Shown here in pieces: positions 1 through 64,000 of a stretch of DNA of 64,000 nucleotides. Where the stretch lies: the NCBI RefSeq assembly GCF_032444005.1, contig NC_091287.1:441812001-441876000 (forward strand), read 5' to 3'. Position numbers and translations under genes: made by a program. This stretch comes from Ranitomeya imitator (lineage: Eukaryota). The notes under the pieces were generated by a model. That model did not search any database. It was given only the letters and a program-made list of their open reading frames with translations, and had not been told where the DNA came from. How positions within the stretch are numbered: position 1 is the first letter of the stretch; each line of letters opens with the position of its first letter.

Positions 1-410
1 TTCACAGACGTTTACAACGCAGAGCCGTGAAAATAAAAAATCATTTTTCTTTCCTCAAAAATGATGTTTTAGCAAGCATTTTTTTATTTTCACAAGGGTA
101 ACAGGAGAAATTGGACCCCAGTAATTGTTGCGCAGTTTATCCTGAGTATGCTGGTACCCCATATGTGGGGGTAAACCACTGTTTGGGCACACGTCAGGGC
201 TCGGAATTGAGGGAGCACCATTTGACTTTTTGAATACAAGATTGGCTGGAATCAATGGTGGCGCCATGTTGCGTTTGGAGACCCCTAATGTGCCTAAACA
301 GTGGTAAACCCTCAATTCTAACTCCAACACTAACCCCAACACACCCCTAACCCTAATCCCAACTGTAGCCATAACCCTAATCAGACCCCCAATTCCAACC
401 CTAACCCTAA

Positions 411-700
411 GGCTATGTGCCCACGTTGCGGATTCGTGTAAGATTTTTCAGCATCATTTTTGAAAAATCCGCGGGTAAAAGGCACTGCGTTTTACCTGCG
501 GATTTTCCACGGATTTCCAGTGTTTTTTGTGCGGATTTCATCTGCGGATTCCGCACAGTATTTTCCGCACCATGGGCACAGCGGATTTGGTTTTCCATAG
601 GTTTACTTGGTACTGTAAACCTGATGGAACACTGCTGCGAATCCGCAGCGGCCAATCCGCTGCGGATCCGCAGCCAAATCCGCACCGTGTGCACATAGCC
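411..700. mobile_element. Harbinger/Tourist-like MITE
   Basis: TIR ggctatgtgc...gcacatagcc; TAA at 408-410 and 701-703; internally palindromic. Confidence 0.8.
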
Positions 701-710
701 TAATTCTAAA

Positions 711-1052
711 GGTATGTGCACACGCTGAGGAAAACGCTGCGGATCCGCAGCAGTTTCCCATGAGTTTACAGTTCAATGTAAACCTATGGGAAACAAAAAT
801 CGCTGTACACATGCTGCAGAAAAACTGCACGGAAACGCAGCGGTTTACATTCCGCAGCATGTCTCTTCTTTCTGCGGATTCCGCAGCGGTTTTACAACTG
901 CTCCAATAGAAAACCGCAGTTGTAAAACCGCAGTGAAATGCGCAGAAAAAACATGGTAAATCCGCCATAAATCCGCAGCGGTTTAGCACTGCGGATTTAT
1001 CAAATCCGCAGCGGAAAAATCCGCAGAGGACCAGAATACGTGTGCACATACC
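711..1052. mobile_element. Harbinger/Tourist-like MITE
   Basis: TIR ggtatgtgcacacg...cgtgtgcacatacc; many internal ccgcag/ctgcgg inverted motifs. Confidence 0.75.
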
Positions 1053-1056
1053 AAAG

Positions 1057-1116
1057 CCCTAACCCTAGCCCTAACCCTAGCCCTAACCCTAGCCCTAACC
1101 CTAGCCCTAACCCTAC
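1057..1116. repeat. Telomere-like tract (CCCTAA CCCTAG)n
   Basis: Ten hexamers alternating CCCTAA and CCCTAG; degenerate CCCTAA units also at 330-410. Confidence 0.85.
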
Positions 1117-1502
1117 CCCTATTCTAACATTAGTGGAAAAAAAAATTCTATATTTTTTTTATTGTCCCTACCTATGGGGGTGACAAAGGGGGGGGGGGGG
1201 GTCATTTATCATTTTTTTATTTAGAGCTGCTTTATGGCGCTTGTCCGACCTAATCGCAAATAAACCTTTAGATGTTTGGCATAAGCCTGTAAAACCAAGA
1301 AAGGCTGGAAGGTTGTTGTACCCGTTGTACTTTTACTTACTAGAAAGTTGGAAAAACGAAAATATAGTTATTTTGAGAAGTAGAAGGGGAAAAAAAAGTG
1401 AAATTAGATCTAGAGAAAGCCTGGAAATGGTTATAGGAAATACAAAACTAAAAGTGTATAAAAAAAAACATAGTTAAAACATTTGCAGCTAACAAGTCCT
1501 AC

Positions 1503-1547
1503 CTTGAAGAGCCTCTGACAAGTTATAGCGGAAATCCTTTGCCTTGG
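1503..1547 (-). CDS. ASPH: ASPH 45-nt cassette exon, (A)KAKDFRYNLSEALQ(G)
   Basis: Minus strand reads cag|CCAAGGCAAAGGATTTCCGCTATAACTTGTCAGAGGCTCTTCAAG|gtagg. 45 nt, phase 1-1; matches the AKAKDFRYNLSEVLQG insert of mammalian ASPH/junctate isoforms. Confidence 0.95.
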
Positions 1548-2375
1548 CTGCATGTGTGAATAAATATAAAAATCTGTATAATACATTACTTATAACCAAG
1601 ATGGTACTGACAATTTCATTTTATAAATGGGATTAACACAGAGCAAAAGAAAACAAAACCACACAGCACTGCCTAATGCCATCATTGCCATAAAATAGGG
1701 TCTTCCAGCAGGCGTCTGGTGGTCTCTTGGGAGAGCATCTTAAAATCTGTTTCTTACATGGCTTCACTGCATTGAATCTCAACAAAATATAAAAAAAAAA
1801 AAAAATTGGGAGTAAATTTTGATAATGTCACGTACTAGTGTTCATTAATTTAAAGAGGTTGCCTGGTTACAGATATTGATGACCTAGCCATAGAATTGGA
1901 TATTAAACCCTTCACGACATATGACATACATATACGTCATGTATCACCTTTTATGAGGGCTCCGAGCCCGCATCTTTTCCAGCACATGACAGATGATTTG
2001 ATCAGCTGTCGTGTGCCCCACAACGGCCACAGGTGGAATCGCGATCCACCCGCGGCTATTAATTAGGCAAATGCCGCTGCCAATCTCGTCACCTTTATAT
2101 GCTGTTATATGCTCCAGAGACCACAGGATGTCAACACTTTGAACTGAGCTGCAGAGCACAGCTCCATTTAAGGTGCAGGGACTTTGGGGGTGCTGCAGAA
2201 CAGCTCCTATAATTTTTTTTTTTTTACAGCTCGGTACAATGAATTTACATTTGGCAGACACCAGATCATGTACCAGCTGATCCGTGGGGGGTGCATGGTG
2301 CCAGACCCTCATCAATCTGATATTCATGAACTATTCAATGGATAACGGATCAATAGGTGTGATCAGACAATGGCT

Positions 2376-2944
2376 TTAAAGGGAACCCGTCAGTTGATGC
2401 ATGCTGCCCAAACTCTGGGCAGCACGAATCAGCCACTGGCTGTAGTATATCCCAGCCATGTAAGTTTGTCTCTGAAAAGCTGNNNNNNNNNNNNNNNNNN
2501 NNNNNNNNNNNNNNNNNNNNNNNNNNNNNNNNNNNNNNNNNNNNNNNNNNNNNNNNNNNNNNNNNNNNNNNNNNNNNNNNNNNNNNNNNNNNNNNNNNNN
2601 NNNNNNNNNNNNNNNNNNNNNNNNNNNNNNNNNNNNCTGTAGGTGTGTTAACATATAGGCGGGTCTTCAGTGGTTTCTCCCCGCCCACTGACAGTGACTG
2701 ACAAGCCTCTACCTATATGCGCACAAAGACAGAAGCTTGCCAGTCACGGTCAGCGGTGGAGAAAAGCCACCAGGGACCCCTCACCTGTACGACTAGTGCA
2801 CACTGCGACTCGGTCACCGGTGGCTATTAAAAGTATGTTTTTCTCTGAAAGACCACAGCATAACCTACATGGCAGAGACTCTACAGTGGCTGATACAGGT
2901 TACCCACAGTTTGGAGCAAGTATCGGCTGACAGGTTCCCCTTAT
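2376..2944. mobile_element. T2/Kolobok-type palindromic MITE spanning the assembly gap
   Basis: Starts ttaa|agggaacccgtca and ends tgacaggttcccct|ta. Confidence 0.65.
2483..2636. other. Assembly gap (154 N)
   Basis: Run of N. Confidence 1.
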
Positions 2945-3163
2945 GCCAACTCATAACATAATTGTTATATAAAGATTTATTGATCCACGTCTATTTTTTC
3001 ATTTTTACCTGGAATTTATCTTCATGTAATGGTTGATTCAGGTTTCCTCACCTCCAAAACAATTTGTATATTATATGGGCTTGTAAAATGGGAGGACAGC
3101 AAGAGATATTGATTCAACTTCCCCATCCCCCCCCCCCAAAAAAAAGGAGCAAAATCTTGAATA

Positions 3164-3191
3164 TCTAATATATAAAGGGGTGTGGGGGTGT

Positions 3192-3240
<49 letters not shown>

Positions 3241-5169
3241 CGTGTGTCCGGGATTGGCATCTCCACCGTCGCAGCTACAGCCACAAAATTTTGCACAGTC
3301 ACACGTCTGGACCCTGAGAGCGTCATAGGCTACGTTGTGAGGTGAAATTTTAACCCCGCGCGTTCCAATTCACCAAATAATTTTGCCCCTATCTACATAA
3401 TGGGGAAAAAGTGAAAGGAAAAGTGTAGGAGGCAAATTGACAGCTGCCAGATGTGAACAAGGGGGACTTAAAGAATGAGAGCGATGGAGCCAAAGAGTAT
3501 ATACCGTACAGTTGCTAAGGTGGGGCCCCGACATGGGATACTCACCACACACGGGGATATGAACACACACACAAAATGCGCCACACACTACCACATGCTT
3601 GAACACATATCACCCTCAGCACACATTTCACCACACATACACCAACCTCGCCACATAAAAGTCGAAACACAATAGTCGCTACTCAAAACTCGCCACACAC
3701 AAAACTAGGCTCACGCAAAACTCGTTACACGTGCAAAACTCACCTCATGGAAAACTCGCCACACACAAAACTTGCACACGTGGAAAAATTGCCACATGCA
3801 CAAAAGTTGCAACACATGCAAAAGTTGCCTCACACAGAACTTGCACATACTCAAAAAGCACCACACATAAAAATCGCCACACGCAAAACTTGCTGCACTA
3901 ACCTGTCACATGCAACTCGACACACAAAAAGTTGCTACACGCATGTCGCCACAAAAAACTCATCTCACAAAAGTCGCTACATGCATGTCGCCACCTGCAA
4001 CTCAACACACACAACTTGACAAACGAAACTCGCCCTAAAACACACACAAGTCTGGTATTATCCTTCAAAAATAAAAATCTGATTAATAAGCAGACAAACT
4101 ACAAGAGCAACAAATGTACCATATAGGAAATAAGGCAGCTGTCAGTCACATGACCTTTCTATTATGTGTATGTGTGAGCTAATATATACTGCCAGGGGGA
4201 GGGCTTCCTGTTGGCTGGGGATTTATCAGGCTGCCAATTTAGCTTACAAATACGGAGGTAAAAATACTGAGCAAATAACGTGTGAACGAGGTCTAATACA
4301 GGAGGAGATGACACACAGATATATACTATATACAGGGGAGATGACACAGGTATATACTATATACAGGAGAGATGACACAGGTATATACTATATACAGGGG
4401 AGATGACATGTATATACTATATACAGGAGCAGATGACAGGTATATACTATATACAGGAGGAGATGACATACAGGTACATACTATATACAGGAGGAGATGA
4501 CATACAGGTATATACTATATAGAGGAGGAGATGACATACAGGTACATACTATATACAGGGGAGATGACACATGTATATACTATATACAGGAGCAGATGAC
4601 ACAGGTATATACTATATACAGGAGGCGAGGACACCGGTATATACCATATACAGGAGCAGATGACACACAGGTATAAACTATATACAGGAGGAGATGACAT
4701 ACACTTATATACTATATACAGGAGATGACATACAGTTATATACTATATACAGGAGGAGTTGACACATGGGTATATACAATATACAGGAGGAGATTACATA
4801 CAGCAGGTATATACTATTTACAGGGGAGAGGACAAACAGGTATATACTATATACAGGAGATGACATACAGGTGTATACTATATATAACGGAGATGACAAA
4901 CGTGTATACTGAGGGGAATATGAGAGGTGTGAGGTGAAAATGAGAGGAATGAGGGAAAATAGTGGAGTGATCGGAAAACGACAGGTGTGAGGTCGAAATG
5001 ACAAGTGTTAGGGGGGAATGAGAGGAGTAAGGGGGGAATGAGAGGAGGGGGAAAATAAGAGGAGTGAGTGGGGAAAATGAGAGGTGTGATGGGAAAATGA
5101 GAGAAGTGAGGTGCTATAACAAACCACAGATATTTACTATGCCCAGGCAACACCGGGCTTTTCAGCTAG
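3164..5169 (+). mobile_element. Non-autonomous Helitron with (GT)n and a ~34-bp internal minisatellite
   Basis: 5' a|TCTAATATATAAAG; 3' hairpin gcccaggcaacaccgggc followed by ttttcagCTAG; no TSD. Tandem gagatgacatacaggtatatactatatacaggag units at ~4300-4900. Confidence 0.75.
3194..3237. repeat. (GT)n microsatellite
   Basis: About 22 GT units. Confidence 0.95.
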
Positions 5170-5265
5170 ATAAAGAATAAAATTAATAATAGCGTCAGTA
5201 AACCTAAACCAAAATAATAATACAAAAATACAATAATCAGTTAGAGAAATAACCAGAGTTCTTAC

Positions 5266-5412
5266 CAAGAATTTCTTCATAGTCTACAAGATCAAACCAC
5301 ACGACGGCAACAGATGTCCAAACCCCGAGCAGAGCAATAACCATGAACCAGGTGAAGAAGGAGCTGCCGGACAGGCCTTCCTTTTTCCCATTTTTACCAC
5401 CATGTTTTTGGT
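5266..5412 (-). CDS. ASPH: ASPH exon 2 (cytosolic tail and transmembrane helix)
   Basis: Pyrimidine tract and ccaacag acceptor, g|gtaag donor, 147 nt, phase 1-1. Translates (D)QKHGGKNGKKEGLSGSSFFTWFMVIALLGVWTSVAVVWFDLVDYEEIL, near-identical to the ASPH/junctin TM region. Confidence 0.97.
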
Positions 5413-7478
5413 CTGTTGGAAAAGAATAGAGTAAGAAAAAAAATTGTTAGAACAGGAACACACGATAAAAAGACTTCATATGGTTTATTTTTTTAGAAGA
5501 GCGACAGCACGACTCTTCAGGATCTGGATCACCTTGCTCAATGACTTATCATAGCATTACCCATCTCTTATAGTCTAATAGTCTATAGTAATGTTGTACC
5601 TTGCTTGTATTAGACCTACAATAAATTGTGTAACCGGCTGAATGAACTCGGCACGAAGGGATGCAAAATATATGGAATCCCTTCCAAAAATAAATGGCAA
5701 ATTTCATTTTAAGTGGAAGTATTAAAATGAACATATGATATCTATAAAGAACAGGCCCAATTCACTGGGTGTACATAAAGACCAAAAAAACGCACCCTGA
5801 CAGGCAGGAAACATTTTATGTACAGTCCCAGACCACTCTTGACCCCAAAGAAGGGTGAAGAAGCTCCAATGTCAAATCAGTTTAAAAATAGAGAGGAAAG
5901 GCTCAGGGATGAGCACAACCGTTTCGCAGTGACGGCTCCAGCAAGAGCCACAGACACCAATGATTTTCACAGTCTTGCGATCAATAATCAACAATAGCTT
6001 TGTGGCTTAAGTTTGTTTTTACAATAATAGTAAATGATTGATATATATATATATATAAATATATACACACACACAAAAAAAATTAAAAAAAATAAATAAA
6101 AAATCACCCTACATAAAAGCTGCTAATTTTAATCTCACATATGTATTTCAATGTTTCTAGAGGTTCTCAGACCTCACAATATGTCAGATAAAGCACAGAT
6201 CATGGGTGCTAACAATATACTGGATTATGCTATTTCCTGTTGTTATCAGCCAGAGCGGGTGACCGAAAAGTTACAAACGTAGAGCAGGCATAAAGAAGGC
6301 ATATAACATTAGGTTTAATATTCCTATTTATTCTAGGGTTGAAATATTAACAAGTGTACATTATTTTCTGGAAAGGCAGTAAAGATCACCATATGTGGCA
6401 GTAACACAGATCTCACAGAGGCCGGGCTGTCAACACGGAGAATTTTACTCTCAATACCACGCAAGCGAGTTCTGAGGACAAAGAAGTACTTTTGTCACAG
6501 ACAACTATAGCCGACAGCAACGTACCCTCTCACAGAAAATAACAAAATTCTGTAACCTTATACATTCCAACAGTTATTAGAAATAAAAACAGAGGGGGGG
6601 AAAAAAAAAACCAAAAAAAATATATATATAATTTACTTTATATATTTTTATACAAATAATAAAAACAACAACACTAACACGCACAATACATAGCGAAATT
6701 AATACAATATAAAAAATATATACCCTATATACAAGAGTATAAACCGACCCGAGTATAAGCCGAGGCACCTACTGGGTAAGCTTATTGACTCGAGTATAAG
6801 CCGGATATGCATTGTCCCCCTCATCCCTGTCCTACTATATGTGGCTCCCCCTGTCCTGGTATGGCTACGTTCACATTAGCGTTGCGTCGGGGGCAGCCCT
6901 ATATTTAACATGGGGGGGCGCATGGACATGCGTTGCTCTTGCGTTTTGTGACGCATGCGTCCCTATGGCGCAACCGTCAGGGCGCAGAGGACGCTGCATG
7001 ATGCAGTTTTTTCTGCGCCAAAAACCATGAAAAAATGAACGCATGCGACTCACAATGGCTAAACATCCGTTGAAGATTCTATCAATACTATTACAAACTG
7101 TATTTTCCCAAGGAGTGTAAAATACAAGAAAAACCTTGTATCCTTTCAGCCTAGAAAGCCCCTTAAATGCTGGCTATATCAGACTTCAGGTTAGACCGTG
7201 CATTGCAGCTTATTTTGTTGTAAAGCGGTGTTGTCCAGCGCTGAAAGTTTATAAGGGGCATCAGAAATTACCGATGTTCAACTGGGAAGCCTTAGGTTCG
7301 GTGCCCGTGGATGTTATGTGACACACACAGCCCACCTAAACATTTCTGCAGATCAAGAAAGCCCCCTTTCACCAATACCCATTACCCTCTGTTAGGAGAC
7401 TCATCAGGAGAATGCTTCCTGCCACACTGGAAAAGTTTTAAGGACTGGTTTGAAGATCATGAATCATCCTAACTGATA

Positions 7479-7988
7479 TTAAAGGGCTGAACCGAAACTA
7501 AAATGTATTTGAATCCTAAATGCCTAATTAAATATCATAATCTAATCTTTTTAATTACTTTAAATTAAAAAGTTATATTGCTCCTTCACTACTCTAACTG
7601 CTGTATTCATTTATTTTTTGACTACCGTACTTCTTCTTTGATAACACTTTGTTTGAGAATCCCAGTGCATGAAATCAGGGGGTATCAGTGATGTCCGTTT
7701 CAGGGTCTGAGCTAGTCCCTGTGTTACTGAGCATGCATCAATTGTGAATTCTGAGGAACGATCAGTAGGATCTTGTCAATAGTAACAGTGCACTCGCTCT
7801 GATAAGTAACAAGCCAGCAACAGAGTGCACTGTCAGCGCATGTTGTAAGAAGGATACTCTGTGTGTTAGAAAAGCAGAGACCAACACCTCCCCCACAAGT
7901 GAAGTGATGCACTGGGATTCTGAAACAAAGAGTCAAAGAGGAAGTAGTAAAAAAATAAAGCAGTTTGTGTAGTGAGGGAACCTTTTAA
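7479..7988. mobile_element. Degenerate T2-type fold-back MITE
   Basis: ttaaaggg start and ccttttaa end; inverted pair cttcttctttga...gaatcccagtgca / tgcactgggattc...tcaaagaggaag. Confidence 0.5.
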
Positions 7989-10711
7989 TTAAAGTATATC
8001 AGAAGAGAGTTTAAAGATGACAATAGATAGGCATTTAGGATTATATAAATTATAGTTTTCGGACCGACCCTTTAACCAAAGCAGAGAGACAACCGCAGCT
8101 CTCCAAATTCAGAATGATAGGAATTGCTTACTTTCACAAACATCTTTGTGTGAATTAGTGGTAAAGAATAAATTGCGCTTAAACATATTTGTACTCAGGA
8201 ACTTTGGCTGGCTCTGCTTATTTTCTTTGTTACACTTCATGCAGCCCAATCCTTCTCTCCTCAGAGTCACGAATGCAGATATGCAATGAGCTGGCACCGT
8301 GAACATGCAAGAATTACAAAGGGTGCAATCGCCATGAGGATATCCGCTTCATGCTGCAAATTTCAGGACATTTCACTTCACCAGTGAAAATTGTCTTATA
8401 TATTTCCTTTGTGCGTACATTCCCACATGGCATTTCAGCTGCAAAATTCCTTCCGTAGAAATGTCACCGCGCTAAATACTGCAGAAAATATTGACGCAAA
8501 ATTGGTTTGATAAAGTCGATATTTAGGTATACATCTTCCTCTGGCTAGGAGCTAAGCACTTATGATAAATGAGTATTCAGATGAAACAGCAGGGGCTCGC
8601 AGCTGCTACTTTCTCAGGTAACATATTTCCCTTCCTGTTTTATCACAGGAGCGAGTGTTTCTGCTGCATTGCCAGCCCTCTGAGCTCATCATAAATGACA
8701 TCATAAGCTCAATGGCCGCTGGATCACTGACTTGATTTAGGATGACCCGAGCTGGAGACGTGGCAAAAACACTGGCTCCTGTGATAAAACAGGCAAGCAA
8801 AGGTGCTACCTCAAAAAGCAGCAGCTTGTGAGCCGCTGTTTAGTCTGTTTACTCACTTTTAAGGGACTTATACTTCCTCCCCTGCCCAGAAGCTGTAGTA
8901 TATATCAATCATGTACTGCAGCGCATGATCAGGCAAAGCAGGGGCACATGTATTCACTTATCTCAGCACAGGAATTTATTTATTTTTTTTTTTGTTTACA
9001 CACCCAATAGTGGAACTTATTATTATTCAGATCTATCGATTAAAATGTACTTGGTTCATAAGACAACCCCATGAATTACATTTGCTTATTATGGTGCAAG
9101 CGGGCAAAGACGTGACAAATGTATCTGGATAAAGTATCACGAGTGAAGAAACAAAAAATTACTCAACTTCTTACAAAAATGTGCCAGCCAGTAAGCACAG
9201 ACACAAAAAGGTCAGGTTTTTTATTTCTTCGACCCTTGACTTTATAAAGAATTGTTTCGGCGCGGTGTATTTTGCTGACTGATGGAGAACGCTCTGCTTT
9301 CATGATGCTATTTTGACATAAGCAGCCAATCTGCCAGCAAATGTAACATCAGAAGACGCCGTTCTAATTTTAATTTTCTTCCTAGTCCCATTAAAAAAAA
9401 ACAAAAAAACAAGGATGATGCGATATAGATCGAGAAGATCAAAATCATCTAATTTTCAAAGTCTTTGATCAGCAGAACTGAGGATTCAATCTAAAGACCC
9501 AAATAGAAGACGACACCATTCGGAGGAGCAAGTTATGGAGAGCCTTCCACGTGGAGCGCCAGCTATGCATGGGAATGTGCCCCAAGGCTCGACCTGTACC
9601 CTCATGTAAAAACAAGAAAGCAATAGGAGATATCAAATGAACTAAAACAGTTGTGGCTTGTGTGACTGGAGAAGAGCGGGGGCCCATAGGTGGCCATCGG
9701 CCACCAAACCTTTAACCTATAGATTTATGGACTGCAGACTGTTTATTCTAACTTTATCTTCTCGGATCCTCGATATAAAGCCAGTTTGATGGACTACGTA
9801 GCACACAACATAACTGGCTGGAGTGCTCTTCCTCCAAGCCTGGCTGGTAACCTAACCACTTATATGAGGTTATAGATCTATAGTACCTGTATCCTCCATC
9901 ATGCTGTCAGCTTTCTTCACCCACGAACATCAGCCAAATAAATTGTTCCAGAAAATCACTCTGCTTCTTCTGACTGATAAAACCCAAGACGAGACCCAGT
10001 GTCCCCCATCCGGCAGGGGTGGAATGGCTCTGCACAGTTAAGTCAGCTGGATTCCGAAACTAGACCTGCCCAGCAAAGCTGCTGAATATCTATTATTAGT
10101 CCTGCCTTCCAAAGCCAAACTCTTGCAGGCACTCATATGGAAATCCTGGGCTATGGAACAAGTGCTCTGCACAGCCTTAACTCCTTCATGGCCACAGACA
10201 AAGGCGAAGTCCTAGGAGACGGCGACATCAAGCGAGAGCACGCCACTGTAGTGCACACACCTTGCAGCAGACGATGACAGACCCGGTCAATCAGCTCTGC
10301 ACCATATAATCCATAACTATTTGGAGAGGGAATTAGAGCGGGCTGCAGGACAGCTGGCTCCAGACCACAGATTCCAGCAATCCATTTACTGGGAAAGAGC
10401 ATCGATTAAGCAGCAGCCGTGGCAGAATCTGCCCAGAATTAAACGCTCTGCTGGCATTTTATTTTGCCAGTCTAAACAATCAATCAACAATGAAAGATAT
10501 AAAAGGGAAATACAGCCAGACGTCTAGATTTCAACCAATGCAGCAGATATAGTTGTTCTGGCTTAGAACTGGAAGTCCAGTACTAGGGCCATCAATATCA
10601 AATTGGTGGGGGTTTGATACCTGGCAGCGAAGAGCCACAGTGCCGGCTGGATATAAACTGTATACAAAGCTGGAACAGCAGAGCTCTGCGCACCGTGTAG
10701 AGGACATTCTC

Positions 10712-11090
10712 AATAATTATTATTATTATTATAATAGTAATGGCCTTCAGCTTGATCTCGAGCCATGGCAACTTGATGGATGAATCCTCTGTAGGAAGAT
10801 CGCTCTTGTGCAAGCCTTGATAGGTCCACCAGGGCCACCCCAGCCGTTATCTTGAGTCTATCAAGACATCCGTTTGCTAGTCTTCATCTTCACCTTGTTC
10901 CTTCTACTCTTCCGTCCATGATGTCCTTCTCCAGTAATTAGACATCATAAGAGAGCAAAGTAGGCAAGTTGTAGCTTAGTAATCCTTTGCTTTGAGTGAC
11001 ATGTCTGGCTTGATCTGTTCCAAAATTGATTTGCTTGTTCTTCTTGCCATCCATGGTATTGATAACATCCTTCTCCAGCACCACACCTCA
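10712..11090 (-). mobile_element. RTE-clade LINE 3' fragment
   Basis: Minus-strand translation gives VWCWRRMLSIPWMARRTSKSILEQIKPDMSL and LEKDIMDGRVEGTR, typical of the RTE C-terminus; (TAA)n tail at ~10712-10740. Confidence 0.8.
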
Positions 11091-11659
11091 CAGTAGACTG
11101 ATGTGAATGGGAGCTGAGCTACAGTATGTAAGATCAGTACTGGCTCTGCCAGGATGTGTGCAGTCAGTGGTATTGTGCATCTGTCCTACTCATTAGAATA
11201 GGATTGGTGCACAAAATCCGACAGCTGCTGTGCACATCCAGCAAGGCACCTTTCAACACAATGTCATCCGACCCTTCCATCTCTGAATGCAAAAGTGAGA
11301 GGTGTCAGAGAACCCAATAAATATAGATGCACAAGATACCTAGCTGAAAGTGCTGCTTACTGGCATATGAGGTGTCCACTACCTGTCAAAGAACCAGAAT
11401 GATCAGGACACTTCGTCACAGGGATGCGCCCTGAGGGGACGTTTCCCAACATGACTGTTCATATTTATTATTACCGTAAGTTTTCTATTACGTGTCAGCA
11501 TTGTGGAAATCTTAAAAAAAAAAAAAAAAGTGTTGCTGGGAACCTAGGCCCATAGGAGTAACCAGAGGCTTGCAGAAAAAAAAAAAAATTATAGAAACTT
11601 GATTCCAGCTCACCCAGTTGCTCTATGGTCATCCACCTGAGGCTCAGACACCGGCCTCG

Positions 11660-11833
11660 CCCTGGCCTCACATCAAGGAAAATAGATACAAATTGGAGTC
11701 CGGCTCAACACGACTGGATTTTCCTTTTCTTTTTCAAAAGAAAATATAGTGCATACAAAAGAAAATATTTACATGGTCGACATGACCCAGTCAACGCGCT
11801 TCGACTGCACTAGGCAGTCCTACTCATGAGTAA
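11660..11833 (-). mobile_element. Penelope-like pLTR fragment with a degenerate hammerhead motif
   Basis: Minus strand reads CTCATGA GTAG GACTGC-ctagt-GCAGTC GAAG CGCGTTG: a perfect 6-bp stem II with mutated CUGANGA and GAAA boxes and the Penelope-type CGCG palindrome. Confidence 0.55.
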
Positions 11834-12281
11834 TGTAGAGGAGCTGCGGAGACACCATCACGTGTTTCTCAACGCAGGCAGTGAATAGCCAGGCCTTTCC
11901 CCGGTAAGGAACAACCAAGGGAAGGGCAGCATCCAATAAAGGAAAACATCCACTAAAGGAAAACCACCTATGCCAAGCATGGTATCCATCCACAGACAGC
12001 TGTTTCAGGGTTTTTGCCCCTCATCAGTGTGAAGTAGGAAACTGGCTATCAGGAGCAGTGCCTAGTAGAAAGTCTATAAAGGCACGGATGATTGACCTCG
12101 TTGAGACCAAAACATCCAACACCGCGGAGACACCATCACGTGTTTCTCAACGCAGTGATCCAGAAGACTGCCCCCAAATATGCAAATGCATGTAGAGAAG
12201 CTGCGGAGACACCATCACGTGTTTCTCAACGCAGGCAGTGAATAGCCAGGCCTTTCCCCGGGAAGGAACAACCAAGGGAAG
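11834..12281 (-). repeat. ~1.25 units of a 357-bp hammerhead-bearing repeat (satellite-2 / non-LTR retrozyme type)
   Basis: gctgcggagacaccatcacgtgtttctcaacgcaggcagtgaatagccaggcc at 11843 and 12200; third core copy at ~12124; octamer ATGCAAAT at 12180-12187; hammerhead inside. Confidence 0.8.
11989..12033 (-). ncRNA. Type I minimal hammerhead ribozyme
   Basis: UUCACA CUGAUGA GGGG-caaaaa-CCCU GAA ACAGCUGU C/ UGUGGA: full catalytic core, 6-bp stem I, 4-bp stem II, palindromic stem III, GUC cleavage triplet. Confidence 0.85.
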
Positions 12282-13029
12282 TTGCGGCGCTCATTCGAAT
12301 CCGGTTTCTTCCTAGCAAACTGACCCTTGGTTGGTTCTACAGGTGGATATTAGAATATTCATCTTTAGGGCTCGTGCACACAAGAGTATACCGTATATAC
12401 TCGAGTATAAGCCGAGATTTTCAGCCCATTTTTTGTGGCTGAAAGTCCCCCTCTCAGCTTATACTCGAGTCATACCCAGAGGTCGGCAGGGGAGGGGGAG
12501 CAGGGGCTGTCTAATTATACTCACCTACTCCTGGCGCGGTCCCTGTATGTCCCTTGTTCCCCGGCAGCTTCTTCCTGTACTGAGCGATCACATGGTACCG
12601 CTCATTACAGTAATGAATATGTGGCTCCACCTCCCATAGGGGTGGAGCCGCATATTCATTACTGTAATGAGCGGTAACGGTGAGCGCTCAGTACAGGAAG
12701 AAGCTGCCGGCGCCAGGGAAGCCAGCCAGGGACAGCGCCAGGAGCAGGTGAGTATAACGGGGAGGGGGAGCGCTGAGCTGCGCGATATTCACCTGCTCCT
12801 CGTTCCAGCCGCCGCTCTGTCTTCAGCACTGACGCTCAGGTCAGAGGGCGCGGTGACGTGGTTAGTGCGCGCTCTCTGCCTGACCATCAGTGAAGATGGA
12901 GCGGTGCCGGAACGAAGTCAGGTGAATATTGAAAGTGCCGGGGGCCTGAGCGACGGAGAGGTGAGTATGTGATTTTTTTTTTTTTATCGCAGCAACAGCA
13001 AATGGGGCAAGTGTCTGTATGGAGCATCT

Positions 13030-13380
13030 TATGGGGCCATAACGTTTGTGCAGCACTATATGGGGCCATAACGTTTGTGCGGCACTATATGGGGCCATAA
13101 CGTTTGTGCGGCACTATATGGGGCCATAACGTTTGTGCAGCACTATATGGGGCCATAACGTTTGTGCAGCACTATATGGGGCCATAACGTTTGTGCAGCA
13201 CTATATGGGGCCATAACGTTTGTGCAGCACTATATGGGGCCATAACGTTTGTGCAGCACTATATGGGGCCATAACGTTTGTGCAGCATTATATGGGGCCA
13301 TAACGTTTGTGCAGCACTAAATGGGGCCATAATGTTTGTGCAGCATTATATGGGGCCATAACGTTTGTGCAGCATTATAT
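13030..13380. repeat. 29-bp minisatellite inside the Tc2-like element
   Basis: About 12 copies of atatggggccataacgtttgtgcagcact. Confidence 0.9.
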
Positions 13381-13439
13381 TGGGCAAATGTCTGTATGGA
13401 GCTCTATGGAGCATCTTACGGGGCCATTATTAACCTTTA

Positions 13440-13809
13440 GGCTGCGTTCACACGTTCCGGTTTTTTCGCGGTTTTTTCGCGGTTTTTCCCCATAAAAACG
13501 CTATAAAACCGCAAAAAAACCGCATACAAGAAGCATCCCATCATTTAGAATGAATTCCGCATGTTTTGTGCACATGATGCGTTTTTTTCCGCATAAAAAA
13601 CGCATCAGGCACAAAATCCGGACATGCTCATTCTTTTTGCGGTTTTTATGCGGATTTCCCACTGCAAAATGCATTGGGAAGTGTCCGGAAAAAACCGCGT
13701 CAAAAACGCGGCAAAAAACGCATGCGGATTTCTTCCGGATTTCATGCAGAAAATGTCCGGTTTTTCACAGGAATTTTCTGCATGAATTCCTGAACGTGTG
13801 CACTTAGCC
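13440..13809. mobile_element. Harbinger-like MITE nested in the Tc2-like element
   Basis: TTA|ggctgcgttcacacgttc...gaacgtgtgcacttagcc|TTA. Confidence 0.8.
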
Positions 13810-14346
13810 TTATGCAGGATTATATGGGGCATATTTTAATATGGAGCATCTTATGGGGCCCATCATAAACTTTATGGAGCATTATATGGGGCTCCTGATT
13901 CAATATGGATATTCAAAAACACTTAACCTACTGATGTCTCAATTTTACTTTTATTGGTTTCTATTGTTACTTTTGACATTTACCGGTAGCTGCTGCATTT
14001 CCCACCCTAGGCTTATACTCGAGTCATGAAGTTTTCCCAGTTTTTTGTGGCAAAATTCAGGGGGTCGGCTTATACTCGAGTATATACGGTAAATTGTACG
14101 AGTACTAGCAGATTTTTTTTTTTCATCGTGTAGCACACTGAACCAATGTTTTTCAATGAAACAGTACAGATGCAATTTTTTTCACAGATTGTGTCTGGAA
14201 AAAAAAAATCTGTCATTGTGCTGAAATTGCATGAGACTCACCCATTCAAGAACAAAAAACATACAATCAGATTCCACAGTATAGCATCCGACTTTTACGG
14301 ATACATTACAATTCTGTACCATAAGAAACTGTAAGAGCTCGTGTAA

Positions 14347-15559
14347 TCTACTATATAATTGTCTAAGGGTCACTTCCGTCTGTCACGGATATTCATTGGT
14401 CGCGGCCTCTGTCAGTCATGGAAATCCAAGTCGCTGATTGGTCGTAGCAAAACAGCTACGACCAATCAGCGACGGGCACAGTCCAAAAGAAGATGGCCGC
14501 GCCGTACTCCCCCTCCGGTCACAGCGCCCGCGCCGTACTCCCCCTCCGGTCACAGCGCCCGCGCCGTACTCCCCCTCCGGTCACAGCGCCCGCGCCGTAC
14601 TCCCCCTCCGGTCACAGCGCCCGCGCCGTACTCCCCCTCCGGTCACAGCGCCCGCGCCGTACTCCCCCTCCGGTCACAGCGCCCGCGCCGTACTCCCCCT
14701 CCGGTCACAGCACCCGCGCCGTACTCCCCCTCCGGTCACAGCGCCCGCGCCGTACTCCCCCTCCAGTCACAGCGCCCGCGCCGTACTCCCCCTCCGGTCA
14801 CAGCGCCCGCGCCGTACTCCCCCTCCGGTCAGCGCTCACACAGGGTTAATGGCAGCGTTGACCGCGGTGTAACACACTCGGTTAACGCTGCTATTAACCC
14901 TGTGTGACCAACTTTTTACTATTCATGCTGCCTATGTAGTATATTGGCCAGCCACGTAGTATATTGGCCAGCCACATAGTATATTGCCCAGCCACGTAGT
15001 ATATTGCCCAGCCACTTAGTATATTGCACAGCGACGGAGTATACTGCACAGAGCCACGCAATATAGAGACTTAAAATAAAAAATAAACATATACTCACCT
15101 TCCGAAGGCCCGTTGAAGTCCTGCTATACTCACCATCCGCCGCCTTTCCCGCTCCTCGCAACGCTCCGGTGACCGCTCCATTGCAAGCGGCAGCTTCCGG
15201 TCCCAGGGCTGGTAAGATGCGCTGGACCTGTGATGACGTCGCGGTCACATGACCGTGACATCATGGCAGGTCCTTGTCGCATACAATCCTTGGCACCGGA
15301 ACCTGCCGCTTGCATGGAGCGCAATAGACTACGTGGGCTGAGCAATAGACTAAGTGGGCTGCGCAATAGACTATGTGGGCTGCGCAATAGACTACGTGGC
15401 CTGCGCAATATACAATGTGGGCTGCGCAATATACTACGTGGGCTGCGCAATATACTACGTGGGCTGTGTGGGCTGCGCAATGTACTGCGTGGGCTGTGCT
15501 ATACACTACGCATACATATTCTAGAATACCCGATGCGTTAGAATCGGGCCACCATCTAG
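14347..15559 (+). mobile_element. Non-autonomous Helitron, complete ends, with an internal inversion
   Basis: A|TCTACTATATAATTGTC at the 5' end; hairpin cccgat-gcgttaga-atcggg, then ccaccatCTAG|T at the 3' end; A-T target and no TSD. Confidence 0.85.
14499..14830. repeat. 31-bp GC-rich minisatellite in the Helitron
   Basis: About 10.7 copies of gcgccgtactccccctccggtcacagcgccc. Confidence 0.95.
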
Positions 15560-16409
15560 TTGATTAATAACCGCGGCTGTAAAAAATACGGATTACAACA
15601 GGAAAAAAAATTGGCCCAGTTTTACAAATAAAAATCGGTCTTGTCACCCCCCAGCTAACCTACTTTTGGTTTTACAATATGGAGCGCTTCCTTTGATATT
15701 TTTTATTATACTAAATATAACATTTACTAGCCTATAAACTTCGCAGATGTGATATGTTGTATTCCTATAATACTAAATCTAGTACAGACTCGGGGAGAAA
15801 CCATCCTTAAAGGTACATCTTAATCCTAATGAAATTTTCATGGGACTATAGTCCACGACGGGCCATTAAACGAGTTTGGCTTTCTCATATTTATATAAAC
15901 AGAGCAGTTCAATGTAAATTTTGGGTCTTCAAGGACAAAGCTCTAAGTTATTCAGCAGAAAAGAAAAACTTTAGCCATTGTATCTTTAAATAGGAAATTA
16001 TATAACTTACAAATATAGAACTATCGCGTTTTACCGAAAATAAGGCATTTTCTGAAATTAAGCCCTAGCATGATTTTACAACATTTTTGTAGTATGCTTA
16101 ATATAAGCCCTACTCCAAAAGTAAGCCCCAGTTACAGTCAGGACTGGCATTAGGGGGGCGGAAACTGGGTAATTACTCAGGGCCCCCAGCGTTTCTATTC
16201 TGAGGTTAAGGCTGTTTGGTGACACCATGGTCACATAGGTCTCTTAACTGCAGGATTGTAGAGAGACTGACGGGGAGACAGGCTGGACTGTACGTGCATC
16301 AGCCAATTGCTAAATTACCGGTAATAGATGAGCTGCAGTGGCTAGCAGAGGAATGGGGAACCTGAACTAATGGGACGATATTCAGAACTAAATGAAATTT
16401 GGCTATATT

Positions 16410-17170
16410 TATGCAGCATATGCAGCATCAATAGTAAAAAGATCTAATGTTACAAAAAGTTTTATTCTCCCCCTCCGACGTCGCCCTGCTCTAATCGGCA
16501 GTGCAAGCGGCAGGTTCCAGTGCCAAGGATGCAATGCGAGAAGGACCTGCCATGCCACCACGGTCATGTGACCGCGACGTCATCACAGGTCCTGCGCTCA
16601 TACCAACCCTGGGACGGTAACCGCTCCATGCATTGCGAGATGATGACGTAGCGGTCTCGCGAGACCGCAATGCACTCTTGAGACCAGAGCGCACGAGTGA
16701 GTATATAACTTTTTTTTTTAATTCTTTTTTTAACAGGGATATGATGCCCACATTGCAACATACTGCGTGGGCTGTGCAACATACTGCGTGGGCTGTGCAA
16801 CATACTGCGTGGGCTGTGCAATATACTGCGTGGGCTGTGCAACATACTGCGTGGGCTGTGCAACATACTGCGTGGGCTGTGCAACATACTGCGTGGGCTG
16901 TGCAATGTGTTATATGATATGTGGGCTGTTATACACTCCGTGGGCTGTGCTATATACTCCGCGGGCTGTGCTATATACTACGTGGCTGTGCTATATACTA
17001 TGTGGCTGTGCTATATACTACGTGGCTGGCCGCGAACAATCAGCGACAGGCGTTAATTGGTCGCAGCCAGCCGAATCCTGTGTATTCAATGTAATATTCT
17101 AAAATCTTCATAAATAAACTACATACATATTCTAGAATACCCGATGCGTTAGAATCGAGCTACCATCTAG
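16410..17170 (+). mobile_element. 5'-truncated Helitron of the same family, with a 21-bp array
   Basis: Same 3' end (tattctagaatacccgatgcgttagaatcg...catCTAG|T); tgtgcaacatactgcgtgggc repeats at ~16750-16905. Confidence 0.75.
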
Positions 17171-17344
17171 TTGTTTTATAATGTCCTACCATCTAGGATT
17201 TATAGAATTTGTCCACCTGTGGTGACTTTATGGCAGATTTTATCTTTTTCTCAAACATATGCATGCAATCCGAGCTAAAAATAATTTTTGCAATTAGGTA
17301 CAAATACTTAACTGCATTCTATTTACAGTGTGTGTGTAGTGTGA

Positions 17345-18693
17345 CACGTAGTATATTGCCCAGCCACTTAGTATATTGCCCAGCCACTTAGCATATTGCC
17401 CAGCCACTTAGCATATTGCCCAGCCACTTAGTATATTGCCCAGCCACTTAGTATATTGCCCAGCCACTTAGTATATTGCCCAGCCACTTAGTATATTGCC
17501 CAGCCACTTAGTATATTGCCCAGCCACTTAGTATATTGCCCAGCCACTTAGTATATTGCCCAGCCACTTAGTATATTGCCCAGCCACTTAGTATATTGCC
17601 CAGCCACTTAGTATATTGCCCAGCCACTTAGTATATTGCCCAGCCACTTAGTATATTGCCCAGCCACTTAGTATATTGCCCAGCCACTTAGTATATTGCC
17701 CAGCCACTTAGTATATTGCCCAGCCACTTAGTATATTGGCCAGCCACTTAGTATATTGGCCAGCCACTTAGTATATTGGCCAGCCACTTAGTATATTGGC
17801 CAGCCACTTAGTATATTGGCCAGCCACTTAGTATATTGGCCAGCCACTTAGTATATTGGCCAGCCACTTAGTATATTGGCCAGCCACTTAGTATATTGGC
17901 CAGCCACTTAGTATATTGGCCAGCCACTTAGTATATTGGCCAGCCACTTAGTATATTGGCCAGCCATGTAGTATATTGCCCAGCCACGTAGTATATTGCA
18001 CAGCGACGGAGTATACAGCACAGAGCCACGCAATATAGAGACTTAAAATAAAAAATAAACATATACTCACCTTCCGAAGGCCCGTTGAAGTCCTGCTATG
18101 CTCACCATCCGCCGCCTTTCCCGCTCCTCGCGACGCTCCGGTGACCGCTCCACTGCAAGCGGCAGCTTCCGGTCCCAGGGCTGGTATGAGCGCAGGACCT
18201 GTGATGACGTTGCGGTCACATGAGTGTGACATCATGGCAGGTCCTTGTCGCATACAATCCTTGGCACCGGAACCTGCCGCTTGCATGGAGCGGTCACCGA
18301 AGCGTCCCGAGGAGCGGGAAAGGCGGCGGATGGTGAGTATAGCAGGTTTTTTGTTTTTATTATTTTTAACATGACATATTTTTACTATTGATGCTGCATA
18401 GGCAGCATCAATAGTAAATAGTTGGGGACACACAAGGTTAATAGCAGCGGTAACGGAGCGCGTTACACCGTGGCCCGTTACCGCTGCCATTAACCCTGTG
18501 TGAGCGGTGACTGGAGGGGATTCTGGAGCCGGCGCCGGGCACTGACTGCAGGGGAGTAGTGGAGGGACTAATTGGACTGTGCCAGTTGCTGATTGGTAGC
18601 GGCAGCCATGACAGGCAGCTGCCACGACCAATCGGCGACGCGGGATTTCCGGGACAGAAAGGCGGAAGTACCCCTTAGACAATTATATATAGA
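17345..18693 (-). mobile_element. 3'-truncated Helitron of the same family, with an expanded 20-bp array
   Basis: Minus-strand 5' end A|TCTATATATAATTGTCTAAGGGG at 18693; central module nearly identical to 15060-15320. Confidence 0.8.
17349..17995. repeat. 20-bp minisatellite
   Basis: About 32 copies of gtatattg(c/g)ccagccactta. Confidence 0.95.
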
Positions 18694-21600
18694 TATACAC
18701 ATGCCCATTATTGTAAGGATAGAAAATAAAATGAAAAATACATTAAAAGGGTTGCCAGATCTTTAAAGTTGTGCACCCAGAAGGCTATTCACCTAAAATA
18801 CTTACCCTTTTATTACCCACCATTCCAAGGCTCCTCACCCGATGCTACCAGTTGGTCTTCCGTTTACCCTGGCTGCAGACATCGAGTCCCATCTACCCTA
18901 TGTGACTGCTGCAGCCAATCACTGGCCTCAGATGTCTTATTATGTACACAGCTGACGCCAGAGATTGGCTGCAGCAGTCATGTAGGGTACACTGGACAGA
19001 AGACCATCAGGGACATTCCTCTGCTAAAGGCATTTGATGAGCAGGAAAGTGATCAATGATCATGTATATTACAGAGATGCTTTTTTATTTCATTACTAAC
19101 CAGCGTTATTAATACACGGCTTAGCGTCCCTTTAATCTGGTTGTCGTTTCAGCTATCAGGAATTCTGCAGGCCGGGAAATTACTGTCCTCCATAAAGAAA
19201 CCTTCATAATTTTACTATGAAACAGAAGCTCCAGATGTTTTACTTCTAATGAAAGACACACAAAAAAAGTGAGATCACTCCACAGTTTCCTCATTTGTGG
19301 GATTAATCCTTCCACCGTTCTGCCCCTGCTGGATGTGGCAGCCCGGTACAGTGCGTGCGCCGGGGTAATTTCACAGGTCAAGTCTCAGGCTTCACTAATA
19401 TGTAACAGTATACAGCCCCAACCACAGGAAGCGCGGACGGCCCACCTGCTTCTCCACTTAGCAGGTTCTTATTAGGGCAACGCTGGCATCCACCCACGGG
19501 GCAATGTGCCCGACTACTCAACCAACAGCTCTTCTGAGGCAGGAGGACCTTTTAGTTGCCCTTTCTAGACAGTAGGTATTAATATAGTATTTGTGAGGTT
19601 CTACCTTTATTAACATGTAGGTCATTTATTCCCCAACGCCTTTGGTTTTTGCAGCCCTGGTTCCATATTGTACGGGAATTGTCAAAACCTAAAATCTATT
19701 ATCTGGGCACATGCTATCCATACCCAACTTATCACCGTGGATGATACTTTAAAAGCCCCCTAGACAATGAACCAACATCGGTGACACCTGCCAATATCAG
19801 CATGCTCAGATGACAGGCTAATGTGTATGGGGGCATCCGAATCTTCCCTCCTCAGATTATTTCAGTGGAAAGACGGATCTGCCGTGTCCAATTTCAGACG
19901 GCTAATCCTTTGTTCTCGATGAGATCGAGGAGTCTGGTAGGGGCCAGCTTTGCCGATCGCTCCTGAGGAGCCGGGAGAGAAAGTCGACATCCATCTATAT
20001 TGTATATGGGGAGAGGGGCTTAAGTAGTTAATTCATTCCTAATTACTTTATCTGCATATAATAGTTTGGAAATTGAGCATAAATCACCCCAACACAGTCC
20101 ACATTCCCATATGGAAAACTGAATACAACCACTAGTATTCATAAAGGAAAAAAAAAAATTAACTAAAGTAAGAGGGGAAGGGTTACACTCTTCAGATCTG
20201 AAGAAAACCAGGTGAGAAAATCTTCAGGGTGTGTTCACACATTGCTGCCAGAGAAGCCACTTCAGGAAAAAGACTTCACACATAGCCATGCGAAATATGT
20301 TGGGGTACCGCTGCTTCAGGGGACGCCCCCTTAAGAAGCGATATCCACACAAAACGCGCGTCGGGGTACGTGGCCACAGTCTTGGAACAGCTACATAATG
20401 AGCCATTAACCTCATAACCGTTTGATTATACTTCCCTGTACAATGGATACCTAAATGAATTTTATGCTAACAGATCTTAGATCATCTATAGCAACATGTT
20501 GGTCTAGATAATTTGTTTTGCCACATTTGAATCAAGGATCACATACTGATGAGTTATAGTCATCACTCTACCATGTTGCTGTTTTATAAATCATGCTTAT
20601 AATAAATTAAATTGGCATTTTGTTTTAATATCTTTGTCCTGACCGTAGCCTTCAGCCACTATTTTTATTTGTACCTTTATGGATCAGAAATTTATGTACC
20701 CATATAGACAAAGACTTTTTTTTTAATCAAAATTGTATTTATTGTAAATACAAAACCTTTTTCGTGTATAATAAAATTGCAAATTGTTATATTTAATGAC
20801 TCAGATCCTCCTCCTCCTTTTGTAACTAATGAATATAACATCTGATGTCTGCACACAGTACACCGCAAACAGTATACAGGAGAATATGTGACTAGCATAT
20901 GGTAAACTGACTACAGACACCTGATAGTATACTGTATAATAATATGTATTTTGTAAAACATTTGATGTATGTATCGCCGTACATCATAGACCAAAAGTTA
21001 GGCAATTCATTTTCCAAGGTTCCACGTGAGAGTTGTGGAAGCCCGAAACAATTAATTCCGCTCAATTTGAATTATAATTATCCTTCTGTATTATTTCAAA
21101 ACACTCTTTTTCGGTGATTACTTTGTATCTCCGTTCATACTGCACCCACACACACAAATGATACACCATTTGAAAGGCAAACTTGCCCCCTTCAGCAAGA
21201 AAATAGCCAAACAAACCACACATCCACGATGTGATCACAAAATACATTTTAAACATTCATTTTCATAAAACTGCAGTAAGGAAAAATGACCTGCAGGTGG
21301 CACCACACTACCCCAAAGCCTACTGCCACAAAGATGAAACAAATCCTAACATTTGCCTTGGGGGCTTTCCAGCTTGCCGAACTCCCTGCCCAGCCGATTT
21401 CAGGCAGGTACATATAAAATATTTGCTACATATGTGGAAGTAGAATAAATGTAAACCTTTACCTGTTTTAAGACTTCAGCTTTAAAACTGAAGATGTAAA
21501 TGAATGCAGCCTAAAATGGACCGGACAGGTTCTGAACCATCAGATTTTCCGTATTATTGAACAGTCAATGAAAAGTCTATCTTCCAAGGTTGCATACGGT

Positions 21601-22015
21601 AATTCAGACTGCACATTGTTTCCCGATGGGAGAGATTGGTGGAAACAACCTTGCAAAAATAGAAAAAAAAAATAAAAATCCAACCATAGGGGAAAAATAA
21701 AATAATCTGCAGATATTACTTTTTTTTTTTTAAAAGGGATATTCCCAATTATTATACAATGGTGTAAATACGCTCAGTTATGCGGTCAATTCTCCATCAT
21801 TTTTACTGTCAAAGTGGCACTGCTGTACAGGGAGCTGCTCCGTTCACATACATAGCGCTGTGCTGCACTTCCCTACACTGCAGGTAGATGGCAGTGCTGC
21901 TGTGGAGGGGCAAAAATGCTGCTGCCCCTTGTTCTTTTACAGGATCCTGACAATCAGACCCCTTCTGATCAGTAAGTAAAATACCATTATGTTTAATGTT
22001 GGGGGATCTCCTTTA

Positions 22016-22240
22016 GGCTGGAGTCACACACAACGTATAAAAAAAATTGGTCTGTTACACGGACGACAATCACAGAAATGTTCCCTGAACAGTGATCCGT
22101 ACGTCATCCGTGTGCAGTGCGAGGATGCGATTTTCTCACATGTAAACATTCGTGTGACATTAATATGACATCCGTACAGCGAGATTATCTCGGCTCTATA
22201 GCGAAAAAACACAAAAAATCCGGAACGTGTGCACACAGCC
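22016..22240. mobile_element. Harbinger-like MITE
   Basis: TTA|ggctggagtcacac...gtgtgcacacagcc|TTA. Confidence 0.7.
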
Positions 22241-22720
22241 TTAAAGTCTTCCTTCAACCTTGATGGCTACGTTACTATGTAAACTAACATAGCCCAACAG
22301 TTTCTGAATTTGGACTGTACTTTTGGCAGTAAGCAGCTCAGCAAGTTTTACTGCAGGAAACATCTGCCCTCTCCCTGCCCTGAAGGACTGGTCTTTCACC
22401 TCCTTTGCAGGGAGATTAGATGGATTATGTGGCCAAATACATGGAGGGCTGGGAGCAAACCCAGAGACAGTTTCCTGGTCACCATGATGACCTAGCCTAG
22501 TCCTGTTGTGGGTTTGTGTTAAAGGGAAGCCGTCACCAGGAATAACGCTGGTAGCCTGCAGATACGGGGTTAATCTGAAGGTTAACAGCGTTATGGTGCT
22601 GTCTGGGGCCTACACGCAGCCGAACACAGTGGGCAGAAATGACCTTTATGCCCCACCAGCATTCAGTCATAGGGGCGGGGCTGCGTGGGTTCAGTCACGC
22701 CCTGAGCATATAGAGCGGCC

Positions 22721-23467
22721 TGTTATGGCTGGCAATCAGGCAACACAGCGTGCAGTAATCAGCGCACATACAGAGATCTGGCAATAACCAAAAACAATAG
22801 GACGAGCTCTGAGGCGTGGAATCTCTGTAGACTGCAGTACCTGATCTATCCTCACACAACTATAAGCAGCAGTGGATTGCGCCTATCACTACCTATGCAA
22901 CTCGGCACTGCCTGAGGAGCTGACTAGCCTGAAGATAGAAATACAAGCCTGACTTACCTCAGAGAAATACCCCAAAGGAATAGGCAGCCCCCCACATATA
23001 ATGACTGTTAGCAAGATGAAAAGACAAACGTAGGAATGAAATAGATTCAGCAAAGTGAGGCCCGATATTCTAGACAGAGCGAGGATAGCAAAGAGAACTA
23101 TGCAGTCTACAAAAAACCCTAAACGAAAACCACGCAAAGGGGCAAAAAGACCCACCGTGCCGAACTAACAGCACGGCGGTGCACCCCTTTGCTTCTCAGA
23201 GCTTCCAGCAAAAGTTAATAGCAAGCTGGACAGAAAAAACAGAAAACAAACTAGAAGCACTTATCTAGCAGAGCAGCAGGCCCAAGGAAAGATGCAGTAG
23301 CTCAGATCCAACACTGGAACATTGACAAGGAGCAAGGAAGACAGACTCAGGTGGAGCTAAATAGCAAGGCAGCCAACGAGCTCACCAAAACACCTGAGGG
23401 AGGAAGCCCAGAGACTGCAATACCACTTGTGACCACAGAAGTGAACTCAGCCACAGAATTCACAACA
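22721..23467 (-). repeat. 3' LTR (747 bp)
   Basis: Matches 27659-28407 with about 5 substitutions and 2 one-base indels by eye. Confidence 0.95.
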
Positions 23468-26457
23468 GTACCCCCCCCTTGAGGAGGGGTCACCGAACCC
23501 TCACCAGAACCCCCAGGCCGACCAGGATGAGCCACATGAAAGGCACGAACAAGATCTGGGGCATGGACATCAGAGGCAAAAACCCAGGAATTATCTTCCT
23601 GAGCATAACCCTTCCATTTGACCAGATACTGGAGTTTCCGTCTAGAGACACGAGAATCCAAAATCTTCTCCACAATATACTCCAATTCCCCCTCCACCAA
23701 AACAGGGGCAGGAGGCTCCACAGATGGAACCATAGGTGCCACGTATCTCCTCAACAACGACCTATGGAATACATTATGTATGGAAAAGGAGTCTGGGAGG
23801 ATCAGACGAAAAGACACCGGATTGAGAATCTCAGAAATCCTATACGGACCAATAAAACGAGGTTTAAATTTAGGAGAGGAAACCTTCATAGGAATATGAC
23901 GAGAAGATAACCAAACCAGATCCCCAACACGAAGTCGGGGTCCCACACGGCGTCTGCGATTAGCGAAAAGCTGAGCCTTCTCCTGGGACAAGGTCAAATT
24001 GTCCACTACCTGAGTCCAGATCTGCTGCAACCTGTCCACCACAGAATCCACACCAGGACAGTCCGAAGACTCAACCTGTCCTGAAGAGAAACGAGGATGG
24101 AACCCAGAATTGCAGAAAAATGGAGAGACCAAGGTAGCCGAGCTGGCCCGATTATTAAGGGCGAACTCAGCCAACGGCAAAAATGACACCCAATCATCTT
24201 GGTCAGCGGAAACAAAACATCTCAGATATGTTTCCAAGGTCTGATTGGTTCGTTCGGTCTGGCCATTAGTCTGAGGATGGAAGGCCGAGGAGAAAGATAG
24301 GTCAATGCCCATCCTACCACAAAAGGCTCGCCAGAACCTCGAGACAAACTGGGAACCTCTGTCAGAAACAATATTCTCAGGAATGCCATGTAAACGAACC
24401 ACATGCTGGAAGAACAAAGGCACCAAATCAGAGGAGGAAGGCAATTTAACCAAGGGCACCAGATGGACCATTTTAGAAAAGCGATCACAGACCACCCAAA
24501 TGACCGACATTTTTTGAGAAACGGGAAGGTCAGAAATGAAATCCATCGAAATATGTGTCCAAGGCCTCTTCGGGACCGGCAAGGGCAAAAGCAACCCACT
24601 GGCACGTGAACAGCAGGGCTTAGCCCTAGCACAAATTCCACAGGACTGCACAAAAGCACGCACATCCCGTGACAGAGATGGCCACCAGAAGGATCTAGCA
24701 ACCAACTCCCTGGTACCAAAGATTCCTGGATGACCGGCCAGCACCGAACAATGAAGTTCAGAGATAACTTTACTAGTCCACCTATCAGGGACGAACAGTT
24801 TCTCGGCCGGACAACGATCAGGTTTATTAGCCTGAAATTTCTGCAACACTCTCCGCAAATCAGGGGAGATGGCAGACACAATGACTCCTTCCTTGAGGAT
24901 ACTCGCCGGCTCAGATAACCCCGGAGAGTCGGCCACAAAACTCCTAGACAGAGCATCCGCCTTCACATTTTTAGAGCCCGGAAGGTATGAAATCACAAAA
25001 TCAAAACGAGCAAAAAATAACGACCAACGGGCCTGTCTAGGATTCAAGCGCTTGGCAGACTCAAGATAAGTAAGGTTCTTATGATCAGTCAAAACCACCA
25101 CGCGATGCTTAGCACCCTCAAGCCAATGACGCCACTCCTCGAATGCCCACTTCATGGCCAGCAACTCTCGGTTGCCCACATCATAATTACGCTCAGTAGC
25201 AGAAAATTTCCTGGAAAAGAAAGCACATGGTTTGAACACTGAGCAACCAGAACCTCTCTGTGACAAAACCGCCCCTGCACCAATCTCAGAAGCATCAACC
25301 TCGACCTGGAACGGAAGAGAAACATCAGGTTGACACAACACAGGGGCACAGCAAAAACGACGCTTCAACTCCTGAAAAGCTTCCACGGCAGCAGAAGACC
25401 AATTAACCAAATCAGCACCCTTCTTGGTCAAATCGGTCAATGGTCTGGCAATGCTAGAAAAATTACAGATGAAGCGACGATAAAAATTAGCAAAGCCCAG
25501 GAATTTCTGCAGACTTTTTAGAGATGTCGGCTGAGTCCAATCCTGGATGGCCTGAACCTTAACCGGATCCATCTCGATAGTAGAAGGGGAAAAGATGAAC
25601 CCCAAAAATGAAACTTTCTGCACACCGAAGAGACACTTTGATCCCTTCACGAACAAGGAATTAGCACGCAGTACCTGGAAAACCATTCTGACTTGCTTCA
25701 CATGAGACTCCCAATCATCTGAGAAGATCAAAATGTCATCCAAGTAAACAATCAAGAATTTATCCAGATACTCACGGAAAATGTCATGCATAAAAGACTG
25801 AAAAACAGATGGAGCATTGGCAAGTCCGAACGGCATCACCAGATACTCAAAATGACCCTCGGGCGTATTAAATGCCGTTTTCCATTCATCTCCCTGCCTG
25901 ATTCTCACCAGATTATACGCACCACGAAGATCAATCTTAGTAAACCAACTAGCCCCCTTAATCCGAGCAAACAAGTCAGAAATCAATGGCAAGGGATACT
26001 GAAACTTAACAGTGATCTTATTAAGAAGGCGGTAATCAATACACGGTCTTAGCGAACCATCCTTCTTGGCTACAAAAAAGAACCCTGCTCCCAATGGTGA
26101 CGACGATGGGCGAATATGTCCCTTCTCCAGGGACTCCTTTACATAACTGCGCATAGCGGTGTGTTCAGGTACGGACAAATTAAATAAACGACCCTTAGGG
26201 AATTTACTACCAGGAATCAAATCGATAGCACAATCACAATTCCTATGCGGAGGTAGGGCATCAGACTTGGACTCTTCAAATACATCCTGAAAGTCCGACA
26301 AGAACTCTGGGATGTCAGAAGGAATGGATGACGAAATAGACAAAAATGGAACATCACCATGTACTCCCTGACAACCCCAGCTGGTTACCGACAGAGTTCC
26401 AATCCAATACTGGATTATGGGTTTGTAGCCATGGCAACCCCAACACGACCACATCAT
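23347..26457 (-). CDS. Gypsy Pol: RT, RNase H, integrase, chromodomain (frameshifted from gag-PR; true coding begins near 26395)
   Basis: YLDD; DAS/NY..RELLA/TDHKNL; H-HPG-C..C; MDFI/SDRGSQF/QTERTNQTLE; GPY; chromodomain YIVEKILDS...YLVKWKGY...NSW. Confidence 0.95.
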   Translation of the reverse strand: MMWSCWGCHGYKPIIQYWIGTLSVTSWGCQGVHGDVPFLSISSSIPSDIPEFLSDFQDVFEESKSDALPPHRNCDCAIDLIPGSKFPKGRLFNLSVPEHTAMRSYVKESLEKGHIRPSSSPLGAGFFFVAKKDGSLRPCIDYRLLNKITVKFQYPLPLISDLFARIKGASWFTKIDLRGAYNLVRIRQGDEWKTAFNTPEGHFEYLVMPFGLANAPSVFQSFMHDIFREYLDKFLIVYLDDILIFSDDWESHVKQVRMVFQVLRANSLFVKGSKCLFGVQKVSFLGFIFSPSTIEMDPVKVQAIQDWTQPTSLKSLQKFLGFANFYRRFICNFSSIARPLTDLTKKGADLVNWSSAAVEAFQELKRRFCCAPVLCQPDVSLPFQVEVDASEIGAGAVLSQRGSGCSVFKPCAFFSRKFSATERNYDVGNRELLAMKWAFEEWRHWLEGAKHRVVVLTDHKNLTYLESAKRLNPRQARWSLFFARFDFVISYLPGSKNVKADALSRSFVADSPGLSEPASILKEGVIVSAISPDLRRVLQKFQANKPDRCPAEKLFVPDRWTSKVISELHCSVLAGHPGIFGTRELVARSFWWPSLSRDVRAFVQSCGICARAKPCCSRASGLLLPLPVPKRPWTHISMDFISDLPVSQKMSVIWVVCDRFSKMVHLVPLVKLPSSSDLVPLFFQHVVRLHGIPENIVSDRGSQFVSRFWRAFCGRMGIDLSFSSAFHPQTNGQTERTNQTLETYLRCFVSADQDDWVSFLPLAEFALNNRASSATLVSPFFCNSGFHPRFSSGQVESSDCPGVDSVVDRLQQIWTQVVDNLTLSQEKAQLFANRRRRVGPRLRVGDLVWLSSRHIPMKVSSPKFKPRFIGPYRISEILNPVSFRLILPDSFSIHNVFHRSLLRRYVAPMVPSVEPPAPVLVEGELEYIVEKILDSRVSRRKLQYLVKWKGYAQEDNSWVFASDVHAPDLVRAFHVAHPGRPGGSGEGSVTPPQGGGTVVNSVAEFTSVVTSGIAVSGLPPSGVLVSSLAALLFSST

Positions 26458-27526
26458 GCAAATTATGCAGTACCAGAAAGCGAATAACTTCCTGATGTGC
26501 AGGAGCCATGCACATGGTCAGCTGGGCCCAGTACTGAGGCTTATTCTTGGCCAAAGGTGTAGCATCAATTCCTCTCAACGGAATAGGACACCGCAAAGGC
26601 TCCAAGAAAAATCCACAACGTCTAGCATAATCCAAATCCATCAGATTCAGGGCAGCGCCTGAATCCACAAACGCCATGACAGAATACGATGACAAAGAGC
26701 ACATTAAGGTAATGGACAAACGGAATTTGGACTGTACAGTACCAATAACGGCAGAGCTATCGAACCGCCTAGTGCGTTTAGGACAATTAGAAATAGCATG
26801 AGTAGAATCACCACAATAGAAACACAGTCTGTTCAGACGTCTGTGTTCTTGCCGTTCTACTTTAGTCATAGTCCTGTCGCACTGCATAGGCTCAGGTTTA
26901 CTCTCAGACAATACCGCCAGATGGTGCACAGATTTACGCTCGCGCAAGCGACGACCGATCTGAATGGCCAAGGACATAGACTCATTCAAACCAGCAGGCA
27001 TAGGAAATCCCACCATTACATCCTTAAGAGCTTCAGAGAGACCCTTTCTGAACAAAGCCGCTAGTGCAGATTCATTCCACAGAGTGAGTACTGACCACTT
27101 CCTAAATTTCTGACAATATACTTCTACATCATCCTGACCCTGGCATAAAGCCAGCAGATTTTTCTCAGCCTGATCCACTGAATTAGGCTCATCGTAAAGC
27201 AATCCCAGCGCCTGGAAAAATGCATCAACATTACTCAATGCAGAATCTCCTGGTGCAAGAGAAAACGCCCAGTCCTGTGGGTCGCCGCGCAAAAAAGAAA
27301 TAATAATCAAAACCTGTTGAATAGGATTACCAGAAGAATGAGGTTTCAAGGCCAAAAATAGCTTACACATATTTCTGAAGCTCAGGAACTTAGTTCTGTC
27401 ACCAAAAAACAAATCAGGAATCGGAATTCTTGGTTCTAGCATCGATTTCTGATCAATAGTATCTTGAATCTTTTGTACATTTACAACGAGATTATCCATT
27501 GAGGAGCACAGAGCCTGAATATCCAT
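26354..27526 (-). CDS. Gypsy Gag, zinc knuckle and aspartic protease
   Basis: First ATG at 27526 (MDIQALCSS); CFYCGDSTHAISNC CCHC knuckle; VDSGA protease site; frame shifts after HNPVLDWNS. Confidence 0.9.
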   Translation of the reverse strand: MDIQALCSSMDNLVVNVQKIQDTIDQKSMLEPRIPIPDLFFGDRTKFLSFRNMCKLFLALKPHSSGNPIQQVLIIISFLRGDPQDWAFSLAPGDSALSNVDAFFQALGLLYDEPNSVDQAEKNLLALCQGQDDVEVYCQKFRKWSVLTLWNESALAALFRKGLSEALKDVMVGFPMPAGLNESMSLAIQIGRRLRERKSVHHLAVLSESKPEPMQCDRTMTKVERQEHRRLNRLCFYCGDSTHAISNCPKRTRRFDSSAVIGTVQSKFRLSITLMCSLSSYSVMAFVDSGAALNLMDLDYARRCGFFLEPLRCPIPLRGIDATPLAKNKPQYWAQLTMCMAPAHQEVIRFLVLHNLHDVVVLGLPWLQTHNPVLDWNSVGNQLGLSGSTW

Positions 27527-27658
27527 GTCCACAGCTGTGTCCTGAAGCACTCTAATGTCTAGGGGAAAAAAAAGACTGAAGACAGAGCTAAGAAAAAAAA
27601 AATGCTGTCAGGATTTCTTTTTTCCCTCTATTGGGAATCATTGGATGGCTCCTTGTAC

Positions 27659-28407
27659 TGTTATGGCTGGCAATCAGGCAACACAGCGTGCAGTAATCAG
27701 CGCACATACAGAGATCTGGCAATAACCAAAAACAATAGGACGAGCTCTGAGACGTGGAATCTCTGTAGACTGCAGTACCTGATCTATCCTCACACAACTA
27801 TAAGCAGCAGTGGATTGCGCCTAACAACTACCTATGCAACTCGGCACTGCCTGAGGAGCCGACTAGCCTGAAGATAGAAATACAAGCCTGACTTACCTCA
27901 GAGAAATACCCCAAAGGAATAGGCAGCCCCCCACATATAATGACTGTTAGCAAGATGAAAAGACAAACGTAGGAATGAAATAGATTCAGCAAAGTGAGGC
28001 TCGATATTCTAGACAGAGCGAGGATAGCAAAGAGAACTATGCAGTCTACAAAAAACCCTAAAACGAAAACCACGCAAAGGGGCAAAAAGACCCACCGTGC
28101 CGAACTAACAGCACGGCGGTGCACCCTTTTGCTTCTCAGAGCTTCCAGCAAAAGTTAATAGCAAGCTGGACAGAAAAAACAGAAAACAAACTAGAAGCAC
28201 TTATCTAGCAGAGCAGCAGGCCCAAGGAAAGATGCAGTAGCTCAGATCCAACACTGGAACATTGACAAGGAGCAAGGAAGACAGACTCAGGTGGAGCTAA
28301 ATAGCAAGGCAGCCAACGAGCTCACCAAAACACCTGAGGGAGGAAGCCCAGAGACTGCAATACCACTTGTGACCACAGAAGTGAACTCAGCCACAGAATT
28401 CACAACA
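27659..28407 (-). repeat. 5' LTR (749 bp)
   Basis: TG...CA ends; TATTTA box on the minus strand at 28303-28298. Confidence 0.95.
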
Positions 28408-29204
28408 GCGGCCGCTGTGACCGTGCCTCCAACCTTGACTGACATCGGCTCTACATTGCGGCTGGCTGTCAGTGAGGGCCACAGTCGCCGGCCCCGCCGC
28501 TATGCTCAGAGCGGTGACTGAACGAGCACTAGCCCCGCCCCTATGACGGAATACCCCATGCTGGCAGGGGGAATAAACATCATGTTCTCCCTGCTGCATT
28601 GACTATGCGCAGGTGCCGGGCAGCATCATAACACTGTTGACCTGCAGATTAACCCCATGACAGGTTCCATTTAATAACATTATGCGTTTGATCGCTTTGT
28701 TTCCGAAATATTAGACTTATTGACCAGAAGCACGACGCAGGCAGCGGTATAGCTCCTCCATTGTGCAGGTCACACAAATCATCTGCAGAGCTGCACAATA
28801 GCACTGTGTAATGCTACTCATTCCACCGGAGACCTGCCGGGACAGAACAACATTCTTTCTACCTCCAATATCCTGTGAACTTAGAACTAGAAGCAACCCT
28901 GCCCCTAAGAAAAAAAAGTCTACACTGAATGCCAGACGCTGCACGCTACATCACATGTGATTACACAAGTCACGCTCCAACCGTCCATGCAAGCAGCGGC
29001 TTCACACACAGCACTATTTGTTCTTGCAGAATGAAGAATTTGGAAATTAATGACGCGCTCTCAGAGTTTATCCTCATGGTATACTATAGTCATATTATAT
29101 GGCACTGAGTACTTACAATTGCTCATTTTGCCTTTCTACCGAGATAATTCTCCTCTTTTCTCTGCTCTACATGGCTGTTTGGATCCTCCCCTGCAATAAC
29201 ATTT

Positions 29205-29820
29205 CTGTAACGCCGGTGGGTGTGAAGCCACTGTGCCACGGGCCGGGCTTACCCTGGGGGGGTGTGACTAAACAACAAGCTGGTTATCGCCTCTCGTGGC
29301 GAGGTTAGGCTTGGTCGCAGGTCGTCGTCGTCGCCAGGTACCACACCAGGGCAGTTCTGGGACTGCACCAGAGGGTCAGAGGCACAGGCATGAAGTACAG
29401 GAGGGTAAAAAACAAGACATGGTCAGTAGGAGAAGCAGAGAGGTCTGGAGCAGAGAGGTCAGGCAGGAGGAATACAGGCTCTGCTATTCATGGAAAGCAG
29501 CATACAGGATAACGCATAACCATGTGCTACAAGGTAGGAACCAACGTTCAGGCTGAGAGTGGCGGGTAGCGCTGCCTAATATAGGACCTGTCGGCACAGG
29601 AAAGGCTGGGAAAACTAATCTCTGCAGGACACGGCAGGGCTAAATTCCTGCACAGACCGGCCACGCCCCCCTAAGGCAAGATGGATACCACATGTACATG
29701 CGGTGGTGCTGAGGAGAGCAGGAGGAAAAACTCTGTGGAGCAGCCCGCCACGATGAGAAACCGCACGTTGAGTGGGGTGACTGAGGATGCATGCAGGTTG
29801 CCGCCATGATACGTTTGCAA
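29205..29820. mobile_element. Degenerate solo LTR inside a fold-back MITE (~29050-30045)
   Basis: Starts tgtaacgcc. Flanked by the inverted pair acaattgctcattttgcctttctacc (~29115) / ggtagaaaggcaaaatgagcaattgt (~29941). Confidence 0.5.
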
Positions 29821-32330
29821 TGACTCATGACTTGTGCAGAGAAATTTGACCTACTGTTCCCACAGAGCTTAGAACGATTCAGCTAATCCGTTTTTAATCA
29901 TGTGATCTCACAGATCGAATGGAAAAGAGAAGAATTAATGGGTAGAAAGGCAAAATGAGCAATTGTAAAAACATAGTGATATAGAATATGAAATATGACA
30001 AAGTTGGCACTCAATTTGTGATAAAAAAGGATTACCTTTTATGTGTATTAAATTTTCCAGACAATAAGGGTATGTTTCCACGTTCAGTATTTGCTGCGGA
30101 TTGGACGCTGCGTACAGCCGCACTGTCCAATCCACAGTGCCCAGATGTTACCGCAGGAGGGCGGCGATCATAAGAAGATGGGAGGCACCGGACCTGCGAC
30201 ACCCATCGGACCGGACCACCACCGGGTCAGTATAATAAAACTGATTTTTCTTATCTTTCAGGTCGGATCGGGGGCTTATCTACAGGATTATAAAATAAGA
30301 TAAGCCCCGAAAGGAGGTGGCCGCGGCTTATTTCGGCCAGACCTGGTGACAGGTACGCTTTAAACTTGACATGTTAAAAGGTAAAATATCTACCCAAGTG
30401 TCACTTACTTTCCTTCTACCCCCGCTACCATGATTTCAGGACAAAAAACATCAATACAGGACTGGTGGTCTTGCAAACTGCATCTGTTCTACAGCAGTAA
30501 TGTTAGAGCAGGAGGAGCTGATCAGATTGATACATTTGTATGGGAAAAGTTTCATTCAATGAGATCCCTGATGTCTGTCTGCACACGAGTCCAGTGGGCG
30601 GTCCTATCAAGTGATTGACAGGCTTTCCTCTAGGACTGTGCATGCAGAGATAGCTGTCAGGGAATTCAATGAATAAAATACAAGTTATAGTGAACTTTTC
30701 CAACAAACCTGTAGATCATTCTGGTCAGCATCTCCTCTACACCGTGCTGCCCACAGACCAGACTGCATGGACGAAGCAGCAGGTTCCCCTCACACCTTTT
30801 AACATTTCATAAAAAAAAAAAAAAGTGATATTAATATAAGCACAATCTGTACATTGCCGATACACTGGGTTTATCCAGAATGCATGCTTCTAGCCGATTT
30901 ATCTGCATGCACGGAGCATGGCACTTGTGGTTAATAATCACTGATTAATATGTATACAACCCCGAATTCACATACATGACGCACACGTCCCGTCTGATGC
31001 CAATGGTGGCTGTGTAGGAAGGATGCGTCTAATCCCTAGGATCACATGTGCACACAATGGAAATACATTAAGCAAAAATGCACAGAATATTTATATAAAA
31101 TCGCCAATAGCTCACTCCATGCATTGTTAGCCAGCAAATTCAGACCAAAGACGCTACAAACACCATGCAAATATGAAATGCAAAAACCGAGCAGAAATAC
31201 GGCAGCTACCAAGAGGCACAACACCAAGGCCACACAATTACCAGGCTGGTCTCTTCCTCACGGCACGCATCTTCTGACTTGAGATCAAGATCTGAATTTG
31301 AGGGACAACCCAACAAAAACAACATTAGTCTTCAGTTATAGGATTCTAGGCCTCGCATTGTGGCGTTTTGGGGATCAGCAAGAATCCACAATGTAAAAGA
31401 TTTCTCTACAACGCATCTCTCACTTGAAAAAAAAAAGGTCCGAAGAGTCCAGGAGTCACCACTCGCCCGTATTGTCCCCTCTCTCACCCACATGCAACAA
31501 ACGCAGTAAATGGCACATTACTTTTAACATAGTGCGGCCACCAGGGGGCAGAATGCGCAGGGACAAGTAGTACGATATGTGGATGACCAAGTCTCTTTCA
31601 GGAGGGCAAGCCCACGGTGGTTTTCAAGAAAGACCCTTCAGGACATGTTGATATAGTTTTTTTTTTTTTTAAGTTTTTGACATCTGGCAGCACTTCTGGG
31701 GCATTTAGATTTTTTTACTGCCATTTTCCAAACATTATTTTTAACTCCATTCAACAAAAACGCTGCCGAAACGCTCAAAGATGCACCGACTTACATTATA
31801 AAGTATAGAGCATCTTCAGAGCTGATCATGATCGGGTCACTTCTCTGGGAACCTGAAGTGGTTAAAATACGCACAAGAGACTGAATACAGGAACAGAAAG
31901 TCTTTTTGGCATAGAAATGCTTATGCCCATTCTTCAAGCATTTAGATATGGCTTTTTCGGTGGGTTTTGTAGTGGACTCGCCTGACACAGACATTGTGTG
32001 CACATACCCGTAGTGGTGGCCTTGTGATGAGGGAGGTAGATATAAAGGCAATGGATGAGCCCTGGATGGGTTTGGGTAAGGTATAAGACCCCCGTGCCCC
32101 CATAGGGCCGAGTTAAATAGTGGCCATTTAGTAATATGCGGGCGCAGAACGCCGGATGTGATTAAGTCTAGCATTCTCTGGTGGACCTCGGGGAGTAAAG
32201 GTTTCATGGTTGATAGACAATAATCGCAATGATTTGGAAATGTACAAATTGTAATGATCATTATTATGTATAATAGATAAAAAAGCAAGATATTGGCCTG
32301 ATACGTCATGTATAAAGAACGTATAGCACC

Positions 32331-32610
32331 TATTATTGAGAGAACATGGTCAGATAAGGTGTTATCTTGGCATGCTCACCTGCTAACCGAGTAACTTTGG
32401 CGTGCCCGAAAAATATGTTTGAGTCCCCGCAGCTGAACGTCTCACAGCTCTTCGACAGCCACAATACATGCAAGGATTACCTAACAATCAGGCAATCCCT
32501 ACATGTGTCTCTGCTGTCGAACAGCAGCGGGGACTCAAAATTATTTTTTGAGGCACACCAGACGAGCATGCTTAGATAACACCTTATCCCGGCACGTTCG
32601 CTCATCACTA
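32331..32610. mobile_element. hAT-like MITE
   Basis: Ends gttcgctcatcacta; inverted pair agataaggtgttatct...gcatgctc / gagcatgcttagataacaccttatc. Confidence 0.55.
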
Positions 32611-33311
32611 ATAGCAAGTTCTGCCGCTGTATGACATCCTATTATATAGGTGTTTTCCCCCAATAGAGGACTTGTCACAAGACAGACTATGAGTGCCCAT
32701 CATGGTGTCAGGCAGGAATCTTCTATTCCATGTGGAGGCGCTGCAGAGCCCCACAGGATACTTTGGGGGCTGCATTACGGCACCATACAATACAGGGGGA
32801 TAAAGAGCAGCAATGTCAGATACTGATCAGGCTGATAGCATTCATTGCCAAACTAATCAGGACGATCAGAAGAATTCATCTGGAAGCAGGGGCAGCCTCA
32901 ACCAGAATGACTCATTACTGTCAACTGCAGCAAGTCCTACAGATGACAGCCATGGGAACCATTACTTATGCTCATTAGTAGTTTTCTTTTTCGGAATTAT
33001 GCAAAATGATCCATTAAACACCTGTGATGTTATTAAAAAAGACCACCTATTAAGGATAGGGCTACATGGCGACAGCAAATCTCAGAGCAACCAAAAACAG
33101 TTGTGCAACTTGTTGTCGCGAGACCATTTTACAGCTGTGATTTTGCTGTACTGAAAAAAAATAAAAAAAGGCCAAATCAAAGATATGTTGCGAATTCCAT
33201 GGCAAGCGAGTCGCGTGCAACTTGCAACAGAAAATGAAACACTTGGAAACATTTGTGACTTGGTGTTGCTGCAGGTCGCAGGGTTGCAGGAGGTGACAGG
33301 TCGCCGTGCGA

Positions 33312-34370
33312 CACCATAGGAAATCATCAGATGCAATGTCACCATGGGAAATCATCAAATGCAACGTCACCATAGGAAATCATCAGATGCAACGTCACCA
33401 TGGGAAATCATCAGATGCAACGTCACCATAGGAAATCATCAGATGCAACGTCACCATGGGAAATCATCAGATGCAACGTCACCATGGGAAATCATCAGAT
33501 GCAACGTCACCATGGGAAATCATCAGATGCAACGTCACCATGGGAAATCATCAGATGCAACGTCACCATAGGAAATCATCAGATGCAACGTCACCATAGG
33601 AAATCATCAGATGCAACGTCACCATGGGAAATCATCAGATGCAACGTCACCATGGGAAATCATCAGATGCAACGTCACCATAGGAAATCATCAGATGCAA
33701 CGTCACCATGGGAAATCATCAAATGCAACGTCACCATGGGAAATCATCAGATGCAACGTCACCATGGGAAATCATCAGATGCAACGTCACCATGGGAAAT
33801 CATCAGATGCAACGTCACCATGGGAAATCATCAAATGCAACGTCACCATGGGAAATCATCAAATGCAACGTCACCATGGGAAATCATCAAATGCAACGTC
33901 ACCATGGGAAATCATCAGATGCAACGTCACCATGGGAAATCATCAGATGCAACGTCACCATGGGAAATCATCAGATGCAACGTCACCATGGGAAATCATC
34001 AAATGCAACGTCACCATGGGAAATCATCAAATGCAACGTCACCATGGGAAATCATCAAATGCAACGTTACCATGGGAAATCATCAAATGCAACGTCACCA
34101 TGGGAAATCATCAGATGCAATGTCACCATAGGAAGTCAGATGCAACGTCACCATGGGAAATCATCAGACGCAACGTCACCATGGGAAATCATCAGATGCA
34201 ATGTCCCCATAGGAAATCATCAGATGCAATGTCACCATAGGAAATCATCAGATGCAACGTCACCATAGGAAATCAGACGCAACGTCACCATGGGAAATCA
34301 TCAGATGCAACGTCACCATAGGAAATCAGACGCAACGTCACCATAGGAAATCATCAGATGCAATGTCGCC
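33312..34370. repeat. 28-bp minisatellite, apparently expanded inside a MITE (~33060-34380)
   Basis: About 38 copies of accat(g/a)ggaaatcatca(g/a)atgcaacgtc; flanking inverted pair acatggcgac / gtcgccatgt. Confidence 0.93.
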
Positions 34371-34492
34371 ATGTGATACTGTGACGAGGGTCATGTGACA
34401 CGTCGCCTTAGGATAATTACTTAGACGATCCATGGTGTGTAAACACTCTCCTAGGACTGATACTCAGACATCTACAACAATCACCAATATCT

Positions 34493-35432
34493 ATAAACAA
34501 AACATCAGCAAAAAATACCAAAGATAAATGCTGGCGACTCAAATCATAATCATATATAAAGGAGAACTAAGAGTCCAAAAATAGCCAAAATTACGTATGT
34601 TCAATCATAAACTATATTTATTGATAATTTATACAACTGTACAACAACATTAACATTTAAAAACGTACCACTTATGTAATATTATGTGATAATTCCGTGG
34701 ATACATCAAAAAAACAAAGATCATAGATCAGAACTCTGCCCGGTATACCTATAGGTAACATGCAGCTAATGTGCTATAATAGCAAGTGCTGAGCTACTGA
34801 TTGGCCATGGCATTCAGACTGTCCATCAGAGTAAATGTGTGCAATGACAGAGAATGTTTAATAACAGCTATGCCACCCGGCCGATCATGCGCTCAAGATG
34901 GTAACATTAAAACAGTACAATCCAGGTTGTATTACCCATAGTAGATGTGGCAGGTCCTGTCCTGGTCCTTGTGTGGCTACCCCAACGCGCGTTTCGCGTA
35001 TGGTGAATACCGCTTCCTCAGGAAGACGCGAAACGCGCGTTGGGGTAGCCACACAAGGACCAGGACAGGACCTGCCACATCTACTATGGGTAATACAACC
35101 TGGATTGTACTGTTTTAATGTTACCATCTTGAGCGCATGATCGGCAGGGTGGCATAGCTGTTATTAAACATTCTCTGTCATTGCACACATTTTCTCTGAT
35201 GGACAGTCTGAATGCCATGGCCAATCAGTAGCTCAGCACTTGCTATTATAGCACATTAGCTGCATGTTACCTATAGGTATACCGGGCAGAGTTCTGATCT
35301 ATGATCTTTGTTTTTTTGATGTATCCACGGAATTATCACATAATATTACATAAGTGGTACGTTTTTAAATGTTAATGTTGTTGTACAGTTGTATAAATTA
35401 TCAATAAATATAGTTTATGATTGAACATACGT
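34493..35432. mobile_element. Penelope-like inverted pLTR insertion (846-bp fold-back plus tail)
   Basis: 410-bp arms at 34590-34999 and 35026-35435 with about 2 mismatches and a 26-nt spacer; 14-bp direct repeat aatcaccaatatct at 34479-34492 and 35433-35446; ACGCGTTTCG...CTTCCTCAGG-type motif. Confidence 0.85.
34980..35025 (-). ncRNA. Minimal Penelope-type hammerhead ribozyme motif
   Basis: CUUC CUGAGGA A GCGGUAU-ucacc-AUACGC GAA ACGCGCGU U/ GGGG. Stem I is weak (2 GC + 2 GU) and the cleavage triplet is GUU. Confidence 0.65.
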
Positions 35433-38400
35433 AATCACCAATATCTGTCCGATTAAACGGCCCATGACGGGCATTCTCAGTCCATTACTATTGGAAGCTT
35501 GATTCTCCTGCTGAATTATGCTTCCAGAATGGAATCAATTGGAGAATTCTTTGTGGATCAGTGCAAATTGCAAAATTCTCCAGAATGCAGACCCCCGTCA
35601 CCCTGAATAAAGACCCCAAAATACATTTCAGAGGGACCAACCGACCACCGAGAAGGGGAATCAGAGTTTGAACACCCGATCCATTGTTTTCAGGACAGAG
35701 CTGTCACTTCTGGTGTCTGGCAGCAGTTCTCTCCTCTCTACTGAAAACACACATCAGCCAGGAAATGGAGAGAAAGCAGTCAGCTGAAAGATCATTTGAC
35801 AGACAGTGATCTCTTGTGTATGACCTGCCTAAGGGTTCGCTCACATCTGCCTATATAAATGCAGCTGAGAAAAGTTGAAGAGTGTCATGCGTTTTTTTCT
35901 CACCTAGCATCCGTATGCAATGTGTTTTTAACATCAGCTTTTACGTTCAGTAATTCTCTATTATTTCAAGCTAGTTATCTAATTAAATTCAAACAATCTT
36001 AAGAACAGATATAGATATATACCAGTGAGATATAGAATTAATGCTTTGCCTGTGTAGTTTTCTGTACTTTTATTTAGCTAATAAATGAAAAAAATTGAGT
36101 GGGGCCCCCCTTAGCCAGCTAAGGGAAAGACGACAGCTTAGAGCTGCTCTTAATAGCCTGGGAAGGGGGCAATAAATATGGAGCTTCCCAGGCTATTAAT
36201 ATCAGCTCACAGGAGTCTGCTTATAGCCTTTAGGCTATGTGAGCATGTTGAGTAACCTCTTGGCAGCAAAAATGCTGCGGAAAATTCCACTGTTTTTAGT
36301 GCTTTTTTTTCCCTGTGCATTCAGTGTATCAAAAACGAAGGCAATAACGCACAAAGAATTGACATGCTGTGGATTTAAACGCACAGCAAATCCTGAAGGG
36401 AAAAATGCTGATCACTTGCACAGCACTTCAGGATTCCATAGCATTTTTGAGCCAATTTCACGAAGGAAAAAGACGCATCGTGTGCACACAGACTTAATGG
36501 TTATTAAAAAGGGAGAGCAAAAAAAAAAAAAAATGTGTTGCCCCCTCCTATTTTTAATAACCAGCAGAGGCTAAGCAAACAGCCGTAGGCTGATATTAAT
36601 AGGCTGGGAAAGGCCCATGGATATTGGCCCCCTTCTAGACTAAATAACACCAGCCCTCAGCTGCCCCAGAAATGGCTCATACATTAGCTGCGCCAATTCT
36701 GACACCTAGCCTCGGCTCTCCCCAATTGCCCTGGAGCATCAGTAATTGGGGTAATAGTTTTGGGGTTCATGGAGGCCATTTAATGTCCGCTGACATCAAG
36801 TCCAGGGGTTAGTAATGGAGAGGAGTCGATTAGACACACTCTTTACTAACCGCGTAGTCAAAAGCAATAAAACACACACAGAAAAGTCCTAATTGTAAAA
36901 AGCGCTCCCCGACCCTCTTTTACCCATTTATTACTTTAAAAAGAATAGAATAATCCAAGAGGTCCCACAACGATGCCAAACTCTGCTTCATCCAAATGCT
37001 GTGATGAGCGGTGACATCAGTAATGTGACGGCTCACCACGTCAGCCCAAACACAGTGACAGTAGCGTGTGAATCCGGGTGCTGTGACGAGCGCGCTGATG
37101 TCAGTAAGGTTATCGCAGTTCACAGCTGATGAACTGCGGTCACTTTACTGACGTCAGCAGCTCGAAGTGAGAAATAGAAAGTTAGTTACGGTAATTGAAT
37201 TTTTGAAGCATTTTTGGTGAATAAAACTTTCAACGAAAAATGATGACACAATTGACATGCTGCATATTTCGAAAACGCTGCAGTTGTCAAATTCAGGGAA
37301 AAAAAAAAAACATTGAGAATGTGATGCATGAGATTTCCGAAATCTCATAGCTTTTGCTTGCACTGTAAAAAGCAGTTTTAATTTGCTTAAAAAAAAAACA
37401 GTTAAAAAAATGTGAACATAGCCTTAGAAAGCAGGGCGGAGGAGGCGGAGGTTTGGCTTACTGACTCCACAGCCCTTTTAGAAAGCCCATGAAATTCCCA
37501 CAGTTCTGTACAGAAAAGCAGGTTTGGGTAGGGGCTCATACAGACACCCGGGAATCTTAGTCTGATCACAGACTGGCCAAGAAGACAGCTTCATAAGATT
37601 CTATGAGGCCGTCACGCTCGAGTCAGGAGGCCCATGGTCAGACCGTGCATCATCATCTGTGATCGGATGAAGATCCACCATTGTCTGCACAAGATCTAAT
37701 GCTACAGGGAAACTTTAGGTAAAAGTACCAGATCTCAGCTAAGTACGAGGATTTTTTTTTCTAGTCTTGGGTATTGGTGCCAAAATGGGCAGTGAAGTCC
37801 CGCTTATGTAACTCAGAGGAGGAATGTCCTATGTTCTTTTCCAGCCAGGATTCGGCTGACTCAGCTCTTGCACATGGCTGCGATGCTTTGTGATGCACTG
37901 AACCACACATCACTACATTACTGCCACATTACTGAGCCCAGCTTTCATTACCGGAGATTGGACAACCACTAATGCCGTCATGTAAACCTAGAAGGAATAC
38001 ACCGGAGTGATATGACATGGCCTTCTGCCATATGAAATAAAGCCATCACCAAACGCACAGATGTTAGAAAGGCAGCAGGAATCATTGCGGACCACATGGC
38101 CCAGAAGCGTCAAAAAATATTAATGCATAGGAGGTCGGCCCAAAAATGTAACGATGGCTAGCGATCGTCCTAGATGAAAAATATCATGCCCGTGGCAAGC
38201 TTTGGCCGAGGCGGCAAAGATTTGTCAGGCGACAGGCAGAGTTCAGTGACACAGAATCTAATTAGTGTAAATTTGGTAACGATATGTGATGTGACCAAAA
38301 TATGACGGTCACCAAAAATCCAAAGGATATTTGACTGCAAGTGACGAGCGCTGGGAACCGCATCCATCTGAACAACAGCGCCATGTCGGACCATCAGTCT

Positions 38401-39479
38401 GTGGAAAGGCGGCTGCGCGGAGGTCTCCATGGCTAATAGCAGAGAGGTTGAGAAGCCATCCTTGACGATGGTGGGATGGCTTTTGCGCTATTTTTGATCA
38501 AAAAGTTACTAAGAACCCAGAGATTTGAGGTGTGCGGCGATCGCACGGGAACGCTAAATTTTGTGTTCCCGTGCGGTCGCCGCACACCTCAAATTGCCGC
38601 ATGAGGACACATCCGCACACAACGCATGTCCCTGCGTACCCAATGTTAAACATAGGTACGCAGGGGAACGCAGGCGGCAGTAGGCAGAGCGTAGGCGAAG
38701 GAAGCACGCTGCCATCCGCAGCGCAAGTGTGAAACCAGCCTTAGACAGTAAAAAACTGACAGCACGCAGGTAATACAAAGATGGCTAATGTTCCCCCAAA
38801 GACACATTGCAACACTAGATGCACACAACCATGGCCACGTGAACAGCCCCATAGACTATAAAGGGCACGTGTTCTGTACGTGAAACGCTGACGTCTGAAT
38901 GAAGCTTAACAGGAAAATAAGTCAATGGGATCCATCAGCAGAAAGGTGCAGCTTTCCTGTGCAGATTAGAAGACGGCACGGTCAGAGGTCAGAGATGGAA
39001 ACTGATAACAAGTGGATAAAGGGTGAAGACCTTAACTACGGTGCAGACACGTGAACCATCATCGCTTATAAACTGCAATCACCTCGCCTTGTTAACGTGT
39101 AACTAGAAAGAATGTGATAGATATCAGGAAGGAGCGGGACTCTGCATCCGTCCATCCTCGGCCTGTCACCCCCAGTGTCCTCAGTCACTGCAACATCTGG
39201 ATCACAGCTTAGTGCTACCAGCTCCACCACATAGCAGGGAGGAGGGTCTGCATCCCCCATAACCCCTCCTCCGCAATCTCCATAGACCCTCTTACAAAGT
39301 GACACGTGAGCAAGACTGGAGAGCCACATGGAAAGGATTTTCTCTCCACCTGGAGACACAGCAGTTCATTCATTCTTCATTTCCTGACATCTTATGAAGG
39401 CTGGTCATAGTGCCTGCTTATTTTACACGTCTTGCATGCCTGGAAACAATTGAGCTACTGGGTCTGTTCCACTCAACGG

Positions 39480-39870
39480 GAGGACCTCAGGAGGCCGACC
39501 CAGCGGCCAGACCCGGAGGACCGCAGGAGGCCGACCCAGCGGCCAGACCCGGAGGACCGCAGGAGGCCGACCCAGCGGCCAGACCCGGAGGATCGCAGGA
39601 GGCCGACCCGGAGGATCGCAGGAGGCCGACCCAGCGGATCGCAGGAGGCCGACCCAGCGGATCGCAGGAGGCCGACCCAGCGGCCAGACCCGGAGGACCG
39701 CAGGAGGCCGACCCAGCGGCCAGACCTGAAGGACCGCAGAAGGCTGGCTCAGCGGCCAGACCCGGAGGATTGCAGGAGGCCGACTCAGCAGCCAGACCCG
39801 GAGGATTGCAGGAGGCCGACCCAGCGGCCAGACCCGGAGAACCGCAGGAGGCCGACTCAGCGGCCAGAGC
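39480..39870. repeat. 36-bp GC-rich minisatellite
   Basis: About 11 full or partial copies of ggaggaccgcaggaggccgacccagcggccagaccc. Confidence 0.9.
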
Positions 39871-40714
39871 TTCCAAAGCGATCAATAAAAAAAGAAAAAC
39901 CAAGACACCAAGATTTAGGAGTCAGATGCCAATGTCTATTCACAGTGACTGCTGGGAGTTGTCCTGCAATCATTAATCTGAGATCACTGTTCTGCAAATT
40001 CCTGATGTCCTTTCACTTAGTAACAACGATCACCGCCCCAAAGGCAGCTCAGCTAGAAATGTTGTAGTCAGGACCGGCTGAACTCAGCTTCTTGTGACAT
40101 CAAAAAAGGTGCAGAAGAAAGTCACAACTCACTGAAAGCCCCGACAGTCAGGGGTATGACTGTAGAGGATGCAGGGATAGTCACATCTGAGCCTAAAAAA
40201 GTCCCATATGAGAAGACCAACACTATTTAAGACCCATGATATCAGAGGTTGGACATTTTGCATTGTGGACCACGAGCTTCAAGTTACACCTCTGATGGCA
40301 AGGGTGTAGTTATAGTAGGTAGGTACAGGGGGGTGGGGGGGTTGAGGTGACATGTGGGTCCTGAAGCAGAAAAGGTCCCATATGAGAAGAAGATCAATAC
40401 TATTAAAGACCTATGATACCTGCAGTTGAAAATCTAGCATGAGATTGGTTCACAGAGCAAAAATTAGACTGATCCCCACCTACTGACAAAAACCAACAAC
40501 AGTGGCACAAGCACCAGGAATCTGAGGTGGGGTTAGGGGCGGCATCTATCGGAGCTCACAGATAGCAGAAAAATGCCATCTTGTGACTCCCAGGTGGGCC
40601 CTCACCCTCTGGGCCCTATAGCAGCTGCTACAGTTACACCAGTGACATTTACAATGCGACTCATTCATTTCCAACAGGCAATCACAGAGGAGCATGCAAC
40701 CTAAGAAATTGTGG

Positions 40715-43305
40715 CGGGCGACCTGGGAACGGGTGAGCGATCTGGCACGCTGGCAACCTGGGAACGGTCCGAGAGATGTGGGTACGCGGGCGGCCTGGGA
40801 ACGGGCGAGAGATCTGGCACGCGGGCAGCCTGGGAACGGGCGAGAGATCTGGCACGCGGGCGGCTTGGGAACGAGCGAGAGATCTGGCACGCGGGCGGCT
40901 TGGGAACGAGCGAGAGATCTGGCACGCGGGCGGCTTGGGAACGGGCGAGAGATCTGGCACGCGGGCGACCTGGGAACGGGCGAGAGATCTGGCACGCAGG
41001 CGGCCTGGGGACGGGCGAGAGATCTGGCACGCGGGTGACCTGGGGACGGGCGAGAGATCTGGCACGCGGGTGACCTGGGGACGGGCGAGAGATCTGGCAC
41101 GCGGGCGACCTGGGAACGGGCGAGAGATCTGGCACGCAGGCGGCCTGGGGACGGGCGAGAGATCTGGCACGCGGGTGACCTGGGGACGGGCGAGAGATCT
41201 GGCACGCGGGCGACCTGGGGACGGGCAAGAGATCTGGCACGAGATCTGGCACGCGGGTGACCTGGGAACGGGCGAGAGATCTGGCACGCGGGCGGCTTGG
41301 GAACGAGCGAGAGATCTGGCACGCGGGCGGCTTGGGAACGAGCGAGAGATCTGGCACGCGGGCGGCTTGGGAACGAGCGAGAGATCTGGCACGCGGGCGG
41401 CTTGGGAACGGGCGAGAGATCTGGCACGCAGGCGACCTGGGAACGGGCGAGAGATCTGGCACGCGGGCGACCTGGGAACGGGCGAGAGATCTGGCACGCA
41501 GGCGGCCTGGGGACGGGCGAGAGATCTGGCACGCGGGCGACCTGGGGACGGGCGAGAGATCTGGCACGCGGGCGACCTGGGGACGGGCAAGAGATCTGGC
41601 ACGAGATCTGGCACGCGGGTGACCTGGGAACGGGCGAGAGATCTGGCACGCGGGCGACCTGGGAACAAGCGAGATATCTGGCACGCGGGCGACGGGCAAG
41701 AGATCTGGCACGCGGGCGACCTGGGGACGGGCGCGAGATCTGGCACGCGGGCGACCTGGGCACGGGCGAGAGATCTGGCACGCAGGCGACCTGGGCACGG
41801 GCGAGAGATCTGGCACGCGGGCGACCTGGGCACGGGCGAGAGATCTGGCACGCGGGCGAGAGATCTGGCACGCGGGCGACCTGGGCACGGGCGAGAGATC
41901 TGGCACGCGGGCGACCTGGGCACGGGCGAGAGATCTGGCACGCGGGCGACCTGGGCACGGGCGAGAGATCTGGCACGCGGGCGACCTGGGCACGGGCGAG
42001 AGATCTGGCACGCGGGCGACCTGGGCACGGGCGAGAGATCTGGCACGCGGGCGACCTGGGCACGGGCGAGAGATCTGGCACGCGGGCGACCTGGGCACGG
42101 GCGAGAGATCTGGCACGCGGGCGACCTGGGCACGGGCGAGAGATCTGGCACGCGGGCGACCTGGGCACGGGCGAGAGATCTGGCACGCGGGCGACCTGGG
42201 CACGGGCGAGAGATCTGGCACGCGGGCGACCTGGGCACGGGCGAGAGATCTGGCACGCGGGCGACCTGGGCACGGGCGAGAGATCTGGCACGCGGGCGAC
42301 CTGGGCACGGGCGAGAGATCTGGCACGCGGGCGACCTGGGCACGGGGGAGAGATCTGACATGCGGGCGACCTGGGCACGGGCGAGAGATCTGGCACGTGG
42401 GCGACAGATCTGGCATGCGGGCGACCTGGGCACGGGCGAGAGATCTGGCATGCGGGCGACCTGGGAACGGGGGAGAGATCTGGCATGCGGGCGACCTGGG
42501 CACGGGCGAGAGATCTGGCACGCGGGCGACCTGGGCACGGGGGAGAGATCTGGCATGCGGGCGACCTGGGAACAGGGGAGAGATCTGGCATGCGGGCGAC
42601 CTGGGCACGGGGGAGAGATCTGACATGCGGGCGACCTGGGCACGGGCGAGAGATCTGGCACGTGGGCGACAGATCTGGCATGCGGGCGACCTGGGCACGG
42701 GCGAGAGATCTGGCATGCGGGCGACCTGGGAACAGGGGAGAGATCTGGCATGCGGGCGACCTGGGCACGGGCGAGAGATCTGGCACGCGGGCGACCTGGG
42801 CACGGGGGAGAGATCTGACATGCGGGCGACCTGGGCACGGGCGAGAGATCTGACACACGGGCGACCTGGGCACGGGTGAGAGATCTGACATGCGGGCGAC
42901 CTGGGCACGGGTGAGAGATCTGACATGCGGGCGACCTGGGCACGGGCGAGAGATCTGGCACGTGGGCGACAGATCTGGCATGCGGGCGACCTGGGCACGG
43001 GCGAGAGATCTGGCATGCGGGCGACCTGGGAACAGGGGAGAGATCTGGCATGCGGGCGACCTGGGCACGGGCGAGAGATCTGGCATGCGGGCGACCTGGG
43101 CACGGGCGAGAGATCTGGCATGCGGGCGACCTGGGAACAGGGGAGAGATCTGGCACGCGGGCGACCTGGGCACGGGGGAGAGATCTGACATGCGGGCGAC
43201 CTGGGAACGGGGGAGAGATCTGACATGCGGGCGACCTGGGCACGGGTGAGAGATCTGACATGCGGGCGACCTGGGCACGGGTGAGAGATCTGGCATGCGG
43301 GCGAG
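40715..43305. repeat. 35-bp CpG-rich VNTR (~74 units) at the start of ASPH intron 1
   Basis: Unit gggcgacctgggcacgggcgagagatctggcacgc, with variant blocks. Confidence 0.97.
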
Positions 43306-43579
43306 CAGTCCCAGACATGACCCCACACTACAGGTTTATGGGGACGATAACCTATAACTGCTCCAAGATTGCACGGAGAAGCTGCTGCCATCGCCTGATA
43401 CCGAGGACACCGGCACCGCTCCGCCAGCATCACCCATGTGGCTCAGTCAGTGAGACGGGAGAACTACTCTTCCCATCATGCCCTGCTGCACACAACATCA
43501 TGGAGATTTTGCTGTTGCCAAAAATCAGAACATTCCACTGCCAGGTCAAAGTTCAGCCCCGAGCACTGGGAACACTGAC

Positions 43580-43613
43580 CTTTCCTCACTGGTTTGCTTC
43601 TCTTTGGAGCCAT
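43580..43613 (-). CDS. ASPH: Probable ASPH exon 1 coding part, MAPKRSKPVRK(D)
   Basis: aatcATGG is a strong Kozak context. AAAG|gtcagt donor after 34 nt is phase 1 and joins exon 2 in frame (G|AC = Asp). Basic MAP-K/R start resembles vertebrate ASPH N-termini; lies directly below the CpG promoter. Confidence 0.72.
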
Positions 43614-44200
43614 GATTGTTGTTGTGGGTATTAGAGGTAAATGGAAGAGCAGGAAATGAAAGAAAGCAGAAACCGCGTCGTCCCTCCGGGAAGTGATGAA
43701 GTGACAGTCACCGTCTTCCGTTCACCTGGACCGAGCCTGAGCCACGCTTTGTTACGTGACCACACACCTCCCCGTTCTCCGTTTCGCGAGACACGCCCAA
43801 TTTCGTGACTGGCAGCAGATGTGGGCCAATAGCAGTCACAAATAGGCGTGGTTTCATCCATGACCACGCCCCCGGGAAGAGACCATTCCCTTAGCCCTGA
43901 CCCCAATAAAGCACAATAGTGGGCGTGGCCTGCCCCGGAGCTGGGATTTCTCTTGCGTTCCAGGAGTATTGAACGTGGCAACATGGAAGCGGCGCAGTTC
44001 TCGCGAGGTTTCGGGAGTAAATCAGAGACGTTCGCGCCTCCGTGTCCACTGTCCACTGTGCAGTCAGTGCCAGTCACGGTGCGGGTTGTAGTGCGGAGTG
44101 ACCGGCGCAGCTCCCGTCTCCTCTCCGTGTCACAGGCTGAAACTGCCGTGTGCACGGGTGGGGATTGCACATCACAAGCCACATCAACAGATTTCCCAGA
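43614..44200 (-). promoter_or_regulatory. TATA-less CpG-island promoter and 5' UTR of ASPH
   Basis: CpG-dense unique sequence. CCAAT at 43797 and 43826; GC/KLF boxes at 43845, 43864 and 43921; one-mismatch TCTCGCGAGA motifs at 43782-43791 and 43999-44008; Ets-like cgggaagt near 43690. Confidence 0.75.
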
Positions 44201-44291
44201 ATATAACAAATAGTTGGGGATTTAGTTTGCGAAAATCGAGCAAAATGATGACCGAGCACCGCTGTAATGCAGGATTGGACCGTGCTGCTAT

Positions 44292-46060
44292 CGTGACGCC
44301 CGCCAGGGCCGTGGGGTACTTGGTACCGTGTCCAGTACTTAAAGGGAACCTGTCACCCCGATAATCCCGGGTGAGGTAAGCCCACCGGCATCAGGGGCTT
44401 ATCTACAGCATTCTGTAATGTTACCTGAAAGAGGAGAAAGAGACGTTCTATTATACTCACCCAGGGGCGGTCCCGCTGCGGTCTGGTCAGATGGGCGTCT
44501 CTGGTCCGCTGCGGCGCCTCCCATCTTCATTACAAGACGTCCTCTTCTGATCTTCAGCTCCGGCGCAGGCGTACTTTGCTCTGCCTTGTTGAGGGCACAA
44601 CAAAGTACTGCAGTGCGCAGGCGCCGGGCCTCTGACCTTTCCAGTTCCTGCGCACTGCAGTACTATCCTCTGCCCTCAAGAGGGCAGAGCAAAGTATGCC
44701 GCAGCCGTGGCTCGTCGTTACTCGGACGTGTCCGCTCTTCGCCAGTCGTTACACTGGCTGCCCATTCATTACAGGATACAATTCAAAGTACTTGTTCTCA
44801 CTCACAAAGCTCTCCACAGTGCGGCACCCCCTTACATCTCCTCCCTCATTTCTGTCTTATCAGCCTAACAGACCACTGCGCTCTGCAAATGACTTTCGAC
44901 TAACCTATGCACTAATCCGTACCTCCCGACTCCAAGACTTCTCCCATGCTGCGCCAATCCTCTGGAATGCTCTACCCCAAGAAATTAGGACCATTCACAA
45001 CTTGCATAGTTTTAGGCGCTCGCTCAAAACTCATTTGTTCAGAGCGGCCTATCACGTTCCCTAATCAGTCATTTTATGTTTGTGTGTGTGGCCCATTCAC
45101 TATCCCCATCTACCCCCCACCCCCTGAAGATGGCTGGACCATCATTGTAAATACATCACTGTAAATACACACCTGTACTTTGTTTCTCCCCCACCTCATT
45201 GTAGATTGTAAGCTCTCATGAGCAGGGTCGTCTTATTTCGCTTTATTACTGTATTGTTAACATTGTTACCTATGACTGTTGTGTTTGAAACTGTTAAACT
45301 GTAAAGCGCTGCGGAATATGTTGGCGCTATATAAATAAAGATTATTATTATCTGGAATCCCCCTAACCAGGTGGGGTTGGAAGCCTTCACTCTAGCGCTG
45401 AGTTGTAGTCCATTGCTGCCTTAGGCCTCACACAAAGTCCTCACGTTCTCCCTGTCCCCCTTTAGGTAGGACACTACATGTATGACAGGTAACTGGAGCC
45501 TTTTTACAGAATTTCTATCACAACCCAGGCTCTATCTGCTCCTGTGTCCTCGGGTGTTAGTGGTGGAAAGGTAACTTGCAATCAGCTGTCCCGCCCGTTT
45601 CTGCTGTGAGATGTAGAATACTGCACAACCTCGGTCTTCCAGCTATCGGTTTCATGCGCTAAGTACGGCGGCAGCTCAGTCGCAGCTAACCCCTAGCTCT
45701 TCACTTTGCCTGTGCTTCTCTCCTTCACGCTCTCTACAATCTGTTCTGCTTTCCTTTCTTTCCAAGAGCTGCAGAATCTCACGTGGCTGCATGGCCCTCA
45801 CTTTCCTCACAGGAGCTGCAGCTCTTCTCGTCTGCACGGCCCCTTTCCTTTCACAACACCAACTTTCCCTCCAGACCAGAATATATAAGGGAGCCTCCCA
45901 CAAACTGGATCAGAGCTCCCCCTTCTGGCCTGGAGTGTGAACGTGTTGTATGCTTGTGAATACCTGTTAAGAGGAATCCTTCATCGCTTCCAAGCGTGAC
46001 ATCACTCTCCCTGTGAGGAAAGCATCGCCACTGTGACAACCAGGAACCTGGGGTGTTACA
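44292..46060. mobile_element. Solo LTR interrupted by a T2 MITE arm (44339-44743) and an L2 3' end
   Basis: Ends (c)gtgacgcc...ggtgttaca; CTAT flanks at 44288-44291 and 46061-46064; ttaa|agggaacctgtca at 44339. Confidence 0.6.
44744..45350 (+). mobile_element. L2 LINE 3' fragment
   Basis: LHWLPI; FSHAAPILWNALP...SFRRSLKTHLF; 3' end gtaaagcgctgcggaatatgttggcgctatataaataaagattattatta. Confidence 0.85.
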
Positions 46061-46464
46061 CTATCGCCAAGCTCACACACCAGCCCCCTCTGCCTCATGT
46101 CCAAACCCAGCACTTCCCTCTGGTGAGCCAGACCTGGACAAGGTATTTTGGTGCCAAGCAAATGAGTGGGTGAGAGACTAAGGTAACTGGACCCTTAACG
46201 CCTTCCCCCAATGGGTCAGGTAACAAGCGCCGGCAACCACACTTACTGGTATTGTTACCTTTTTGACCCAAAAATATCAGCATAAGTAAAAAGTGATGTA
46301 CTCTGGTGTGAGGTGTAACATGGGGTGCAATATCAAAGTTGGATTTAGAATTGGCCTTTGTGGTCCATTACACGTTACAAGGGACAAATTGCTATATTCA
46401 TCCATGACATCCTATATTTTAAATGTCAGACCCAAGGACGATCATGGAAACTAATATAGCTTAA

Positions 46465-48929
46465 CCCCTTCACCCCCGGAGCTTTTTTCGTTTTTTGCTC
46501 CCCTTCTTCCCAGAGCCATAACTTTTTCTATTTTTCCGTCACTATGGCCATGTGAAGGCTTATGTTTTGCGGGATGAGTTGTACTTTTGAACGACATCAT
46601 TGGTTTTACCATGTCGTGTACTAGAAAACGGGAAAAAAATTCCAAGTGTGGTGAAATTGCAAAAAAAAGTGCAATCCCACACTTGTTTTTTGTTTGGCTT
46701 TTTTTGCTAGGTTCACTAAATGCTAAAACTGACCTGATATTATGATTCCACAGGTCATTATGAGTTCATAGACACCTAACATGACTAGGTTATTTTTTAT
46801 CTAAGTGGTAAAAAAAATTCCAAACTTTGCTAAAAAAAAAAATTGCACAATTTTCCGATACCCATAGCATCTCCATTTTTTGTGATCTGGGGTCGGGTGA
46901 GAGCTGATTTTTTGCGTGCTGAGCTGACATTTTTAATGATACCATTTTGGTTCCGATACGTTCTTTTGATCGCCCGTTATTGCATTTTAACCCCTTTTTG
47001 ACCACGGACGGGATAGTACGTCCGAGGTCAGAAGCCCCGCTTTGATGCAGGCCCGGCGGTGAGCCCGCATCAAAGCCTGGACATGTCATCTGTTTTGAAC
47101 AGCTGACATGTGCCCGTAATAGGCGCGGGCAGAATCGCGATGTGCCCGCGCCTATTAACTAGTTAAATGCCGCTGTCAAATGCAGACAGCGGCAGTTAAC
47201 TACCGCTTCCTGCCGGGCGGCCGGAAATGATCGCGTCGCCGACCCCCGTCACATGATCGGAGGTCGGCGATGCTTCTGAATAGTAACCATAGAGGTCCTT
47301 GAGACCTCTATGGTTACTGATCGCCGGTAGCTGTGAGCGCCACCCTGTGGTCGGCGCTCACAGCACACCTGATTTTCTGCTACATAGCAGCGAACATAAG
47401 ATCGCTGCTATGTAGCAGAGGCGATCGCATTGTGCCTGCTTCTAGCCTCCCATGGAGGCTATTGAAGCATGGCAAAAGTAAAAAAAAAATGTGAAAAAAA
47501 TATAAAAGTTTAAATCACCCCCCTTCGCCCCATTCAAAATAAATCAATTAAAAAAAAATCGAACCTACACATATTTGGTATTGCCGCGTTCAGAATCGCC
47601 TGACCTATCAATAAAAAAAGCATTAACCTGATCGCTAAACGGCGTAGCGAGAAAAAAATTCAAAACGCCAGAATTACGTTTTTTTGGTCGACGCGACATT
47701 AAATTAAAATGCAATAACGGGCGATCAAAAGAACGTAGGTGCACCAAAATGCTATAATTAAAAATGCCAGCTCGGCACGCAAAAAATAAGCCCTCACCCG
47801 ACCCCAGATCACGAAAAATGGAGACGCTACGGGTATCGGAAAATGGCACAATTATTTTTTTTTAGCAAAGTTTGGAATTTGTTTTCACCACTTAGATAAA
47901 AAATAACCTAGACATGTTTGGTGTCTATGAACTCGTAATGACCTGGAGAATCATAATGGCAGGTCAGTTTTAGCATTTAGTCAACCTAGCAAAAAAGCCA
48001 AGCAAAAAACAAGTGTGGGATTGCACTTTTTGTGCAATTTCACCGCACTTGGAATTTTTTTCCCGTTTAGTAGTACACAACATGGTAAAACCAATGATGT
48101 CGTTCAAAAGTACAACTCGTCCCGCAAAAAATAAGCCCTCACATGGACAAATTGACGGAAAAATAAAAAAGTTATGGCTCTGGGAAGGAGGGGAGTGAAA
48201 AACGAACACGGAAAAACGGAAAATCCCAAGGTCATGAAGGAGTTAATGCAATGTTGCGGCGACCAAAAAAAACAATTCTGGCGTTTCAAATTTTTTTCTC
48301 AATATGCCGTTTAGCGATCAAGTTAGTACGTTTTTTATTGATCGGGCGATTCTGAACGCGGCGATGCTAAATATGTGTATATTTGATTTGTTTTTATTGT
48401 TTTATTTTGAATGGGGCGAAGGGGGGGTGATTTAATCTTTTTTATATGTTTTTTATTTTTTTCATATCTTTCAAAACATTTTTTTTTTGCTTTTGCCATG
48501 CTTCAATGGACTCCATGGGAGGCTAGAAGCTGCCACAACTTGATCGGCTTAGCTACATAGGAGTGATCTATGCTTCGCTCCTATGTAGTAGAATTACTGC
48601 ATTGCTATGAGCGCCGACCACAAGGTGGCGCTCACAGCAATCCGGCATCAACAACCATAGAGGTCTCAATGAGACCTCTGGTTGTCATGGCAACGCATCG
48701 CTGACCCCCGATCACATGACGGGGTCAGCGATGCGCGCATTTCCGTCCGGAAGCGCTAGTTAAATGCCGCTGTCAGCGTTTGACAGCGGCATTTAACTAG
48801 TTAATAGTGGCGGGTGAATCGTGATTCCACCTAACAAGTCGCAGCTTTGATGCGGCTCAACGCCGGAGCCCACATCAAAGCAGTGGATCTGACCTCGGAC
48901 GTACTCTTCCGTCCGATGGCAGAAAGGGG
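46465..48929 (-). mobile_element. Non-autonomous piggyBac-like element (outer copy)
   Basis: TTAA|cccctt...aagggg|TTAA at 46461-46464 and 48930-48933. Confidence 0.8.
46991..48242 (+). mobile_element. Same-family piggyBac-like element nested in opposite orientation
   Basis: TTAA at 46987-46990 and 48243-48246; 48000-48200 is the reverse complement of ~46500-46700. Confidence 0.8.
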
Positions 48930-49056
48930 TTAATAGTAGTAATACCACAACATATGCTTAGACGGATACAATATGGATCATATACAAAATCACTTAATAC
49001 CATAAAATGTCAATTCCTATAATAAAGTGCTATTTACATAGTAACATAGTTATTAA

Positions 49057-50810
49057 CCCCTTTACCCCTGAGGGTGGTGTGCACGTTAATGACCGGGCCA
49101 ATTTTTACAATTCTGACCACTGTCCCTTCATGAGGTTATAACTCTGGAACGCTTCAAGATGGCCTTGTGCAGGCATGTACTATGGAGGACAGAGAATGAA
49201 CTTAAATCCAATATTGCAGCCAGCATGCCGCCAGCAGGTAAGGAAAGGGTGAATCAAACACCCAAAAACCCCGCCTCCATGGCTGAAGATTGTTCCCTCC
49301 AAATTCAGGAGACAGTGTCCCTTTAACCCTAGCCCTAACCCTAGCGCTAGCCCTAATGGGAAAATGGAAATAAATACATTTTTTTAATTTTTCCCTAACT
49401 AAGGGGAAGATGAAGGGGGATTTGATTTACTTTTATAGCGGGTTTTTTAGCGGATTTTTATGATTGGCAGCCGTCACACACTGAAAGACGCTTTTTATTG
49501 CAAAAAATATTTTTTGCGTTACCACATTTTGAGAGCTATAATTTTTCCATATTTGAGTCCACAGAGTCATGTGAGGTCTTGTTTTTTGCGGGACGAGTTG
49601 ACGTTTTTATTGGTAACATTTTTGGGCACGTGACATTTTTTGATCGCTTTTTATTCCGATTTTTGTGAGGCAGAATGACCGAAAACCAGCTATTCATGAA
49701 TTTCTTTTGGGGGAGGCGTTTATACCGTTCCGCGTTTGGTAAAATGGATAAAGCAGTTTTATTCTTTAGTTCAGTACGATGACAGCGACACCTCATTTAT
49801 ATCATTTTTTTATGTTTTGGCGCTTTTATACAATAAAAACTATTTTATAGAAAAAATAATTATTTTGGCATCGCTTTATTCTGAGGAGTATAACTTTTTT
49901 ATTTTTTTGGTGATGATGCTGTATGGCGGCTCGTTTTTTGCGGGACAAGATGACGTTTTCAGCGGTACCATGGTTATTTATAAATGTCTTTTTGATCGCG
50001 TGTTTTTCCATTTTTTGTTCGGCGGTATGATAAAGCGTTGTTTTTTGCCTCTTTTTTTTTTCTTACGGTGTTAACTGAAGGGGTTAACTAGTGGGCCAGT
50101 TTTATAGGTTGGGTCATTATGGACGCGGCGATACTAAATATGTGTACTTTTATTGTTTTTTTTTATTTTATTTAGATAAAGAAATGTATTTATGGGAATA
50201 ATATTTTTTTTTTCATTATTTAGGATTTTTTTTTTTTTTTACACATTTGGAAAAAATTTTTTTTTACTTGTTTTACTTTGTCCCGGGGGGGACATCACAG
50301 ATCGGTGATCTGACAGTTTACATAGCACTCTGTCAGATCACCGATCTGACTTGCAGCACTGCAGGCTTCACAGTGCCTGCTCTAAGCAGGCTCTGTGAAG
50401 CCACCTCCCTCCCTGCAGGACCCGGATGCCGCGGCCATCTTGGATCCGGGCCTGGAGCAGGGAGGGAGGTACGGAGACCCTCGCAGAGCAACGCGATCAC
50501 ATCGCATTGCTGCGGGGGGATCAGGGAAGCCCGCAGGGAGCCCCCTCCCTGCGCGATGCTTCCCTGTACCGCCGGCACATTGCGATCATGTTTGATCGCG
50601 GTGTGCCGGGGGTTAATGTGCCGGGGGCGGTCCGTGACCACTCCTGGCACATTGTGCCGGATGTCAGCTGCGATAGGCAGCTGACACCCGGCCGCGATCG
50701 GCCGCGCTCCCCCCGTGAGCGCGGCCGATCGCTATGACGTACTATCCCGTCGAGGGTCAGATAGGCCCAGGGCACCTCGACGGGATAGTACATCTAAGGT
50801 CAGAGAGGGG
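49057..50810 (-). mobile_element. Non-autonomous piggyBac-like element inserted in a CR1 3' tail
   Basis: TTAA at 49053-49056 and 50811-50814. Flanks rejoin as acatagtaacatagttattaaggttgaaggaagac...tccatctagttcaacc, an inverted CR1-type end. Confidence 0.75.
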
Positions 50811-52739
50811 TTAAGGTTGAAGGAAGACTATAAGTCCATCTAGTTCAACCATAGTAGATGGAATTTCAAGAAATCCCATGCCCACTATGCGTCGGTTGAT
50901 CACCCGTGGAGACAGACATGCGGGGCGTCTCTCCATACCTGAGCATGTCAAATTTCACCCATACAATGTATTGGACGTGGTGAATTCGAACGGTTCGGTG
51001 AACAGATGCGGATTCACTTGCGTTTAATAGACGGAAGCAGCAAACATGTCCTGTTTCCAGAGCGCTGCCAGTTCTGGATCATCGGCACATACCCTATATG
51101 GCTAACTGAAGAGTCACATATTTATGCACAACAGGAAACAGAAATAATGCAATAAGACAAGTGACATTAAGCAGAACTATCAGTATGGGAAGGGAAGAAC
51201 CAGTTGTGGCCATACATTTTGGAACAGTTCACAGATAAGGAGTGTGAAAGTTTTATTGCCCTGTGACTAATGTTTGGTCCATTTGGGGGCATCAAAATCA
51301 TGGACCAAACGTTAATTGCAGGACACCCTCAAGGTGCTGAAAACCACATTCAAGAAGTGTATTAACCCTTTAGGTGCTTCACAGGAATGAATGGATTGTG
51401 GAAGGAAAAAATGAACATTTAATTTAAAGCCAACATTTGTTGTGCAATTTCTCTTGACGCTGATACCCCATGTGTGGGGAACACCACTAGGCGCACGGCA
51501 GGAATTGAGAACAGAATCCATGATGTTTGGAGAGCCCCTGATGTGTCTGAACAGTGGAAACCCCCCCAAAAGTGACTCCAGTTTGGAAACTAGACCCCCT
51601 CAATATACTTATCTAGCTGTATATTGAGAACCTTCAACCTCCCCCAGGTGTTTCACAAAAGTTTATAACGTAGAGCCGTGAAAATAAAAATAATATTTTT
51701 TCCATAAAAAATATCTTTTAGCCACAAAGTTTTTATTTTCAAAAGGTTAACAGGAAAAAATGGACACCAAAATTTCTTGTGGAATTTGTCCTGAGTATGC
51801 CGATACCTCATATGTGGGGGAAAACCACTGTTTGGGTGCATGGCAGGGCTAGGAAGGTAAGGAGCGCCATTTGACTTTTTTAACACAAAATTGGGTGCAA
51901 TTGAGAGCAACAACAATTTTATTATGCAAAAGAAAGACGCTACATCCCTACCTGTAGAGCTACTCTGTACTAACTTTTTTTTCTAAAAGGAAATTGGCTT
52001 TCACTAACAGTGTGACGTCTGCTACTCTAATGCACTACCTCGCTATCTATGAAACTGCACTGTACTAACTGCTATTATTTTTTTCCAAAAAAATAAATCT
52101 GATGTCACTTACACTGCGATGTGCTTTACTCAAGCTAACTAAAAAAAGAAAAAAATCCCTTGGTGCAGACTCTGATCAGCAGCGATACTGATCAGTGCAC
52201 TGTGGCAACAGGAAGAGCACGAATGCACAGGGCAGGACGCAGCGCACTATACTGATTAAAATAATACCTTGGTTGATGAAATCTGTCTTGTTGTTTCTTA
52301 ATCTTTATTTTCAGTTTTGTGTTAATGAGATTCTTGTGCCCTAAGGTGGGGTTGGTGTATTTGGTGCTCTGATTCGGTATTCATAATGCAGACTGCTGAC
52401 AGGTCACTGATCCCTCACTGACCTGCCCCCTAGTTTGCATAATGAACACCATTACATACTGAATAAAAAAAATTCTTCTGCGGGCAGGTATCGGCCGTGG
52501 CACCTGCACTGCAACATAATCGCATGGTTATTGTGCACGTAATCCCTTTTTTCGGATTTACTTGAGTGAGTAAAAAAAAGTCATTTTGAATATGGCGCAC
52601 GGGGCTCCTACGCAGTAGCAGCTATAGGCTTGTATAGATATTGAGGGGTGTAGTTTCCAAAATAGGGTCGGTACTTGAAGGTTTCTGCTATGTAGGCACT
52701 TTGGGGGCTCGTCAAATGCGACATGGTGTCTGCAATCTA

Positions 52740-54359
52740 CAGGGTGAGCCATTTATATGGATATACCTACATAAAATGGGAATGGTTGGTGATATCAACT
52801 TCCTGTTTGTGGCGCATTAGTATATGGGAGGGGGAAAACTTCAAGATGGATGGTGACCATGGCGGCCATTTTGAAGTCGGCCATTTTGATCCAACTTTAT
52901 TTTTTTCAATGGGAAGAGGGTCATGTGACATCAAATTTATTGAGAATTTCACAAGAAAAACAATAGTGTGCTTGATTTTAACGTAACTTTATTCTTTCAT
53001 GAGTTATTTACAAGTTTCTCTTTGTTTACAGCCATTGACATGTCGCAGAGGTTAACACGTGAGGAGCGGATAGAAATTGTGTTGATTTCTGGTGAACGCA
53101 GTACCCGGGTCATTGCAGCAGATTTCAGTGCAAAGCACCCTACAAGACTACCCATCTCCCATGCTACAGTTAGCAAACTGCTTGCCAAATTTCATGAAAC
53201 TGATTCAGTGTTGGATTTGCCAAAATGTGGACGCAAGAAAACTGTCACTATTGGAGAAACATCATTGGCTGTCCTAGCTTCATACAGCAAGAGCCCACAG
53301 CGTAGCAGTCACTGCGTGTCACTGGAGTGGCATCAGTCGAAAATCCCTTCGGCGGATATTAGCTGATCACAAATGGCACCCTTACAGAATCCAGCTGCTG
53401 CAGCATCTCAACGAGGATGACCCAGATCGGCGAGCTGAATTTGCAGAATGGACAAAACAAAAATTGGAACAGGTCCCTCAGTTTACACGGAACATTATGT
53501 TCAGTGATGAGGCAAACTTTTTTGTGAATGGTGAAGTTAACAAACAAAACCACTGCTATTGGTCTGACACTAACCCACAGGGGATAGATCCCTCCAAGAC
53601 TGTTGGAACACAAAAATTGATGGTATGGTGTCATTCTTCATCAATGGAAACCTCAATGCCACTAGATATCTGAAATTGCTACATGATGATGTGTTGCCCT
53701 ATTTATGCACTGAAAATGGCATGTTCCCTGAGTTTTTCCAGCAAGATGGTGCACCGCCACAATATGGATGTGAGGTCCGAGTATTCCTACATGAACAGTT
53801 TCCTGGAAAGTGGATTGGTCATCGTGGGCCAGTTGAATGGCCTCCAAGGTCTCCCGATCTGACCTCATTAGACTTTTATCTTTGGGGTCATCTGAAGGCA
53901 ATTGTCTGTGCTGTGAAGATACGAGATGTGCAGCATCTGAAATAATGGATACTGGAAGCCTGTGCTAGCATTTATTCTGTGATGATGCTATCAGTGTGTC
54001 AAGAGTGGGAGAAGAGGATTGCATTGTCAATCCAACACAATGGGCAGCACTTTGAACACATTTTATAAGTGGTCATAAACTTGTAAATAACTCATGAAAT
54101 AATGCAGTTATGTTAAAACCAAACACACCATTGTTTTTCTTGTGAAATTCTCAATAAGTTAGATGTGTCACATGACCCCTTTCCCATTGGAAAAAATAAA
54201 GTTGGATCAAAAATGGCCGACTTGAAAATGGCCTCCATGGTAATCAACCATCTTGAAAAGTTTTCCCCCTCCCACATACTAATGTGCCACAAACAGGAAG
54301 TTGATATCACCAACCATTACCATTTTATTTAGGGCTGTCCATATATATGGCTCACCCTG
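52740..54359 (+). mobile_element. Tc1/mariner DD41D-type transposon, degenerate transposase ~53040-54068
   Basis: TA|cagggtgagcc...ggctcaccctg|TA; ~280-bp TIRs; FSDEA, QQDGAP and WPPRSPDLTSLD with 41 residues between the last two catalytic Asp; stops and frameshifts present. Confidence 0.9.
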
Positions 54360-55256
54360 TATTCCAGACAAATTTGCATACTCATGAGAAATTGTACAAT
54401 TTTCTCCTGCTACCTTGTCAAAATTATTTATTTTGGGATAAAGCAACATTTACCCTTATCAGAAAGTTCCTATCTTCTAATATTAAAACCTCACCTTATG
54501 GCAGCTGACCTCAATGTAGATGAGAGCAGACCAGGACCAGAGCCTGACTGTTTCAGACACCAGCCCATGGGAAGCTATATAAGTGATGTGCCTTGCTCAA
54601 AAAAAGGGGGGGGGGGTGCATTTTAATAAATCAGCCAGAATATAAATTAATAAGATAATTTTCATAAGCACAAATCATACTGACCTCAATTTAAAACCAT
54701 CATGAAGAAAAATATGTCTTGGAAAACTTTCTCAGACTCACTTTGGTCTGAAGTATTCTAGAGTTATTACCCCATAAAGTGACATACAGTATATCAGATT
54801 TGAAAATCGTCGCTTGGTCATTAACGCCAAAAGTGACTCAATCCTTAAGGGGGTTAATCTATTGGGTAATCACTTTAGCGATTAGCTGTGATTTGTAAAA
54901 CATATGAAAGTATTCTTTTTAATTAATGGCATATGTTTTTTTTTCTTGATCAGGTGGAAGACAAAATGATGGGATCACTCAGAGTTAAAAAAAAAAAAGT
55001 TGGTATAAAAATTAGTGAAAAATAAACTGAAAACAAATTTTTATACACCTCACCAAGCCGTTCAACTTGTCCTATTGAAAGATCACTTGGGCTCAATAAT
55101 AAAATAGTTAGATGAAACAAAGGAAAGGATTATTTAACTTCTTCGAGATGGACATTCAGCACAGAATGTATCAAAATATGGAACAAAATGAAAAGTTCTT
55201 GCTTCATTCAGTCCGTGTCTTGCGCTCTCTGTGAGCCAAATTATGAGCCTAGTTTA

Positions 55257-55566
55257 GGCTACGTTCACATTTGCCTTGTGCGGGGCTGCGTCGGCGACGC
55301 AACGCACAACGCAAACAAAAACGCATGCAAAACGCATTGTTTTGTGACGCATGCGTCCTTTTTTGGCATGATTTTGGATGCAAAAAAAATGCAACTTGCT
55401 GCGTCCTTTGCGCCCTGACGCTTGCGCCAAAAAAAGACGCATGCGTCACAAAACGCAAGACAACGCATGTCCATGCGCCCCCATGTTAAATATAGGGGCG
55501 CATGACGCATGCTTCGCCGCGGCTGCGCCCGACGCAGCCCCACAAAACGCTAATGTGAACGTACCC
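55257..55566. mobile_element. Harbinger-like palindromic MITE
   Basis: TTA|ggctacgttcacatt...aatgtgaacgtaccc|TAA; a related partial copy starts at ~6862. Confidence 0.8.
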
Positions 55567-55584
55567 TAATAAATAACAGGTAAA

Positions 55585-55795
55585 GTCAGCTTACCGAGCC
55601 TTCTGAGGATTCCCATATATCACCCACCACCTTGCACGGATCTGGAGGAGCAGTCCAATGTAGTAGTCATGAAAAAAGAGGAATAATCCAGCAATAGGGC
55701 GTGGGTGAGCGAAAAAATATTTTTTATTATTCCATGCTTAAAATATCAATCCATATATGTCAATTGTCAAGCACGCAATCTACGCGTTTCGACAT
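55585..55795 (-). mobile_element. Possible truncated Penelope pLTR fragment
   Basis: Ends ctacgcgtttcgac (stem III/GAAA half of the motif) without the CUGANGA half. Confidence 0.35.
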
Positions 55796-55983
55796 AAAGA
55801 ACAAACAATAATTGCAGAATTGTGCATTTTACACCGTTTTATCACAATTGGAATTTTTTCCCAAGTTTTGCCGTACATCACATGATAAAATTGATTATAA
55901 AATTCAAAAGTACAACTTAGTCCATCAAAAGACAAGCCCTCGTATGGCCCTCATATGGCACGCCGCATTGATGCAGTCATTTC

Positions 55984-56289
55984 TGCCAAAGGATTCCCGA
56001 CCAAGTATTGAGTGCATAACTGAACATTATTATTTGATGGTTTTTTTGTTTGTTATTAAAAAACACTTTTATTTGATTGGATGGGTGAAATATGCTAATT
56101 TATTGAGACAGGTTTTTTGGGTTATCAGGAGTTGTATGCCAAAATCATCAGTATTAAAACAATAAAAGACCTGACAAATTTCAGTTGGTGGATAATGAAT
56201 CTATAATATATGAAAGTTTAATTGTAATCATTACATTATGGTAAATAATGAAATGTAACACTATATGCTAATATTTTGAGAAGGACCTG
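55984..56289. mobile_element. Tc1-like terminal fragment
   Basis: Ends aatattttgagaaggacctg|TA, sharing the TA with the next element. Confidence 0.5.
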
Positions 56290-56291
56290 TA

Positions 56292-57781
<1,490 letters not shown>

Positions 57782-57847
57782 TACACAGTATATATATATA
57801 TATATATATATATACTGTATTTGTAAGATGGCCGCCGGACAGTTCCT

Positions 57848-58298
57848 TGAGGGGAGATATGTATCATTGTGGTTGGTAGATTCAGTGATGTGAGCTCAGA
57901 AAGCATGCTCCAGCACATATAGTGCTGAGAGAGTTATAAGGCCGTTACAGGGCCAGGTTTTATGAGCAGTCAAAAGAGATGGGAATGACTGCTGACATAT
58001 CCCCACCACAGGGGCATAGTTTGGCAGATAAAATTGAGAACAAGTGTCTCATTCAGTGTCTGGGTCTGGAGATGTGTTGGTCTGTACTAAGGCCTAAAGA
58101 AAAGGACACTGAGTGAGTGGACTCCCTATATTGTATGGACTTTTTACTTTGTGTTTTCAATTTGTGACGGAAAAGGCTGTTCTTTTGCTTGCTTCCCTGA
58201 GCGGTTTATGCAGTCTTAATAAACCTGTCTGGACATTTCAGTAATACCACGTTCTGTACCTACCTCAACCGCAGCTGAGTGAGTACAAACCTCTACTA
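57848..58298 (+). mobile_element. LTR-element remnant (PPT plus 3' LTR)
   Basis: gagggggagata followed by tgtatca...; AATAAA near 58219; abuts the Tc1 element. Confidence 0.45.
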
Positions 58299-58300
58299 TA

Positions 58301-59927
58301 CCATACAGACCAAAAGTTTGGACACACCTCATTTAAAGATTTTTCAGTATTTTCATGACTATGAAAATTGCACATTCACACTGAAGGCATCAAAACTAAG
58401 AATTAACACATGTGGAATTATATACTTAACAAAAAAAGTGTGAAACAACTGAAATTATGTCTTATATTCTAGGTTCTTCAAAGTAGCCACCTTTTGCTTT
58501 GATGACTGCTTTGCACACTCTTGGCATTCTCGTGATGAGCTTCAAGAGGTAGTCACCGGGAATGGTCTTCCAACAATCTTGAAGGAGTTTCCAGAGATTT
58601 TTAGCACTTGTTGGCCCTTTTGCCTTCACTCTACGGTCCAGCTCACCCCAAACCATCTTGATTCGGTTCAGGTCTGGTGACGGTGGAAGCCAGGTCATCT
58701 GGTGTAGCACCCCATCACTCTCCTTCTTGGTCAAATAGCCCTTACACAGCTTGGAGGTGTGTTTGGGGTCATTGTCCTGTTGAAAAAAAAAATTATGGTC
58801 CAACTAAACGCAAACTGGATGGAATAGCATGCCACTGCAAGATGCTGTGGTAGCCATGCTGGTTCAGTATGCCTTCAATTTTGAATAAATCCCCAACAGT
58901 GTCACCAGCAAAGCACCCCCACACCATCACACCTCCTCCATGCTTCACGGAGGGAACCAGGCATGTAGAGTTCATCTGTTCACCTTTTCTGTGTCGCACA
59001 AAGACATGGTGGTTGGATCCAAAGGTCTCAAAATTTGGACTCATCAGACCAAAGCACAGATTTCCACTGGTCTAATGTCCATTCCTTGTGTTCTTTAGCC
59101 CAAACAAGTCTCTTCTGCTTGTTGCCTGTCCTTAGCAGTGGTTTCCTAGCAGCTATTTTACCATGAAGGCCTGCTGCACAAAGTCTCCTCTTAACAGTTG
59201 TTGTAGAGATGTGTCTGCTGCTAGAACTCTGTGTGGCATTGACCTGGTCTCTAATCTGAGCTGCTGTTAACCTGCGATTTTTGAGGCTGGTGACTTGAAT
59301 AAACTTATCCCCAGAAGCAGAGGTGACTCTTGGTCTTCCTTTCCTGGGGCGGTCCTCATGTGAGCCAGTTTCTTTGTAGCGCTTGATGGTTGCAGTTGCC
59401 ACTGCACTTGGGGACACTTTCAAAGTTTTCCCAATTTTTCGCACTGACTGACCTTCATTTCTTAAAGTAATGATGACCACTCGTTTTTCTTTACTTAGCT
59501 GCTTTTTTCTTGCCATAATACAAATTTTAACAGTCTATTCAGTAGGACTATCAGCTGTGTATCCACCAGACTTCTGCACAACACAACTGATGGTCTCAAT
59601 CCCATTTATAAGGCAAGAAATCCCACTTATTAAACCTGACAGGGCACACCTGCGAAGTAAAAACCATTCCCGGTGACTACCTCTTGAACCTCATCAAGAG
59701 AATGCCAAGAGTGTCCAAAGCAGTCATCAAAGCAAAAGGTGGCTACTTTGAAGAACCTAGAATATAAGACATAGTTTCAGTTGTTTCACACTTTTTTAAG
59801 TATATAATTCCACATGTGTTAATTCATAGTTTTGATGCCTTCAGTGTGAATGTACAATTTTCATAGTCATGAAAATACAGAAAATTCTTTAAATGAGAAG
59901 GTGTGTCCAAACTTTTGGTCTGTACTG
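58301..59927 (-). mobile_element. Tc1-like DD38E-type transposon, transposase split across three frames (59516-58462)
   Basis: TA flanks; ~265-bp TIRs; MARKKQLSKEKR HTH start, WSDESKF, VMVWGCF, QQDNDPKH; 38 residues to the SPDLNRI(K) position, where the catalytic Glu reads Lys. Confidence 0.9.
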
Positions 59928-61027
59928 TATATATTCTATATACAGTCATTGCCAATAGTGTTGGCACCCTTGAAATTGTATATCTACAAATATATACAGG
60001 GTATTTCTGTATCTAGGGTCAGCTGTGGAGTTAATTTGGTACCTGTCATGGGTTTACCGCAAACCAGAGGACCGCAACGTCTGATTTCTGCTACTTCTGC
60101 ACTGTTTAGAAGCATTTCACCTTCATAATAAATGGTGCAGGTGTCTTTTAGCAGTGCAAAGGTTAATCAGCTCTTGGAAACTTTCATGCATTAAGACTCT
60201 CAGCTGTTCACTGTTGACCACTCCCCACCTATATATTCTGGGTCCTGACAAGCACTCATTGTCAGACTAGCTTCATGCTTCATGGTTAGGACATGGTGGT
60301 TTGTTGTTGTTTGAGAAGGAGTTTGGTGGATTTATCTGAGTCTGTTTCTAGGTTTTGCTTGTGTGCTAATTTCCCCTCCTTGTCCTACTTTGGTTTTACC
60401 CCATCCTCCACTCTCTGATGTTTACATCTGTTGTTTATGTGAGTATATTTTTCTTTATAAAAAAGGGGGAGAAGCCAGAGCTGCTTATGGTCAGAACGCA
60501 ATACATAAAGTGCACATGCATATATTGATTTCTAACTGTATTTCAAAATGAGAAATTTAGCAAACAATTGATCAATTCTTTGAGCCACCCCGCCAAGCCA
60601 AGGCATTCTCATAATGGGGCAGTCCTACTCTACGTTTTTTATATTCACTGTGCCATTATGGCCTCCTACATGTATTAAAAGCAAGACCACATTAAATGCA
60701 AACTGTACCTGAAGCATTTGTGAATCATCCCCATGGCGCCGGAAAGGGCAAGCTCAGATAAAGGTTGACCAGGTCTGGACATAGACATTTCAGGTACAAC
60801 CTCCACACTGCCCAACCAGCACCACAGATGAAGGGTGAGACAGGCTTGGACACAGGTGCACAATCAAACAGAGCCTGGGGCAGGGCAGGGCTGCTGTATG
60901 TGTGTACAGCAGCCTAGGTCAATCACAAAAAACACAGAAAGAATGGCGTACATAACCCAGCACGCACGGCAACAGTGGTGATCAGCCACAAACCAATATC
61001 AAAATGAAAAAGGGGGAGAAGCCAGCT

Positions 61028-62870
61028 CTGCTTCTTAATTCTGTTTTGAACATGTTAAGTTTCAGAAATCTAGAGGAGAAGAAGGATGAAATAGTGGACA
61101 GACATTGAGGGATTCTGGTTAGTAGGGAGGTGATATCTGGTCCAAAGATGTAGATCTGTGTTTCATCAGCATAGAGGTGATACTGAAAGCTGTGAGATTC
61201 CATGAGCCGTCCCAGGCCAAGGGTGTAAATGGAGAAGAGCAGGGTCCCTAGGACTGAACCTTGCGGGACTCCGACAGATAGGGGGCGAGGTGAGGAGGTG
61301 GTGTGTGAGTGAGAGACGCTGAATGTTAGGTCTGTTAGGTATGACGAGATCCAGGATAGGGCCAAATCTGTGATGCCAAGGTATGAGAGGGTCTGTAGTA
61401 ATAGGGAATGGTCGACTGTGTCAAAGGCAGAGGACAGGTCCAGGAGGAGGAGGACAGAGTAGTGTCGCTTGCTCTTGGCGGTTAATAGGTCATTGGTGAC
61501 TTTAGTTAGGGCAGTTTCAGTGGAGTGGTGTGACCGGAAGCCAGATTGTAAGCAGTCGAAGAGGGAGCAAGAAGAGAGATGGGAGGACAGTTCAAGATAG
61601 ACGTGTTGTTCCAGTAGTTTGGAGGCATAGGGGAGAAGTGATATAGGGCGATAGCCAGATACAGAGGATGGGTCAAGAGAGGACTTTTTGAGGATAGGTA
61701 TGTTAGGAGTTGAGTTCCCGACGCTGCACAAAGGAATCTCGAACCTTGCCTGCTGCGGTGGAGCCTGCTGTGGAGGCAGTGGAGCCTGCTTAGCGGAGTC
61801 GTCGGTCCCAGCGTCTGATTCTGTGCAAAGGGTTACTGCTGCCTTTCCAGGCTCTGCCATTGTAGCCTGTACTGATCAGCGGCGAGCAGACGTCTCTGGG
61901 ACTAAGTCCTGCTTTTCCCCTTCTGAGCATGCCCAAAGGAAGACCTCTCAGTGGAGGTCTGGGGTCACATGCTTAGGTACTGCAGTAGCTCCTATTGGTC
62001 CTCTAGGAAGGTCCTGAAGTTGCTCAGTTACTGTAGCAGCTCCCACTGGTTGCTGTGACCGCCAGTGCAGCGCCGTGCGCTATCCCCACGCTTTCCAAAC
62101 CCAAGTTTAGTGGCGTCCAGCAGTGTGGCACCGAATGCACTCTTGTGCTACTTTATTATTTATTATTTCTGTTACGTGCGGTACTGCGGCCCTGTGACGC
62201 AACAGGGTTCGCTTCTTTCACACAGGGTGAAGCTAACCCGTGTGTGTATTCTCATTGTACCGCCATATAGTCCGTCATTGCTTAGCAGCAGGTTCCATCT
62301 CTGCACGGTGGACCCCGGGCTGCGAACGCACCTTATTCCTTTTCTCTAATTATTTGGTGCGTTCCGCTAGCCCTAACATGGTGTGATTGAGGCATGTTTA
62401 AAGCTTGAGGGGAAAACACCAGTTGTTAGTGATAGGTTGAAGAGATGGGTTAGGGTTGGGATGAAGACTGTGGTGAGGTTTGGGATGAAGTGGGATGATA
62501 TCGGGTCAAGTGCACAGGTAGTGAGATGTTATCTTGAGAGTAGAGTGGAGAGTTGATCTTCTGTAATGGTGGAGAAGTTGGTTTTGGAGGTGGAGGGCTG
62601 GAAAGTTGGGAGGAAGGGCTCTGGGGGTTGTTGACCAAAACTGTCTCTGATGTTATCAATCTTATGCTTGAAAAATGAGGCAAAGTCTTCAGCTGAGATG
62701 AGTGGGGAGGGAGGCGTTGCTGGAGGACAGAGGAGAGAATTGAAGGTGTTGAATAACTGTTTAGAGTTGTGAGACAGGGAGGATATGAGAGATGAGAAGT
62801 AGGTTTGTTTAGATGTGGCGAGTGTGGCCTTGAAAGTAGTGAGGGACTGTTTGAATGTGATATTCATTAT
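61028..62870 (-). mobile_element. L2 LINE RT fragment interrupted by a solo LTR
   Basis: [40 protein letters not shown]. Upstream part (FASFFKHKIDNIR) resumes at 62379; cut by a Helitron at 62877. Confidence 0.9.
61701..62378. mobile_element. Solo LTR (678 bp)
   Basis: tgttagg...cctaaca termini; flanks aggta / tggtg fit a decayed 5-bp AGGTG duplication, and the L2 frame rejoins across it. Confidence 0.8.
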
Positions 62871-62876
62871 ATTATA

Positions 62877-64000
62877 CTAGATGGTGGCTCGATTCTAATG
62901 CATCGGGTATTCTAGAATATGTATTTATGTATGTATATAGCAGCCACATAGTATATAGCATAGGCCACGTAGTATATAGGAGCCATGTAGTATATAGCAG
63001 ACAAATACTACATGGCCTGTGCTATATACTATGTGGCTGCTATATACATACATATTGTAGAATACCAGATGCGTTAATACAGGCCATGCAGTTTATAACA
63101 GTGACCACGCAGTATATAACACAGCCACGTACTATATAACACAGCCCACGCAGTATATAACAGCCACGCAGTATATAACACAGGCGACGTAATATATAAC
63201 ACAGGCCACACAGTATATAACACTGGCCACGTAATATATAGCACAGCCCATGCAGTATATAGCAGCCACGTAGTATATAACACTGCCCACCCAGTATATA
63301 ACAACCACGTAATATATAACACAGCCCACGCAGTATATAGCAGCCACGTAGTATATAACACTGCCCACGCAGTATATAGCAGCCACGTAGTATATAACAC
63401 TGCCCATGCAGTATATAACAGTGGCCACATAATATATAGCACAGCCCACGCAGTATATAACACTGCCTATGTAGTATATAGCAGCCACAAGGTATATAAC
63501 ACTGCCCACACAGTATTTATCAGTGTGGGCACCATATCCCTTTTAAAAAAATAATTAAAATAAAAAATAGTTATATACTCACCCCCTGGGATCCACCAAA
63601 GCTCCGGCGATACGCGCGCGGCTGCCACCATCTTCCGTTCCCAGGATGCATTGCGAAATTACCCAGATGACTTGGCGGTCTCGCAAGACCGCTAAGTCTT
63701 CTTAGTAATTTTGCAATGCATCGCCGGGAACGGAAGATGGCGGCCGGCGCGAGCGGCTTGGCGGACTACGGAGGGTGAGAATAGCAGGTTTTTTGTTTTT
63801 TTATTATTTTTAACGTTACATTTTTTTAGTATTGATGCCGCATAGGCAGCATCAATAGTAAAAGTTGGGGACACACAGGGTTAATAGCAGCGGTTACGGA
63901 GTGTGTTACCCGCGGCATAACGCGGTCCGTTATCGCCGGCATTAACCCTGTGTGAGCAGTGACTGGAGGGGAGTATGCGGGCGCCAGGCACTGACTGCGG
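62877..64000 (-). mobile_element. Helitron of the 14347 family, 3' end; runs off the window
   Basis: a|ctagatggtggctcgattctaatgcatcgggtattctagaata is the reverse complement of the family 3' end; ~20-bp degenerate array at ~63075-63510. Confidence 0.8.

What the first reader, a model, noticed from the sequence alone, without database searches (positions are those of the whole stretch)
11834..12281. Retrozyme/satellite-2-type repeat with an intact hammerhead ribozyme, sense to the ASPH pre-mRNA
Seen: the minus strand at 12033-11989 has every hammerhead core base (CUGAUGA, GAAA, GUC), 6-bp stem I, 4-bp stem II (one G-U) and palindromic stem III ACAGCUGU. It sits in a 357-bp repeat unit that carries an octamer ATGCAAAT. 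Established: amphibian satellite 2 and metazoan non-LTR retrozymes are short tandem units with minimal type I hammerheads that cleave as dimers via the stem III palindrome and give circular RNAs. Inference: ASPH transcription would copy this ribozyme into intron 1, allowing intron cleavage between 11995 and 11994. Only one intact hammerhead is present, so cis activity may be low.
Basis: partly seen in the sequence, partly recalled or inferred. Interest (0 to 1): 0.85.

Follow-up and report, generated by a model that had tools for sequence, protein, structure and literature searches.

The report
Solo frog retrozyme copy with hammerhead
This is a single, slightly decayed 1.26-unit copy of a very abundant frog "retrozyme" repeat, carrying a sequence-complete hammerhead ribozyme and lying in sense inside ASPH intron 1; the kind is already described in amphibians.

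Summary
The minus strand at 12033-11989 carries a complete type I hammerhead. It has the CUGAUGA, GAA and A15.1/U16.1 core, C17, a 6-bp stem I, a 4-bp stem II and the palindrome ACAGCUGU as stem III. None of 300 random 64-kb windows gave such a motif.

It lies in a 449-bp element (11833-12281) made of 1.26 head-to-tail units of 357 bp. That stretch is massively repeated in sequencing runs of several related organisms, while the flank at 12282-12374 is not covered at all.

The family's majority form has G-C where this copy has G-U, in stem I and in stem II. Stems I and II covary strongly in 78 distinct hammerheads from metagenome contigs that share the same core and stem III.

ASPH exon 1 (43613-43580) and exon 2 (5412-5266) lie on the minus strand, so the ribozyme is sense in intron 1.

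Rfam thresholds are not reached: HH9 scores 18.6 bits. The octamer is at chance level and there is no target-site duplication. The monomer's best fold is inactive; only a dimer gives the double hammerhead, and this locus has one ribozyme.

This is an ordinary solo copy of an amphibian non-LTR retrozyme. The scan has already noted this class many times on other DNA of this genome, including a 357-nt family. Interest is low.

The parts
11833..12281 (-). Whole retrozyme-type insertion: 1.26 head-to-tail units of a 357-bp non-coding repeat, laid out as R - unique part - R
   Evidence: A direct repeat spaced 357 bp apart. Word depth in DNA run X1 is about 4e5 to 1.4e6 across 11848-12281, against 2e4 to 5e4 in 11600-11816 and 0 in 12282-12374. 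No other copy lies in the window.
12190..12281 (-). 5' copy (on the RNA strand) of the 92-nt terminal redundancy
   Evidence: family D2: 98% identical to 11833-11924.
11833..11924 (-). 3' copy of the 92-nt terminal redundancy
   Evidence: It differs from the 5' copy at 11841 and 11905. At 11905 the family majority agrees with the other copy.
11989..12033 (-). Type I hammerhead: stem I 12033-12028 with 11994-11989, CUGAUGA 12027-12021, stem II/loop 2 12020-12007, GAA 12006-12004, helix III palindrome 12003-11996, C17 at 11995
   Evidence: Sub-threshold HH9 alignment. The dimer's best fold is the double hammerhead. Stems I and II covary in hammerheads of the same architecture.
11994..11995 (-). 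Predicted self-cleavage site, 3' of C17 (11995) and before U1.1 (11994)
   Evidence: Position follows from hammerhead numbering applied. Cleavage itself was not tested.
11930..11964 (.). 17-bp tandem duplication (2.1 copies) inside the unit; many family contigs carry a single copy
   Evidence: TRF. Joints 12281 to 11955 with 12-13 letters between them in X1 (table 5c).
12124..12155 (.). 32-nt internal repeat holding CACGTG; the other copies lie inside the 92-nt R at 12203-12234 and 11846-11877
   Evidence: family D3: three copies, 100% identical.
12180..12187 (+). Octamer ATGCAAAT, at chance level
   Evidence: 5 in the window against 5.48 expected.
43580..43613 (-). ASPH exon 1 coding part (MAPKRSKPVRK + 1 nt), with donor GTCAGT at 43579
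5266..5412 (-). ASPH exon 2 (transmembrane exon, ...KHGGKNGKKEGLSGSSFFTWFMVIALLGVW...), with acceptor AG at 5414-5413 and donor GT at 5265-5264
   Evidence: The reading phase fits exon 1.

Best explanation
The stretch 11833-12281 is one dispersed, non-autonomous copy of an amphibian non-LTR retrozyme. Its family is a non-coding unit of about 357 nt whose RNA carries a canonical type I hammerhead with a very short, palindromic helix III.

In the family's life cycle (established for axolotl and newts, inferred here), tandem units are transcribed and pairs of hammerheads form a double hammerhead through the helix III palindrome. They cut out unit-length RNA, a host ligase circularises it, and a Penelope-like reverse transcriptase copies it back into DNA.

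This copy is longer than one unit and runs uninterrupted across the cleavage site. Its template was therefore a circular or multimeric RNA, copied for 1.26 turns (inference).

At this locus there is a single ribozyme, so no unit-length or circular RNA can be released. The copy lies in sense in ASPH intron 1 and is carried in the pre-mRNA. Its hammerhead folds into an inactive alternative as a monomer, and it has drifted by two C-to-U changes in stems I and II. Cleavage of the intron is therefore expected to be slow or absent and without consequence for ASPH. It is a relic, not a device.
For: - Motif and stems are complete and far beyond chance for a 64-kb window.
- The element is 1.26 head-to-tail units.
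- 11848-12281 is repeated at a depth 10-70 times that of the already repetitive left flank, while the right flank has none, in run X1. It is also held by runs labelled with eight different organism codes.
- Near-identical contigs span the R-to-hammerhead part: X8 record 29, 189 nt with 3 differences.
- The family majority has C where this copy has U at 12007 and 12032 on the RNA strand. The family ribozyme therefore has all Watson-Crick stems, and this copy is decaying.
- Contigs that match only 11988-12029 and diverge beyond it show the same ribozyme module in other repeat families (tables 5 and 7).
- 78 distinct hammerheads were selected only by the core and ACAGCUGU, leaving stems I and II free. 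In them, 87% of cells pair against 23-41% in slid controls, and all 10 pairs show double-sided changes.
- Five of eight contigs sampled from that set hold a motif that passes Rfam Hammerhead_1.
- The dimer's best fold is the double hammerhead, -31.1 kcal/mol against 2 x -12.1. The monomer's best fold pairs CUG with CAG and is inactive.
- The circular 357-nt monomer is unusually stable, z = -3.0.
- Literature: amphibian retrozymes of 330-350 nt have weak helix III, cleave poorly as monomers (22% in 1 h) and well as dimers, and give circular RNAs (PMC7229834). Vertebrate retrozymes are relatives of Penelope pLTRs; monomers are dispersed and 44% of Xenopus copies overlap introns (10.64898/2026.07.22.740005).
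Against: - Rfam gathering scores are not reached: the best is HH9 at 18.6 bits against 52, and Hammerhead_1 is not listed.
- No target-site duplication was found.
- No run holds this very locus, so neither transcription nor cleavage could be observed.
- Tandem arrays of this exact family were not seen by me. They are only reported in an unchecked scan note.
- Eight of nine Xenopus retrozyme dimers did not cleave in vitro (10.64898/2026.07.22.740005). A complete motif therefore does not guarantee activity even for the family.
Confidence: 0.83

Rival explanations
1. The intronic hammerhead is active in the ASPH pre-mRNA. It would act weakly as a monomer, or as a trans double hammerhead with abundant retrozyme RNAs of the same family. 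It would cut intron 1 about 6.6 kb before exon 2 and so lower or modulate ASPH expression from the upstream promoter.
For: The core is complete and in sense orientation. The palindromic helix III plus trans stem I would allow pairing with any family transcript, and the dimer is 6.9 kcal/mol better than two monomers. The family is extremely abundant as DNA. Axolotl monomers do cleave a little (PMC7229834).
Against: There is a single ribozyme and the monomer's best fold is inactive. The two stem changes include G10.1-U11.1. The hammerhead is not better preserved than the rest of the copy: 2 changes in 45 nt against at least 4 in about 390 nt. No RNA evidence was obtained. From my own knowledge of ribozyme-in-intron experiments, slow cleavage inside an intron usually does not impair splicing.
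Confidence: 0.07
2. The element is a fragment of a Penelope-like element's terminal repeat (pLTR) rather than a retrozyme proper.
For: A degenerate minimal hammerhead-like motif (CUCAUGAG ... GAAGCGCGUU) starts 3 nt after the element's 3' end, at 11830-11790 on the minus strand, inside another repeat family whose contigs show inverted joints. Retrozymes and pLTRs are phylogenetically intermingled in Xenopus (10.64898/2026.07.22.740005).
Against: ORFs were listed over 6-20 kb: none of 90 aa or more touches the element's left side (6,000-11,832), and the longest in the range is 244 aa. These ORFs were not scanned against protein families. The ribozyme has the extended stem I with an internal loop and the CAAAAA loop 2 of canonical type I hammerheads, aligning end to end with HH9, whereas PLE hammerheads are minimal (PMC6155905). 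The unit is head-to-tail and about 357 bp long, like retrozymes.
Confidence: 0.08
3. The hammerhead-like motif is a chance arrangement inside an ordinary repeat with no ribozyme history.
For: Rfam thresholds are not met. In a multi-gigabase genome some chance motifs must exist. The bare three-box pattern occurs in 27% of shuffled windows.
Against: With stems required, 0 of 300 random windows gave a hit. The family majority improves both stems to Watson-Crick pairs. The architecture is the same as in covarying hammerheads that pass Rfam, down to stem lengths, loop size and helix III. The same module is shared by other repeat families.
Confidence: 0.02

Closest known systems
Axolotl non-LTR retrozyme Rtz_353 with HHR_Amex2 (Cervera and de la Pena 2020, PMC7229834)
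   Same: A non-coding unit of about 350 nt. [quoted passage not shown] Poor activity expected as a monomer and the active fold as a dimer. Very high copy number.
   Different: Different host order (frog rather than salamander). Stem II here is four G-C/G-U pairs without the U-U mismatch described for Amex2. This locus holds 1.26 units with one ribozyme, not a tandem array. No sequence comparison was possible with the tools.
Newt satellite 2 hammerhead (Epstein and Gall 1987; Forster et al. 1988, as cited in PMC7229834)
   Same: An amphibian repeat of about 330 bp with a type I hammerhead. The double-hammerhead mechanism works through a palindromic helix III.
   Different: Newt helix III is a single pair with a tetraloop. 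Satellite 2 is organised in arrays with its own promoter. The octamer here is at chance level.
Xenopus non-LTR retrozyme families / REP4 (Li, Clavereau and Pollet 2026 preprint)
   Same: Frog retrozymes with an average consensus of 316 bp in Amphibia. Dispersed monomers are common, many are intronic, and they are related to PLE pLTRs.
   Different: That study reports depletion from introns after normalisation. It found that only 1 of 9 tested dimers cleaved. The poison-frog family here was not compared with theirs.
Amniote intronic hammerhead HH9 in RECK (Rfam RF02275)
   Same: Intronic and in sense. Type I with the same loop 2 (CAAAAA) and a UAC internal loop on the 5' side of stem I. It is the best Rfam alignment.
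   Different: HH9 has a stable helix III and is conserved at one orthologous locus across amniotes. The element here scores 18.6 bits against a cut-off of 52, is one copy of a mobile family, and shows drift.
Minimal hammerheads of Penelope-like elements (PMC6155905)
   Same: Weak or palindromic helix III and action as dimers. They share a genome with retrozymes, and two degenerate examples lie in this window.
   Different: PLE hammerheads lack the extended stem I and loop contacts and sit next to an RT/GIY-YIG ORF. Neither is the case here.

Membership tests
Hammerhead ribozyme, type I | Conserved core: C3-U4-G5-A6-N7-G8-A9, G12-A13-A14, A15.1-U16.1, and H17 not G | tested here: met
   All are present at 12027-12021, 12006-12004, 12003/11996 and C at 11995.
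Hammerhead ribozyme, type I | Helices I and II flanking the core, open end at helix I | tested here: met
   A 6-bp stem I and a 4-bp stem II, each with one G-U. The same helices covary in 78 hammerheads of the same architecture. The family majority is all Watson-Crick.
Hammerhead ribozyme, type I | Helix III able to close the three-way junction | tested here: inconclusive
   As a monomer there are only 2 bp plus an AGCU loop, and the best fold is an inactive alternative. As a dimer an 8-bp intermolecular helix III forms and the double hammerhead is the best fold.
Hammerhead ribozyme, type I | Rfam gathering score (RF00163 34 bits; RF02275 52 bits) | tested here: not met
   No hit at gathering or at E <= 10 in 1.1 kb. 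HH9 scores 18.6 bits on a 71-nt slice. Contigs with the same core and helix III score 35-43 bits on RF00163. The shortfall probably comes from this copy's stem sequences; this is my inference and was not computed.
Hammerhead ribozyme, type I | Site-specific self-cleavage giving 5'-OH and 2',3'-cyclic phosphate ends | not testable with these tools
   All the runs laid were contigs, which cannot show RNA ends.
Metazoan non-LTR retrozyme | Non-coding unit of about 150-450 bp carrying a canonical type I hammerhead | tested here: met
   A 357-bp unit. The only ORF of 90 aa or more that touches it starts at 12331, outside the element. The extended stem I and loop 2 resemble HH9.
Metazoan non-LTR retrozyme | Head-to-tail tandem organisation with a hammerhead in each unit | tested here: not met
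   At this locus there are 1.26 units and one hammerhead. Head-to-tail continuity is visible (R-U-R). Arrays of a 357-nt family elsewhere in the genome are known only from an unchecked scan note.
Metazoan non-LTR retrozyme | Multicopy, dispersed family | tested here: met
   Very high summed depth confined to 11848-12281 in four runs. Eight organism codes hold part of it.
Metazoan non-LTR retrozyme | Highly structured unit-length RNA found as linear and circular molecules | tested here: inconclusive
   The predicted circular monomer has z = -3.0 against shuffles. Expression and circularity could not be tested, because 'RNA?' is only a guess for the runs.
Penelope-like element pLTR | Minimal hammerhead next to an RT plus GIY-YIG ORF | tested here: not met
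   ORFs were listed over 6-20 kb: none of 90 aa or more lies between 6,000 and 11,832, and the longest in the range is 244 aa. They were not scanned against protein families. The hammerhead is canonical rather than minimal.
Domesticated intronic hammerhead (HH9/HH10 type) | Orthologous conservation of the ribozyme at one gene locus across species | tested here: inconclusive
   No run covers the unique flank 12282-12374, so no orthologous locus could be examined. Within the copy, the hammerhead has drifted at least as much as the rest.

The most novel reading that the evidence does not exclude
Abundant retrozyme RNAs of the same family pair in trans with this single sense-strand hammerhead, through the 8-nt helix III palindrome and the swapped stem I. 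They would cut ASPH intron 1 co-transcriptionally. Expression of a mobile-element RNA would then tune output from the upstream ASPH promoter relative to any downstream promoter.
Probability: 0.03. Interest if true: 0.6.

Novelty: new member of a known kind. Interest (0 to 1): 0.14.

Why it matters
It matters little by itself. It adds one clean example of a dispersed copy longer than one unit. That shape argues for a circular or multimeric RNA template in retrozyme retrotransposition. It also shows a sense-oriented hammerhead tolerated in a long first intron.

Its practical use is as a natural test case. The copy has private variants that would let locus-specific RNA ends be told apart from the family background. 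One could therefore ask whether a lone amphibian hammerhead ever cleaves in a host pre-mRNA.

The comparative set built here may be reused. It holds 78 hammerheads sharing the ACAGCUGU helix III, with covarying stems I and II. It shows that G10.1-U11.1 is a recurrent variant, most simply explained by CpG decay (12 of 78).

Tried and rejected
- Rfam at gathering thresholds on the whole window, and at E <= 10 on 1.1 kb, gave no hammerhead. Only a 71-nt slice gave a sub-threshold HH9 alignment.
- A single-strand fold of 66 nt is not more stable than shuffles, z = -0.66. This is uninformative for a dimer-dependent motif.
- Target-site duplication: there is no shared word longer than 5 nt next to the ends. 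No word of 8 nt or more from the right flank occurs within 9000-11832. The idea of a chimeric insertion together with the left-hand repeat is therefore unsupported.
- The 24-nt, 75% inverted match of the element's start at 12324-12347 (I5) is at chance level for a 3-kb region and has no read depth. I did not count it as an inverted arm.
- The octamer as a promoter element is at chance frequency.
- An exact search for the frog hammerhead (33 nt) in metagenome contigs found nothing.
- Both sequencing-run searches found only partial holders, with a share of 0.46 or less. No run is on record as RNA, so expression, RNA ends, and insertion polymorphism or orthology could not be addressed.
- The joint 12281 to 11955 is not proof of tandem arrays. 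It is explained by contigs that carry one copy of the 17-bp duplication and align to either R copy.
- Searches of the scan's notes by sequence and by several words came back blank.
- I did not build a covariance model from alignment A1. Its core and helix III were fixed by the search pattern taken from this very motif, so a hit would be circular.

Full report
**1. The observation**

Read on the minus strand, 12033-11989 is a complete type I hammerhead.
- Stem I is UUCACA (12033-12028).
- CUGAUGA lies at 12027-12021.
- Stem II is GGGG, loop CAAAAA, CCCU (12020-12007).
- GAA lies at 12006-12004.
- ACAGCUGU lies at 12003-11996, with A15.1 and U16.1 at its ends.
- C17 is at 11995, followed by UGUGGA (11994-11989), which closes stem I.

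Stems I and II each hold one G-U pair. A loose three-box pattern is not rare: 27 of 100 shuffles of the window have one. A scanner that also demands the helices found this site only. It found none in 300 random 64-kb windows, and nothing more when relaxed.

The motif lies between two 92-nt direct repeats, 11833-11924 and 12190-12281. They are 98% identical and start 357 bp apart. The element is therefore 1.26 head-to-tail units, and the window has no other copy. The octamer at 12180-12187 is at chance level, 5 found against 5.5 expected.

**2. Gene context**

The ASPH transmembrane exon is on the minus strand at 5412-5266, behind a polypyrimidine tract and a CAG. An ATG at 43613 opens MAPKRSKPVRK and is followed at 43579 by GTCAGT. 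The two exons join in phase. The location of exon 1 was a lead from scan note s1-295400, which I checked.

Intron 1 is thus 43579-5413. The hammerhead is sense to the pre-mRNA, 31.5 kb after the donor and 6.6 kb before the acceptor. Transcripts from any alternative promoter downstream of 11.8 kb would not contain it. I did not look for one.

**3. Family evidence**

No sequencing run holds this locus. Many hold part of the unit, under eight coded organism labels.

I laid contigs of four runs on 11600-12500 at 80% likeness. Summed depth is enormous and confined to 11848-12281. It is lower by a factor of 10-70 in the left flank, which is a different repeat ending at about 11830. It is zero in 12282-12374 and high again from 12389, which is a third repeat. 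The element's edges are therefore real.

Contigs nearly identical to the window cross from the 3' R into the hammerhead: X8 record 29, 189 nt with 3 differences.

Nearly all contigs differ from the window at 12007 and 12032. On the RNA strand the family has C where this copy has U. The family's stems I and II are thus fully Watson-Crick, and this copy shows two transitions, the one at 12007 in a CpG. There are at least four further fixed differences outside the hammerhead. The ribozyme is therefore no better kept than the rest.

Some contigs match only 11988-12029 and run on into unlike sequence. Some carry that piece twice. The ribozyme module is thus shared by other repeat families.

**4. 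Independent test of the fold**

I scanned metagenome contigs with only the core and helix III fixed (CTGATGA, 10-18 free letters, GAAACAGCTGTC). This returned at least 120 contigs, presumably host DNA. In 58 of 123 motifs the unconstrained flanks form exactly six contiguous pairs. In 80 of 123 the free segment closes with four or five pairs.

I aligned 78 distinct 49-mers with a 14-nt stem II/loop, one of them the window's own motif and 77 from the contigs.
- 87% of cells pair, against 23-41% when partners are slid by one to three columns.
- All ten pairs show changes on both sides.
- The covariation score is 0.51, against 0.05-0.11 in slid controls. None of 500 shuffles reached the observed value.
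- G10.1-U11.1, the variant of this copy, occurs in 12 of the 78.

Five of eight such contigs hold a motif that passes Rfam Hammerhead_1, at 35-43 bits against a threshold of 34. The window's own motif does not reach any Rfam threshold. Its best alignment is HH9 at 18.6 bits, end to end, sharing loop 2 CAAAAA and the UAC internal loop of stem I. I attribute the shortfall to its unusual stem II (G-C where the model expects C-G) and the two G-U pairs. That is an inference.

**5. Mechanism**

As a monomer, the best fold pairs C3-U4-G5 with the CAG of helix III and is inactive. Two molecules give the classical double hammerhead as the best fold. It has an 8-bp intermolecular helix III and swapped stems I, at -31.1 kcal/mol against 2 x -12.1. 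For the family majority the figures are -38.5 against 2 x -16.5.

The unit-length RNA, folded as a circle, is more stable than 199 of 200 dinucleotide shuffles, z = -3.0.

This matches published amphibian retrozymes:
- Units are 330-350 nt with a helix III of one or two pairs plus a tetraloop.
- Monomers cleave 22% in one hour, dimers cleave efficiently, and linear and circular RNAs occur in all tissues (PMC7229834).
- Retrozymes are relatives of Penelope pLTRs, dispersed monomers are common, and 44% of Xenopus copies overlap introns (preprint 10.64898/2026.07.22.740005).
- The same preprint warns that eight of nine Xenopus dimers did not cleave in vitro.

Because this copy exceeds one unit and is continuous across the cleavage site, its template was circular or multimeric (inference). 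With one ribozyme it cannot release a unit-length RNA.

**6. What it is not**

- ORFs were listed over 6-20 kb: none of 90 aa or more lies between 6,000 and 11,832, and the longest in the range is 244 aa. They were not scanned against protein families.
- There is no target-site duplication.
- Nothing suggests domestication.
- A degenerate minimal hammerhead-like motif begins 3 nt beyond the element, at 11830-11790 on the minus strand. It belongs to the neighbouring repeat. Whether the two arrived together is open.

**7. Comparison and verdict**

The element works like, and by its testable features belongs to, the amphibian non-LTR retrozymes. At this locus it fails the tandem-array criterion and is a solo derivative.

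The scan has already recorded this class many times on other DNA of what its notes call a poison-frog genome. One note reports a 357-nt monomer family in 2.07 tandem copies. These notes are unchecked by me.

The finding is real and correctly interpreted, but ordinary.

Noticed in passing
window 11790-11830 (minus strand), within a repeat spanning at least 11600-11830: A degenerate minimal hammerhead-like motif starts 3 nt after the retrozyme copy. It reads CUCAUGAG (G5 replaced by C), a 6-bp hairpin GACUGC/GCAGUC, then GAAGCGCGUU. The surrounding repeat ends sharply at about 11830 in many contigs, and its family shows 'opposite strands' joints. A second decayed motif, CUUGAUGUGAGGCC...GGCCGGUGUC, lies near 11676-11640.
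   Followed up: partly
window 34992-35021 (minus strand): A Penelope-type minimal hammerhead-like motif, CUGAGGA ... GAAACGCGCGUU, with the palindromic helix III ACGCGCGU. It sits at the centre of the palindrome flagged by another note. It is also sense to ASPH intron 1. Its palindrome differs from ACAGCUGU, so no heterodimer with the 12033-11989 ribozyme is expected.
   Followed up: partly
window 12389-12500 and 12515-12757: Another very abundant short repeat with an internal inverted repeat lies at 12399-12470. It is followed by nested long inverted repeats of 31-36 nt arms, 94-97% complementary (I1-I3). Both look like MITE-type elements.
   Followed up: no
window 13030-13385: A 29-bp minisatellite of 12.3 copies, 96% matches.
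   Followed up: no
window 40546-43433: A CpG-rich VNTR gives spurious ORFs of about 900 aa in three frames on the minus strand, just inside ASPH intron 1.
   Followed up: no
loci L001-L120 (metagenome contigs): At least 120 metagenome contigs carry type I hammerheads with the same helix III, ACAGCUGU. About a fifth have a direct copy and about a quarter an inverted copy of the surrounding 270 nt nearby. They are presumably host retrozyme or PLE DNA in host-associated metagenomes. The hosts were not identified.
   Followed up: partly
window 2483-2636: A run of 154 N, either an assembly gap or masked. I left it untouched.
   Followed up: no
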